Below, in pieces: positions 1 through 64,000 of a stretch of DNA of 64,000 nt. The notes under the pieces were generated by a model. The model had not been told where the DNA came from, did no database searches, and was given only the letters and a program-made list of their open reading frames with translations. Both the position numbers and the translations under genes were made by a program. Position 1 is the first letter of the stretch. Every line of letters begins with the position of its first letter. Origin of the DNA: Paracoccaceae bacterium (GTDB taxonomy: Bacteria; Pseudomonadota; Alphaproteobacteria; Rhodobacterales; Rhodobacteraceae); the NCBI GenBank assembly GCA_014879735.1, contig JACSRN010000132.1:81102-145101 (forward strand). Direction: 5' to 3'.

Positions 1-519
1 ATCCCTGGCCACCTCCAGCCCCAGCGCCGCGGCCGTCGCCTCGGCAGTGGCAGGGGTGCGCGACCAGATGCGGAACTCGGCCCCGGGGAACAGGCTGGAA
101 TAGGCCTCGACCATCGACCGCGCCACGGTTCCACCGCCCACCAGCAGGATGCGCCGGCTGTCCGGCCGCGCCAGTTTCGAGGCCGCCAGGAGGCTGTCCC
201 CGGCCGTCTTCCACTTCGTCACGAGGTGGAAGTCGATCAGCGCCGAAAGCTCTCCGCTGATGTCATCGTAGAGCGTGACCGAACCATTGATCGTGGGCCT
301 GCCCCGCTTTGCATTGCCTGGCACCGTCATTGCCACCTTCACTAGCGCGCCGAGCCCGTCGATCCAGGTGGCGCGGTCCAGAATCGTATCCCGGCCGCGG
401 TAGCAGAGCAGGTCCTTGATATCGGGCTGCGGCAGGCGATGGCCCGCCTCCAGCGCCGCCAGCAGGTCCGGCCAGGTCAGAAGCGATTCGGCATCGAACG
501 GGATAAGATCGGGGGTCAT
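1..519 (-). CDS. Ornithine cyclodeaminase/mu-crystallin family protein (runs off the left edge)
   Basis: Manual translation from ATG at 519: MTPDLIPFD...KVAMTVPGN...LVTKWKTAGDSLLA...ILLVGGGTVA. Not in the ORF track because there is no stop in the window. Confidence 0.8.
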   Translation of the reverse strand, partial: MTPDLIPFDAESLLTWPDLLAALEAGHRLPQPDIKDLLCYRGRDTILDRATWIDGLGALVKVAMTVPGNAKRGRPTINGSVTLYDDISGELSALIDFHLVTKWKTAGDSLLAASKLARPDSRRILLVGGGTVARSMVEAYSSLFPGAEFRIWSRTPATAEATAAALGLEVARD

Positions 520-580
520 GTAATCCGGTTTCCTTCTCGGTCATCGGCAAGGGCAAGACACCGGCGCCCGGCGGCGGGTT

Positions 581-1525
581 TCACCGCCGCTCGCGCCGGA
601 TCTGCGCCTCGCGCAGCACCACATAGAGCCCCGATCCGCAGATCAGCGCAATCCCCAGCCAGGATTGCGCATCAGGCCATGTGCCAAAGATCGTGATGCC
701 CCAGAAGATTGCCATCGGCATGCCGGAATATTCGAAGGGCGCGATCAGCCCGGCCTCCGTGGTGCGATAGGCCTGCGAGACCATCAACCCGCCGATCGAG
801 ACCGAAAGCCCGGTGGCCAGCAACCACGGCCAGTCCGCAGCCGGCGGCCAGAACCACGGCCGGAACAGGAAGGACCACAGCGGATCATCGGTTGCCAGAT
901 GCCCGTCGCCGGCCCAGACCCCCATCGCCCCCGACGCCAGGATGAAACCGAGCTGCACATGGAAGGCCAGCGTCATCGCGCTTTCGGTGCCGCCCATCCG
1001 CCGTGTCAACAGGTTGCCCAAGGCATATAGCACGGCCGAAATCAGCACCAGCAGCGCCGCCGGCTGGATCACCCCTGCCCCCGGCCGCAGCATCACCACG
1101 ATCCCCGCCAGCCCAATCAGCACCGCCGTCCAGCGCCGCGGCCCGACCTTTTCGCCCAGCACCACCACCGACAATGCGGTCACGACCAGCGGGCTGATAT
1201 AGGCCACGGCCGCCGCATCGGCGATCGCCATCCGCGCAAGCCCGGTGAAATAGGTCACGTTCGAGATCAGGATCACACTCACCCGCAGCAGATGCAGGCC
1301 CGGACGCCGGGTGCGGGTGAACCCGTAGCCCGTCGCCGACGGCGCCGCGATCACGAACAGGAAGGTCATGCCGATCAGCGCGCGGATCAGGATGATCTGA
1401 TGCAGGGCATAGCTGCCCGACAGATGCTTCACCGCCATGTCGTTGATCGAAAAGATCAGCGCGCCGCCGGTGACGAGCAATATTCCGGTCAGCGCGGGTT
1501 GTCCCGGAGAGGAGGTCTCAGCCAT
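581..1525 (-). CDS. DMT/EamA family transporter
   Basis: About 10 hydrophobic segments; EKVGPRRW and IAPFEYS motifs; start chosen at MAETSS. Confidence 0.85.
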   Translation of the reverse strand: MAETSSPGQPALTGILLVTGGALIFSINDMAVKHLSGSYALHQIILIRALIGMTFLFVIAAPSATGYGFTRTRRPGLHLLRVSVILISNVTYFTGLARMAIADAAAVAYISPLVVTALSVVVLGEKVGPRRWTAVLIGLAGIVVMLRPGAGVIQPAALLVLISAVLYALGNLLTRRMGGTESAMTLAFHVQLGFILASGAMGVWAGDGHLATDDPLWSFLFRPWFWPPAADWPWLLATGLSVSIGGLMVSQAYRTTEAGLIAPFEYSGMPMAIFWGITIFGTWPDAQSWLGIALICGSGLYVVLREAQIRRERR

Positions 1526-1583
1526 GGATCGACCGTCCCTCCCCGTCCGCGGCCTGTCTGTCCCGCCGGCGACACGGCAGGGA

Positions 1584-4749
<3,166 letters not shown>

Positions 4750-4768
<19 letters not shown>

Positions 4769-5181
4769 GCTTCCCCCTGCGGCTGCGCCGCCCAGAATTT
4801 TTCCAGCCCGGCACGGACGCGGGCGATGTCGGTATCCAGTCCGGCCAGCTCGAATCGATAGAGCACCGGGACGTTGCACTTGGCAGAAACAACCCCGCCG
4901 GCGCAAGCATAGGTGGCGCCGAAACTGCGGTTGCCGCTGGCGATGACCCCGCGGATCAGCGCCCGGCGGGCAGGATCGTTCAGAAATCGGATGACCTGCT
5001 TGGCCACCGCGCCACGGCCTTCGCCATCGGCGTAGCTGGGCGTGATCAGGACGAAGGGCAAGACCGGCGCCGGCATCGGATCCTCGGGACGAATCGGAAT
5101 GCGCAGCGCCGGCAGGCCAAGGCGCGCGATGAACCGTGCGGTATTGCCCGAGGCCGACGAGTAATAGACAAGCCCGGGCAT
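4750..5181 (-). CDS. nrdI: Flavodoxin-like RNR assembly protein
   Basis: [32 protein letters not shown] motifs; lies between nrdH and nrdE. Confidence 0.95.
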
Positions 5182-5191
5182 GACGGTATCC

Positions 5192-5413
5192 TCAGGCGAG
5201 GCGGCCGATCATGTCGGGACGAAAGCCCGCCCAATGCGCCTCGCCGGCAACGACGACCGGCGCCTGCCGATAGCCGAGGCCCGTAACCATCTCCATGGCA
5301 TCGGCATCCTCGGTCAGGTCGATGACGCTGTAGGAAATTCCCCGGGCGTCCAGCGCGCGGGTCGTGGCGGTGCACTGCACGCAGGCGGGCTTGGAATAGA
5401 CGGTCACGGCCAT
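5192..5413 (-). CDS. nrdH: Glutaredoxin-like protein NrdH
   Basis: VTVYSKPACVQC (CVQC active site), QAPVV, WAGFRPD. Confidence 0.95.
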   Translation of the reverse strand: MAVTVYSKPACVQCTATTRALDARGISYSVIDLTEDADAMEMVTGLGYRQAPVVVAGEAHWAGFRPDMIGRLA

Positions 5414-5533
5414 TTGCCTCATGTCCCTCATCGTTTCTGGCGCTGGCGGAACCGGGCACAGGGCAGGCCGCCCGAAAGCGGCCAGAGGCCCCGACACCCC
5501 GCGCCCGCCGCGCGGTTTCTTTGTCGTCGTCAT

Positions 5534-5690
5534 GGCAGGTCTTCTGGCTTGCGGGTCCTCGCTTGGCCGGCCTTCCCGGTTGCCCGGTGGCGTGTTCGGC
5601 CTTGCTTGCCGCTTACAGCTGCGGGGGCAGCCCCGGATTTGCACCGGACTTCCCGTCTTCACCCGAGTCGCCCCGGGCACCATGACCGGC
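5534..5690 (-). promoter_or_regulatory. Cobalamin (B12) riboswitch upstream of nrdH
   Basis: Minus strand carries GGGAAgtccGGTGcaaatCCggggCTGCCCCCGCAgCTGTAA, then GCCAC...GGGAAG, then the B12 box AGCCAGAAGACCTGCC, in canonical order. Confidence 0.92.
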
Positions 5691-5746
5691 CCAATTAGCC
5701 ACCCCCAAGGCGGCACGTCAATCAGATGTAATGAACTGTTACCTGA

Positions 5747-5762
5747 CCCCTAGATGTTGTGG
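5747..5762. promoter_or_regulatory. Putative NrdR box
   Basis: cccCTAGATGTTGTGG matches all strongly conserved positions of acaCwAtATaTwGtgt and sits upstream of the nrdHIEF leader. Confidence 0.6.
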
Positions 5763-5791
5763 CTCGTCTGCCGCAACTGCCGGTTGGGAGA

Positions 5792-6895
5792 TCAGGCCTG
5801 GGCCCGTGTGACCGCCACCAGCCCATGCACGAAGCCCAGCTTCTCCAGCACCGGCGCAGGCAAGACGAAGGGATAAAGGTCGCCCTGCCCCACGGATCGC
5901 GCCAGAGCGTTCAGCGCCACCGTCAGCGGCATCCAGGCGGCAATCAGCCGCGACAGGCGCCGGGTGCGATAGGGGTTGAAGTCGATCTCGGCTGACAGTT
6001 CGCCGTCCCCGTCGGCGGGCGGGTCGATGGTCATGCCGAAGGCGGCGGCGGTTTCCAGCGTGTCGACCATGTGCAGGTAATGCGCCCAGGTCTCGGCCCA
6101 GTCCTCCCAGGGGTGCACCGTGGCATAGGCCGAGACATGGGTTCCCTCCCAGCCGGCGGGCGGAGGTCCGCCGTAGTGCCGGTCCAGCGCCGCATGGTAA
6201 TCCTGGGTCTCGTCACCGAAAACGGCGCGGAAGGCGCTGATCGCACCACCGCCGCGCACCAGAAGATCCCAGTAGTAATGCCCGATCTCGTGGCGGAAAT
6301 GGCCAAGCAGGGTGCGATAGGCCTCGCCCATCCTGGCGCGTGTCGCCTCGCGCGCGGCATCGTCGGCCTCCGACAATGCGATCGTGACCACGCCGCCGGA
6401 ATGGCCGGTCATCACCCGCCGCGCCGCGCCGGGATCGTCGGCGAGAAAATCGAAGACCAGCGGTTCGGGGTGGCCGCTTCCGGGCAACGGCAGCGGCAGG
6501 CCCAGGCGCAAAAGGCTGTAGAACAGCCGCCGCTTCGCCGTCTCGATCTTTTGCCAGCGGGCATGGTGAAGAGGATCGGTCAGGTCCGGGACGGTGCGGT
6601 TGTGCCGGCAGGCCCGGCAATAGCCACCCGCCGCGGCCTCGTCCCCCTCCGGGGCCAGCAGCATCCAGTTGCAGCCGGTCAGTTCCCAGTTGCGGCAAAA
6701 GCGCAATGCGGTTTCCTGCGGCAGCGTCGCAGGCCCAGCCTCGGCCCGCGCCGCATGCCAGACCGACCCGTCCGCCTCGACCGCCACCATCCGGTTCGCG
6801 CCGGGCAGATATCCGACGGGCCGGCCGCAGCGCAGGCAGGTGGTATTCTCGAAATGCAGCACCTGGCCGCAGCATTGGCACTGAAACAGCTGCAC
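5792..6895 (-). CDS. Zinc-ribbon plus putative zinc-binding metallopeptidase (DUF2248/Peptidase_Mx-like)
   Basis: GTG start with GGGAGA RBS; FQCQCCGQ..FENTTCLRCG, CRACRHNRT..PDL, HFRHEIGHYYW (HExxH), YATVHPWEDWAETWAHYLH. Confidence 0.85.
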   Translation of the reverse strand: MQLFQCQCCGQVLHFENTTCLRCGRPVGYLPGANRMVAVEADGSVWHAARAEAGPATLPQETALRFCRNWELTGCNWMLLAPEGDEAAAGGYCRACRHNRTVPDLTDPLHHARWQKIETAKRRLFYSLLRLGLPLPLPGSGHPEPLVFDFLADDPGAARRVMTGHSGGVVTIALSEADDAAREATRARMGEAYRTLLGHFRHEIGHYYWDLLVRGGGAISAFRAVFGDETQDYHAALDRHYGGPPPAGWEGTHVSAYATVHPWEDWAETWAHYLHMVDTLETAAAFGMTIDPPADGDGELSAEIDFNPYRTRRLSRLIAAWMPLTVALNALARSVGQGDLYPFVLPAPVLEKLGFVHGLVAVTRAQA

Positions 6896-6973
6896 CTTGA
6901 CGGATCTCCCCGGGGGATGGGCGACGGGACAACAGGGGATCGCAGGGCGGCCCGCCGCCACCCGAAGGCCGCC

Positions 6974-7792
6974 TCAGTCGGCCGGCCAGGCGTCGATGGC
7001 GGCGACCGCTTCCTCCGCGGTCTCGACCATGCGGAACAGCGAGAGATCCTTCGGCGCGATCAGCCCCGATTCGGCCAGCATCTCCCAGTTCACCACCCGA
7101 CTCCACCAGTCGCGGCCGAACAGCAGGAAGGGAATCGGCTTCATCCGGTGGGTCTGGATCAGTGTCAGCGTCTCGAAGGTTTCGTCCAGGGTGCCAAAGC
7201 CACCGGGAAAGACGCAGACCGCCGCCGCCCGCATCAGGAAATGCATCTTGCGGATGGCAAAATAGTGAAAGTTGAAGGCAAGCTCCGGCGTCACGTAGCC
7301 GTTCGGCGCCTGCTCGTGCGGCAGCACGATGTTCAACCCGACCGACTGGCCCCCCGCCTCGGCGGCACCACGGTTGCCGGCCTCCATCACGCCAGGACCG
7401 CCGCCCGTCATCACCACCCAGCGCCGGTTGCCAGAGGCCAGACTGCGCTCGGTCATGATCCGGGCAAAGACCTGCGCCTGAGCATAATAGCGCGACAGCG
7501 CGGCCAGTTCGGGCGTGCCGGCCTTGTCCACCTTGTCGGGCGCGGGAATGCGGGCGCCCCCGAACATCACCACCGTCGATTCAATGCCGCGCGCATCCAT
7601 CTCCATCTGCGGCTTCAGAAGCTCCAGCTGCAGGCGCACCGGGCGCAGTTCCTCGCGCGTCAGGAAGTCGTGATCCGCAAAGGCCAGCCGGTAGGAGGGC
7701 GAGCGCGTCTGCGGCGTGTCGGGAATCCGCTTCGCCGTCTCGATATCCTGCGTGCTGTGACGGAAGGGATGCGTGCGCCGTTCGTCCTTCAT
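6974..7792 (-). CDS. LOG family Rossmann-fold protein (TIGR00730-like)
   Basis: TGGGPGVMEAGNRGA, FHYFAIRKMHFL, PGGFGTLDE. Confidence 0.9.
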   Translation of the reverse strand: MKDERRTHPFRHSTQDIETAKRIPDTPQTRSPSYRLAFADHDFLTREELRPVRLQLELLKPQMEMDARGIESTVVMFGGARIPAPDKVDKAGTPELAALSRYYAQAQVFARIMTERSLASGNRRWVVMTGGGPGVMEAGNRGAAEAGGQSVGLNIVLPHEQAPNGYVTPELAFNFHYFAIRKMHFLMRAAAVCVFPGGFGTLDETFETLTLIQTHRMKPIPFLLFGRDWWSRVVNWEMLAESGLIAPKDLSLFRMVETAEEAVAAIDAWPAD

Positions 7793-7860
7793 GTGCTTTC
7801 CTTGCGATTTTCCGCAGAATAGGCTGCCCTCGCCACGCATGCCACCCGGAAAGGCGCCCC

Positions 7861-8802
7861 GTGCCCGCAGCATCTGCCCCGACCGCCCCGACCGCCCAAG
7901 ACATCGCCGCCGCGCAGGCGCGCATCGCGCCCTGGCTTTTGCGCACGCCGGTCGTGGAAAGCCGCGAACTCGGCCTGCCTTTCGCGGTGGAGCTGAAGCT
8001 GGAACAGATGCAGCTCAGCGGCAGCTTCAAGGCACGCGGGGCGTTCAACAGCCTGCTGTCGCTGCCGCTGCCCGAGGCGGGCGTCGTCGCGGCCTCGGGT
8101 GGCAATCACGGTGCGGCGGTGGCGGCGGCGGCGGCACGGCTGGGCGTTCAGGCCCGTATCTTCGTGCCCGAGATCGCCGGGCCGGCCAAGATCGCCCTGA
8201 TCGAGGCACAGGGTGCTGCACTGGAGGTGGTGCCGGGCTTTTACCCCGATGCCTTCGCCCGGGCCGAAGCCTGGCGCGACCGGACCGGCGCGCTGATGAT
8301 CCATGCCTATGATGCGCCCGCCACGCTGGCCGGGCAGGGAACGCTGATGAAGGAATGGGAAGAACAGGGCCTTGCCGCCGACACGGTGCTGATCGCGGTG
8401 GGCGGCGGCGGCTTGATCGGCGGCGCATTGGCCTGGCTGGGCGGGCGGCGCAAACTGGTGGCCGTGGAGCCAGAGCTTGCCCCGACCCTGGCCCGTGCCC
8501 TGGCCGAAGGCCCCGATGCCGAGACCGATGTCGGTGGCATCGCGGCCAATGCGCTTGGCGCGCGGCGGATCGGCCGGCTGGCCTATGATCTGGCAAGACG
8601 CCGGCAGCTGGCTTCGGTTCTTGTCAGCGATACGGCGATCGCCGCGGCGCAGGCCCGGCTCTGGCACGGGCTCCGGCAATGGGTGGAACCGGCCGGAGCC
8701 TGCGCACTGGCGGCGTTGACATCGGGCGCCTATGTGCCCGAACCAGGCGAGAGGGTCGCCGTGCTGGTCTGCGGCGCGAACCCCGCGCCCAGCCCGTTCT
8801 AA
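7861..8802 (+). CDS. Threonine/serine dehydratase family PLP enzyme
   Basis: [16 protein letters not shown] (PLP lysine), [26 protein letters not shown]. Confidence 0.88.
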
Positions 8803-8900
8803 GCGGCCCGGCCGGCCAAAATCCTTGCGGCGCGACATTGCGACCGCTGACAAGCGCCAGGCTTTCCCCTAAGACGCGCCCAGCAACAGGAGGTGCCCAT

Positions 8901-9725
8901 ATGTCCAACGCCGCGCTAGAAGCCGCCATCGAATCCGCCTGGGAGGGACGCGAGAGCATCACCCCCGCCACCAAGGGCGAGGCGCGCGACGCCATCGAGG
9001 CCACGCTTTCGGCGCTGGACAGCGGCACGCTGCGGGTGGCCGAGAAGCGGGGCGCCGACTGGCAGGTGAACCAGTGGGCCAAGAAGGCCGTGCTTCTGGG
9101 CTTTCGCCTGAAGGATATGGAGCAGATGCCCGGCGCGCCGCAAGATGCCAGCTGGTGGGACAAGGTGGACACCAAGTTCCGGGGCTGGAGCGACAACCAG
9201 TGGCGCAGCGCGGGCTTTCGCGCGGTGCCCGGCGCCATTGTCCGCCGCTCGGCCTTCATCGGCAAGGGCGTGGTCCTGATGCCGTCCTTCGTGAACCTTG
9301 GCGCCTATGTCGACGAAGGCACCATGGTCGACACCTGGGCCACCGTCGGATCCTGCGCCCAGATCGGCAAGAACGTGCATCTGTCGGGCGGCGTCGGCAT
9401 TGGCGGCGTACTGGAACCGATGCAGGCCGGCCCGACCATCATCGAGGACAATTGTTTCATCGGCGCCCGGTCCGAGGTGGTCGAAGGCTGCATCGTCCGC
9501 GAGGGCAGCGTTCTGGGAATGGGTGTCTTCATCGGTAAATCCACCAAGATCGTCGATCGCGAAACCGGCACGGTGATGTATGGCGAGGTGCCGGCAGGCT
9601 CGGTCGTTGTTGCCGGCGCGCTGCCCTCGAAGGGCGGCGTCAGCCTTTACTGCGCGGTCATCGTAAAGAAGGTCGACGCCCAGACCCGCTCGAAAACCTC
9701 GATCAACGAGTTGCTGCGGGACTGA
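8901..9725 (+). CDS. dapD: Tetrahydrodipicolinate N-succinyltransferase
   Basis: [15 protein letters not shown], hexapeptide repeats, C-terminal [10 protein letters not shown]; AGGAGG RBS. Confidence 0.96.
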
Positions 9726-9893
9726 TCGCGACCAGGGCGGCGGGGGCTGGCCCGGCCGCCGCCGCACCCGAAACAGGCCGGAATTTGCCGCCGCTGCGCC
9801 AAATGGTCGGCAACGGGCCGCACTCTTGCCCATTTTTTCGCAACATCTGAATATTATCAAAAACACAGGAAACCATTCGGAGCCGCATGTCGC

Positions 9894-10880
9894 ATGTTCT
9901 CTGGGGTTGATCGAACCGTCTTGCCTCGTTCCTCTGCGCCCTTGCCGCAGCCCGGCCTGCTGCGCGCCTTCGCCAGGGGGTTGAGCCGGGACTTCCAGAC
10001 CTTTCCCATGCCGGTGACGTTGTTGCGGGCCGGGCGAAGGGCGCGGCTTGTCGTTGCGCCTGGTTGTAGTGCCGATCTCTGCAATTCGCGCAGCTTTGCC
10101 GTCCATATGGCGGAACAGGGGCGCGGCGATCCGCTGCTCTACCTCTCGCATCGATATTTCCTTTCGCGCGACTTTACCCCGCGTGCCCGCATCCTTGCCG
10201 CCGCCGCACATTATCGCCACGAGGACACGGCGCTTTGCGACGAATATTTCCGCGCGGTCTATCTGAACGGCGGGCTGCGACTGTGGCGGGCCGGCACCGG
10301 GGACGCAGGCTATGACATCGTGCTGCAGACCGGGCGCGACGTCTGCCGGGAAGGCGGGTTGAGCCTTGTCTTTCGCGCCAAGGGCGAATCGATCGGCATC
10401 CTGTCCTTTTCCTTCCTCCCCTCGCGAATCCTCGACCCGCGCGGTACCGCCGGCCTGCCGCCGCTTGTCAGCTTCGTCACGCGCAAGCATCTGACCCAGG
10501 ATCGGGCCTATCAGCCGGACTTTCATCGCGCCTTCCATCGCGCGACCGTGGCACAGATGCTGATCTCGGCCTTTTCCGGCCTGTTGCAGGCGAAACAGGT
10601 CGATGTTGCCGTAGGGATCGGCGGGCGCATGCATCCTTCGAATACCCCCGACAGGACCGAACAGTTCGAACGGGCCTATGACCTGTCCTGGCAGGCGCTG
10701 GGGGCCAAGCCGCTGGGGCAGCACCATCTCTTGCACTTCCCCCTGCCGCACAAGCCGCTGGACGAGATGGACGCCGCGCGGCGCAAGCGGGTGCGGCAAC
10801 GCCGGGCAGTGCAGCACGACATCGAGACCAGCGCCGCGGCCATCTATGCGTCGATGCTGCAGCGCGGGACCGGCATCTGA
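9894..10880 (+). CDS. DUF535 (VirK/YbjX-like) family protein
   Basis: Recalled similarity: YLSHRYFLSRDF, EGGLSL, YDLSWQALG, LP.HKPLDEM..RRKR..RR. Confidence 0.6.
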   Translation: MFSGVDRTVLPRSSAPLPQPGLLRAFARGLSRDFQTFPMPVTLLRAGRRARLVVAPGCSADLCNSRSFAVHMAEQGRGDPLLYLSHRYFLSRDFTPRARILAAAAHYRHEDTALCDEYFRAVYLNGGLRLWRAGTGDAGYDIVLQTGRDVCREGGLSLVFRAKGESIGILSFSFLPSRILDPRGTAGLPPLVSFVTRKHLTQDRAYQPDFHRAFHRATVAQMLISAFSGLLQAKQVDVAVGIGGRMHPSNTPDRTEQFERAYDLSWQALGAKPLGQHHLLHFPLPHKPLDEMDAARRKRVRQRRAVQHDIETSAAAIYASMLQRGTGI

Positions 10881-10934
10881 CGGCAAGGCTTGCGCCCTTT
10901 CCGCCCGCGTCCGGCTGCGCTATGGCTCGGTCCC

Positions 10935-11990
10935 ATGGCCATCACGCTTACCTCTCTGTCCGACCTTGCCGCCCATGGCTTCGACGAGATCATCGACGCC
11001 CGTGCGCCGGCAGAATATGCCGAGGATCATCTGCCCGGTGCGATCAACCTGCCCGTCCTGAACGATGCCGAGCGCGCCCGGGTCGGCACGATCTACAAGC
11101 AGGTCTCGCCCTTCACCGCTCGCAAGCTGGGCGGGGCGCTGGTGGCGCGCAATGTGGCCGCGCATCTGGAGGGACCGCTGGCCGACCGGGGCGGCGGATG
11201 GCGGCCGCTGGTCTATTGCTGGCGTGGCGGGCAAAGGTCGGGGTCCTTCGCAACCATCCTTGCACAGGTGGGTTGGCGGGTCGAGACGCTGGCCGGCGGC
11301 TACAAGGCCTGGCGCGCGCTGGTGGTCCAGGCGGTGCGCGAACAGCCAGTGCCCGCGCCGGTCGTGGTGCTGGACGGCAACACCGGATCGGCCAAGACCG
11401 AACTGCTGAATCTGCTGCCCGGGCTGGGCCTGCAGGTGCTGGATCTCGAAGGGTTGGCAAACCATCGCGGATCACTGTTCGGTGCCATGGGACCGCAGCC
11501 GTCGCAAAAGGCGTTCGAAGGCCGGATCGCGGTGGCCCTGTCCCGGCTCGATCCCGGGCGGCCGGTGGTGATAGAGGCTGAAAGCGCCAAGGTCGGCGAT
11601 CTGGCGGTACCTGCGCCGCTGTGGAAGGCCATCGCGACTGCGCCAAGGGTAGCGCTGACGGTGCCGCGCACCGCCCGTGCCGCCTATCTGACCCGCGCCT
11701 ATGCCGATGTCACCGCCGACGCCACCCGCCTCGACACGATTCTGAACCGCCTGCGCCCCTGGCATCCGGCCGAACGGATCGAGGCCTGGACGGCAATGGC
11801 CCGCGCAAATGCCTTTGCGGCGCTGGCGGAAGACCTGATGCTGCATCATTATGACCCGCGCTATCAACGCCACCGCAGCCGGATGGATGTGCCGGTGACA
11901 GACCTTGCCGCCGAAAGCCTTACCCCCGAGGCTTTGCCCGTCCTCGCCCGAAAACTGGCCGATATGATCACCGAAAGAACCCCGAGATGA
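10935..11990 (+). CDS. mnmH: tRNA 2-selenouridine synthase
   Basis: Rhodanese domain (DHLPGAINLPVL, YCWRGGQRS) plus P-loop GNTGSAKT, LEGLANHRGS, EAES; overlaps selD. Confidence 0.93.
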   Translation: MAITLTSLSDLAAHGFDEIIDARAPAEYAEDHLPGAINLPVLNDAERARVGTIYKQVSPFTARKLGGALVARNVAAHLEGPLADRGGGWRPLVYCWRGGQRSGSFATILAQVGWRVETLAGGYKAWRALVVQAVREQPVPAPVVVLDGNTGSAKTELLNLLPGLGLQVLDLEGLANHRGSLFGAMGPQPSQKAFEGRIAVALSRLDPGRPVVIEAESAKVGDLAVPAPLWKAIATAPRVALTVPRTARAAYLTRAYADVTADATRLDTILNRLRPWHPAERIEAWTAMARANAFAALAEDLMLHHYDPRYQRHRSRMDVPVTDLAAESLTPEALPVLARKLADMITERTPR

Positions 11991-13054
11991 ATGCCTCAGC
12001 GCCCGACAAACCCGAACCGCGGTTGACCTCGCTGTCCCATGGCGGCGGCTGCGGCTGCAAGATCGCCCCCGGCGTGCTGTCGGGCATCCTGCGCGCCACC
12101 CCCGGCCTGCCGGTGCCCGAAGAATTGCTGGTCGGCATCGAGACCTCGGACGATGCCGCGGTCTGGCGGTTGAACGACCGGCAGGCGTTGGTCGCCACCA
12201 CCGATTTCTTCATGCCCATCGTCGACGACCCGCACGACTTCGGCCGGATCGCGGCAACCAATGCGATTTCCGATGTCTATGCCATGGGCGGCACGCCGAT
12301 CCTGGCGCTGGCGCTGGTGGGCATGCCGATTGGCGTCCTCTCGGTCGAGACCATCGGCCGCATCCTGTCGGGCGGGGCCGAGGCCTGCCGGGTGGCCGGC
12401 ATTCCCATCGCGGGGGGCCACACCATCGATTCGGTCGAGCCGATCTACGGCCTTGTCGCGCTAGGCCTGGTCGATCCCGCGCTGGTCAAGAAAAACGCCG
12501 GCGCCCGTCCCGGCGACGTGCTGATCCTGGGCAAGCCCATCGGCGTCGGCATCTATTCCGCCGCGCTGAAGAAGGAAGTCTTGTCCGCCGAAGACTATGG
12601 CCGGATGATCGCCACCACGACGCGGCTGAACACCCCCGGGCCCGATCTGGCCCGTCTGCCGGGCGTTCATGCGCTGACCGATGTCACCGGGTTTGGCTTG
12701 GCCGGGCATGCGCTGGAAATGATGCGCGGCGCGGGCTGCGATGTCATGCTGGACTGGGCCGCCGTGCCGGTCCTGCCCGGCGTGCGCGAGTTGATGGCGC
12801 AGGGCCTTGTCACCGGCGCCTCGGGGCGGAACTGGGCCAGCTATGGCACGGAGGTCACGCTGGACCCGGGCCTGCCGGCCGAAGTCCAGAAGCTGATTAC
12901 CGATCCGCAGACCTCGGGCGGGCTGCTGGTCGCCTGTACTCCCGAGACGGCCGAGGATGTGCTGGCGGTGTTCTCAACCCATGGTTTTGCCGATGCCGCC
13001 GTGGTGGGCCAGGTGGGCGAGGCTGCCACCAGCCCGCGGCTGATCGTCGGATAG
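11987..13054 (+). CDS. selD: Selenide, water dikinase (Cys form)
   Basis: LTSLSHGGGCGCKI, TTDFFMPIVDDP, TDVTGFGLAGH, DPQTSGGLL. Confidence 0.95.
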   Translation: MNASAPDKPEPRLTSLSHGGGCGCKIAPGVLSGILRATPGLPVPEELLVGIETSDDAAVWRLNDRQALVATTDFFMPIVDDPHDFGRIAATNAISDVYAMGGTPILALALVGMPIGVLSVETIGRILSGGAEACRVAGIPIAGGHTIDSVEPIYGLVALGLVDPALVKKNAGARPGDVLILGKPIGVGIYSAALKKEVLSAEDYGRMIATTTRLNTPGPDLARLPGVHALTDVTGFGLAGHALEMMRGAGCDVMLDWAAVPVLPGVRELMAQGLVTGASGRNWASYGTEVTLDPGLPAEVQKLITDPQTSGGLLVACTPETAEDVLAVFSTHGFADAAVVGQVGEAATSPRLIVG

Positions 13055-13063
13055 GGGCGGATC

Positions 13064-13408
13064 ATGGCCGATATGGAAGACCGCCCGAAGAAGGAAAAGC
13101 GCCCGCAACAGGTGTACACCCTGATCGTCGAAGTCGGGCGCAAGGCCGGCGACGGCCTGCCTGACAATGCCACCGGCGCGGCGCTGATGTGCTATGCCAG
13201 TGGCGTCGACGAGGCCGAGGCCGTGCGCGAGACCGTGGCGATCCTGAAGGATGCCGATCTTGCGCCGCTGGAGGTGCAGGGCCTGGGGACGCTCGACGAA
13301 CGCCGCAAGGCGGGCGAAGAGATCGATGCCGCGGAAGAGGCACTCATGGCGCGTGCGCTTGCGGAGAACTCTGTCATCGTCGCACAGATGACCCCCTTTC
13401 ACGATTGA
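13064..13408 (+). CDS. Hypothetical protein (114 aa)
   Basis: Clean ORF with GGGG RBS, packed between selD and dapE; globular composition. Confidence 0.7.
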
Positions 13409-13422
13409 ACCGGACCCTTGCC

Positions 13423-14568
13423 ATGACCACCATCGATCCTGTCGACCTGACCGCCCGGCTGATCCGCTGCAACTCCGTCACCCCGGCCGAGGGCGGGGCG
13501 CTGGTCCTGCTGCAGGAGTTGCTGGAGGATGCCGGCTTCGAATGCCGGCGGGTGGATCGCAACGGCATTGCCAACCTCTTTGCCCGCTGGGGCAAGAAAG
13601 GGGCGAATCGCAGCTTCGGCTTCAACGGCCATACCGACGTGGTGCCGGCGGGCGATATCGCGGCCTGGACACAGGATCCGTTTGGCGCGGCCATAGTCGA
13701 TGGCTGGATGTATGGTCGCGGAGCCACTGACATGAAATCGGGCGTTGCGGCCTTTGCCGCCGCCGCGGTAGATTTCGTGCGGAACACGCCGCCCGATGGC
13801 GCAGTAATCCTGACGATTACCGGCGATGAGGAAGATGAGGCGAAGGATGGTACCGTCGCCCTGCTGGATTGGATGGCGGGCGAAGGCGAACGAATGACGC
13901 ATTGCCTGGTGGGAGAGCCGACCTGCCCCGAAAGACTGGGCGAGATGATGAAGATCGGGCGCCGTGGCAGCCTGACCTGCCGCTTCACTGCAACCGGCGT
14001 GCAGGGCCATTCCGCCTATCCCCAGCGGGCCAGAAACCCGATGTCGGCGCTGGTCCGCCTTCTTGGCCGGCTTGAGGAAAGGCCGCTTGACGAGGGCACA
14101 GCCCATTTCGACACCTCGACGCTGGCCATCACCACCATCGACTGCGGCAACCCGGCAACGAACGTCATTCCCGCCCGCGGTACGGCCACCGTGAACATCC
14201 GCTTCAACGACGTTCATTCCGGCGACAGCCTGACCAGATGGCTGGAAGACCACGCCGCTGCGGTACAGGCGGAAACGGGGGTGGTGATCGGCTGCGCCAT
14301 CTCGATCTCGGGCGAAAGCTTCGTGACCCCGCCGGGAGAGTTCTCGGCCCTGGTGCGCGATGCGGTCGAGGCGGAAACCGGAATCCGCCCCGACTATTCC
14401 ACCTCGGGCGGCACCTCCGATGCGCGTTTCGTCAGGACGCATTGTCCGGTGGTAGAGTTCGGTCTGGTGGGCAAGACCATGCATCAGGTGGACGAACGGG
14501 TCGAGGTTGCCCAGATCGGCAAGCTGAAGGCGATCTATGGCCGCATCCTGCGGGATTATTTTGCATGA
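13423..14568 (+). CDS. dapE: Succinyl-diaminopimelate desuccinylase
   Basis: [48 protein letters not shown]. Confidence 0.95.
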
Positions 14569-14978
14569 TCTGCGTGACCGGCGATCTTGAAACCTGCCTG
14601 GCCCTCCGCCGGCAGGTGTTCATCGAGGAGCAGGGCGTCAGCCTGGAAGAGGATGTCGACGGGCTGGACCCGTCCGCCACCCATTTGCTGGCCATGGTCG
14701 ATGGCCGTCCGGTCGGAACGGCGCGGCTGCTGGAACTGGGCGATACCGGCAAGATCGGCCGGGTCTGCGTCCTGCCCGAGGCGCGAGGCGCCGGCCTTGG
14801 CGCCGCCCTGATCCGCGCCGCGGTCGAAGAGTTTCGCCATCGCCCGGGGATTGCCCGCGTCAAACTCGGCGCCCAGGTTCACGCGCTGGAATTCTACGAG
14901 AAACTGGGCTTCCGCGCCTTCGGCCCGGAATACATGGATGCGGGGATCGCCCATCGCGACATGGCGCTGGCATTGTGA
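14565..14978 (+). CDS. GNAT N-acetyltransferase (ElaA-like)
   Basis: [17 protein letters not shown]...RGAGLG, LGAQVHA..FYEKLGF, DAGIAH; ATGA overlap with dapE. Confidence 0.88.
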
Positions 14979-15072
14979 TCCCGGTCGAATCCCGCGGGGC
15001 CGCACAGACCCCCGATTTCGCTGGCACGCGCAAGATTGCGGCGACGGACCGGACCGATGCGCGCCCCGCCGC

Positions 15073-15780
15073 TCAGTCCGGTTGCAGCATGTAGCCCTCG
15101 CCGCGCACGGTCTGCAGATAGCGCGGCGCCTTCGGGTCGTCTTCGATCTTCCGCCGCAGCCGGGTGATCTGCACGTCGACCGCCCGCTCTTGTGCCACAT
15201 CCTCGCGCCCAAGGTCGCCGACCAGTTTCTCGCGGCTGATCGCGGCGCCGGGCGCCTGGGCGAACAGCCGCATCAGCGCGGCCTCGGTCGCTGTCAACCG
15301 GACCGGCTGGTCGCCGCGCCACAACTCGCCCCGCTCCATGTCATAGCGCACGGCGCCCAGATGCAGCACCTTCGGCACCGGATCGGCCGAGGACACCTGC
15401 GGCACCCGCCGCAGGATGGCGTTGATCCGCAGCAAAAGCTCCTTCGGCTCGAAAGGCTTGACCAGATAGTCGTCGGCCCCGGCCTCGAATCCTTCGATGC
15501 GGTTCACCGTCTCGCCCTTTGCCGTCAGCAGCAGGATTGGCGTCTGCATCCGCTGCCGCAGGGCGCGGGTCAGGCTGATCCCGTCTTCGCCCGGCATCAT
15601 GACATCAAGGACGATCAGGTCGAAATCCAGGCCCGACAGCAGCTTGCGCGCCTGCGCCGCATCCCGGGCCACGGTGACGAGATAACCGCTGCGGATCAGG
15701 AACTTCTGCAGCAGACCACGGATCCGCTCGTCGTCATCGACCACCAGAAGATGCGCTTCTCCCGTCCTGACTTCGGTCAT
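15073..15780 (-). CDS. petR: OmpR-family response regulator
   Basis: Receiver domain (VVDDD, LDVMMPG, KPF) plus winged helix (RAVDVQITRLRRKIE); directly downstream of a petP-like gene. Confidence 0.85.
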   Translation of the reverse strand: MTEVRTGEAHLLVVDDDERIRGLLQKFLIRSGYLVTVARDAAQARKLLSGLDFDLIVLDVMMPGEDGISLTRALRQRMQTPILLLTAKGETVNRIEGFEAGADDYLVKPFEPKELLLRINAILRRVPQVSSADPVPKVLHLGAVRYDMERGELWRGDQPVRLTATEAALMRLFAQAPGAAISREKLVGDLGREDVAQERAVDVQITRLRRKIEDDPKAPRYLQTVRGEGYMLQPD

Positions 15781-16277
15781 GCCCCGCTCTCCTTCAGGCG
15801 ATTGTAGGCATGGCGCATATCGGGGTCCATCATCGCCTCCAGGACCTGGCGGAACCCCTGCACCGCTGCCGGCCCGGCTGCGCGGTAGGCGGCCCGCATC
15901 CGCGCCCGCTGCGCATCGGAAAGCTGCCGTTCCAGCGTCTCGCCCTTCTCGGTCAGGAACAGATGCCGTTCGCGCGCATCCTTCCGTCCCTTTTCGCTGC
16001 GGACATGTCCGTCATCGATCAGCGTGCGCAATACCCGATTGAGCGACTGCTTCGTCACCCCCAGGATCGCCAGCAGATTCGAGACGGTCGTACCCGGCGC
16101 ACGGTGAATGAAATGCAGCGCCCGATGATGGGCGCGGCCGTATTCGAGGGTTTCGAGAATGCGGTCGGGATCGGCAGTAAACCCCCGATAGGCAAAGAAC
16201 ATTGCCTCGATGCCCTTCCTCAGCTGCTCGTCCGTCAGGTAGAGCAGACCCTCCCCGCCCGAAGTTTCGGCCATCAT
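15777..16277 (-). CDS. petP: MarR-family regulator
   Basis: LLYLTDEQLRKGIEAMFFAYRGFTADPD, LGVTKQSLNRVL. Confidence 0.8.
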   Translation of the reverse strand: MMAETSGGEGLLYLTDEQLRKGIEAMFFAYRGFTADPDRILETLEYGRAHHRALHFIHRAPGTTVSNLLAILGVTKQSLNRVLRTLIDDGHVRSEKGRKDARERHLFLTEKGETLERQLSDAQRARMRAAYRAAGPAAVQGFRQVLEAMMDPDMRHAYNRLKESGA

Positions 16278-16302
16278 CCGCCTCCCTTTCCGGCAGATTT
16301 AC

Positions 16303-16317
16303 GTCAGCCTTGTTGAC
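16303..16317. promoter_or_regulatory. GTCA-N7-TGAC inverted repeat in the divergent petP/ilvE spacer
   Basis: gtca gccttgt tgac seen directly; an operator role is inference. Confidence 0.4.
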
Positions 16318-16416
16318 TTTCCAAGTCATAAAGCGTAGCCGTTCTGCGGTTTCGCGCAAGATCGTGTCCGGAGCGGACATATCCGGCGCAATATTCACAA
16401 AACGGAGGGCCGGGAT

Positions 16417-17283
16417 ATGGCGGCATATGACAATCGCGACGGATTCATCTGGATGGACGGCAAGCTGGTCCCCTGGCGGGACGCCAATGTCCACATCCTT
16501 ACCCATGCGCTGCATTATGCCTCGGCCGTCTTCGAAGGCGAACGCTGCTACAATGGCAAGATCTTCAAGGGCGTCGAGCATTCCATGCGCCTGCGCAGAT
16601 CGGCCGAGCTGATCGACATGGAAATCCCCTGGTCGGTGCAGGAGATCGAAGCCGCCAAATACGAGATGCTGAAGGCGAACGGCTGGACCGACGCCTATGT
16701 CCGCGCCATCGCCTTCCGCGGCGCCGGCGATGAGATGGGGGTCTCGGCCGTGGGCAACCCGGTGCGTCTGGCGATCGCCGGCTGGGAATGGGGCGCCTAT
16801 TACGGCGATGCCAAGATGAAGGGCGCCAAGCTCGACATCTCGAAATGGCGCCGCCCGGATCCGGCAACCATCCCCTCTGCGGCCAAGGCCGCTGGACTCT
16901 ACATGATCTGCACCATGTCCAAGCATGCCGCGCAGGCCAAGGGCTGCTCGGACGCGCTGATGATGGATTATCGCGGCTATGTGGCCGAAGCGACCGGCGC
17001 CAACATCTTCTTTACCAAGGACGGTGAGGTGCATACCCCGCTGCCCGACTGCTTCCTGAACGGCATCACCCGGCAGACGGTGATCGAACTGCTGCAGCAG
17101 AAGGGCATCAAGGTCCACGAACGCCACATCGACCCCACCGAACTGGCGGATTTCGAACAATGCTGGCTGACGGGAACGGCGGCCGAGGTCACGCCGGTGG
17201 GCCAGATCGGCAGCTTCACCTTCGAGGTCGGCGCCATGGCCCGCGACATCGCCGAAACCTACGAGAAGCTGGTCCGCGCCTGA
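16417..17283 (+). CDS. ilvE: Branched-chain amino acid aminotransferase
   Basis: HALHYASAVFEGER, AKAAGLY, EATGANIF, GITRQTV, GTAAEVTPV. Confidence 0.93.
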   Translation: MAAYDNRDGFIWMDGKLVPWRDANVHILTHALHYASAVFEGERCYNGKIFKGVEHSMRLRRSAELIDMEIPWSVQEIEAAKYEMLKANGWTDAYVRAIAFRGAGDEMGVSAVGNPVRLAIAGWEWGAYYGDAKMKGAKLDISKWRRPDPATIPSAAKAAGLYMICTMSKHAAQAKGCSDALMMDYRGYVAEATGANIFFTKDGEVHTPLPDCFLNGITRQTVIELLQQKGIKVHERHIDPTELADFEQCWLTGTAAEVTPVGQIGSFTFEVGAMARDIAETYEKLVRA

Positions 17284-17301
17284 CCCCGCATATCGCACAA
17301 G

Positions 17302-17330
17302 AAAAGGCCCCGGCGTTTCCGGGGCCTCTC
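17302..17330. terminator. Hairpin between convergent ilvE and ohr
   Basis: aggccccgg-cgttt-ccggggcct preceded by an A run. Confidence 0.65.
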
Positions 17331-17395
17331 CTGCAGCAAAGCGCCAGGTCCCGGCCGCAAGCCCGTTGCCGCGGCAGGACCCATTGATTCCCGGG

Positions 17396-17824
17396 TCAGA
17401 CGACCTCGGTCACGACCTCGATATTGCCCTTCGTCGCATTCGAATAAGGGCAGATGAAATGGCCGCGTTCGGCGATCTTCTCTGCCACGGCGCGATCCAC
17501 GCCCGGCATCTTCACCACCAGCCGCACCGAAAGCCCGAACCCGCCATCCGACCGCGGCCCGATGCCGACATGGGCATTGACAGAGGTGTCGTCCGGCACG
17601 GTTCCCAGTTTTTCGCTCTGCGCGGCAAAACGCATCGCGCCCAGATAGCAGGCGGCATAACCCACCGCGAACAGCTCCTCCGGATTATGCCCCGCGCCCG
17701 ACCCGCCCAGCTCTTTCGGGCTGGTCATGGTGATCGTCAGCTTGCCATCGACCAGCTTCGACAGCCCGTTGCGGCCACCGCCGGTGGCATGGGATTCCGT
17801 CCAGTATTTCACATCGACCGACAT
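17396..17824 (-). CDS. ohr: Organic hydroperoxide resistance protein
   Basis: NPEELFAVGYAACY and HFICPYSNAT. Confidence 0.93.
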   Translation of the reverse strand: MSVDVKYWTESHATGGGRNGLSKLVDGKLTITMTSPKELGGSGAGHNPEELFAVGYAACYLGAMRFAAQSEKLGTVPDDTSVNAHVGIGPRSDGGFGLSVRLVVKMPGVDRAVAEKIAERGHFICPYSNATKGNIEVVTEVV

Positions 17825-17848
17825 CTGCTTCTCCTATCGCTGACGATT

Positions 17849-17920
17849 AAATCGTACACGATTTTTCTATCGATTCCCGCCCCATCAGTCAATCGCTTGC
17901 GCTTTTATCGTGCGCGATAT
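17849..17920. promoter_or_regulatory. Two candidate OhrR operator palindromes
   Basis: AAATCGTACACGATTT (17849-17864) and TTATCGTGCGCGATAT (17905-17920) in the ohr/ohrR divergent spacer. Confidence 0.6.
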
Positions 17921-18365
17921 ATCAAGACCCATGACCCTCGCCCCGGCCGACATGCTGTGCTTCGCGCTCTATTCCACGGCCCATGCCATGCAATCGGCCT
18001 ATGCGCCGCTGCTGGAGCCGCTGGGACTGACCTATCCGCAATACCTTGTCCTTTCCGCCCTCGCAGGCGAAGATGGCCAGACCGTGGGCCGGATCGCTGC
18101 AGCATTGCGGCTCGAATCGAACACCCTTACCCCGCTTCTGAAGCGGATGGAGGCCGCGGGCTGGCTAGCGCGGCGCCGCGATTCGGCGGATGAACGCCAG
18201 GTTCGCCTGACGCTGACGCCCGAGGGCCACACCCTCGCCCGGCAAGCTGCCAGCATTCCCGCCGCCTTCGCCGCGAAGACCGGCCTGTCGCTTTCCGACA
18301 TCCACGATCTGCGCGATATCCTGGTCGACCTGCGCGACCGCCTGAAGCCTCCGGTCAGGGACTGA
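17910..18365 (+). CDS. ohrR: MarR-family regulator OhrR
   Basis: MLCFALYS (redox Cys), LGLTYPQYLVL, TLTPLLKRME; divergent from ohr. The start codon may lie a few codons further in. Confidence 0.88.
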   Translation: MRDISRPMTLAPADMLCFALYSTAHAMQSAYAPLLEPLGLTYPQYLVLSALAGEDGQTVGRIAAALRLESNTLTPLLKRMEAAGWLARRRDSADERQVRLTLTPEGHTLARQAASIPAAFAAKTGLSLSDIHDLRDILVDLRDRLKPPVRD

Positions 18366-18407
18366 CCACTGCAGGTCGATCCGGACGCCGGGACCCCCGA
18401 TCCCGGC

Positions 18408-18581
18408 TCAGACCGTCCGGCCACGCGCGATGCGCAGATATTGTATCAGCCGGTTCGCGCCGCTGGGCGTGTGCGGCCGGTGCCAGGTCGCTCGTCCCTC
18501 GCGCTCGATCCGCAGGAAGGCCCGCATGCGCCCGCCGGCCGATGGTTTGCGCTTGTCTGCCAGATGCCTGCTCATGGTCAT
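18408..18581 (-). CDS. Small Arg-rich hypothetical protein (55-57 aa)
   Basis: Strong GGAGGAG RBS before ATG ACC ATG; fills the queG-ohrR gap. Confidence 0.45.
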   Translation of the reverse strand: MTMSRHLADKRKPSAGGRMRAFLRIEREGRATWHRPHTPSGANRLIQYLRIARGRTV

Positions 18582-18627
18582 CTCCTCCGTTGGGGAAGGA
18601 CAACATATCACGACCCGCCCCGGTTCC

Positions 18628-19674
18628 CTAGCCTCTTGCGTCTCCAGGTTGTGACAGGCGGTCCACCGCCCAGCCCGCCGCATCGGCCACCGCGGGATCG
18701 GCATCGGCGCGCAAGCCTTCGGCCACTGGAATCAAGGCCGGAAGACCGGAATTCCCGATGGCATAAAGCACATTGCGCACCATCCGGTCCCGCCCGATCC
18801 GCTTGATCGGGCTGCCGGCAAAACGCAGGCGAAAGGCCGCGTCGTCCAGCCCGGCCAGATCGGCCAGCTCCGGCACGCCCACCCTTGCCGCATAGCCGAT
18901 CTCCGTCGCGGCAACCGCAAACTTGTTCCAGGGACAGACCGCCAGGCAATCGTCGCAACCATAGATCCGGTTTCCCATCCGCACACGCAGGTCAGCATCG
19001 ACCGGCCCGCGATGTTCGATCGTCAGATAGGAAATGCAGCGCCGTGCATCCAACTGGTAGGGCGCCGGGAAAGCCCCGGTCGGACAGATGTCCAGACAGG
19101 CCCGGCAACTGCCGCAATGATCGACCCCGGGCGTGTCCTTCGCCAGATCCAGCGTGGTGAAGATTGCGCCAAGAAAGAACCACGACCCCAGATCCCGCCC
19201 CACCAGGTTGGTATGCTTGCCTTGCCATCCCAGCCCCGCCGCCTGGGCAAGCGGCTTCTCCATCACCGGCGCGGTATCGACAAAGACCTTGATTTCGCCC
19301 CCCGCCTGATCGAGAAGCCACCGCCCCAACCGTTTCAGCCGCCGCTTCACCAGGTCGTGGTAGTCCTTGCCCTGGGCATAGACCGAGATCACACCCCGAT
19401 CGCGCTGCGCCAGCCCCGCCAGCGGATCGGATTCGGGCGTATAGGCCTCAGCCAGCATGATCACCGACCGCGCCTGCGGCCACAACGCCGCGGCACTGCC
19501 GCGCCAGGCCTCGCGCTCGGCCATCCAGCCCATCTGGCCATGCCGCTCCGCTGCCAGAAAGGCCCGCAACCGCCCGGCTGTCTCAGGCGCGGCATCGGGC
19601 GCGCAGATGCCGGCCCTGGCGAAGCCCTCTTCCATCGCCCGCACCACAAGACGGTCCTTCAGCGACCCGCTCAT
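18628..19674 (-). CDS. queG: Epoxyqueuosine reductase
   Basis: [51 protein letters not shown]. Confidence 0.95.
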
Positions 19675-19676
19675 GA

Positions 19677-19725
19677 CTTCTTCTCTGCACAAATATCCCC
19701 GGGGGTCCGGGGGCGGCGCCCCCGG
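19677..19725. repeat. Intergenic REP-like stem-loop element, copy 2
   Basis: cttcttctctgc-ac-aaatatccc-cgggggtccggggg-cggcg-cccccgg; near copy of 2577-2629. Confidence 0.75.
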
Positions 19726-19734
19726 CCGCTGCCC

Positions 19735-20400
19735 TCAGAAATCCAGATCGGCATAATGCGCGGGCGGCAGGAATCCCGGCACCTGATCGGCCAGGAGCGG
19801 TCGGAACGACGGGCGCGACTTGATCTTGGCATACCAGTCCTTGATCACCGCATGGCGGTTCCAGTCCACATCCGAGATATAGTCCAGGCTGGAAAGATGC
19901 GCGGCCGCGGTGAAATCCGCCAGCGTCATCTCGTTTCCGGCCAGCCAGCGCCGCTGGTCCAGCAGCCAGGCCATGTAATCGAGGTGATACTTGATCTTCT
20001 GCGCGCCGGATTTGACGTTCTTCGAATCCGGATAGCCTTCCTTCGTGACCTTCTTGTTCACCCGCTCGTACAACAGCTTCGACGTCACCTCGTTGTGAAA
20101 CTTGTCGTCGAACCAGGCGCACAGCCGGCGCACCTCATAGCGGGCATCGGGGTCGCGCGGCATCAGCGCCGGCAGGGGCACGGTTTCCTCGATGAATTCG
20201 CAGATCGCCTGGCTTTCGCTCAGCACCCGGTTCTCCAGCCGCAAGACGGGCACCTTCCCCGCCGGGTTGCGGCGCAGGAAATCCGGCGACGGTTCCCAGT
20301 AGCGCTCCTCGACCAGTTCCACCTCGATGCGTTTTTCCGCAAGCGTCAGGCGCACCTTGCGGCAGAACGGCGAAAGCGGAACGTGATACAGGCGGTTCAT
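19735..20400 (-). CDS. fzlA: GST-family FtsZ-binding protein
   Basis: MNRLYHVPLSPFCRKVRL, NPAGKVPVL, IKSRPSFRPLLAD, HYADLDF. Confidence 0.82.
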   Translation of the reverse strand: MNRLYHVPLSPFCRKVRLTLAEKRIEVELVEERYWEPSPDFLRRNPAGKVPVLRLENRVLSESQAICEFIEETVPLPALMPRDPDARYEVRRLCAWFDDKFHNEVTSKLLYERVNKKVTKEGYPDSKNVKSGAQKIKYHLDYMAWLLDQRRWLAGNEMTLADFTAAAHLSSLDYISDVDWNRHAVIKDWYAKIKSRPSFRPLLADQVPGFLPPAHYADLDF

Positions 20401-20452
20401 CGGCAGGGCTCGATCCAGGTTTCCCCCGTGATAGCGCCGCGATTCCGCTCGA

Positions 20453-21238
20453 TCAACCCGCCCGGTCCTCATCGAAGCAGGCGGCGCGGCCATCGGCGGC
20501 AATCGTCTCGGCGCCCCCGGCGATCTGCCGCGCGCGTTTCTTCACGAAATCCGAGGGTTTCGCGGGGTTGCGGCCCTTCGGATCGGGCAGGACTGCCGCC
20601 AGCCGCGCCGCTTGTGTCGCCGTCAGGTCGCGCGCCTCGACGCCGAAATAGTGGCGCGCCGCGGCCTGCACGCCAAAGATTCCTTCGCCGAACTCCGCCA
20701 CGTTCAGATAGACCTCCAGGATACGCTGCTTGGACCACAGCAGTTCGACCACCGGGGTCAGCGCCGCCTCCATCGCCTTTCGCGCCCAGCTGCGACCCTG
20801 CCAGAGAAAGACGTTCTTCGTCACCTGCTGGCTGATGGTCGAGGCACCACGATTGCCGCCCTGCGCGATCGCCTGGCGGATCGCACCCATGTCAAAGCCC
20901 CAGTGGTTGCAGAAATTCGCATCTTCCGCCGCCACTGCCGCGCGGCCCATGACGGGGGCGATCTCGTCCCAGCCGACCCAATCCTTCTCGATCCCGCCCA
21001 GGCGCAGGCTCTCGCTCAACTGGTAATAGTTGATCGGTGGCGGCACGAAGCTGAACAGCACGATCAACAGCAGGAAGACGGCGATCACGGCCGTCATCGC
21101 CCGCAGGATCCACCGGCGCAGGCGCCGAAAAAACCCCGGCCGCGCCGGCGCCTTGCCGCGGGCGGGTTTCGCACGCGGCTTGCGGGGGGCGCGCCGGGCC
21201 GGTTTCGGTCCCTCGGTCAGATCGGTCTCATCGGCCAT
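20453..21238 (-). CDS. mtgA: Monofunctional peptidoglycan transglycosylase
   Basis: AAEDANFCNHWGFD, GASTISQQVTKN, RKAME, EVYLNVAE. Confidence 0.93.
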   Translation of the reverse strand: MADETDLTEGPKPARRAPRKPRAKPARGKAPARPGFFRRLRRWILRAMTAVIAVFLLLIVLFSFVPPPINYYQLSESLRLGGIEKDWVGWDEIAPVMGRAAVAAEDANFCNHWGFDMGAIRQAIAQGGNRGASTISQQVTKNVFLWQGRSWARKAMEAALTPVVELLWSKQRILEVYLNVAEFGEGIFGVQAAARHYFGVEARDLTATQAARLAAVLPDPKGRNPAKPSDFVKKRARQIAGGAETIAADGRAACFDEDRAG

Positions 21239-21391
21239 GGCGCGACTTAGGCCCGATCCCCGCCATCCGGTCAAGGCCGCAGGACCCGATCGCATGCGAA
21301 GACGTCACGCCGTTCACCCGGGCACCGGGTGACAACCGCTGGCGCGGCGGCCAAGAGCCAGCGGCGGCCGGGCCGACAGATTTCCGTTGGC

Positions 21392-21420
21392 GAAAAGGCC
21401 CCCGCAAAAGGGGCCTTTCC
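21392..21420 (-). terminator. Rho-independent terminator after gltB
   Basis: Minus strand: aaaggcccc-ttttgcg-ggggcc-tttt, immediately after the stop. Confidence 0.7.
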
Positions 21421-21421
21421 T

Positions 21422-25960
<4,539 letters not shown>

Positions 25961-25963
25961 GGC

Positions 25964-26698
25964 TCACTCCTTCAGGCTGGCGGGCAGGATGGCGGCATCT
26001 GCCGCAGGCTTCTGGTCGGGGGTCGTGTGGGCGGTCAGCGCGTCGCAGTCATAGATCGGCCGGGACGAGGCGAAGCCCGGCTCATCGGGCAGGACGAATT
26101 CCATTGGACTGCCATCGATCGGCCGCCACTGGCCATCGCCCAGATCGGTTTCGCCCGGGCCGGCAAAGAACAGCCGCCACTCGCGGCTGATGTATTCGTT
26201 GCCATGTGCGGCATGCAACTGGTTGCCCGCATCGTCCGTTTCGATGAAATCGAACTCGGTCACTTCCAGCGGGATATGGTCGATGGTCAGCACCTGCCCG
26301 GTCAGCCGGTCGGCACCCTGCACATTGGAATGGGTTCCGTCGTCGCGCGAAAGACTGAAGACATAGGTATCGGCGCCGGTCGCGATCAGTTCGGAAAAGC
26401 TGGCCGCGTCCTCGGGGTTCGGATCAAGTATCTGGCGCACCGGCGGATTGCTTTCCAGGCTTTCCACCCATTCCGTCTCGAAGTTGATGCGCGAGACGAA
26501 GAACAGCCCTTCCTGATCGAAATCGGCACGCCACTGGTCGCCCGGGGCATCGGCGGCACAGCGATAGTGGTTCGAGACGCGACAGCCCTTCGACTGCACG
26601 GTCAGAAAGATCTGACAACCTTCGGGCGGCTGCCAGGTGCCTGCGGCGGCGGCAGGCAGGGGAGCAAGTAGCAGGGTCAGGGCAAGTGCGTGTTTCAC
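25964..26698 (-). CDS. Hypothetical secreted protein
   Basis: Signal peptide (MKHALALTLLLAPLPAAA); four Cys (GC..C..C...YDC); lies between gltD and gltB. Confidence 0.75.
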   Translation of the reverse strand: MKHALALTLLLAPLPAAAAGTWQPPEGCQIFLTVQSKGCRVSNHYRCAADAPGDQWRADFDQEGLFFVSRINFETEWVESLESNPPVRQILDPNPEDAASFSELIATGADTYVFSLSRDDGTHSNVQGADRLTGQVLTIDHIPLEVTEFDFIETDDAGNQLHAAHGNEYISREWRLFFAGPGETDLGDGQWRPIDGSPMEFVLPDEPGFASSRPIYDCDALTAHTTPDQKPAADAAILPASLKE

Positions 26699-26775
26699 CG
26701 GGATCCCATCCTTCCATGCGGCCCACCGTGGCGGGCGCTGAATGTTTCGTGCCGGGGCGGGCAGGCGGCTGCAGG

Positions 26776-28212
26776 CTATTCCGCCGCCATCGCCCCCGTC
26801 TGGGCAAGGTAGTCCAGGATCGAATCGGCCGCATCGCGCCCGTCGCGGATCGCCCAGACCACAAGGCTGGCGCCGCGCACGATGTCGCCTGCGGCATAGA
26901 CGCCGGGCAGGCTGGTGGCATGGCTGCGGAAATCGGCCTTGATCGTACCCCAGCGGGTAACGGCCAGTTCCGGGACGCCCCAGAGCGTTGGCAAATTCTC
27001 GGGCTCAAAGCCCAGCGCCTGCACCACCAGTTCCGCGGGTTCGGTATAATCGGCGCCCTCGATCACCTCGGGGCTTTGCCGACCGCTGGCATCGGGCGCA
27101 CCGAGGCGCATCTTCTGGACCAGGACGCCCTCGACCCGCGTGCCGCCAGTGAAACCTTTTGGCGCCGAAAGCCAGACGAATTCGACGCCCTCCTCCTCGG
27201 CGTTCTGCACTTCGCGCTGGCTGCCGGGCATATTGGCCCGGTCGCGGCGATAAAGGCATTTCACCGAGGTCGCCCCCTGGCGGATTGCCGTGCGCACGCA
27301 ATCCATCGCCGTGTCGCCCCCCCCTATGACGACAACGCGCTTGCCGGCCGCATCCAGCATGCCGTTCGAGAAATCCGCCACCTCGTCGCCGAAGGACAGC
27401 CGGTTCGACGCCGTCAGATAGTCCAGCGCCCGGACGATACCCGCAGCGCCCGCGCCCGGCGCCTCGATCCCGCGGGTCTTGTAGACGCCGGTCGCGATCA
27501 ACACCGCGTCGTGCCGGCCACGGATGGCATCGAAGGTAAGATCCTGACCCACAGCGCAATTCAGCACGAGTTGCACGCCAGAGGCTTCGATCTGTTCGAT
27601 CCGCCGCTGCACCACCGGCTTTTCCAGCTTGAAACTGGGGATACCATAAGTCATCAGCCCGCCCGCCCGGTCGTAACGGTCATAGACCGTAACCTGCAGG
27701 CCAGCACGGCGCAGCCGGTCGGCCGCCGCCAGCCCGCCGGGGCCGGCGCCGATGATGCCCACGCTTTCAGCCCGTTCCCTTGCCGGACGGGCCGGCTGGA
27801 CCCAGCCTTCATCCCAGGCGGTATCCGTGATGTATTTCTCGACCGCGCCGATGGTCACGGTGCCGTGCCCGGCCTGTTCGATCACGCAATTGCCTTCACA
27901 GAGCCGATCCTGCGGGCAGATCCGTCCGCAGATTTCGGGGAAGGTGTTGGTGGCCTGCGCGGTTTCCCAGGCTTCGCGCAGCCGGCCCTCGGCGGTCAGG
28001 CGCAGCCAGTCGGGGATGTTGTTGTGCAGCGGGCAATGCGCCTGGCAATAGGGCACACCGCACTGGCTGCAGCGGCTGGCCTGTTCCGCAGCCTTGGCGG
28101 TGGCAAAGTCGCGGTAGATCTCGTCGAAATCATGGGCGCGCGCCGATGCTTCGCGTTTCTCGGGCATCTCTTTCCCGATGGTGACGAATTTTAGCATCTT
28201 CTGCGTGGCCAT
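26776..28212 (-). CDS. gltD: Glutamate synthase small subunit
   Basis: RCSQCGVPYC..HCP, ICGRICPQ..CE..C, GAGPGG, VIGGGDTAMDC, GDIVRGASLVVWAI. Confidence 0.96.
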   Translation of the reverse strand: MATQKMLKFVTIGKEMPEKREASARAHDFDEIYRDFATAKAAEQASRCSQCGVPYCQAHCPLHNNIPDWLRLTAEGRLREAWETAQATNTFPEICGRICPQDRLCEGNCVIEQAGHGTVTIGAVEKYITDTAWDEGWVQPARPARERAESVGIIGAGPGGLAAADRLRRAGLQVTVYDRYDRAGGLMTYGIPSFKLEKPVVQRRIEQIEASGVQLVLNCAVGQDLTFDAIRGRHDAVLIATGVYKTRGIEAPGAGAAGIVRALDYLTASNRLSFGDEVADFSNGMLDAAGKRVVVIGGGDTAMDCVRTAIRQGATSVKCLYRRDRANMPGSQREVQNAEEEGVEFVWLSAPKGFTGGTRVEGVLVQKMRLGAPDASGRQSPEVIEGADYTEPAELVVQALGFEPENLPTLWGVPELAVTRWGTIKADFRSHATSLPGVYAAGDIVRGASLVVWAIRDGRDAADSILDYLAQTGAMAAE

Positions 28213-28374
28213 GGCTGCGCGTCCCTGTCCGGTTGCCTCGGGTGCATCTTGGTAGTCCGGTTCCCGGGAGAATAAAAGTAAGCTATGCTGACCTAAATGG
28301 AGGATTTTTTGGCGTCTGGGCGGAATTTTCCCGCCTGCACTCCGATTTTAGGTCAGCTTGGGTTCCAAACTTTC

Positions 28375-29178
28375 TCAGAACCCAAGCCAAAGCGCCGCAA
28401 GTGCCGCTGTCCCCACGATGATTCGCCACCAGCCGAAAACCGCATAGCCGTGCTGGCCAAGGTAATTCAGCAGCCAGCGCACCACGACAACGGCGGTCAC
28501 GAAGGCCACGGCAAAGCCGATGGCGATCTCGTGCCAGGTGGCGAAGTCCAGAACATCGCGGTTCTTGTACAGATCGTAAGCCACCGCCGCGCCCATGGTC
28601 GGCAGCGACAGCAGGAATGAAAACTCGGCGGCCGCGCGCTTTTCAACACCCAGAAGCAGCCCGCCCACGATCGTTGCTCCCGACCGCGAGACGCCGGGCA
28701 CCATGGCAAGGCACTGGAAGATGCCGATCACCAGCGCCTTGCCAAAAGGCACTTGCAACGCATCGGTGATTTCCGGAGGCTTGGGTGCCAGCCGCTCGAT
28801 GAACAGAAGCACCACCCCGCCCAGAATCAGCATCACGGCGATCAGCACCGGCGTCTCGAACAGCACGGTCTTGATGAAATCGTGCAGGAGAAACCCCACC
28901 CCCACTGCCGGCAGGAAGGCCAGCGTCACCGAAAATATCGCGCGACGCGCCCAGTCTTCGGTGCGGGCAGCAGCAAAAAGATGCCCCAGCTTTACCGCGT
29001 AGACCGAGAACAGCGCCAGGACCGCGCCCAACTGGATGACGACCTCGAAGGTCTTGCCCCTCGACTCGAAACCCAGGAAATGACCCGCAAGCAGCAGATG
29101 TCCTGTCGATGAGACCGGGATGAACTCTGTCAGCCCTTCCAGCAGACCCAGAAAGGCGGCGGTCAGAGTGGTATCCAC
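28375..29178 (-). CDS. uppP: Undecaprenyl-diphosphate phosphatase
   Basis: EGLTEFIPVSSTGH, FEVVIQLGA, PGVSRSGATI, AAEFSF. Confidence 0.95.
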   Translation of the reverse strand: MDTTLTAAFLGLLEGLTEFIPVSSTGHLLLAGHFLGFESRGKTFEVVIQLGAVLALFSVYAVKLGHLFAAARTEDWARRAIFSVTLAFLPAVGVGFLLHDFIKTVLFETPVLIAVMLILGGVVLLFIERLAPKPPEITDALQVPFGKALVIGIFQCLAMVPGVSRSGATIVGGLLLGVEKRAAAEFSFLLSLPTMGAAVAYDLYKNRDVLDFATWHEIAIGFAVAFVTAVVVVRWLLNYLGQHGYAVFGWWRIIVGTAALAALWLGF

Positions 29179-29182
29179 GATG

Positions 29183-30169
29183 TCAGGCCTTCTTCAGATT
29201 CCTGGCCGAATCCTTGATGGCGGCAAACTGCCCCGAGGGGCGGTAGCGCCACAGGTATTCCGGCAGCACCACATCCACCGCCATCGGGTCGATGCCGAGA
29301 TCCGGCAGGCCCTTGGCCCCCGGCGCCACCACATTGTCATGGCGCAACTGGGTCAGTTGGTCGCGCGTCATGATCTTGTTCGGGAACAGCCTGCCCGTCA
29401 GCACCGAGCCGAAGTCCAGCAAGGCCGCCACGATCCGCATCGGCCATTCCGGGATCCCGAGGATCAGCCGGCGCCGCATCGCCTGCCGGGCGGTTTCCTG
29501 GACGATTCCGCGCAGCGTCATCACATCGGAACCGCCGAGTTCGTAGATGCCAGGCGCCGCCTCGCCGGTGGCCCCCTTCACCGCGGCCAGAGCAACATCA
29601 TCGGCATAGACCGGCTGGAACTTCGTTGCGGCATGCGGCAGCAGAATCACCGGCAAGGCCGCAACCATGCCGCCAAACCGGTTGAACAACCCGTCGCCCG
29701 GCCCGAAGACCACCGAGGGGCGCAGGATCACCGCAGCGGGGAAGGCGGCGAGCACGGCCTGTTCGCCCTTGCCCTTCGATCGGGAGTAAAGCGAATCCGC
29801 CTCGGGATCGGCACCGATGGCCGAAAGCTGGACCAGATGGGCGACACCCTCGTCGGCCGCGATCCGGGCGATGCGGCCGGCGCCCTCGGCCTGGACCGCG
29901 GCGAAGTTGTTCTTGCCGCCACGATCGAAGGTGCCGACACAGTTCACCACCGCATCCGCCCCGCGCATGGCGGCACGAACCGAGCCATCGTCGCGGATGT
30001 TGCACAGCACCGGCTCAACCTGGCCCGGCACGCCGTAAGGTTTGACAAACAGCGCCTCGTTCGGCCGGCGCACGGCGACGCGGACGCGCCAGCCGAGCTT
30101 TGCCATGCGTCGCGCGATCAATCGCCCGATGAACCCCGAGCCGCCATAGATCGTGACCAGCTTGCTCAT
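29183..30169 (-). CDS. Complex I NDUFA9-like atypical SDR
   Basis: VTIYGGSGFIGR, RVAVRRPNEA, YSRSKGKGE, LRPSVVFG. Confidence 0.88.
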   Translation of the reverse strand: MSKLVTIYGGSGFIGRLIARRMAKLGWRVRVAVRRPNEALFVKPYGVPGQVEPVLCNIRDDGSVRAAMRGADAVVNCVGTFDRGGKNNFAAVQAEGAGRIARIAADEGVAHLVQLSAIGADPEADSLYSRSKGKGEQAVLAAFPAAVILRPSVVFGPGDGLFNRFGGMVAALPVILLPHAATKFQPVYADDVALAAVKGATGEAAPGIYELGGSDVMTLRGIVQETARQAMRRRLILGIPEWPMRIVAALLDFGSVLTGRLFPNKIMTRDQLTQLRHDNVVAPGAKGLPDLGIDPMAVDVVLPEYLWRYRPSGQFAAIKDSARNLKKA

Positions 30170-30327
30170 GCGGAAACCCCCCCTTGCGGGCCATTGTCCC
30201 TGGCCGATCAATACCTGCGGCGCGACAGGCCAGCAAGACCAAAGCCCGCGCAGGAAATTTCTTTCCCGGCCCGACGGGGCGTGTTGACTTCCCCAATCCC
30301 GCCGGCTAAATCGCCCCTCACGACATC

Positions 30328-30412
30328 GCCCAGATGGCGGAATTGGTAGACGCGCTGGTTTCAGGTACCAGTGCCGCAAGGCGTGGAGGTTCGAGTCCTC
30401 TTCTGGGCACCA
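30328..30412 (+). tRNA. tRNA-Leu(CAG)
   Basis: GCCCAGA acceptor stem, anticodon arm CTGGT-TTCAGGT-ACCAG, long variable arm, GGTTCGAGTCC, encoded CCA; 85 nt. Confidence 0.96.
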
Positions 30413-30418
30413 TTTCCC

Positions 30419-30458
30419 ACAGGCCAAGTAGTTGATATTTGACGACTACTTGGCCTGT
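30419..30458. other. 14-bp perfect hairpin containing an IHF consensus site, just 3' of tRNA-Leu
   Basis: acaggccaagtagt/actacttggcctgt; the reverse complement of 30425-30437 is TATCAACTACTTG, matching WATCAANNNNTTR. Confidence 0.6.
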
Positions 30459-31089
30459 TGAAATCCCTTCCATACACGTCACCCGCAACAGCCAGTGCAA
30501 GCGCTGTCGAATGTGGCGGTAAAACACCCGAGCAAGGACTGGAAGACAGGACATTCACCTGATCGCTGGTGCGTGCCTGACCATCGCAACGGCATCACCG
30601 GGAAATGTACGTTCTTCACGGTGACCGGCAGGGCCGAGGCCATCGCCTTCCATGGCCCGCTCGGGCGCTGAACGCCTGAAGGCCCTTCCGACGATGCCGC
30701 AGGAATAGGGCGGGACAGCTCCGGCCAAAGGGGCGGCGGGTGGTCGGATCACCAGAAATCCCTCGGACCATCGCGAGTCGCCTGACCAAGGGGAAGACCG
30801 CATCGGCGACATCGGGCGATCTATCGCCAGCATCGTGCCGATATGAAAGGCGAAGTTACGGCCGCGAAGCGATTCCCGGCCGGGTCAGCCGCCATCGAAT
30901 GCGGGGGACTTGAATGGACATCATCGACGGGAGACCGTTGGCATCTGTCGTGATCGGTTGAACCGAAACCGACCGACGTTCCGGCAGCCCGAAAATCATC
31001 GCTGGTCGCTGTTCCTGCATGCCATGCAACAACTGCAGTCCTTCGGGCGGGACGTCAGTTCCCGCCGCGACGAAATGTTGGTGAAAAGG

Positions 31090-31165
31090 TGGTGCCCCAA
31101 GACGGACTCGAACCGCCGACCCATTGCTTACGAAGCAATTGCTCTACCAACTGAGCTATTGGGGC
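31090..31165 (-). tRNA. tRNA-Thr(CGT)
   Basis: GCCCCAATAGCTCAGTTGGTAGAGC, anticodon arm ATTGC-TTCGTAA-GCAAT, GGTTCGAGTCC, CCA; 76 nt. Confidence 0.95.
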
Positions 31166-31384
31166 CACGCGCGCCTTTTACCTGCGTGATGCGATCTTTT
31201 CAAGACGTCCTGTCGGCGTTGCGAGATCATTGCAAACTGCCAGGGTGAATCAATCTATCCTATTGATATGCATATGTTTTCATCATGACCCCGGACCATC
31301 GGCCCTGTCGGTCGCCATGGTCTGGTCCTGAGGCGGGGGCCGTCCATGCCGGCGCCCGGCCATGTCGTTCGGCGCCGCGCAGCC

Positions 31385-32893
31385 CTAGTTTGCGCGGCGA
31401 AGGATCTCGTCAGGGGGCAGTGGCGGGGTCACGTCTTTCGGCGGCGCGGGCTTGGGGTCCGGCTCGGGTTCAGGATCGGGCTGGCTGGGAATTTCGCGGA
31501 TCATCACCGCGGGCGGTTGCGGTGGAGCCAGGACGAGGCCGGCCAGATCCGGGCGGACGGGCGCGCGGTGGTCGGTCTCGACCTCGCGCCAGCTGAGCGT
31601 ATCGAACCCGTTGCAATTGCCGCAGACCGGCACCCAGTCGTCATGCACCATGCCGCACTTGTCGCAAACCCATTCTGGCCCGCGCGGCGCGGTCAGTGCG
31701 CGCGACAGCGTGGCGCGAACCTGATCGTCGGGCGCGCCGCTGCCACGCTCGGCCGCAGCAAGGATCGTCAGCGCGCGCTGGGTCGGATGCGTCTGGGGCA
31801 GGCTGCCAAGGGCGGCCCGGGCCGCCGGGAAATCCTCGGCCGCAAGCAGAAGCTCGGCCTCGGTCAGCCGCGATTCCTCATGGCCGGGGTTGACCGACAA
31901 CAGGGTGCGGAAGCGCTTCAGCCGCGCCTCGGGCACCTCATCCGGTTCGATTGCGGCAAAGCTGGCGGCAAGATCGGGATGGGGCTGGGCCTCCCAGGCT
32001 TTCTTCAGAATCCGCGTCGCACCACGCTTGTCGCCCTTCTCGATCATCGCCCGCGCAGCAATCACCGCGGCCGGGATCAGGTCGGGCGACTGGCGGTTTG
32101 CCTCGATCGCGGCATCGCGCGCCTCGGCCGTGGCGCCTTCGTCGAGGATGGTCTTCGCTTCCTGCAGGGCCAGAAGCGCATCGCGCCGGCGATAGACGCT
32201 GCGCGGCAGCCCGCCGGTGCGAAGCTTTTCCGCCAGGGTGCTGCGGGCGCCCTTCCAGTCGCCGCCCTCGGCCTGGAGTTTCAGCAAGACATCCTGGGTC
32301 TCGGCATGGCGCGGCTTCAATGCGAAGGCCTGTTCGGCAAGCTTCAGCGCCGTCGCGGTATCGCCCTCGGCCAGCTTCTGCTGCAGAAGGCCACGGACCG
32401 CGACAAAGCGGGTTGCCTCGTTGTTCAGAAGGGCCCGCCAGGCCTCTGTGGCGGTCTTCGTATCGCCGGAAGCCGCGGCCGCCTGCGCGGTCAGAAGGCC
32501 GGTCAGTTCCGGCTTGTGCAACAGCCGTTCGGCCGTCTTGGCACGGGCCAGCGCGCGCGTGGTCTCACCCCCGGCCAGCGCGATCATCCCCTCGCTCAGC
32601 GCCTCATAGCCGCGGCGTTCGCGATTGCGGTCGAAATAACGGCTGAGCGCGGTCTCGTCGCCGTTCAGAAAGCGCAGACTGGCGATGGCCAGATCGATCA
32701 GTTTCAGCAGCAGCCACAGCAGCACAAGCACCGCCAGCAGCGCGATCACGGCCTGCAGCGGGCCAAGCGTGAATTCGTAGTTCCAGACCCAGAGCCGCAA
32801 ACCATCGGTCCGATCCGACAGCGTGCCGGCCAGAACCGCCAAGCCAGCCACGATGGCCAGAAATGCGACAACCTTCAACAGCGACCAGAGCAT
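31385..32893 (-). CDS. HemY-like membrane-anchored TPR protein
   Basis: MLWSLLKVVAF, two N-terminal TM segments, TPR-like helices, WVCDKCG..W.PVCGNC zinc ribbon, Pro-rich tail. Confidence 0.85.
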   Translation of the reverse strand: MLWSLLKVVAFLAIVAGLAVLAGTLSDRTDGLRLWVWNYEFTLGPLQAVIALLAVLVLLWLLLKLIDLAIASLRFLNGDETALSRYFDRNRERRGYEALSEGMIALAGGETTRALARAKTAERLLHKPELTGLLTAQAAAASGDTKTATEAWRALLNNEATRFVAVRGLLQQKLAEGDTATALKLAEQAFALKPRHAETQDVLLKLQAEGGDWKGARSTLAEKLRTGGLPRSVYRRRDALLALQEAKTILDEGATAEARDAAIEANRQSPDLIPAAVIAARAMIEKGDKRGATRILKKAWEAQPHPDLAASFAAIEPDEVPEARLKRFRTLLSVNPGHEESRLTEAELLLAAEDFPAARAALGSLPQTHPTQRALTILAAAERGSGAPDDQVRATLSRALTAPRGPEWVCDKCGMVHDDWVPVCGNCNGFDTLSWREVETDHRAPVRPDLAGLVLAPPQPPAVMIREIPSQPDPEPEPDPKPAPPKDVTPPLPPDEILRRAN

Positions 32894-32903
32894 CCGGGTC
32901 TCC

Positions 32904-34061
32904 TCACGGGGCGGTAGGGGCGGGCAGCGCAGCGAGCGCCTGTTCCGCGGCAAGACGATCCTGCGCCAGGGCCACCCAGCCCGCCATGGCAGACTGCGCC
33001 TCTGGCGGCAGCGCTGCAAGTTCGCCAAGCGCGGCCGAAATATCTCCGGCAGCAAGCCCTGCCTCGGCGCGCGACAGGATGGCATCCGGCGAGGTCCCCT
33101 CCTGCGGGGTCAGCGCACGCGCGCCCACCTGGTGCCGCAGAAAACCCCAGAAACCTTCCTCCGTGGCCGGTACCGCCTCCAGTGCTGCGCGGGCGGCGTC
33201 GGGGAAGCCTGCGCGCAGGTCTGCCAATGTGGGCAGGCCGGCTTCGGCATGCTTCGTCAGCGCCTCGGGCGGGACGGCCAGATCCAGCGCCGCCAGCACC
33301 GACCCATAGGGCGCGCCGCTTGTCACCTGCTCTTTCAGCGCGATGAAGGCTGCATCCTTCAACGCCTCGGCCTTGGCGGCCGCCGCCTCGGTCGTGGCTT
33401 TCTCGGCAGCATCCGCCTGCCAGGCCTTCAGTTCTTCCTGCACGATGGCCCGGGTGTCGCCACCGGACTCGCGCAGTGCATTCACCTGATCCTGCAACGC
33501 CGCCAACGCGGCAGGGGTCACGCCCGAATCGCTGGCTTTGGCGGCCGCGGCAAGACTCTTTTCCAGCGCATCGATCCGCGCCGTCACCGCCGAAAGATCG
33601 GGCGGGGCAACAGAAGCGGCGGCGGCCGCCGCCATGTCGGCCTTCTCGCGCAGCTCGGCAAGGGCGGTCTTTTCCTCGGCAATCGATTGATCCAGCGCAG
33701 CAAGCCGGGCATCCAGCGCCGAGAGATCCGGCTCTGACCGCAAGTTCAGCACATTGTAATGCGACAGGCCAAAGCCCGCGGCAAAAGCGACGGCGCCGCC
33801 AAGCAAGGCCGCGACAAAGACCCCGGCGCCACCTTTCCGCGGCACAGGCGCCACCGGGATTGTCGACATTCGTTCCGGTTCAGGGGCGGGTTCGGGGGCG
33901 GCAGGCGTCACGGGCGGTTCGGCCGCACCCTCGGGCGCCGCACTGTCGATACTGTCGGTCATCGTCGGCGTCGGAGGCGCCACGGGCTCGACCGTCGGCG
34001 TATTGGCCGATGGCTCGGCACCGGGTTCTGCCGGGCTGACCGGCTTGTCCTCATCTGACAT
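32904..34061 (-). CDS. COG4223/mitofilin (Mic60-like) membrane protein
   Basis: Pro/Glu-rich N-terminus, one TM segment, coiled coil, C-terminal AILSRAE..L..GD..AAL.EL; hemD-X-hemY context. Confidence 0.78.
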   Translation of the reverse strand: MSDEDKPVSPAEPGAEPSANTPTVEPVAPPTPTMTDSIDSAAPEGAAEPPVTPAAPEPAPEPERMSTIPVAPVPRKGGAGVFVAALLGGAVAFAAGFGLSHYNVLNLRSEPDLSALDARLAALDQSIAEEKTALAELREKADMAAAAAASVAPPDLSAVTARIDALEKSLAAAAKASDSGVTPAALAALQDQVNALRESGGDTRAIVQEELKAWQADAAEKATTEAAAAKAEALKDAAFIALKEQVTSGAPYGSVLAALDLAVPPEALTKHAEAGLPTLADLRAGFPDAARAALEAVPATEEGFWGFLRHQVGARALTPQEGTSPDAILSRAEAGLAAGDISAALGELAALPPEAQSAMAGWVALAQDRLAAEQALAALPAPTAP

Positions 34062-34115
34062 GCGCTGCCTCTGCGGTTGGCCTCACTGCACCCTAAGCGC
34101 GGGAGGCCGGCAGGT

Positions 34116-34859
34116 TCAAGGCAGGCCGGAGGAGATCGCGCGACCGATTGCCACAAGCATTCCGGCGCCATCGGGCGTATCGGCAACGCGGCAACCAGCG
34201 AAACGTTCCGCCGGAACCTCTGCCGCCACCTGCGCGCTGATCGCGACAGCAAGAAGACGGGCCTCGATCCGGGACGGCGCGGCCGCCAGAAACAGCCGGA
34301 CCGACCGCGGCGAGAACAGGGGCAGGATGACGGGACCGGGTCGACCAAGGCAGTCAAGCGCGGCTGCTGTCAGCGGGCGGGGCCTCTGCGCGTAGACGAT
34401 CAGCTCTTCGATCTGGCACTGCGGCAACAGCGCCGCAAGATCGGCGGCGCGGTCTGCTCCGCGCAGCCACAGCAGCCGTGCGGTGTCCCCCGCCGCAGTC
34501 GGGAGAGCAGTATTCAGGGCCGCCGTACCCAGGGTTGCAACCAGCGCTGCGGCATCGGCTTCGATGACAGTGGGGATGAAGCCCGCGGCCGCAGCCCGGA
34601 TCGCGGTGCGTGTGCCGACGCAAAAAGCCGGTCGGGGCAGCGGCGCCAACCGTTCCGCCGCGGCAGCGCCCGCCTCCGACGTCAGGATCACGGCGGCAAA
34701 GGGGCCGGAGGGAACCTGCGGCGTCAGGATCTCGGTCATCATCAGGGGCGAGAGGAGCGGCGCGGCGCGGGCACCATAGGCGTCGGTCAGTTCGGCCGCC
34801 AGCCGGCTTGCCTGCGGTTCCGGGCGCGTGATCAGGATGGGGAAGGATTGTTTCGCCAT
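34116..34859 (-). CDS. hemD: Uroporphyrinogen-III synthase
   Basis: [36 protein letters not shown]. Confidence 0.85.
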
Positions 34860-34902
34860 GCCCCCGATGCTACCTGCGAGGAGCGAGGAGCTACAAGCAA
34901 CC

Positions 34903-35979
34903 ATGACGACGACCATCTTCCTTGGCATCGAATCGAGCTGCGACGATACCGCTGCGGCCGTGGTTCGTCGCGGGGCTGGCGGGGCGGAGATCCTGTCCTC
35001 GGTTGTCGAGGGGCAGGCGCCGCTGCACGCGGCCTTCGGCGGCGTGGTGCCAGAGATCGCGGCCCGGGCCCATGCCGAACGGCTGGACTATGCCGTCGAG
35101 TCGGCGCTTGCCGGGGCCGGGGTTACGCTTGCCGATCTGGACGGTATCGCCGTGACGGCGGGGCCGGGGCTGATCGGCGGGCTGCTGTCGGGCCTGATGC
35201 TGGCCAAGGGGCTGGCGGCGGCAAGCGGGTTGCCGATGGTGGGCGTGAACCACCTTGCCGGCCATGCGCTGACGCCGCGGCTGACCGACGGGATCGACTA
35301 CCCCTATCTGATGCTTCTGGTTTCGGGGGGGCATTGCCAGTTTCTTGCCGTCGAGGGGCCAGAGACCTTTCGGCGGCTAGGGTCCACCATCGACGACGCC
35401 CCTGGCGAGGCCTTCGACAAGATCGCCAAGCTTCTGGCCCTGCCGCAACCCGGCGGCCCGCCCGTCGAGCGCGAGGCGGAATTGGGCGATCCGAAGCGGT
35501 TTGCCTTGCCACGGCCGCTTCTGGATCGCGTGGGTTGCGACATGTCCTTCAGCGGGTTGAAGACCGCCGTCCTGCGTGCGCGCGACGAGATCATCGCGCA
35601 AAAGGGTGGGCTGACCGTGCAGGACCGCCGCGACCTTTGCGCGGGGTTTCAGGCCGCGGTGGCCGATGTCCTGGCGGAAAAGACCCGCCGGGCGCTGGCA
35701 GCCTTCCCCGCTCCGGTGATTGCGGTGGCGGGGGGCGTCGCGGCCAATCGCACGATCCGCACCCGGCTTATGGCGGTGGCCGAGGCTACCGGCACCCGAT
35801 TTCTCGCACCACCGCTGCGGCTGTGCACCGACAATGCGGCGATGATCGCCTGGGCGGGAATCGAGCGGTTTCAGGCTGGCGCCCGCGATGATGCCAGTCT
35901 TGCCGCCCGCTCGCGCTGGCCGCTGGATCAGACCGCCGCGCCGGTCATCGGCTCGGGTCGTCGCGGGGCAAAGGCATGA
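34903..35979 (+). CDS. tsaD: tRNA N6-threonylcarbamoyltransferase
   Basis: [51 protein letters not shown]. Confidence 0.96.
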
Positions 35980-35995
35980 CAACAGGAGAACCTCC

Positions 35996-36268
35996 ATGCG
36001 CGTGGCGCTGATCTGCATCGACAAACCCGGCCATCTGGATATTCGCAAGGCCAACCGCGACGCCCATCTCGCCTATATCGCCGAAACCGGCGTGGTCGAG
36101 ATGGCAGGCCCCTTCCTCGATGCCGAGGGCGGGATGTGCGGCAGCCTGGTGGTACTGGAGGTGCCCTCCGTCGCCGCCGCGCAGGACTGGGCGGCGGCCG
36201 ACCCCTATGCAAAGGCGGGGCTGTTCCAGTCGGTCGACGCTCGCGCCTGGAAGAAGGTGATCGGATGA
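35996..36268 (+). CDS. YciI family protein
   Basis: DKPG..IR..NRDAHL, AGPFLD, GSLVV, DPYAKAGLF; AGGAG RBS. Confidence 0.88.
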   Translation: MRVALICIDKPGHLDIRKANRDAHLAYIAETGVVEMAGPFLDAEGGMCGSLVVLEVPSVAAAQDWAAADPYAKAGLFQSVDARAWKKVIG

Positions 36269-36684
36269 ACCACTGGCTTTTCAAATCCGAACCCGATGCC
36301 TGGAGCTGGGACCAGCAGGTCGCGCGCGGCGCGGCCGGTGAAGAATGGCACGGCGTGCGCAACTATCAGGCCCGCAACAACATGCGGGCGATGAAGATTG
36401 GCGACCGCGGCTTCTACTACCATTCCAATATCGGGAAGGAGATCATCGGCATCGTCGAAGTCTGCCGCGAAAGTACGCCCGACAGCACCACCGACGATCC
36501 GCGCTGGGATTGCGTCTGGATTCGGGCGGTCAAACCATTGGCGCGGCCGGTCACGCTGGAGGATGTCAAGGTCACGCCGGGGCTGGAGCAAATGGTTCTG
36601 GCCACGAACAGCCGCCTGTCGGTGCAGCCGGTCCGGCCCGAGGAATGGGATCTGATTTGCCGCATGGGCGGGGTCGAGCCTTGA
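36265..36684 (+). CDS. EVE domain protein
   Basis: WLFKSEP..WSW, WHGVRNYQARNNMRAMKIGD..FYYHS, NSRLSVQPV. Confidence 0.92.
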   Translation: MNHWLFKSEPDAWSWDQQVARGAAGEEWHGVRNYQARNNMRAMKIGDRGFYYHSNIGKEIIGIVEVCRESTPDSTTDDPRWDCVWIRAVKPLARPVTLEDVKVTPGLEQMVLATNSRLSVQPVRPEEWDLICRMGGVEP

Positions 36685-36685
36685 T

Positions 36686-36733
36686 GTTCGCTTTATGTTC
36701 TCATTCCGGGTTGAAAAAGTTCCGATAATGTTC
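36686..36733 (+). promoter_or_regulatory. Two alphaproteobacterial LexA (SOS) boxes, GTTC-N7-GTTC, overlapping a sigma70-like promoter
   Basis: GTTCgctttatGTTC (36686-36700) and GTTCcgataatGTTC (36719-36733); TTGAAA at 36711, 17-bp spacer, TATATC at 36734. Confidence 0.82.
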
Positions 36734-36767
36734 TATATCTGGTTCCTGCCCCAAGGGAGCCAGACCC

Positions 36768-37064
36768 ATGGAACATGCCACCTTCGCCCTGCCCGTGACC
36801 GACCGCCAGCTCAGCTATGCCCGTGCGCTGGCACTGAAGAACCAGACCGTGCTGCCCTGGACGGTACAGCAAGACCGCCGGATGCTCAGCGCCTGGATCG
36901 AGGAACAGTCGAAGCTGCGCCCCTCGGCCGCGCTGGACGCATTGCCAAGTTCAAAACAGGTCGCCTTTGCCGAACGGCTGGCGCGGATCAAGCGTCGTGC
37001 CGTGCCGGACGAGTGCTTTCGCGACAAGGGCCTGATGTCGCGCTGGATCGATTCGAACCGATAG
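36768..37064 (+). CDS. Small two-repeat hypothetical protein, probably SOS-inducible
   Basis: AAGGGAG RBS; ungapped 50-aa internal repeat. Confidence 0.8.
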   Translation: MEHATFALPVTDRQLSYARALALKNQTVLPWTVQQDRRMLSAWIEEQSKLRPSAALDALPSSKQVAFAERLARIKRRAVPDECFRDKGLMSRWIDSNR

Positions 37065-37685
37065 GTCGGATGCGACGCGCTTGCTGCAATGCCGGGGCGG
37101 CTGTGATCGGACGCGGGCCATCCCCGTCGCGCGATGCTGCAAGGGAAGCGTCGTGACCCCTTTTGCCGCATTCGAAAGCGTTCTCGACAGCTTCGGCCAA
37201 GGCGCTGCGTGCTGCCGCCGGATCAGTCGCCGGGGCAGCCGGTCCGGATGACGCGGCCAACCGCCGATCGGGCCATTGCAATCCAATACGGCCGGGAACG
37301 TTGGCGCAGTCCATCGCGCTGGGGTCGGCGCCAGCGCGGCTTGCCTCTGTGAGAAACCCGCCGCGGCAGTACAGCAGGCGGCGCCACGGGGTGGCCTTGC
37401 CACGGCCTTTTCCCAGCCTTGCCTGACATCGCGCCAACCGGGCCGCGCCCACGGATCCGGTGCCACGCCCGATGCGGTGATCCAGGGTCCGGATCGCCCG
37501 GACATGCGTGAAGCCAGGCGCGGCCGTCACGGTGCCGGGCGGTACCTGTCCCGGCCTGGCTCATCCGCCCGAGGAGACCGTTTTGCGCTGACCCCGGCGA
37601 ATGGCGGAACGCCGGGATGGCCGGACAGATCGGCGGCAAGCCGGTTTATGCCGCTCTGGTTCCTGCCCGGGACCGATCCGGCCGG

Positions 37686-38030
37686 TCATTCGCCGAAATA
37701 GCGGCCGCGCTTGATATAGGCGTCGGGCACACAGGGCCGCACCTGCCCCAGAACGTGCTCCGCCTGCGACTTCGACAGGTTGGGAACTGCGTCGGCGATG
37801 AACACCGTGCCGCGGCCATTCGGGTTAAACCCGTCGAACTTGCCCACGAAATCGGACCAGGCCGAGTATCCGCAGGGTGCCAGCGCCGTGTCGAGATAGC
37901 GGGCACGGTCCAGCGCCGCATCGGCCCATTCGAAGGGCGGATGATCGACATAGCTGACAATCACAAACCATTCGTCTGCCGCTGCCGCAGCAGGCAGGCA
38001 GACCGTCAGGACAAGGGCGGAAAGGCGCAT
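37686..38030 (-). CDS. Hypothetical secreted protein, possibly SPOR-like fold
   Basis: Signal peptide MRLSALVLTVCLPAAAAA; C-terminal CVPDAYIK. The fold is a guess. Confidence 0.55.
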   Translation of the reverse strand: MRLSALVLTVCLPAAAAADEWFVIVSYVDHPPFEWADAALDRARYLDTALAPCGYSAWSDFVGKFDGFNPNGRGTVFIADAVPNLSKSQAEHVLGQVRPCVPDAYIKRGRYFGE

Positions 38031-38091
38031 CGAAATCTCCAGCATGAAATGCCGCCAGTCTCGCGCGCCGCGCCGATTCTGTCGAGCGCGA

Positions 38092-40572
<2,481 letters not shown>

Positions 40573-40623
40573 TTATACCGGCTTGGCCCGGGATTGTCAC
40601 GCGAGTGACCCCAGATTTTGTGG

Positions 40624-41244
40624 TCAAAGGAAGGGGATAACCAATCCGACCGCGATCAGCAGCACACCCGATCCCACGTTCATCCGCCGCATCGCCGCGG
40701 GCGAAGACAGCAGCCGCCGCGCCCGGTCAAGAAAGTATGCAAGGCCGAGATTGCCGATCATCGGGATCGCGGTCGAGACACCGATGATCAGCGCGATGTC
40801 GACCGGGGTCAGTCCGTCCAGCGCAAAAAAGCCCGGCAGCGCGCCCATGTAGAACAGGATGGCCTTGGGATTTCCGACCACCGCCGCAACCCCGACCGAG
40901 AAACCGGCCCAGACCCCTGGCCGGGTCAGCCGGCTGTCGGCCGACAGGCTGGTGGCGGGCTTTCTCAGCAACAGGAAACCCATGGCCAGGAAGACGCCGG
41001 CCGCCACCCAACGCAGCACGGCAATGAAATCGCCATAGACCGACACGATCCAGGACAGCCCGAGAATCGCGGCCAGCGGCCAGACCAGATCGCCAAGCGC
41101 GACCCCGACCGCAAGCGGCCAAGCCGCCGCAAAGCCGCCCGACAGTGCCCGCGCCATCAGCGCCACCCAGACCGGCCCGGGCACAGCCCAGAGCCCGGCC
41201 ATGCCCAGAGCATAAAGCCCCAGTTGGTAAAGCGTGATCGTCAT
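40624..41244 (-). CDS. LysE/RhtB family translocator
   Basis: VPGP.WVA, G.ALGDLVW, VGNPKAILFY; TGATG coupling to the upstream gene. Confidence 0.85.
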   Translation of the reverse strand: MTITLYQLGLYALGMAGLWAVPGPVWVALMARALSGGFAAAWPLAVGVALGDLVWPLAAILGLSWIVSVYGDFIAVLRWVAAGVFLAMGFLLLRKPATSLSADSRLTRPGVWAGFSVGVAAVVGNPKAILFYMGALPGFFALDGLTPVDIALIIGVSTAIPMIGNLGLAYFLDRARRLLSSPAAMRRMNVGSGVLLIAVGLVIPFL

Positions 41245-42191
41245 CAGAACAGCGGCCCCAGAAGATCGAGCGTCGCCCCCTCGTCCCAGGGCTCGCCCGT
41301 CAGGGTCAGGACCATCAGGCTTTCGGCGCGCTCCTGCCGGATAGCACCTGTTCGCGCGCCCTGCATATCGGCCCAGATCATCGGATTTCGTACCGGCCGA
41401 AACCCTGTCGCCGCATAGAGCGCCGCGGTTCCGAACAGCAGGGCATGGCATGCCTGCGTCGTCCGCAACCGCTGCAATGCTGCCTGCACCAGTTGCCCGG
41501 CCAGCCCGCGGCCACGGCAGCTGGGGTCGGTTGCAACCTCGGCCAATGCGCCCACGGTCAGCAGCCGGTCGCCCAGCCGAACGGCACGCAGCTGTACCGC
41601 GACATGGGCCGCAATCCGGCCGTCCTCGCGGATCAGATGCCGCCAGCCGTGCCGGATCTGGTGGTAGCTGCGCCCGTCGAAGCCGGCAAAGCAGCGCGAC
41701 AGCAAATCGGCAATCGCGGTTTCGGTCTCCGGCGTCAACTCGGCCTCGGCAAGGGTCTCTGCATCGCCAGGCAGCGTCAGGCTGCCATCGGCGGCAAGAG
41801 GCCAGAACGGATTGCGCGCCACCTCCCAGACATGGCCATCTGCATCCGCCCAATAGCCGGAATAGCCACCCCAGAACACGGCGGCCGGCGCCTTCAGGGC
41901 CGTTCCCCCGGCCGCCAGAGCCGCCGCATAGGCGGCATCGACCTCGGCCTCGGTGGCAAAATTCTGCGCCAGCGTCAACGCCCCGCTGCCAAGCATTGCG
42001 CCAGGCCGGCCCTGATCGGCCGCCAGATCGGCCCGCCCAAACAGCGCCAGAACCTGACCGTTCAACTGAAAGAACGCCACGCCCGGCTGGCTGTCACGAT
42101 GCTCGACCCAGCCCAGCCGGGCATAGAAGGCGCGCGCCGCCGGCAGATCAGCCACGCCAAGGGTCAGAAGCGTCACACGCTGCGGAATCAT
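41244..42191 (-). CDS. VOC/glyoxalase - GNAT acetyltransferase fusion
   Basis: Residues 1-142: VTLLTLGVADL..A..FY, FWGGYSGYWADADGHVWEVA.NPFW. Residues 143-315: LAEVATDP..RGRGLA (acetyl-CoA motif A). No stop between the two. Confidence 0.8.
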   Translation of the reverse strand: MIPQRVTLLTLGVADLPAARAFYARLGWVEHRDSQPGVAFFQLNGQVLALFGRADLAADQGRPGAMLGSGALTLAQNFATEAEVDAAYAAALAAGGTALKAPAAVFWGGYSGYWADADGHVWEVARNPFWPLAADGSLTLPGDAETLAEAELTPETETAIADLLSRCFAGFDGRSYHQIRHGWRHLIREDGRIAAHVAVQLRAVRLGDRLLTVGALAEVATDPSCRGRGLAGQLVQAALQRLRTTQACHALLFGTAALYAATGFRPVRNPMIWADMQGARTGAIRQERAESLMVLTLTGEPWDEGATLDLLGPLF

Positions 42192-43282
42192 CCGGAAATC
42201 CTCGATAGCCCGTTGTCTTCAGTCACGCTGAACCGTTGCGCCCTGCCACCGAGGCCATCGAAAAGCGCTGGCTCGGTGCCGGTCATCAGCGCTTGCGCGC
42301 CGAGATCGGAAATTTCGTCATATAGCGCTGCGCGGCGGTCAGGGTCGAGATGCGCCGCCACCTCGTCCAGCAAAAGCACCGGCGCCCGCCCCAGATCGGC
42401 CGCCAGCGCGCGCGCATTGGCAAGAATCAGGCTGATGAGAAGGGCCTTCTGCTCGCCGGTCGAACAACGTTCTGCCGGCACGCCCTTGGCGGTATAGACC
42501 GCCCCCAGATCGGCGCGGTGCGGCCCGATCAGCGTGCGCCCGGCCGCCATGTCGCGGCGGCGCCCCTCGGCCAGGGCAAGGGCCAGATCCCCACCCCCGC
42601 CTTCCGCCTCGCCGAGGGAAAGCGTCAGCTCCGACCGCGGAAAGGCCGTTTCGGCATCGGCCTGCGCAGCGCCAAGCCGCGCGATCGTCGCTTGCCGATT
42701 GTCGGTCAAGGATGTACCGGCCGCGGCCATCCGCGCCTCCAGCACCGCATACCAGCGCGGATCCGCCACCTCGTCGCGCAGCAGACGATTGCGCTCGCGC
42801 ATGGCTTTTTCGTAATCGAGCGCCGTCTGCGCATGGTCGGGGAAGAACGACAGCGCCATCCGGTCGAGAAAGCGCCGCCGGCCCTCTGCTGCCTCGGTCC
42901 ACAGCCGGTCCATCGCCGGCACCAGCCACAGGATCCGCAAGATCCGGCCCAGCGACACCTGCGTCGCCGCCTTGCCGTCGACCCGCACTTGCCGTGCCTC
43001 CAATCCGTCGGCCCAGGTCTCGAGATCATGCCCCGCGTCAAATCCGAACACTTGTGCGGAAACCTTCCAGCCAATGCTTTCCGGCCGCCGCGCCAACTCG
43101 TCGCTTGCCGCGCGGCGCAACCCGCGGCCCGGCGAAAGAAGCGATATCGCCTCCAGGATATTGGTCTTCCCCGCGCCGTTCGGACCGACAATCGCCACCG
43201 GCCGACCGTCGAAATCCAGCTGCGCTGCACGGTGGCTGCGGAAATGCGACAGGACCAGCGCGGTGACGGCAAGTCCACTCAC
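42188..43282 (-). CDS. recF: DNA replication/repair protein RecF
   Basis: GPNGAGKTNILEAISLLSPGRG, GPHRADL, STGEQKALL, LLDEVAAHLD; GTG start chosen. Confidence 0.95.
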   Translation of the reverse strand: MSGLAVTALVLSHFRSHRAAQLDFDGRPVAIVGPNGAGKTNILEAISLLSPGRGLRRAASDELARRPESIGWKVSAQVFGFDAGHDLETWADGLEARQVRVDGKAATQVSLGRILRILWLVPAMDRLWTEAAEGRRRFLDRMALSFFPDHAQTALDYEKAMRERNRLLRDEVADPRWYAVLEARMAAAGTSLTDNRQATIARLGAAQADAETAFPRSELTLSLGEAEGGGGDLALALAEGRRRDMAAGRTLIGPHRADLGAVYTAKGVPAERCSTGEQKALLISLILANARALAADLGRAPVLLLDEVAAHLDPDRRAALYDEISDLGAQALMTGTEPALFDGLGGRAQRFSVTEDNGLSRISG

Positions 43283-43398
43283 CCTGCTGTCTCCACTCTT
43301 TGCCCGAATATTCTCGAAGGGCATGGTCTGGCCTCAAGCCATCTGTCCCGGCAAACCGGCAGCATCAAGGATGCAAGGCTGGGCCGGCCAGCCGTTTG

Positions 43399-44517
43399 TC
43401 ACACACGCATCGGCATCACGACATAGACCGCGCTCATGTCGTTGCCTTCGCGCATCAGTGTCGGATCGCCGGATGAATTGAACAGGAACACCGCATTCTC
43501 GCGATCAACCTGGCTTGCGATCTCAAGCAAGTATTTGGCGTTGAAGCCGATTTCCAACCGCTCGTCGGCATAGGCAACCGCCAGTTCCTCTTCCGCGGCA
43601 CCGCTGTCGGGGGCATTCACCGACAGGATCAGCCGGTCCTCGTCCAGACTCAGCTTCACCGCGCGGCTGCGCTCGGAAGACACGGTGGCCACGCGATCGA
43701 CCGCCTTGGCGAATTCCGTCGCATCGACCTCAAGCCGGCGCGTGTTGTGCATCGGAATGACGCGGGTGTAATCGGGAAAGGTGCCGTCGATCACCTTCGA
43801 TGTCAGCGTGATCTCTGGCGTGGCAAACCGAACTTTCGTTTCTGAAACCGAAACCGCGATCTGCGCTTCGTCGTCATCCAGAAGCTTGCGCAACTCGCCC
43901 ACGGTCTTGCGCGGCACGATCACGCCCGGCATGCCTTCGGCGCGGGGTGGCAGCGGCGCGTCGATCCGGGCCAGCCGGTGGCCGTCGGTCGCCACGCAGC
44001 GCAGCACCGGACCTTCCTCTCCCTGCGCCACATGCATATAGACGCCGTTGAGGTAATAGCGTGTTTCCTCGGTCGAGATGGCGAATTTCGCCTTGTCGAA
44101 CAGGCGGCGCAGTTCCGGCGCCTTGGCGGTGAAATTCGTCGTGTATTCCGACGAGGCCATCACCGGGAAATCCTCTTTCGGCAGCGTCGCCAGCGAAAAC
44201 GTCGACCGGCCCGCGGTGATCGTCAGCCGGCCGGAGGTCGTGTCTTCGGTCAGGCTGACCAGCGCGCCATCGGGCAGCTTGCGCACGATTTCATGCAGCA
44301 TCACCGCCGAAACCGTGGTGGCACCGGGGCGTTCGACCATTGCCGCCGTGCGGTCCACCACCTCGATGTCGAGGTCGGTCGCCCGGAAAGAGATCTGTGC
44401 GCCCTCGGCCTCGATCAGCACATTGGCAAGAATCGGAATCGTGTTCCGGCGCTCCACCACCGACTGGGCTTGCGCCAGCGCCTTCAAAAGCGTTGCGCGT
44501 TCGATCGAGAATTTCAT
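43399..44517 (-). CDS. dnaN: DNA polymerase III beta clamp
   Basis: VERRNTIPILANV, ATDLD, TEETRYYLNG, ATDGHRLA, IDGTFPDY, VMPMRV. Confidence 0.97.
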   Translation of the reverse strand: MKFSIERATLLKALAQAQSVVERRNTIPILANVLIEAEGAQISFRATDLDIEVVDRTAAMVERPGATTVSAVMLHEIVRKLPDGALVSLTEDTTSGRLTITAGRSTFSLATLPKEDFPVMASSEYTTNFTAKAPELRRLFDKAKFAISTEETRYYLNGVYMHVAQGEEGPVLRCVATDGHRLARIDAPLPPRAEGMPGVIVPRKTVGELRKLLDDDEAQIAVSVSETKVRFATPEITLTSKVIDGTFPDYTRVIPMHNTRRLEVDATEFAKAVDRVATVSSERSRAVKLSLDEDRLILSVNAPDSGAAEEELAVAYADERLEIGFNAKYLLEIASQVDRENAVFLFNSSGDPTLMREGNDMSAVYVVMPMRV

Positions 44518-44693
44518 TCCTTTATCCCCCAGTCCGGCCGCACGGGCGCACCGGACAATCCGGCTCGCGCCGGGTCACATGTTGGCAAGACTTTGCGGGG
44601 CTTTCACAATGCCGTCAAGGGCGCGAGGTGACGGTCGAAAGGCCGCAAGAGTTTTCGGAAACCTCTGCAAATTCCATCGGAAAACCTTGCGGC

Positions 44694-46052
44694 TCACCCC
44701 TGCAGCAGCCGCCGCAGCAACTGGATGTCATCGGCAAGCTGGCTGTCGGTCGCGGCAAGCTCCTCGATCTTCCGCACGCCATGCATGATCGTCGTGTGAT
44801 CGCGCCCGCCGAAGCGCCGGCCGATCTCTGGCAGCGAGCGGCTGGTCAGTTGCTTTGCCAGATACATCGCCACCTGCCGCGGCCGCGCGATGGTGCGCAG
44901 GCGCTTGGGTCCGATCAGATCGCTGAGGCGCACATTGTAATGCTCTGCCACCTTGCGCTGGATTTCCTCGATCGTCAGCTTGCGGTCCGAGGCACGCAGG
45001 ATATCGGCCAAGCAATCCTGCGCCAGATCCAGCGTGATCTCGCGCCCGACCAGCGAGGCAAAGGCGTAAAGCCGGGTCAGCGCGCCTTCCAGCACGCGGA
45101 CATTGGTGGTGATCCGATGCGCAAGAAACTCCGTCACGCCCTGCGGAACCACAAGGCCACGGTACTGCCCGCGGTAATATTCCGCCTTCTGCTGCAGAAT
45201 GCCCAGGCGCAGTTCATAGTCTGTCGGGTGAAGATCGACGACCAGGCCGCATTGCAGGCGGCTCTTGATCCGGTCCTCCAGATCCTTGATTTCGCCCGGC
45301 GCACGGTCTGCCGAGATGACGATCTGCTTGTTCTGATCCACCAGCGCATTGAAGGTGTGGAAGAATTCCTCCTGCGTCGAATCCTTGCCGGCGATGAATT
45401 GCACATCATCGACCATCAGCACATCGACCGAGCGGAACAACGACTTGAAGTCCATGACCTGCTTGTCGCGCAGCGCCTGGACAAAGCGGTACATGAACTG
45501 TTCGGCCGACAGGTACAGGACGCGCCGCTCGGGGTGCCGTTCGCGCAGTTCATGCGCGATGGCATGCATCAGATGGGTCTTGCCGAGGCCGACCCCGCCA
45601 TAAAGAAACAACGGATTGAACGTGACAGGCCCGCCCTCGGCCACCCGGCGCGCGGCGGCATGGGCCAGTTCGTTGGGCTTGCCAACGACGAAGCTGTCAA
45701 AGGTGAACCGCGCATCAAGCGGCGCGCCGGGAAGCTCCTCGTCGGGCACGGCCACTGGGCGGGCCACGCTGCGGGCCGGTCGCGCGGCAGCGGCGCGGGG
45801 TGCGGCCGCTTCGCCCCCCACCGAAAACTCAACCCGGTCGACCTCTGCCCCCGTGGTCAGAAGGTGACTGCGGATATGATCGGCAAAGTTGCGCTGCACC
45901 CAGTCGCCATGAAAACTGGTCGGCACTTCAAATCGGGCGACGCCATTTTTCAGTTGCGATAGGCGAAGCGGCTCGATCCAGGTCCTGTAGTTGTTCTGCC
46001 CGACGCGATTGATCAGACCTTCACGAATCTGGTCCCACGTTTCGTTTGTCAT
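44694..46052 (-). CDS. dnaA: Chromosomal replication initiator
   Basis: FNPLFLYGGVGLGKTHL, DDVQFIAGK, NVRVLEGAL, SLPEIGRRFGGRDHTT. Confidence 0.97.
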   Translation of the reverse strand: MTNETWDQIREGLINRVGQNNYRTWIEPLRLSQLKNGVARFEVPTSFHGDWVQRNFADHIRSHLLTTGAEVDRVEFSVGGEAAAPRAAAARPARSVARPVAVPDEELPGAPLDARFTFDSFVVGKPNELAHAAARRVAEGGPVTFNPLFLYGGVGLGKTHLMHAIAHELRERHPERRVLYLSAEQFMYRFVQALRDKQVMDFKSLFRSVDVLMVDDVQFIAGKDSTQEEFFHTFNALVDQNKQIVISADRAPGEIKDLEDRIKSRLQCGLVVDLHPTDYELRLGILQQKAEYYRGQYRGLVVPQGVTEFLAHRITTNVRVLEGALTRLYAFASLVGREITLDLAQDCLADILRASDRKLTIEEIQRKVAEHYNVRLSDLIGPKRLRTIARPRQVAMYLAKQLTSRSLPEIGRRFGGRDHTTIMHGVRKIEELAATDSQLADDIQLLRRLLQG

Positions 46053-46451
46053 TCTTTCCAGACCTGTACCCTTCCCGACCGCCGCAGCCCCCGCCGCAGG
46101 CGGCCCTTCGTGCGACGACACCTCCCATCCGGGCAGGAGTCAGCGCCGCCCAAGGGACGCGGAAAGGCGCGAGTCGGGCCGAACGGCCAACCCGCGGGAA
46201 TCACAGGGCGCTGAAAAGGCGCCATGCCGCAATTTCCTGGTCGCGAACCATTGCCCAGAGCCTGACCGGGTGGCAGCCCGATCGGTTCCTTGTGTCAGTC
46301 TGGTTCGCGTCCGTTCCTTGTCCCCCAAGGCGACGTGAATCGCAGGGGCAAGCTAGCAAGCCGTGCTTGGCCTGTGCAACCGAACAACGTGCTTGACAGG
46401 CGCTCTGCCCCCGCGAATCCCGTAGCCTTGGCAAAAGGGCCACGTCCGCCC

Positions 46452-46488
46452 GAAAAACAGACAGGGCGCACCCTGCGGATGCGCCCTG
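46452..46488 (-). terminator. Terminator after rpsT
   Basis: cagggcgca/tgcgccctg stem followed on the minus strand by tctgttttt. Confidence 0.65.
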
Positions 46489-46518
46489 AAACTGGTCTTA
46501 AATCAAATGGTTGGCAGA

Positions 46519-46791
46519 TCAGGCCTTGGCGCCAAGCGCCTTCACGCGCGACGACAGCCGCGACATTTTGCGCGCCACGGTGTTCTTGTGCAGAACCCCC
46601 TTGGTCACGCCGCGCGCCAGTTCCGGCTGGGCCGCCTTCAGGGCTTCGGCGGCGACAGCCTGGTCGCCCGAGACGAGAGCCTCCTCGACCTTGCGAAGGA
46701 AGGTGCGGATGCGCGAGCGGCGCGCCTTGTTCACATCATAGCGGGCTTCGGATTGGCGGGCGCGCTTCTTGGACTGTTCGGTATTGGCCAT
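46519..46791 (-). CDS. rpsT: 30S ribosomal protein S20
   Basis: [29 protein letters not shown]. Confidence 0.96.
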
Positions 46792-46930
46792 TGGCTCTCT
46801 CGGGTTTTCATTTGCATTTCGGTCGCATGAAAACCCAAGGCCCCGTCAGGGACGGGAATCGATCACGCCTAAGCGGGCCCACACGCATGTGGCGCGCCGG
46901 ATACCGTGACCCGGCCGGAATTGCAAGCCT

Positions 46931-47707
46931 TCAACGGTCGCGAAACTGCGGCTGCCGCTTTTCCAGAAAGGCGGCCATGCCTTCCTTCTGGTCTTCGGTT
47001 GCAAAGGCCGCATGGAACATCCGCCGTTCGAACAGCAGACCCTCGGCAAGGCTGGTTTCTTCGGCACGGTTGACCGATTCCTTCACCAGCATCGCCGTGA
47101 TCATGGATTTCTCCGAGATCCTTGCCGCGATTTTCATCGCCTCTTCCAGCAACGATTTTGCCGGGAAGACCCGGCTGACCAGCCCCGACCGCTCGGCCTC
47201 GGCCGCATCCATGAACCGCCCGGTCAGATGCATGTCCATCGACTTCGACTTGCCGACCTGTCGCGTCAGCCGCTGGGTCCCCCCCATGCCCGCCACGATT
47301 CCGAGATTGATCTCCGGCTGGCCGAACTTGGCCGTATCGGCCGCCACGATGAAGTCGCACAGCATGGCCAGCTCACAGCCGCCGCCCAGGCAATAGCCGG
47401 AAACCGCCGCGATGATCGGCTTGCGCACGGCCATGATCGTGGCAGCCTGCGCCGCGAAGAGATTGTCGAAGAAGACATCGGCAAAGGACTTTTCCGCCAT
47501 CTCCTTCACATCGGCCCCGGCGGCGAAGGCTTTTTCGCTGCCGGTGATCACGATGCAGCGGATCTTGTCGTTGCGGTCGGCCGCCGTGACGGCCTGCGCC
47601 AGCTCGCCCATCAGCGCGGTGCTGAGGGCATTCATCGCCTCCGGGCGGTTCAGCCGGATCAGGCAGGTATAATCCACGATCTCGACGATCAGTGTCTGAT
47701 AGGCCAT
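46931..47707 (-). CDS. Enoyl-CoA hydratase
   Basis: [31 protein letters not shown]. Confidence 0.92.
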
Positions 47708-47797
47708 GGCATGCCTCCCGTTTCACGTTCGCGTGAGTCCTATCAGTCCGGCAGCCAAGCGCAAGCGGCGGGACACGGCGTCACGGCATCGTGGCGG

Positions 47798-48649
47798 CTA
47801 GCGCTGGCATTCCGGGCAATAGAACGACGACCGGCCGGCCTGAACGATCCGCTGGATCGTGCCCGGACAGCCGGGCGTGCGACAGGGTTCGTCCTCGCGG
47901 TCGTAGACGCGAAAGCTGTGCTGGAAATAGCCAAGCTCGCCATCCGCCTGCCGGTAATCCCGCAAGCTGGATCCGCCGGCCTCGATCGCTTCGGCCAGCA
48001 CCTCGCGGATCACCGGCACCAACCCTGCCACCTGATCGGCGCCCAGCTCGCCGGCCAGCCGGCCGGGGGCAAGCCCGGCGCGGTAAAGCACCTCGCAGAC
48101 ATAGATATTGCCCAACCCCGCAACAACGTGCTGGTCAAGCAGCGCGGTCTTGACCGGGGTCCGCCGCCCTGCCAGCCGCGTGGCCAGATAGGCTCCGTCG
48201 AACGCATTGCCCAGCGGCTCCGGCCCCAGCCGGGCCAGCAGCGGATGTGCTTCGTCCTGCCCGGTCGGCATCAGATCCATCGCCCCGAACCGGCGGGCGT
48301 CGTTGAAGGTGATCCGCGCCCCGCCCTCCATGTCGAGGACCACATGGTCGTGCTTTTGCGGGGTCGGGTGGTCGTGATGGAACTGCCCGGACATTGCCCC
48401 GGAAACCAGCATCCGCCCCGACATGCCCAGATGGATGAGCAATGTCTCGCCGGTCGACAGATCGGCCAGCAGATATTTCGACCGCCGCCGCAGCGCCTGC
48501 ACCCGCGCCCCGCCCAGCCGCTCGGCCATCCCCTGGGGCAGGGGCCAGCGCAGATCCGGCCGGTTCACCTGGGCATGCAGGATCGTGCGGCCTTCCATCA
48601 CCGGCAACAGGCCACGCCGGACGGTTTCCACCTCGGGCAGTTCGGGCAT
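47798..48649 (-). CDS. mutM: Formamidopyrimidine-DNA glycosylase
   Basis: [22 protein letters not shown]-terminal zinc finger. Confidence 0.96.
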
Positions 48650-48990
48650 CTGGGACGTTGCGCCTCGCTTTCCACGCAAACTCCATCAGTTGCCCGCGAC
48701 GAGCAACCTGCTTTTGCGCGGGCAGGCCGCTGCCGCGGCAGAGATGGATGATTTCGGCCATGCGCCTGTGTCGTGCAGGCCGCGGGATCGCATCCACGTT
48801 TTCCCGTGATGTCGCGTCGCCCGTCGCAGCATCCGGCACCGTCTGCCCACGGCAGAATCGGCGCGCGCCCCCGAAAACAACCCGCGCCCGGCCGGCCTGT
48901 CCCGGTCGCCTGCGTCAGATTGCGGTTTCCCTTGGCAGCGCGGCAGGGCTATATCCCGGCTCGATGGCGGATTTCGGCAAAGGCGGGGCC

Positions 48991-49743
48991 ATGACCGGCA
49001 CGGATGAGAAGACCACCCATTTCGGCTTTCGCGACATACCCGAGGGCGAGAAGGCCGGCATGGTGCATGGCGTCTTTTCGCGCGTGGCCAGCAAGTATGA
49101 CATCATGAACGACCTGATGTCGGTGGGCATCCACCGGCTGTGGAAGGATGCGATGATGGACTGGCTGAACCCCCGGCCCGGCCAGCGCCTGCTGGACGTG
49201 GCCGGCGGCACCGGTGACATCGCCTTCCGGTTCCTGAAACGCGCCGCCGGAGCACAGGCCGTCGTTTGCGACATGACCGAGCCGATGCTGATCGAAGGCC
49301 GCAAGCGCGCCGAGGCCGAAAGCCTGGGCGCCAGCCTCGACTGGGTGGTGGGCGATGCGATGGCACTGCCCTTTGCGTCAAACGCCTTCGATGTCTACAC
49401 GATCAGCTTCGGCATCCGGAATGTCACCCGCATTGCCGACGCGCTGGCCGAAGCCTACCGCGTGCTGCGGCCGGGCGGGCGATTGATGGTGCTGGAATTC
49501 AGCCAGATTCCAAATGCGCCGATGCAGAGGGCCTATGACCTCTATTCCTTCAATGTCATCCCGGTGTTGGGCCAGATCGTGGCGGGCGACCGCGACAGTT
49601 ATCAATATCTTGTGGAATCGATCCGCAAATTCCCGAACCAGGAGAATTTCGCCGCGCTGATCCGGCAGGCGGGGTTCGCCAATGTGAAATACCGCAACCT
49701 GACGATGGGCATTGCGGCGCTGCACACCGGCTGGAAGATCTGA
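48991..49743 (+). CDS. ubiE: Ubiquinone/menaquinone C-methyltransferase
   Basis: [41 protein letters not shown]. Confidence 0.95.
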
Positions 49744-51278
49744 TGCGCGGGCCGCACAACCTTTGGCGGCTGATCCGGACCGGCGCCACCTTCGAGCGGA
49801 CCGGAGCGATGACCGTTGCGCTGGAAGCAATGGAGATCCCGCCGCGGCTTCGCTTCGTTGCCCGGCTTCTGGGCTGGCCGTTCAAATGGCTCGGATTGAA
49901 GGGCGACCCCGCGCTGCCGCCGGTGACGCGGGCGCTGACGGCCCTGGGTCCGGCCTATATCAAGTTCGGCCAGGTGCTTTCCACCCGCCCCGATATCGTC
50001 GGCAACGAGCTTTCCGAACAGTTGAAATACCTGCAGGACAAGCTGCCGCCCTTCCCGCTGGCCCAGGCGCGCGCCGCAGTTGAGGCCGAACTCGGCCTCC
50101 TGTTGCCCGAGGTCTTTTCCGATTTTTCCGAACCCGTCGCCGCCGCCTCGATCGCACAGGTCCACCGGGCCCGGCTGACCGGAACGGGCGAGGAGGTCGC
50201 GGTCAAGATCCTTCGTCCCGGCATCGAACGCGCCTTCCGCCGCGACATCGACGCCTTCTATTTTGCGGCGGGCTGGATCGAGGCGCTTGCGCCTTTCTCA
50301 CGTCGGCTGCGCCCGGTCGACGTGATTTCGCATTTCGAAGGGGTGGTGCTGGGCGAACTGGATTTGCGGCTGGAATGTGCCTCTGCCGCAGAATTTGCCG
50401 AAAACACCGCCGGCGATCCGGCCCTGTCCGTGCCGCGCCCGAACTGGGGCCTTTCGGGACGCACGGTCCTGACCATCGGCTGGGCCGAAGGCATCGGCCT
50501 GAACGAGGTGGACCGCATCGCCGCGGCCGGAATCGACCGCGTGGCGCTTGGCCGCCGCGTGCTGACCCTGTTTCTGAAGCATGCGCTGCGCGACGGCTTT
50601 TTCCATGCCGACATGCATCAGGGCAATTTGAAGGTCGCGCCCGATGGCAGCCTGGTGGTCTATGATTTCGGGATCATGGGGCGGATCGACGAATACACCC
50701 GCCGGGTCTATGCCGAAATTCTCCTGGGCTTCATCCGCAAGGATTATCGCCGGGTGGCCGAAGTGCATTTCGAGGCCGGCTATGTTCCGGCAGATCGCGA
50801 CATCGACGAGTTCGCCCGGGCGCTGCGCGCCGTGGGCGAGCCGATCTTCGGCATGGACGCCAGCCGAATCTCGATGGCGCGACTGCTATCCTATCTTTTC
50901 GACGTCACGGAACGCTTCGGAATGGAGACCCGCACCGAACTGATCCTTCTGCAACGCACCATGGTGGTGGTCGAAGGGGTTGCGCGCAGTCTGGACCCCC
51001 ACCTCAACATGTGGGAGGTGGCCCAGCCGGTGGTCGAGGATTATGTCCGCAGCAACCTCGGGCCTCGTGCCGTGATGCGCGATCTGATGCAGACCGCGCG
51101 CGTGCTGGCCCGATTCGGGCCGAAGCTGCCGGCGCTGGCCGAGGCAGCGCTGATCCAGGCCGGCAATCCCGACACCGACCGGCGTTCGGCCGAAACGCCA
51201 CGACCGACGCGCCTCTGGCTGATGCTCGGCGCCCTGGCGGTCTTTGCCGCGGGGCTGGGGATCGGCGCCGCCCTCTAG
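49743..51278 (+). CDS. ubiB: Ubiquinone biosynthesis kinase-like protein
   Basis: LGPAYIKFGQ..STRPD, AAASIAQVH, VAVK, FFHADMHQGN, DFGIMG. Confidence 0.95.
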   Translation: MRGPHNLWRLIRTGATFERTGAMTVALEAMEIPPRLRFVARLLGWPFKWLGLKGDPALPPVTRALTALGPAYIKFGQVLSTRPDIVGNELSEQLKYLQDKLPPFPLAQARAAVEAELGLLLPEVFSDFSEPVAAASIAQVHRARLTGTGEEVAVKILRPGIERAFRRDIDAFYFAAGWIEALAPFSRRLRPVDVISHFEGVVLGELDLRLECASAAEFAENTAGDPALSVPRPNWGLSGRTVLTIGWAEGIGLNEVDRIAAAGIDRVALGRRVLTLFLKHALRDGFFHADMHQGNLKVAPDGSLVVYDFGIMGRIDEYTRRVYAEILLGFIRKDYRRVAEVHFEAGYVPADRDIDEFARALRAVGEPIFGMDASRISMARLLSYLFDVTERFGMETRTELILLQRTMVVVEGVARSLDPHLNMWEVAQPVVEDYVRSNLGPRAVMRDLMQTARVLARFGPKLPALAEAALIQAGNPDTDRRSAETPRPTRLWLMLGALAVFAAGLGIGAAL

Positions 51279-51490
51279 GCTTGGCCGGCACGGCAGAACA
51301 CCTGTCGCCCCCCGTGTCGCCGGCGCCTGTCGGCCGTAGTAACCCGCCCGCGCCGGCACAATCGACGGCCTCGGCCGATCACGTTTCCGTGCCCCGCATC
51401 CTGCACTAGCGGCGGAAGCCTGCATCCTGACACCCGTGGCCAGCGGTGGCCTCGCTTTCCCTTCTTCGCCTGACGGGCCGGGCGCATCAC

Positions 51491-51523
51491 AAAGCGGCGC
51501 ATGCGGAAATCCATGCGCCGTTT
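51491..51523. terminator. Hairpin downstream of flgD
   Basis: cggcgcatg-cggaaatc-catgcgccg flanked by aaag and ttt. Confidence 0.55.
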
Positions 51524-51526
51524 CAG

Positions 51527-52207
51527 TCAGCTGCCGGTGGACGCCGGTTGCGCCAGCCGCAAGGCGGTGACGGCGTCGGCCGACACTTCGATCCCGCCCT
51601 CCAGCACGATGGCAGTGCCGCCGCTGCCGCCCCGCACCTCGACCACGCGGCCGTAATATTCCACCGGATCGGTGCGCAGCACCTCGCCGTCCCGGCTGCT
51701 TTCAAGCGAAAGACTGTAGCGCCCGGCCGGTAGCGCATTGCCCGAAGCATCCGCCCCCAGCCATTCATAGGGCGCGCTGCTGACGGGAATTGTCTCGCGG
51801 GAGACGAGTTTCCCGTCAGCATCCCTCACGATCAGCACCGCATTGTCCGCCGTGGCTGCCGGGTTGGGCGCAAGCCTCACGCTCCCCGATCCATCGAACT
51901 GCACATCGGCGGCAACCCGCGCCTCCTGCCCCACCCATCCGGCAAGTTGCGCCATGTTCATCACGCCAAAATTGCCCTGCATTGCCTGCAGAAGCTGATT
52001 GGTCAGAACCTGCTGCTCCACCCCCGAGAAGGTGGCCAGTTGCACGGCATAATCGGCCGAATCGATGGGATTCATCGGGTCCTGGTTCTGCATCTGCACG
52101 GTCAGCATGGTCAGAAACGTCTGAAAGTCGGAACTGATCATTCCGCCGGCACCGCTGCGCTGCGCAGTTGTGGCGGTTGTGGTCAGGGTCGTCGGGGCAA
52201 CATCCAT
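51527..52207 (-). CDS. flgD: Flagellar hook capping protein
   Basis: FLTMLTVQMQNQDPMNP...QLATFSGVEQ. Confidence 0.93.
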   Translation of the reverse strand: MDVAPTTLTTTATTAQRSGAGGMISSDFQTFLTMLTVQMQNQDPMNPIDSADYAVQLATFSGVEQQVLTNQLLQAMQGNFGVMNMAQLAGWVGQEARVAADVQFDGSGSVRLAPNPAATADNAVLIVRDADGKLVSRETIPVSSAPYEWLGADASGNALPAGRYSLSLESSRDGEVLRTDPVEYYGRVVEVRGGSGGTAIVLEGGIEVSADAVTALRLAQPASTGS

Positions 52208-52216
52208 GTGGGCACC

Positions 52217-54217
52217 TCAGATGCGAAGAAAGAGCGATGCGCCCGGCAGCGACCGCATCGTGACGGCAGAGACGGCGGGCGCCGCCTCATCCGCAACGGC
52301 AATGAAAACGGGTCGATCACCGCGCGGCCCCTGTTCCGACCATTGGCCAAAGGACAGGTCGACCTGCAGGAAACCGATCGCCCGCATCTCCGCAGCCAGT
52401 TGCGCCGCACTGCGGCGCAGAAGATCCAGCGTCTCGGGGCGTTCGGCAGAGACGGTCAGCACGACCTGATCGTGATCGGTCGAAAGGTCGATCCGCACCG
52501 GACCCAGTTCCTCGGGCACAAGCGTAAGTTCGGTTGCGCCGTCGGCTGCCCGCAGTACGGCATCCGCCACCTGCTGCACCGGCTGCGCGCGCGGCAGGGA
52601 ATCCCCTGATGCAACAGAGACGGGATCCATCCGCGCGGGGGCATGCGGCGGGGCTTGCAGCATGACGGACTCGGGCTCCGCATCGGAAACGGCCGCGGAA
52701 TCCGTTATTTCAAAGACCAGCACCGGATCTTTCGCGACGATAGTCGGGGGCATTTCGGTCCGTGCGCCCACCAATATCTCACCGGAGGGACGGCCCTCAG
52801 TCCGGGCATCGGCCTTGGCCGAGGCCACAACCGTGGCGGTGGGTAGGCCCGATACGGCAGCCGGCACGACGATCACCGCCGCCGCAACCGCGACGGAAAC
52901 CGGCATGCCTGACGCACCGGTGGCGCCGGCTGTGGCATCTTCGGGCAAGATCGATCCGCGGAGCGATGTTTCCGCTCGCGAAACCGAAATCGGATCCTCC
53001 GCGGCCACGGAATCTCCCGCAGCGGCAGGGGAAGCGCCGCGGTCCTCGCCATCCCCGGTTGCCGGCAACCGCTCCGGCGCCTGCCAGTCGGTCTCGCGCA
53101 GCGCAACCTGCGCGGTGGGTTGCGGCGTTGTCCCCGGCAGTTCGGCCAATCGGCCCCCGCCGAAACCACCCGGCAGCCGATCCACGGGCCGGGTGGCAGG
53201 AACCACGACCTCATCTGTGATGCGGGTGGGCGATGCCTGCGGCAGAACCAATCCGCGAATCCATGTTTCCGCACCCGATACCGGAATCGGCGCCGGATCT
53301 TCTACAGGCGTGGGACCCTCCGCCGCTGCGGCGTGAACGGCGCGCCCCTCGTCCGGCCCGGCCGCCGGCATTCGCACCGCCGCCAACCGGTCGGTCTCCG
53401 GCGCCGAAACCCGGGCAGCAAGCGGCGCCTCTGCTGCCGGCGATGGTTCGGCTAAGGGGATCGCGTCGACGCCACCCCTGCCCGGCGGCCGGTCCGTGGG
53501 CAGAGCGGCGGGAAATGCCGCCCGCTCCATCACGCGCAGGGCCGGCCCCTCAGGCAGGGCCGATCTGCGGATCCCGGTTTCGCCAGCCAAAGCCGGAGTC
53601 GGGATCGGACCTTCCACTGAAATGGTATCTCCCGCGCCCGCGGCGTGAGCGATGCTCCCGTCGACCTCCGGCCCCCACTCCGGTGCACGCCGGTCAGGCT
53701 GCGGCGGCGAAGCCAGGGCGACGGGCGGCGATCCTTCCGCTTGCGATTCGGCCAGAGCGATCCCGTCGGATCCAGCCATTGGCCGCTCCACGGATGGGAC
53801 GGGAGAAACCATCGCCGCCTCCAGGATGGGCTTCGGCAGCCCTTGGGGCAGAGTCAATCCGCGGATCCATGCCTCCGTACCCGAAACCGGCGTTTGAACT
53901 GGCACTTCCGTAGGAGCAGGGTCTTTCGCAGCGGTGGCCTGCGCCGCCGTCCCCTCGTCATCCTCGATCGCCGGCAGCCGCTCCGCTGTCCTCCGGTCGG
54001 TCTCCGGCGTCGCGATCGATACGCCGGGAAGCCGCCTTGGCGGCGGCGGTTCGGTCAGGCGGATTCCGTCAAGGCTGGCCATCCCCATCGGCCGATCCAC
54101 GGTCAAGGCCAGGGAAAATGCCCCTTCCTCTGCGACGCATAGCGGCGTGGCAGACATGGCCGCCCCCTCGGGAGGGGGCAAGCTGACGGGCGCAAGCAGG
54201 ATCGGAAGAACGGGCAT
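52217..54217 (-). CDS. fliK: Flagellar hook-length control protein
   Basis: Pro/Ala-rich N-terminus and C-terminal L.PEELGPVRI...AERPETLDLLRR domain; precedes flgD. Start uncertain. Confidence 0.82.
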   Translation of the reverse strand: MPVLPILLAPVSLPPPEGAAMSATPLCVAEEGAFSLALTVDRPMGMASLDGIRLTEPPPPRRLPGVSIATPETDRRTAERLPAIEDDEGTAAQATAAKDPAPTEVPVQTPVSGTEAWIRGLTLPQGLPKPILEAAMVSPVPSVERPMAGSDGIALAESQAEGSPPVALASPPQPDRRAPEWGPEVDGSIAHAAGAGDTISVEGPIPTPALAGETGIRRSALPEGPALRVMERAAFPAALPTDRPPGRGGVDAIPLAEPSPAAEAPLAARVSAPETDRLAAVRMPAAGPDEGRAVHAAAAEGPTPVEDPAPIPVSGAETWIRGLVLPQASPTRITDEVVVPATRPVDRLPGGFGGGRLAELPGTTPQPTAQVALRETDWQAPERLPATGDGEDRGASPAAAGDSVAAEDPISVSRAETSLRGSILPEDATAGATGASGMPVSVAVAAAVIVVPAAVSGLPTATVVASAKADARTEGRPSGEILVGARTEMPPTIVAKDPVLVFEITDSAAVSDAEPESVMLQAPPHAPARMDPVSVASGDSLPRAQPVQQVADAVLRAADGATELTLVPEELGPVRIDLSTDHDQVVLTVSAERPETLDLLRRSAAQLAAEMRAIGFLQVDLSFGQWSEQGPRGDRPVFIAVADEAAPAVSAVTMRSLPGASLFLRI

Positions 54218-54325
54218 GGGAGGAGACTTCTGTCAGAACACCCCTGCCTACCCCGGTTTCAGTTACCACTTTCTTTACTGCACTGGAGGAAGATGCAGAA
54301 AAATCTTCCTGCAGAAGGCTTCACC

Positions 54326-54607
54326 ATGTCCATCACCACCCCCGCGATGCCCGTCACCGGTAACCTCGTGTCACCGCGTGCCGAAAACCCGCTGATGACA
54401 ACCGCCAAGGAACTGGAAACTGCCTTTCTGGCCGAAATGCTGGGTCATGCCGGGCTGGATCAGGCCAGCGAATCCTTCGGCGGCGGGATCGGCGAAGAAC
54501 AGTTCGGATCCTTCCTGCGAACCGAACAGGCCCGGCTGATGGTTGAACGGGGCGGGATCGGCCTGGCCGAATCGCTGTTTCGGGCGATGGGGGGGCAGGA
54601 TGACTGA
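54326..54607 (+). CDS. flgJ: Single-domain rod-binding FlgJ-like protein
   Basis: AKELETAFLAEML..AGL, FGGGIGEEQFGSFL, GGIGLAE. Confidence 0.75.
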   Translation: MSITTPAMPVTGNLVSPRAENPLMTTAKELETAFLAEMLGHAGLDQASESFGGGIGEEQFGSFLRTEQARLMVERGGIGLAESLFRAMGGQDD

Positions 54608-54914
54608 ACTCGAAGACCTGCTCGCGGCCACGCGCGCCGCGCTCCTCTCGGGCGATCTTGAGGCGCTGGTTGCCCTGAGCGAGACGCTTGAGGCCGTGCT
54701 GGCCGGCAAACCCCTGGCACCGGCAGAACTGGTGCGGCTTCGTGCGCGCGCTGCCGAAAATGCAAGATTGATCGCCGCCGCGGCGCGCGGGGTGCGGGCC
54801 GCAAGCAGGCGCATGGCAGAAGTGACGGCGGCGCAGGGCCTTGTGACCTACGATGCAGCCGGTCGGCGCGACATCGTGCCGGCGCTGCCGGCACTGCCGA
54901 TGCGACGCGCCTAG
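54600..54914 (+). CDS. FlgN-like flagellar export chaperone
   Basis: Helical ORF ending in ..TYDAAG; lies between flgJ and flagellin. Confidence 0.6.
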   Translation: MTELEDLLAATRAALLSGDLEALVALSETLEAVLAGKPLAPAELVRLRARAAENARLIAAAARGVRAASRRMAEVTAAQGLVTYDAAGRRDIVPALPALPMRRA

Positions 54915-55123
54915 AATATGGCTCAAATACCCGGAAGTTCGGCCAAAATCACGGATCGGAATTCACCGTTTGGTAAGGCACTGCCACAAGGATGACCCTG
55001 CATCCCCGATGGGATGGCGCTGCGGGCGCGTCGCCCAGGCAATGGCAAGAACGCCGAAACGGTCGCCCAAGGGGCGGCGCTTTTTCCCGCCCAAAGTGGT
55101 GGGCTGCACAAAGGAAGTTCTTC

Positions 55124-56650
55124 ATGTCGTCCCTACTGACGAATACCAGTGCCATGGTCGCCCTGCAGACCATGAAATCCATCAACACCAACCTCAACAG
55201 CATCCAGAAGGAAATCTCGACCGGCAAGTCGGTGGCCACGGCCAGGGACAATGCCGCGGTCTGGTCCATCTCCAAGGTGATGGAAGCGGATGTGAAGGGC
55301 TTCAAGGCGATTTCGGACAGCCTCTCGCTCGGCTCATCCACGCTGACCGTGGCCCGCGAGGCCTCCGAAAAGGTGACGGATCTGCTGACACAGATGCGGG
55401 GCAAGATCGTCGCCGCGCAAGAGCAGAACGTCGACCGCGAAAAACTGCAGACCGACATCGTCGCCCTGCGCGACCAGGTCGCCTCGGTCGTCGGTGCGGC
55501 GCAGTTCAGCGGCCTGAACATGATCTCGGGCACCGAGGACGTTTCGTTCCTGTCGTCGCTCGACCGTTCGCCCTCGGGCGTCACCGCCTCGAAGATCACC
55601 GTCGCACGCCAGGATATGGGCACCGGCGCCGGCGTCTACGGCACTGGCGCCTCGCTTGCGCCGAACGCCGTGGCCAGCGCTGCCACCGCCACCTCGACGG
55701 GAAACACGGCCGACGTCACCTTCGCTGGCACCTGGGCCGCGAACGACACTGCACAATTGACAATCGGCGGGGTCGTGGTGAACCACACTGCGGCCGGCGC
55801 CTCCGTGACCGACATCGCAACCGCCTTTGCCGGTGCCATCAATGCCCTGGGTCTGGACGGGGTTTCGGCCTCCAACGCCGCGGGCGTGCTGACGATCACC
55901 TCCACCCGCGGGTTCGAGGGGCTGGCCATCACGCAGAGTTCGGTCTCTGCTGGCGGCGGCACCTCGGATATCACTGCGGTCAACGGCGCGGCACCCGCCA
56001 GCCCGAACACCGCGAGCGCCTCGACCATCGATCAGCGGGCCGAGACGATCGGCTTCTCCACCTCGGCGCAGGTAACGGCGGGCGATGGCTATCGCGTCAC
56101 CCTGGGCACTTCGTCCTACACCTATATCGCCGGCAAGGGCGAATCGATGGAGGATGTGGCGCGCGGCCTCAAGATCGCCATCGATTCGGGATCCCCCGAA
56201 GGCGTGAAGACAAGAGTTACGCAAAACGAAACCACCGGCGCCTGGGTTCTGAACGTCGACAACGACGGCACGGGCAACGCCTCGCTGGCACTTTCCGTCA
56301 CCGGCAATGCCGATGGGGAAGCGTCGGGTGGCCTGTTCGGCCTCGACTCGATCGACGTCACGACCAACGCCGGCGCCGAAACGGCGCTGTCGAACATCGA
56401 AACGATGATCAGCCGTTCGATCGATGCCGCAGCCGCCTTCGGTTCGGCACAGGGCCGGATCGATACGCAAAGCGATTTCATCGGTGCACTGACCGATGCG
56501 TTGACGGCCGGAATCGGCACGCTGGTCGATGCAGATATGGAAGAGGCCTCGGCCCGGCTGCAGGCGCTGCAGGTCCAGCAACAACTCGGCGTGCAGGCGC
56601 TTTCGATTGCCAATCAGGCGCCGCAGAACCTGTTGTCGCTGTTCCGGTGA
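55124..56650 (+). CDS. fliC: Flagellin (508 aa)
   Basis: MSSLLTNTSAMVALQT..ISTG..V and LVDADMEEASARLQALQVQQQL..QALSIAN terminal domains. Confidence 0.95.
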   Translation: MSSLLTNTSAMVALQTMKSINTNLNSIQKEISTGKSVATARDNAAVWSISKVMEADVKGFKAISDSLSLGSSTLTVAREASEKVTDLLTQMRGKIVAAQEQNVDREKLQTDIVALRDQVASVVGAAQFSGLNMISGTEDVSFLSSLDRSPSGVTASKITVARQDMGTGAGVYGTGASLAPNAVASAATATSTGNTADVTFAGTWAANDTAQLTIGGVVVNHTAAGASVTDIATAFAGAINALGLDGVSASNAAGVLTITSTRGFEGLAITQSSVSAGGGTSDITAVNGAAPASPNTASASTIDQRAETIGFSTSAQVTAGDGYRVTLGTSSYTYIAGKGESMEDVARGLKIAIDSGSPEGVKTRVTQNETTGAWVLNVDNDGTGNASLALSVTGNADGEASGGLFGLDSIDVTTNAGAETALSNIETMISRSIDAAAAFGSAQGRIDTQSDFIGALTDALTAGIGTLVDADMEEASARLQALQVQQQLGVQALSIANQAPQNLLSLFR

Positions 56651-56659
56651 CGCGACCAG

Positions 56660-56690
56660 GGGCCAGGGCCCGCGCGGCCCTGGCCCTTTC
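56660..56690 (+). terminator. Terminator after flagellin
   Basis: gggccagggcc-cgcgc-ggccctggccc-ttt (11-bp stem). Confidence 0.7.
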
Positions 56691-56725
56691 GTCCCTGATC
56701 GCAACCCTTGCCGGAAAGCCACCCC

Positions 56726-57097
56726 ATGACCCCCTACGCCAATACCGCCTATGCGCAACCGATTGCACCGACCCGCACCCTTCGGGCCGCGGAATACGAC
56801 GTGATCGCCCGCGTCACCCAGCGCCTAGTTGCCGCCGATGCCGATCGCATCCCGAACAAGGCCGCCTTTCTCGAGGCGCTGCATCTGAACGAACGCCTCT
56901 GGTCGACATTGGCCGCCGATGTGGCCGACCAGGGAAACGGCCTGCCCCAGGCGCTTCGTGCGCGGCTGGTCTACCTCTACCGTTTCACGGTCGAGCACAG
57001 CCGAAAGATCCGCGAAGGCTCAGCTTCCGCCGGGGTGCTGGTCGATATCAACACCGCCATCCTGCGCGGTCTGCGCGGCGAGGGGCACACGCCATGA
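56726..57097 (+). CDS. flaF: Flagellar biosynthesis regulator FlaF
   Basis: RAAEY, EALHLNERLWS.LAADV...N.LP..LRA.L..L, LVDIN..ILRGL. Confidence 0.9.
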   Translation: MTPYANTAYAQPIAPTRTLRAAEYDVIARVTQRLVAADADRIPNKAAFLEALHLNERLWSTLAADVADQGNGLPQALRARLVYLYRFTVEHSRKIREGSASAGVLVDINTAILRGLRGEGHTP

Positions 57098-57498
57098 CCG
57101 GGCTTGTCCTGAAACTCGGCCCACACGAGCGCGTGCTGATCAATGGTGCCGTGATCGAGAACGGCGACCGCCGCTCCCGGCTGGCGATCATGACGCCGGG
57201 TGCCAATATCCTGCGATTGCGCGACGCGATCCATCCAGAGGAAGCAAACACGCCTGTTCGCCGAGTTTGCTACATCGCCCAACTGATCCTGTCGGGCGAC
57301 GCCGATGCCAGCGAGATGCGGATGCAGCTTCTCCGCGGGATCGAGCAATTGTCGCAGGTGCTGACAGACCCCGACAGCCGCCGTCTGCTGACCGAGGCGA
57401 GTTCCGCCTTCCTGGCAGAACAGCATTATCAGGCACTCAAGGCCCTGCGCGGCCTATTGCCCCGGGAAGAGCGCCTGCTCGCTGCGGGGCGAGCATGA
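57094..57498 (+). CDS. flbT: Flagellar biosynthesis repressor FlbT
   Basis: MTGLVLKLGPHERVLINGAVIENG, TPVRRVCY, YQALK.LR.L..RE. Confidence 0.92.
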   Translation: MTGLVLKLGPHERVLINGAVIENGDRRSRLAIMTPGANILRLRDAIHPEEANTPVRRVCYIAQLILSGDADASEMRMQLLRGIEQLSQVLTDPDSRRLLTEASSAFLAEQHYQALKALRGLLPREERLLAAGRA

Positions 57499-58283
57499 GC
57501 TTTCAGCCGGTATTGCCGTTGACCGGCTATGCCGGCTGGGCCTTTCTCAAGCGGACGCTTGCAGAACAACAGACCCATTTCACTGCTACTGCCGCGATGA
57601 AGCGCGATGCCGACTATTTCGCCAGCAAGATCGGCACGGTCGACACGGCCGAAGATCTGGTCTCCGACCGGCGCTTGCTCAAGGTTGCGCTGGGGGCTTA
57701 CGGCCTGGACGCCGATATCGACAACCGGGCCTTCATCCGCAAGGTTCTGTCGGACGGGACGCTCGACCGATCCGATCTTGCCAACCGGCTTTCGGACAAG
57801 GCCTATTACACGATGGCCGCGGATTTCGGCTTCGATCTCGGCACGCCCTCGACCAAGCTTTCCGATTTCGCCGACCGCACACTCGACCTGTACGGTCAGC
57901 GCCAGTTCGAGGCCGCGGTGGGCGAGCAGAATAACAGCTACCGCCTTGCCCTGAATGCCGAGCGCATGTTGAGCGACCTTGCGGGCAAACCCTCGACTGA
58001 AAACACCAAGTGGTTCACCATCATGGGAAACGAGCCGCTGCGTGCCGTGTTCCAGACCGCACTCGGGCTGCTGCCCAGCACGGCAAAACTGGATGTCGAC
58101 CAGCAGTTGAGCCTGTTCAAGGCGCGGGCGACGGCCGTCTTCGGCGACGCCACGATCAGCCAGTTCGCGGATCGCGAGAAGACCGACGCGCTGGTGCGCA
58201 GATTCATCTTGCGCGACGAAATCGCCAATATCGCGCCGCCGCAAAGCGCGGCCTCGATTGCGCTGCAGATTCTCCGCCGCTGA
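57495..58283 (+). CDS. DUF1217 family flagellar-cluster protein
   Basis: GYAGWAFLKRT, D.RLL.VAL.A.GL, FE..VG, LR..FQTALGL...D.DQQ. Confidence 0.8.
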   Translation: MSFQPVLPLTGYAGWAFLKRTLAEQQTHFTATAAMKRDADYFASKIGTVDTAEDLVSDRRLLKVALGAYGLDADIDNRAFIRKVLSDGTLDRSDLANRLSDKAYYTMAADFGFDLGTPSTKLSDFADRTLDLYGQRQFEAAVGEQNNSYRLALNAERMLSDLAGKPSTENTKWFTIMGNEPLRAVFQTALGLLPSTAKLDVDQQLSLFKARATAVFGDATISQFADREKTDALVRRFILRDEIANIAPPQSAASIALQILRR

Positions 58284-58286
58284 CCC

Positions 58287-59597
58287 TCAATCCCCGAGGC
58301 GAGAGCGCAACCGCGCAAAGCTGGCCGGCGGGCCACCTATCGGCGCATCCTCGGCCAGAAAGGCATCAAGTGCCGGCCAGAGACGGATCGCCCGATCAAT
58401 GGCCCGGTCGCTGCCGGGGACATAGAGCCCGGCCTGAATCATCATCTCGGCACGGTCATAAGCTCCCAGAACCCGCCGGGCATCGGCGATCAGGCTGTTT
58501 TCCTCTTCGCTCGCCGCATCCGGCAAGCTGCGCGAGACCGATCGCAGCAGATCGATGGCCGGATAACGCCCGCGTTCGGCGATCTTGCGGTCCAGCACGA
58601 CATGGCCGTCAATCGTGCCGCGCAGGATGTCAGCCACCGGCTCATCCATGTCCGAACCGGCGACCAGCACCGAGAACACTGCCGTAATATCACCCCCGTC
58701 GGCTGCCCCCGGACCCGCGCGTTCGGCCAGCGACATGATCGCATGGGCCGTCGAGGGCGGGTAGCCGCGCAGGCTCGCAGGCTCCCCCGAGGCCAGCGCC
58801 ACCTCGCGATGCGCCTCGGCGAAGCGCGTGACCGAATCGACGAGCAGCAGGACATGCAGGCCCTGATCGCGGAAGTGCTCGGCCACGGTCATCGCCGATA
58901 GCGCACAGCGCCGACGCATCAGCGGCGACTGGTCGGAGGTGGCGGTCAGCACCACCGACCGGGCCATGCCGGCCGGGCCAAGAACCCGCTCCGTGAATTC
59001 GCGCAGTTCCCGGCCGCGCTCACCCACCAGGGCGATCACGGCGATATCGGCCGCAACGCCGCGGGCGAACTTTGCCAGCAGTGACGATTTGCCGACGCCC
59101 GATCCGGCAAAAAGCCCGATTCGCTGCCCGCGCACCAGCGGCAGCAGCGTGTCGAATGCGGCGACGCCCGTCGAAAGCCGCTCCCCCATGCTCCGGCGCT
59201 GGGCGGGTGGCAGGGGGGATGCGACCATGGTGCGGCGGTCGGTTCCGGGCATCAACGGCCGACCATCGAGCGGGCAGCCGAGCGGATCGACAATGCGGCC
59301 GAGCCAGCTCATGTCGGGCGCAACCGTCGCGGCGCCAACCAGTTCCACCCGGTTGCCGATGGCAATGCCATCCGGCGCATCCTCCGGCAGGACCTGGGCA
59401 CCGCGGGCGGAAAGACGGATGATCTCGCCGGCAAGCGGCCCCACGCCGGTTTCCGCGACCACGCGATCGCCCAGCCGCGCCGCCGCAAGACCGGACACGA
59501 GGATGGTTCCCCGCGACGATTCAGCCACCCTGCCGACATCGCGCACCGGCACCACCGTGGCAATTTCCGCCTGCAGCGCATCGAAGATTCGACCCAT
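58287..59597 (-). CDS. fliI: Flagellar export ATPase
   Basis: GQRIGLFAGSGVGKS, LVGERGRE, DSVTRFA.A.RE, RGRYPAID. Confidence 0.95.
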   Translation of the reverse strand: MGRIFDALQAEIATVVPVRDVGRVAESSRGTILVSGLAAARLGDRVVAETGVGPLAGEIIRLSARGAQVLPEDAPDGIAIGNRVELVGAATVAPDMSWLGRIVDPLGCPLDGRPLMPGTDRRTMVASPLPPAQRRSMGERLSTGVAAFDTLLPLVRGQRIGLFAGSGVGKSSLLAKFARGVAADIAVIALVGERGRELREFTERVLGPAGMARSVVLTATSDQSPLMRRRCALSAMTVAEHFRDQGLHVLLLVDSVTRFAEAHREVALASGEPASLRGYPPSTAHAIMSLAERAGPGAADGGDITAVFSVLVAGSDMDEPVADILRGTIDGHVVLDRKIAERGRYPAIDLLRSVSRSLPDAASEEENSLIADARRVLGAYDRAEMMIQAGLYVPGSDRAIDRAIRLWPALDAFLAEDAPIGGPPASFARLRSRLGD

Positions 59598-59644
59598 GAT
59601 TTTTCCTTTTTGTCCGCCGATTACGGTTTTTAAAGGAATCACTC

Positions 59645-59659
59645 TTAAGTCTTGGTGAA
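59645..59659. promoter_or_regulatory. CtrA-like site in the divergent fliI/flgB spacer
   Basis: TTAA-gtcttgg-TGAA, one mismatch to TTAA-N7-TTAA. Confidence 0.45.
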
Positions 59660-59681
59660 GGTGATCGAGGGAGAAGCCCCG

Positions 59682-60065
59682 ATGTTTCAGAAGCTGGAAA
59701 TTACCAGAATGGCGCAAGACCTTGCCGCCCATGCCGGTGCGCGCATGGGTGTCATTGCGCAAAACGTCGCCAATGCCGATACGCCGGGATATCGGGCGCG
59801 CGACATCGCCGATTTTGCCGAAGTCTATGCCGATCGCGCGATGGATATGGCCGCCACGCGGCCAGGACATTTGACCACGGCGCCCGCCCTGGCGGGATAC
59901 CAGGCGCAGGTCGTGGTGGAAGCGGGCGCTCCAAACGGGAATTCGGTTTCGCTCGAACTGGAAATGACGAAATCCGCCGAGGTCCGGCAAGAGCATGAGA
60001 TGGCTCTCGCCATCTACCGTTCCACATCCGAAGTGATTCGCGCAGCGCTTGGCCGCGGGAGGTAA
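59682..60065 (+). CDS. flgB: Flagellar basal-body rod protein
   Basis: IAQNVANADTPGYRARD, PNGNSVSLE.EM. Confidence 0.92.
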   Translation: MFQKLEITRMAQDLAAHAGARMGVIAQNVANADTPGYRARDIADFAEVYADRAMDMAATRPGHLTTAPALAGYQAQVVVEAGAPNGNSVSLELEMTKSAEVRQEHEMALAIYRSTSEVIRAALGRGR

Positions 60066-60068
60066 GCG

Positions 60069-60449
60069 ATGAACGATCTGACCTCCGCGCTCGCACTTTC
60101 CGCATCGGGCATGCGGGCCCAGGCCGAACGGCTGAAACATGTGTCGGAAAACATCGCAAACACCGATACGCCCGGCTACCGCCGCAAGGTGATCGGCTTC
60201 CAAGCGGAAATGGACAGTGGCCTGGTCGAGGCCGGTCCCGTCCGACTGGATCGGACCGAGCTGCCGCCGATCTACGACCCCACCAATCCGCTTGCCGACG
60301 AGACGGGTTATTATTCCGGTTCGAACGTCGATCTGGTGATCGAGATCGCCGACGCGCGCGAGGCCCAGCGCAGCTACGAAGCCAATCTGAAACTTTTCGA
60401 TCAGGCCCGCCAGATGACGCAGAGCCTGTTCGACCTTCTGCGTCGATAA
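60069..60449 (+). CDS. flgC: Flagellar basal-body rod protein
   Basis: ASGM.AQ..R....ENIAN.DTPGYRRK, SNVD, RSYEANL. Confidence 0.93.
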   Translation: MNDLTSALALSASGMRAQAERLKHVSENIANTDTPGYRRKVIGFQAEMDSGLVEAGPVRLDRTELPPIYDPTNPLADETGYYSGSNVDLVIEIADAREAQRSYEANLKLFDQARQMTQSLFDLLRR

Positions 60450-60460
60450 GGAGATCCAGA

Positions 60461-60748
60461 ATGGATGCGATAACCCATGTCGCCGCCCAAAGCTATGCGC
60501 AGGCCAGAACGGCCGCGGCGCCACAGCCCTCGTCCGGCGAGGGCGCGACCTTTGGCCTGATGGTGGAAAACTTCGCCGAAACCCTGGCCATGCACGAACA
60601 GACGGCGCGCGCCGCCATGACCGGCGGCGCCGACCCGCATGCCCTTGTTCAGGCCCTTGCCTCGTCGCAACTGGCGGTCGAAACGGTTGCCACGCTGCGC
60701 GACCGCGTGGTCGAGGCCTATCAGGAAATCCTGAGGATGCCGGTATGA
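60461..60748 (+). CDS. fliE: Flagellar hook-basal body protein
   Basis: C-terminal RDRVVEAYQEILRMPV. Confidence 0.92.
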   Translation: MDAITHVAAQSYAQARTAAAPQPSSGEGATFGLMVENFAETLAMHEQTARAAMTGGADPHALVQALASSQLAVETVATLRDRVVEAYQEILRMPV

Positions 60749-61011
60749 CCGAGGCTGAAATCTATGATGTGCTGCGACAGGCGCTCTGGGTCGCCGTGAA
60801 GATCTCGGCGCCGCTACTGGTCGTGGCGCTTGTCGCCGGCGTGGTGATCGGCCTCTTTCAGGCCCTGACCTCGGTTCAGGAAATGACGCTGACCTTCGTT
60901 CCCAAGGTCGCGGCCATGATGGCCGTCTTCTGGGTCTCGATGAGTTTCATGACCGGAACCCTCGTCGCCTTCTTCACCGGCGCGGTCCTCCCTGCCATCG
61001 TGGGGCGATAG
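60745..61011 (+). CDS. fliQ: Flagellar export protein
   Basis: G.VIGLFQALTSVQEMTLTFVPK. Confidence 0.93.
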   Translation: MTEAEIYDVLRQALWVAVKISAPLLVVALVAGVVIGLFQALTSVQEMTLTFVPKVAAMMAVFWVSMSFMTGTLVAFFTGAVLPAIVGR

Positions 61012-61013
61012 CG

Positions 61014-61721
61014 ATGGACGCCGCCGGATATGTCGCGCTGTCCCGCCAGTCGGGATTGATGCGGGAAATGCAGGTTGTGGCGAACAATATCGCCAATCTC
61101 TCGACCACCGGCTTCCGGCGCGAGGGCGTTGTCTTCGCAGAACATGTCGCCCGGATCGAGGGGGAGGTTTCGCTGTCGATCCCGCATGCCACGGGACGTG
61201 TCGTCGACCTGTCGCAGGCCGGCCTCAGCCAGACGGGCGGAACCTTCGATTTTGCCATCCAGGGCGAGGGTTTCTTCCTGATCGAAACCCCGCAGGGAAA
61301 CCGGCTAACCCGGGCCGGTGCATTCACGCCCTCGGCCGAAGGCGAACTTGTCACGCCGGAGGGGTATCGCCTGCTCGATGCCGGGGGCGCACCCGTCTTT
61401 GTTCCTCCGGGCGCGAATGCGCTCTTGGGGGCCGATGGTACGCTTTCGGTCAATGGCGAGGCGGTGGGGCAGGTCGGCCTGTGGCTTCCGACCGACCCCG
61501 AGGCACTGCGCCACCAATCCGGCGCACTGTTCGACGGCGGCGCCGTGCAGCCGGCCGAGGGTGGCAGGCTGATGCAGGGCTTTCTTGAGGAGAGCAACGT
61601 CAATCCCGTGACCGAAATCGCCCGGATGATCGAGGTCCAGCGGGCCTATGAGATGGGGCAGAAATTCCTCGATGCCGAGGACAGCCGTGCCCGCAGCGTG
61701 ATCCAGACCCTGGGGAGATAG
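61014..61721 (+). CDS. flgF: Flagellar basal-body rod protein
   Basis: VANNIANLSTTGFRRE, D.AIQGEGFF, TRAGAF, LEESNVN. Confidence 0.9.
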   Translation: MDAAGYVALSRQSGLMREMQVVANNIANLSTTGFRREGVVFAEHVARIEGEVSLSIPHATGRVVDLSQAGLSQTGGTFDFAIQGEGFFLIETPQGNRLTRAGAFTPSAEGELVTPEGYRLLDAGGAPVFVPPGANALLGADGTLSVNGEAVGQVGLWLPTDPEALRHQSGALFDGGAVQPAEGGRLMQGFLEESNVNPVTEIARMIEVQRAYEMGQKFLDAEDSRARSVIQTLGR

Positions 61722-61723
61722 AG

Positions 61724-62509
61724 ATGAAGGCCCTGCATATTGCCGCAACCGGCATGGCGGCCCAGCAGATGAAGGTCGACGTGGTTTCAAACAACCTCGC
61801 CAACATGTCGACCACGGGCTACAACGCCCGCCGCGCCGATTTCGCCGACCTGCATTATCAGCAACTTGCACGGCCGGGTACGGTTTCCGCCAGCGATGGA
61901 ACCATGTTGCCCGCCGGCGTGCAGATCGGCCTCGGCGTGCGCCCTGCAGCCGTGTCGGTGGTGCTGGCGCAGGGGTCGCTGTCGGCCACCGGGGGCGATC
62001 TTGATCTTGCCATCGACGGGACCGGCTATCTGGAGGTGACACTTCCATCCGGCGGATCGGCCTATACCCGCGACGGATCGCTAAAACGTTCGGCCGAGGG
62101 GCAGATCGTCACCTCCGACGGCTATTCTGTGGCGCCCGGGATCACCATTCCCCAGGACGCCACCTCGATCGCAATAAATGTCGAGGGCGAGGTCTATGCC
62201 TATTTCGAGAACCAGGTGCAGCCGCAGTTGCTGGGGCAACTGACCCTGACGGGTTTCGTCAACGAAAAGGGGCTGGAGGCCATCGGGTCGAACCTCTTTC
62301 TCGAAACCGCCGCTTCCGGCACACCCATCGTTGCCAATCCGGGAAGCGATGGCATGGGCAGCCTGCGGCAGGGGTATCTCGAGGAAAGTTCGGTCGATGC
62401 CGTTCGCGAAATCACCGAGCTGATCAAGGCCCAGCGCGGCTATGAGCTGAACGCAAAGGTCATCACCGCGGCCGATCAGATGCTCGCCGCCACGACGCAG
62501 GTCCGCTGA
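61724..62509 (+). CDS. flgG: Flagellar distal rod protein
   Basis: AATGM.AQQ..DV.SNNLAN, QIGLGV, YTRDGS, AQRGYE.N.KVI..ADQML. Confidence 0.94.
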   Translation: MKALHIAATGMAAQQMKVDVVSNNLANMSTTGYNARRADFADLHYQQLARPGTVSASDGTMLPAGVQIGLGVRPAAVSVVLAQGSLSATGGDLDLAIDGTGYLEVTLPSGGSAYTRDGSLKRSAEGQIVTSDGYSVAPGITIPQDATSIAINVEGEVYAYFENQVQPQLLGQLTLTGFVNEKGLEAIGSNLFLETAASGTPIVANPGSDGMGSLRQGYLEESSVDAVREITELIKAQRGYELNAKVITAADQMLAATTQVR

Positions 62510-62928
62510 TGCGACTGGCATTGATCCTCACCCTGCTTCCCGGCGCCGCTCTGGCCGACAGCCTGATTGCCGCGCGCACGCTGCCGGCCCGCACTGTCAT
62601 TTCCGAAGGAGATGTGATGACGGTCGATGCCGAGATTGCCGGGGCCGCGACCTCGCCCGAGGCAGCGGTCGGGCTGGAGACCCGCGTCGCGATCTATGCC
62701 GGACGTCCTGTCCGCACCGCCGACCTCGGCGCACCGGCGCTGGTCGAACGCAATGCCGTTGTCACCCTGCTGTACCGTGCCGGCGGCCTCAGCATCCGCG
62801 CCGAAGGCCGGGCACTGGCCCGCGGCGGCGCGGGCGAGGAAATCCGGGTGATGAACCTCGGCTCGCGCACCACTGTCACCGGCGTCATCGGCCCGGATGG
62901 CGCCGTCCACGTCGGAGATCTGCCTTGA
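62509..62928 (+). CDS. flgA: P-ring formation chaperone
   Basis: Signal peptide, SAF domain, EGRAL..G..GE.IRV.N..S. Confidence 0.88.
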   Translation: MRLALILTLLPGAALADSLIAARTLPARTVISEGDVMTVDAEIAGAATSPEAAVGLETRVAIYAGRPVRTADLGAPALVERNAVVTLLYRAGGLSIRAEGRALARGGAGEEIRVMNLGSRTTVTGVIGPDGAVHVGDLP

Positions 62929-63647
62929 CCCGCCTTCCCGTTCTTTTCTGTCTGCTCGCCGCGGGGTGTTCGCAACTGGCCGCGGTCGGCCGGGCCCCCG
63001 GATTTACGCCGGTCGAGGGCAGCAATGCGCAATATGCGCTTTATTCCATGCCCTTGCCCGAAGTTGCCGATCCTTCGGGGCCGACCGATGCCTCCTCGCT
63101 CTGGACGGCTGGGTCCGAATCGCTTCTCGGCGACCGGCGTGCCGCGCGCCGCGGCGACATCCTGACCGTGGTGATCGAGATCGATGACAGTGCGAAGATG
63201 TCGAACTCTTCGGGCCGCAATCGCACCGGAAGTCAAAGCATGGGCATTCCGCAAATGTTCGGCATTCCGCAGCGGATTGATGAAAGCCTGCCCGAAGGGG
63301 CCAGCATGGCCGATGCGGTCGAAACCTCGTCTGCCTCCTCTTTCGCAGGCAACGGCGATATCGCCCGGTCCGAAAAGCTGGCGCTGCGCGTGGCGGCGAC
63401 GGTGGTGGAGGAATTGCCGAATGGCGTCCTGCGCGTCGAGGGCCGCCAGGAAGTACGGGTCAACTACGAATTGCGCGAGCTGATCGTCACCGGCTTCGTG
63501 CGGCCTGCCGATATCTCGCGCCGAAACGAAATAACCTATGACAAGATCGCCCAGGCCCAAATCTCCTACGGCGGCCGCGGCCGCATCTCCGAAGTCCAGC
63601 AACCGCGCTACGGTCAGCAAGTGGCCGATGTGCTCCTGCCGTTCTGA
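62925..63647 (+). CDS. flgH: Flagellar L-ring protein
   Basis: Lipobox LAAGC, GD.LTV.I, LPNG.L...G.Q.VRVN, IA.A.ISYGG.G. Confidence 0.94.
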   Translation: MTRLPVLFCLLAAGCSQLAAVGRAPGFTPVEGSNAQYALYSMPLPEVADPSGPTDASSLWTAGSESLLGDRRAARRGDILTVVIEIDDSAKMSNSSGRNRTGSQSMGIPQMFGIPQRIDESLPEGASMADAVETSSASSFAGNGDIARSEKLALRVAATVVEELPNGVLRVEGRQEVRVNYELRELIVTGFVRPADISRRNEITYDKIAQAQISYGGRGRISEVQQPRYGQQVADVLLPF

Positions 63648-63653
63648 GCCGCC

Positions 63654-64000
63654 ATGCGCAAACTACTTCCCGTGATCCTCGCCCTTCTCGGCCTTGTGGC
63701 CGGGGGCGGTGCAGGTTTTCTGCTGCGTCCTGCCGCCACGGCGGGTGAGGAGCACGCCGCGGCCGGGGGCGAGCACGCCGAAGAGAGCAGCGCGACAACA
63801 CAGCCGGAATATGTGAAGCTGAACAACCAGTTCATCGTTCCAGTCCTGGAAGGCGGTCGCATCGTGTCGATGGTGATCCTGACGCTCAGCCTCGAAGTGG
63901 CCACCGGCACATCGGAGGCGGTCTATGCCAAGGAGCCAAAGCTGCGCGACGCCTTCCTGCAGGTGCTGTTCGACCATGCCAACACCGGCGGCTTTCGCGG
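63654..64000 (+). CDS. fliL: Flagellar basal body-associated protein (runs off the right edge)
   Basis: MRKLLPVILALLG TM segment, EYVKLNNQFIVPV, EPKLRDAFLQV. Confidence 0.8.
   Translation, partial: MRKLLPVILALLGLVAGGGAGFLLRPAATAGEEHAAAGGEHAEESSATTQPEYVKLNNQFIVPVLEGGRIVSMVILTLSLEVATGTSEAVYAKEPKLRDAFLQVLFDHANTGGFR

Follow-up and report, generated by a model that had tools for sequence, protein, structure and literature searches.

A putatively LexA-controlled gene of Rhodobacterales encodes a free-standing homologue of the conjugative-plasmid topoisomerase III tail

Analysis of a 64-kb stretch of Paracoccaceae DNA (hereafter the window) identified a 98-aa ORF directly behind two predicted LexA operators, and we consider it very likely that this ORF is a real gene under LexA control. 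On balance it also seems probable that it represents a self-contained SOS gene, in which a promoter, an operator and a ribosome-binding site (RBS) of its own precede an ORF encoding a free-standing topoisomerase-tail repeat protein. The regulatory logic would be classical, and what appears to be new is the protein family as a member of the SOS regulon. Unusual in this family are the free-standing topoisomerase-tail repeat and the mobility of the promoter-gene unit.

The ORF, which an earlier note on this DNA had placed behind a good RBS, is indeed preceded by one (Table 1) and is a real gene. Its homologues form 1,455 protein clusters at E <= 1e-3. The best 120 of these 1,455 clusters are nearly all 98 aa long and 74-97% identical, are labelled hypothetical, and come from Paracoccaceae or Roseobacteraceae wherever a source is named. 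Forty-two of the 98 alignment columns are invariant in a 31-sequence sample, and across 84 coding sequences the differences from the window copy number 1731, 1196 and 3513 at codon positions 1, 2 and 3, respectively. Furthermore, RNA-seq contigs cover the ORF in four runs of cultured relatives; a search for RNA runs yielded only DNA runs for the window locus and no RNA run for Sulfitobacter noctilucae. Two of the four runs have the 5' ends of the contigs 4-5 nt ahead of the ATG and the other two 11 nt past it, and in one run the sequencing adapter directly abuts the contig end. The contigs begin 24-40 nt downstream of the equivalent -10 element, and over the promoter or the divergent intergenic region there was zero contig coverage in the four runs. 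This pattern fits a transcript that starts just downstream of the predicted -10, i.e. from the gene's own promoter, as the earlier note had supposed. Expression of the relatives' copies in these cultures may reflect leaky repression or basal SOS activity.

The upstream ORF encodes an EVE protein (Pfam EVE, E 2e-46), and the gap between its stop codon and the 98-aa ORF measures 83 nt with a G+C content of 47%, compared to 65% for the window. Two perfect GTTC-N7-GTTC boxes had been described here, the first starting 2 nt after the EVE stop codon and the second inside the 17-nt spacer between TTGAAA and TATATC; direct reading of the sequence confirmed both placements. The consensus of alphaproteobacterial sigma-70 promoters is CTTGAC-N17-CTATAT, and by this consensus the -10 element is better read as CTATAT, which overlaps the last base of box 2. 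A generic promoter scan missed this promoter because it demands a T at -10 position 6. Transcription is predicted to start at about 36745-36748. The starts of the two boxes are 33 bp apart in the window and 32-33 bp apart in relatives, which is approximately three helical turns and would be compatible with cooperative occupancy. A terminator scan returned one terminator-like match, at 36675-36690, which is within chance expectation, and the EVE gene is co-directional. Because the distal box directly follows a co-directional gene without a significant terminator, we speculate that, besides cooperativity, it might limit read-through from the EVE gene. A third, N8-spaced GTTC, also listed earlier, is present but fared less well as a candidate operator half-site: with the LexA matrix described below its score in the N7 register is no more than 12.1 bits, and it reads GTTT in all three relatives compared (L086, L093 and L094, which include those at 97% and 87% identity). 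It was set aside as probably a chance occurrence. An Rfam search of positions 36400-38200 gave a single sub-threshold match, to SECIS_2, inside the ORF on the opposite strand, which we treated as noise.

Table 1. Features of the 98-aa gene and its surroundings in the window
Feature	Position	Strand	Remarks
EVE gene stop codon TGA	36682-36684	+	
Distal LexA operator (box 1), predicted	36686-36700	+	GTTCGCTTTATGTTC; exact GTTC-N7-GTTC; 2 nt past EVE stop
-35 hexamer TTGAAA	36711-36716	+	TTG ~2 bits over 88 loci
Proximal LexA operator (box 2), predicted	36719-36733	+	GTTCCGATAATGTTC; exact match; occupies promoter spacer
-10 element	36733-36739	+	CTATAT (36733-36738) or TATATC (36734-36739)
Third GTTC	36742-36745	+	N8 from box 2; probably not functional
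RBS AAGGGAG	36753-36759	+	8 nt ahead of ATG; 1.0-1.6 bits over loci
98-aa ORF	36768-37064	+	ATG 36768, TAG 37062-37064; basic, all-helical protein
Repeat 1, residues 11-46	36798-36905	+	Topoisomerase-tail type unit
Repeat 2, residues 61-96	36948-37055	+	Nearly invariant SSKQVAFAERLARIKRRAVPDECFRDKGLMS.WID; aligns to type IA topoisomerase C-terminal repeats
gyrB	38092-40542	-	1,028 nt from 98-aa ORF

GTTC-N7-GTTC is the published LexA box of Alphaproteobacteria (PMC3323433; PMC9578287, Table 1). Counting both strands, the whole 64 kb holds only two exact copies, both of them within the 83-nt gap, and in 0 of 400 first-order Markov simulations of the window were two sites found 50 nt or less apart. 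We scored the window with a 23-nt LexA position weight matrix (PWM) built from 79 distinct predicted LexA sites of twelve alphaproteobacterial genomes, including P. denitrificans and R. sphaeroides (PMC3323433, Additional file 4); these training sites lie upstream of lexA, recA, uvrA, ssb, dinB, ruvC, uvrD, imuA and related genes. Among ~128,000 positions on both strands, box 1 ranked first with 28.9 bits and box 2 second with 19.6 bits, while the next-best position reached 13.0 bits and the median of the training sites was 25.6 bits. The identification of the boxes with the LexA motif is therefore upheld by an independent matrix. When only the 15 non-core columns of the PWM were scored, boxes 1 and 2 were at the 99.99th and 99.4th percentiles, respectively. 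Box 1 is strong, whereas box 2 is weaker than the family-consensus site TTTTGTTCCTGTTATGTTCTATA, which at 31.3 bits exceeds the training median.

The operator is conserved in relatives. We took 80 loci from species-representative genomes, in which at least 556 such loci exist, together with loci from exact-protein look-ups and plasmid records; for the operator count, gene starts were anchored by tblastn and loci with at least 130 nt of upstream sequence were used. An upstream box in orthologues had been suggested as a check, and an exact GTTC-N7-GTTC was found within 130 nt upstream in 97 of the 98 protein-anchored loci, in the same -35/-10 register and in unrelated genomic contexts, against a background of 15 sites in 654 kb (0.023 per kb) elsewhere in the same loci. 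It also occurs in a divergent subfamily with 50-55% identity (see below). In the sole exception, L095, the spacer is 1 nt longer, and the contig carries fragmented neighbouring helicase and AbiEii genes. The information profile of 88 loci (77 distinct) reaches ~2 bits at TTG, at both GTTC and at TAT, and is ~0 in the flanks; upstream of the -35 the DNA of these loci falls into several unrelated classes. The layout of the P. denitrificans PD1222 copy (PDEN_RS25350) is TTGATTTT-GTTCCCTGTATGTTC-TATATT.

Two boxes, in contrast, are found only in the clade with the EVE context (8 loci), and among the loci compared the distal box is absent from ICE/plasmid and other chromosomal contexts. Four orthologous EVE-context intergenic regions have kept both distal GTTC while 5 of the 7 spacer positions vary, which argues that the distal box is functional and not inherited noise. 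Paired direct-repeat LexA sites tens of bp apart are likewise present in rhizobial lexA promoters and at R. sphaeroides recA, where sites are predicted at -96 and -45 (Additional file 4 of PMC3323433). The second site of the window differs from these in being clade-specific and in directly following the stop codon of a co-directional gene. Since R. sphaeroides LexA at low concentration can also stimulate recA transcription (summarised in PMC3381160), a box located within the promoter does not by itself demonstrate simple occlusion.

The encoded protein is basic (pI 10.25), and its AF2 model (pLDDT 87.4) is all-helical, with one three-helix pattern occurring twice. BLASTP of the two halves gave no match; it took profile-profile comparison to reveal the repeat, with hhalign pairing the N- and C-terminal halves along 36 in-register columns (probability 92%, E 6.5e-7). 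When 1.8 billion representative proteins were searched with the profile, 376 relatives emerged, and topoisomerase C-termini were matched at E 2e-14 to 3e-12. In those relatives that are type IA topoisomerases, of 755-920 aa, the module sits at the extreme C-terminus after Toprim and Topoisom_bac; repeat 2 aligns to the C-terminal repeats of three of these enzymes (P0249, P0261 and P0270), and one cluster of relatives is named DNA topoisomerase-3 / type IA DNA topoisomerase (Aliiroseovarius, Phaeobacter). Other relatives consist of arrays of four to six or more repeats, and some of these array proteins come from algal transcriptomes and have N-terminal extensions. In a tblastn search of plasmids, the window protein hit genes of Variovorax and Agrobacterium that are annotated as 'DNA topoisomerase'; as candidate free-standing genes for a cross-class operator comparison these hits were rejected, since they are topoisomerase C-termini.

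The topoisomerase family concerned is the topoisomerase III (Topo III) of conjugative plasmids, as 1,027 of the 1,069 matching plasmids were typed conjugative. Enzymes of this TraE-TopB type, e.g. the 755-aa 'DNA topoisomerase-3' of Aliiroseovarius crassostreae and Phaeobacter piscinae, carry the same ~40-aa unit as the window protein, P-[ST]-x-[KR]-Q-x-x-[FY]-A-x-x-[IL]-A ... [LV]-P ... S-x-W-I-D. The final ~91 residues of the 755-aa enzyme, which likewise has two tandem copies, can be aligned with residues 10-98 of the window protein. These comparisons show that the window protein is built from two ~40-aa units in tandem, homologous to the repeats at the C-terminus of type IA topoisomerases from conjugative plasmids. 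In contrast to Topo III, however, it is free-standing and has its own predicted LexA-controlled promoter. Nor is the small gene linked to one for a topoisomerase within a replicon: strains with both genes carry them on separate replicons. Furthermore, repeat 2 is far more conserved in the window family than in the Topo III enzymes. Pfam detected neither Toprim nor Topoisom_bac in the 98-aa protein, whereas both are present in the fused relatives. Because it is without catalytic domains, the window protein is not a topoisomerase but only a homologue of the tail.

The earlier note could not name a function for the protein. That remains so as far as Pfam, NCBIfam and PADLOC are concerned, none of which has a model matching it (NCBIfam gave only a noise match, to TyeA), but the homology to the Topo III C-terminal repeat now provides a relationship. 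Among PHROGs, only families whose function is not annotated were matched, and neither Foldseek with the whole model nor a sequence profile search gave a significant match in the PDB. The only significant fold match in a viral structure library was an uncharacterised Aeromonas phage protein (E 1.6e-4), and single repeats superposed on other uncharacterised phage proteins with 0.9-2 A rmsd. Pfam DUF3072 (PF11272) matched single repeats of four multi-repeat relatives, but below threshold (E 2e-4 to 2e-2; 15-21 bits against a gathering threshold of 27.5), and did not match the window protein. Searches of the literature found no paper mentioning DUF3072 and, by protein accession or locus tag, no paper on the family.

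The window copy is located in the core, origin-proximal chromosome, in the gene order hemY-like, HEM4, tsaD, YCII, EVE, the 98-aa gene, a gene for a 119-aa secreted-looking protein and gyrB, which continues with LysE, acetyltransferase, recF, dnaN and dnaA; this synteny is the same in the relatives at 97% and 87% identity. A position about 1 kb from gyrB and near recF had been pointed out previously, and the distance is correct (Table 1), but the proximity has no functional meaning. A functional link to gyrB/recF was rejected as contexts differ between clades, and the neighbourhood is incidental because the same promoter-gene unit adjoins phoR-pst, P-type ATPase and rimO/miaB-like genes elsewhere. 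Stand-alone copies are found in at least four contexts, namely between EVE and gyrB (window), between LacI/inositol genes and phoR-pst (Rhodobacter sp.), between a P-type ATPase and a hydrolase gene (PD1222 megaplasmid) and adjoining an IS21-family element, but the unit is most often part of an ICE or plasmid island. Widespread in Rhodobacterales, on such islands and as chromosomal singletons alike, promoter and gene together behave as a portable module.

This distribution bears on an alternative that we regard as rather unlikely, though it fares best among the alternatives: that the family is primarily a LexA-gated mobile-element switch or establishment factor coupling SOS to element behaviour, either as an antirepressor like Tum of coliphage 186 or those of Gifsy, or as a factor that acts early against defence or SOS. 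On this view, the window copy and the other chromosomal singletons would represent relics, or offshoots that had become domesticated. Consistent with such a role, the gene is divergent in 64 of 88 loci from a gene for a ~1,400-aa methyltransferase/helicase with AAA_34 and Helicase_C_4, followed by genes for a Toprim_3/DUF7146 protein, DUF2493/YAcAr and a WGR protein; the other side of the island holds RES-Xre or AbiE toxin-antitoxin pairs, DUF6878, DUF6915, RadC, DUF932, SSB and H-NS. PLSDB contains 154 plasmids with the gene, 76 of them typed conjugative, and several genomes have two copies. Phaeobacter pP97_c encodes a VirB-type T4SS that is complete; here the probable oriT has the relaxase on one side and the island on the other, the two being 10-27 kb apart with cargo genes between, a placement compatible with a leading-region position but no proof of it. 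The closest non-syntenic relatives of the window clade (~80% identity) are ICE- or IS-associated as well. Conjugation is itself a trigger of SOS (PMC2958807), and anti-defence genes occur in leading regions (PMC11541004).

Against a primary role in mobile elements stands the divergent subfamily, also from Rhodobacterales, whose members are 115-122 aa long and 50-55% identical and occupy one conserved chromosomal locus (AsmA, radical-SAM MiaB/RimO-like, the subfamily gene and DCC1-like, with an M48 peptidase farther on) in Sulfitobacter, Tateyamaria and an uncultured Roseobacter, three genera of Roseobacteraceae. Two of three subfamily members share the promoter/operator layout of the window gene, and a subfamily that keeps its operator at a conserved chromosomal locus argues for a host-level function. 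Moreover, in four unrelated settings, on chromosomes or a megaplasmid, the stand-alone copies have stayed intact under purifying selection without cognate element genes nearby. No repressor gene is adjacent, PADLOC gave no match, and the protein resembles neither known antirepressors nor PsiB or Ard proteins. The LexA-controlled antirepressors Tum and Gifsy GfoA/GfhA and the leading-region SOS modulators PsiB and SSB are also products of small mobile-element genes tied to SOS or ssDNA, and the neighbours of the family's ICE/plasmid copies include SSB, RadC, DUF932 and the methyltransferase-helicase. However, the window family is not homologous to any of these modulators and lacks a cognate repressor nearby, and its vertically inherited chromosomal orthologues keep the operator.

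We consider it very improbable that some regulator besides LexA, for instance a response regulator, binds the direct repeats, or that these simply belong to a strong conserved promoter, with the gene outside SOS control. Regulators of the OmpR/PhoB and CtrA types do use direct repeats with 11-bp phasing, and the gene is detectably expressed in ordinary RNA-seq cultures. Yet the boxes score like the sites of lexA, recA, uvrA and imuA, non-core positions included, and the family consensus scores above the median of the training sites. In Tateyamaria, furthermore, the box has shifted onto the -10 (GTTC-TATATTT-GTTC) and is still a perfect GTTC-N7-GTTC; that it relocated and yet remained perfect therefore points to selection on LexA control, i.e. 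on the operator, rather than on the promoter sequence.

LexA control of a small effector gene accordingly remains the reading that we favour, and it has parallels. E. coli DinI, YebG, SbmC/GyrI and SulA and Caulobacter SidA are also encoded by short monocistronic genes with LexA operator(s) overlapping the promoter, and like these effectors the window protein would presumably act on DNA-transaction machinery. In contrast to them, its fold is a tandem helical repeat, its family is heavily represented on mobile elements, and it shows no sequence or profile similarity to DinI, YebG, SbmC, SulA or SidA in Pfam and NCBIfam; searches that also covered annotated PHROGs and PADLOC revealed none to DinI, SulA, YebG, PsiB or Tum. 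That the protein is an SOS cell-division inhibitor of Rhodobacterales, a functional analogue of SulA or SidA, is the least probable of the alternatives, for although it is small and predicted to be LexA-controlled in a clade for which, to our knowledge, no such inhibitor has been described, it is soluble, basic and without a transmembrane segment, unlike SidA, DidA and YneA, its homology is to a topoisomerase tail, and a division brake would hardly be expected in several plasmid-borne copies per genome.

From the operator sequences we infer LexA occupancy, repression and damage induction of the window gene in the following way. During normal growth, LexA would sit on the proximal operator, filling the spacer between TTGAAA and CTATAT and touching the -10; in the window clade it would also occupy the stronger distal operator 33 bp upstream, and both sites together would hold transcription low. 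Upon DNA damage, activated RecA would promote self-cleavage of LexA and the promoter would fire. The C-terminal domains of type IA topoisomerases bind single-stranded DNA and protein partners, and by analogy with these domains the product may, though we propose this only tentatively, be a DNA- or partner-binding effector. Its basic charge and the variable length of the repeat arrays in its relatives fit what is expected of an avidity-type binding module. The free protein could bind exposed ssDNA, structured or gapped DNA, or a conserved DNA-transaction partner at times when ssDNA accumulates, which would be after damage and, for the ICE/plasmid copies, on conjugative entry. In these latter copies, LexA gating would fire the gene when incoming ssDNA triggers SOS in the recipient.

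A further-reaching interpretation, to which we assign a low probability, is that the family constitutes a horizontally mobile, LexA-gated effector of the ssDNA state, i.e. a trans-acting topoisomerase tail made only upon LexA cleavage, that would recruit, mimic or compete with type IA topoisomerase or SSB-type machinery on ssDNA. If this were true, the protein would aid the establishment of elements after conjugative entry and the processing of damage gaps by the host. The ~40-aa unit would then be a previously unrecognised nucleic-acid- or partner-binding domain, common to conjugative Topo III, phage proteins and algal organelle-targeted repeat proteins.

Since P. denitrificans PD1222, a tractable model, has a copy, the LexA hypothesis can be tested directly. 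If confirmed, it would add a widespread, previously unannotated member to the SOS regulon of Rhodobacterales and would provide a first functional handle on the tail repeat of conjugative-plasmid topoisomerase III. The promoter-operator-gene unit moves among ICEs, plasmids and chromosomes and keeps its predicted LexA control, and this mobility would tie the biology of mobile elements to DNA-damage signalling in a clade of ecological importance in marine and wastewater settings.

Upstream of the 98-aa ORF, the stop and start codons of the tsaD, YCII-domain and EVE-domain genes overlap or adjoin, and the three probably form a single operon reading toward the distal predicted LexA box. The gene-free segment on the other side of the ORF was seen only in window-identical genotypes when the loci of relatives were compared. 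Roughly 30 bp separates the 98-aa ORF from the 119-aa gene in L086, the 97% relative, and in L093, the 87% relative, a DMSP-lyase gene occupies the junction at which the window carries this segment. The junction looks like a variable insertion spot. The segment had no match in Rfam and no second copy as a repeat within the 64-kb window. Every relative of the window clade keeps the 119-aa ORF (114-119 aa) directly upstream of gyrB, and nothing in Pfam, NCBIfam or PADLOC matched its product. Beyond gyrB, identity with locus L082 gives the gene order LysE, glyoxalase/acetyltransferase, recF, dnaN and dnaA. The window organism is an uncultured Paracoccaceae that occurs in wastewater and activated-sludge metagenomes.

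Coordinates of the features in the window and in loci (L-numbers) holding homologues of the 98-aa ORF
Feature	Position	Strand	Remarks
tsaD, YCII-domain gene, EVE-domain gene	window ~34828-36684	+	co-directional, tightly packed
Gene-free segment	window 37065-37685		621 bp, 70.5% G+C; between 98-aa ORF and 119-aa gene
119-aa ORF	window 37686-38045	-	N-terminus signal-peptide-like
Origin-proximal region	window 38092 onwards	-	assigned by identity with L082
Relocated operator	L098 ~4955-4975		Tateyamaria sp. SN6-1
Imperfect operator	L095 3940-3960		GTTC-N8-GTTC; sole locus without exact box
Divergent intergenic regions, ICE/plasmid copies	L081 7820-8001; L092 11825-12001; L024 ~3825-4001		

The Tateyamaria locus has TTGAAATCAAAT and no box at the spacer position, and a perfect GTTC-TATATTT-GTTC overlaps its -10, an arrangement that is operator turnover. 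In L095, which represents either an element in decay or an assembly prone to errors, the adjoining helicase and AbiEii genes are both split.

Four proteins outside the window carry 4-7 copies of the repeat of the 98-aa protein: P0151 and P0171, from eukaryotic (algal, MMETSP/EukProt) transcriptomes, and P0240 and P0228, from Logan assemblies, the latter two with N-terminal extensions resembling organelle transit peptides. These may be organellar nucleic-acid-binding proteins, or bacterial contaminant sequence.

In the ICE/plasmid copies, the predicted LexA operator lies within a ~175-bp divergent region shared with the operon of the ~1,400-aa methyltransferase/helicase, together with a conserved pyrimidine-rich block, CCTCTTCCTCTCAAACCCC. 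Coverage of the helicase side by RNA contigs was very low. In these copies, both directions of transcription might be gated by LexA.
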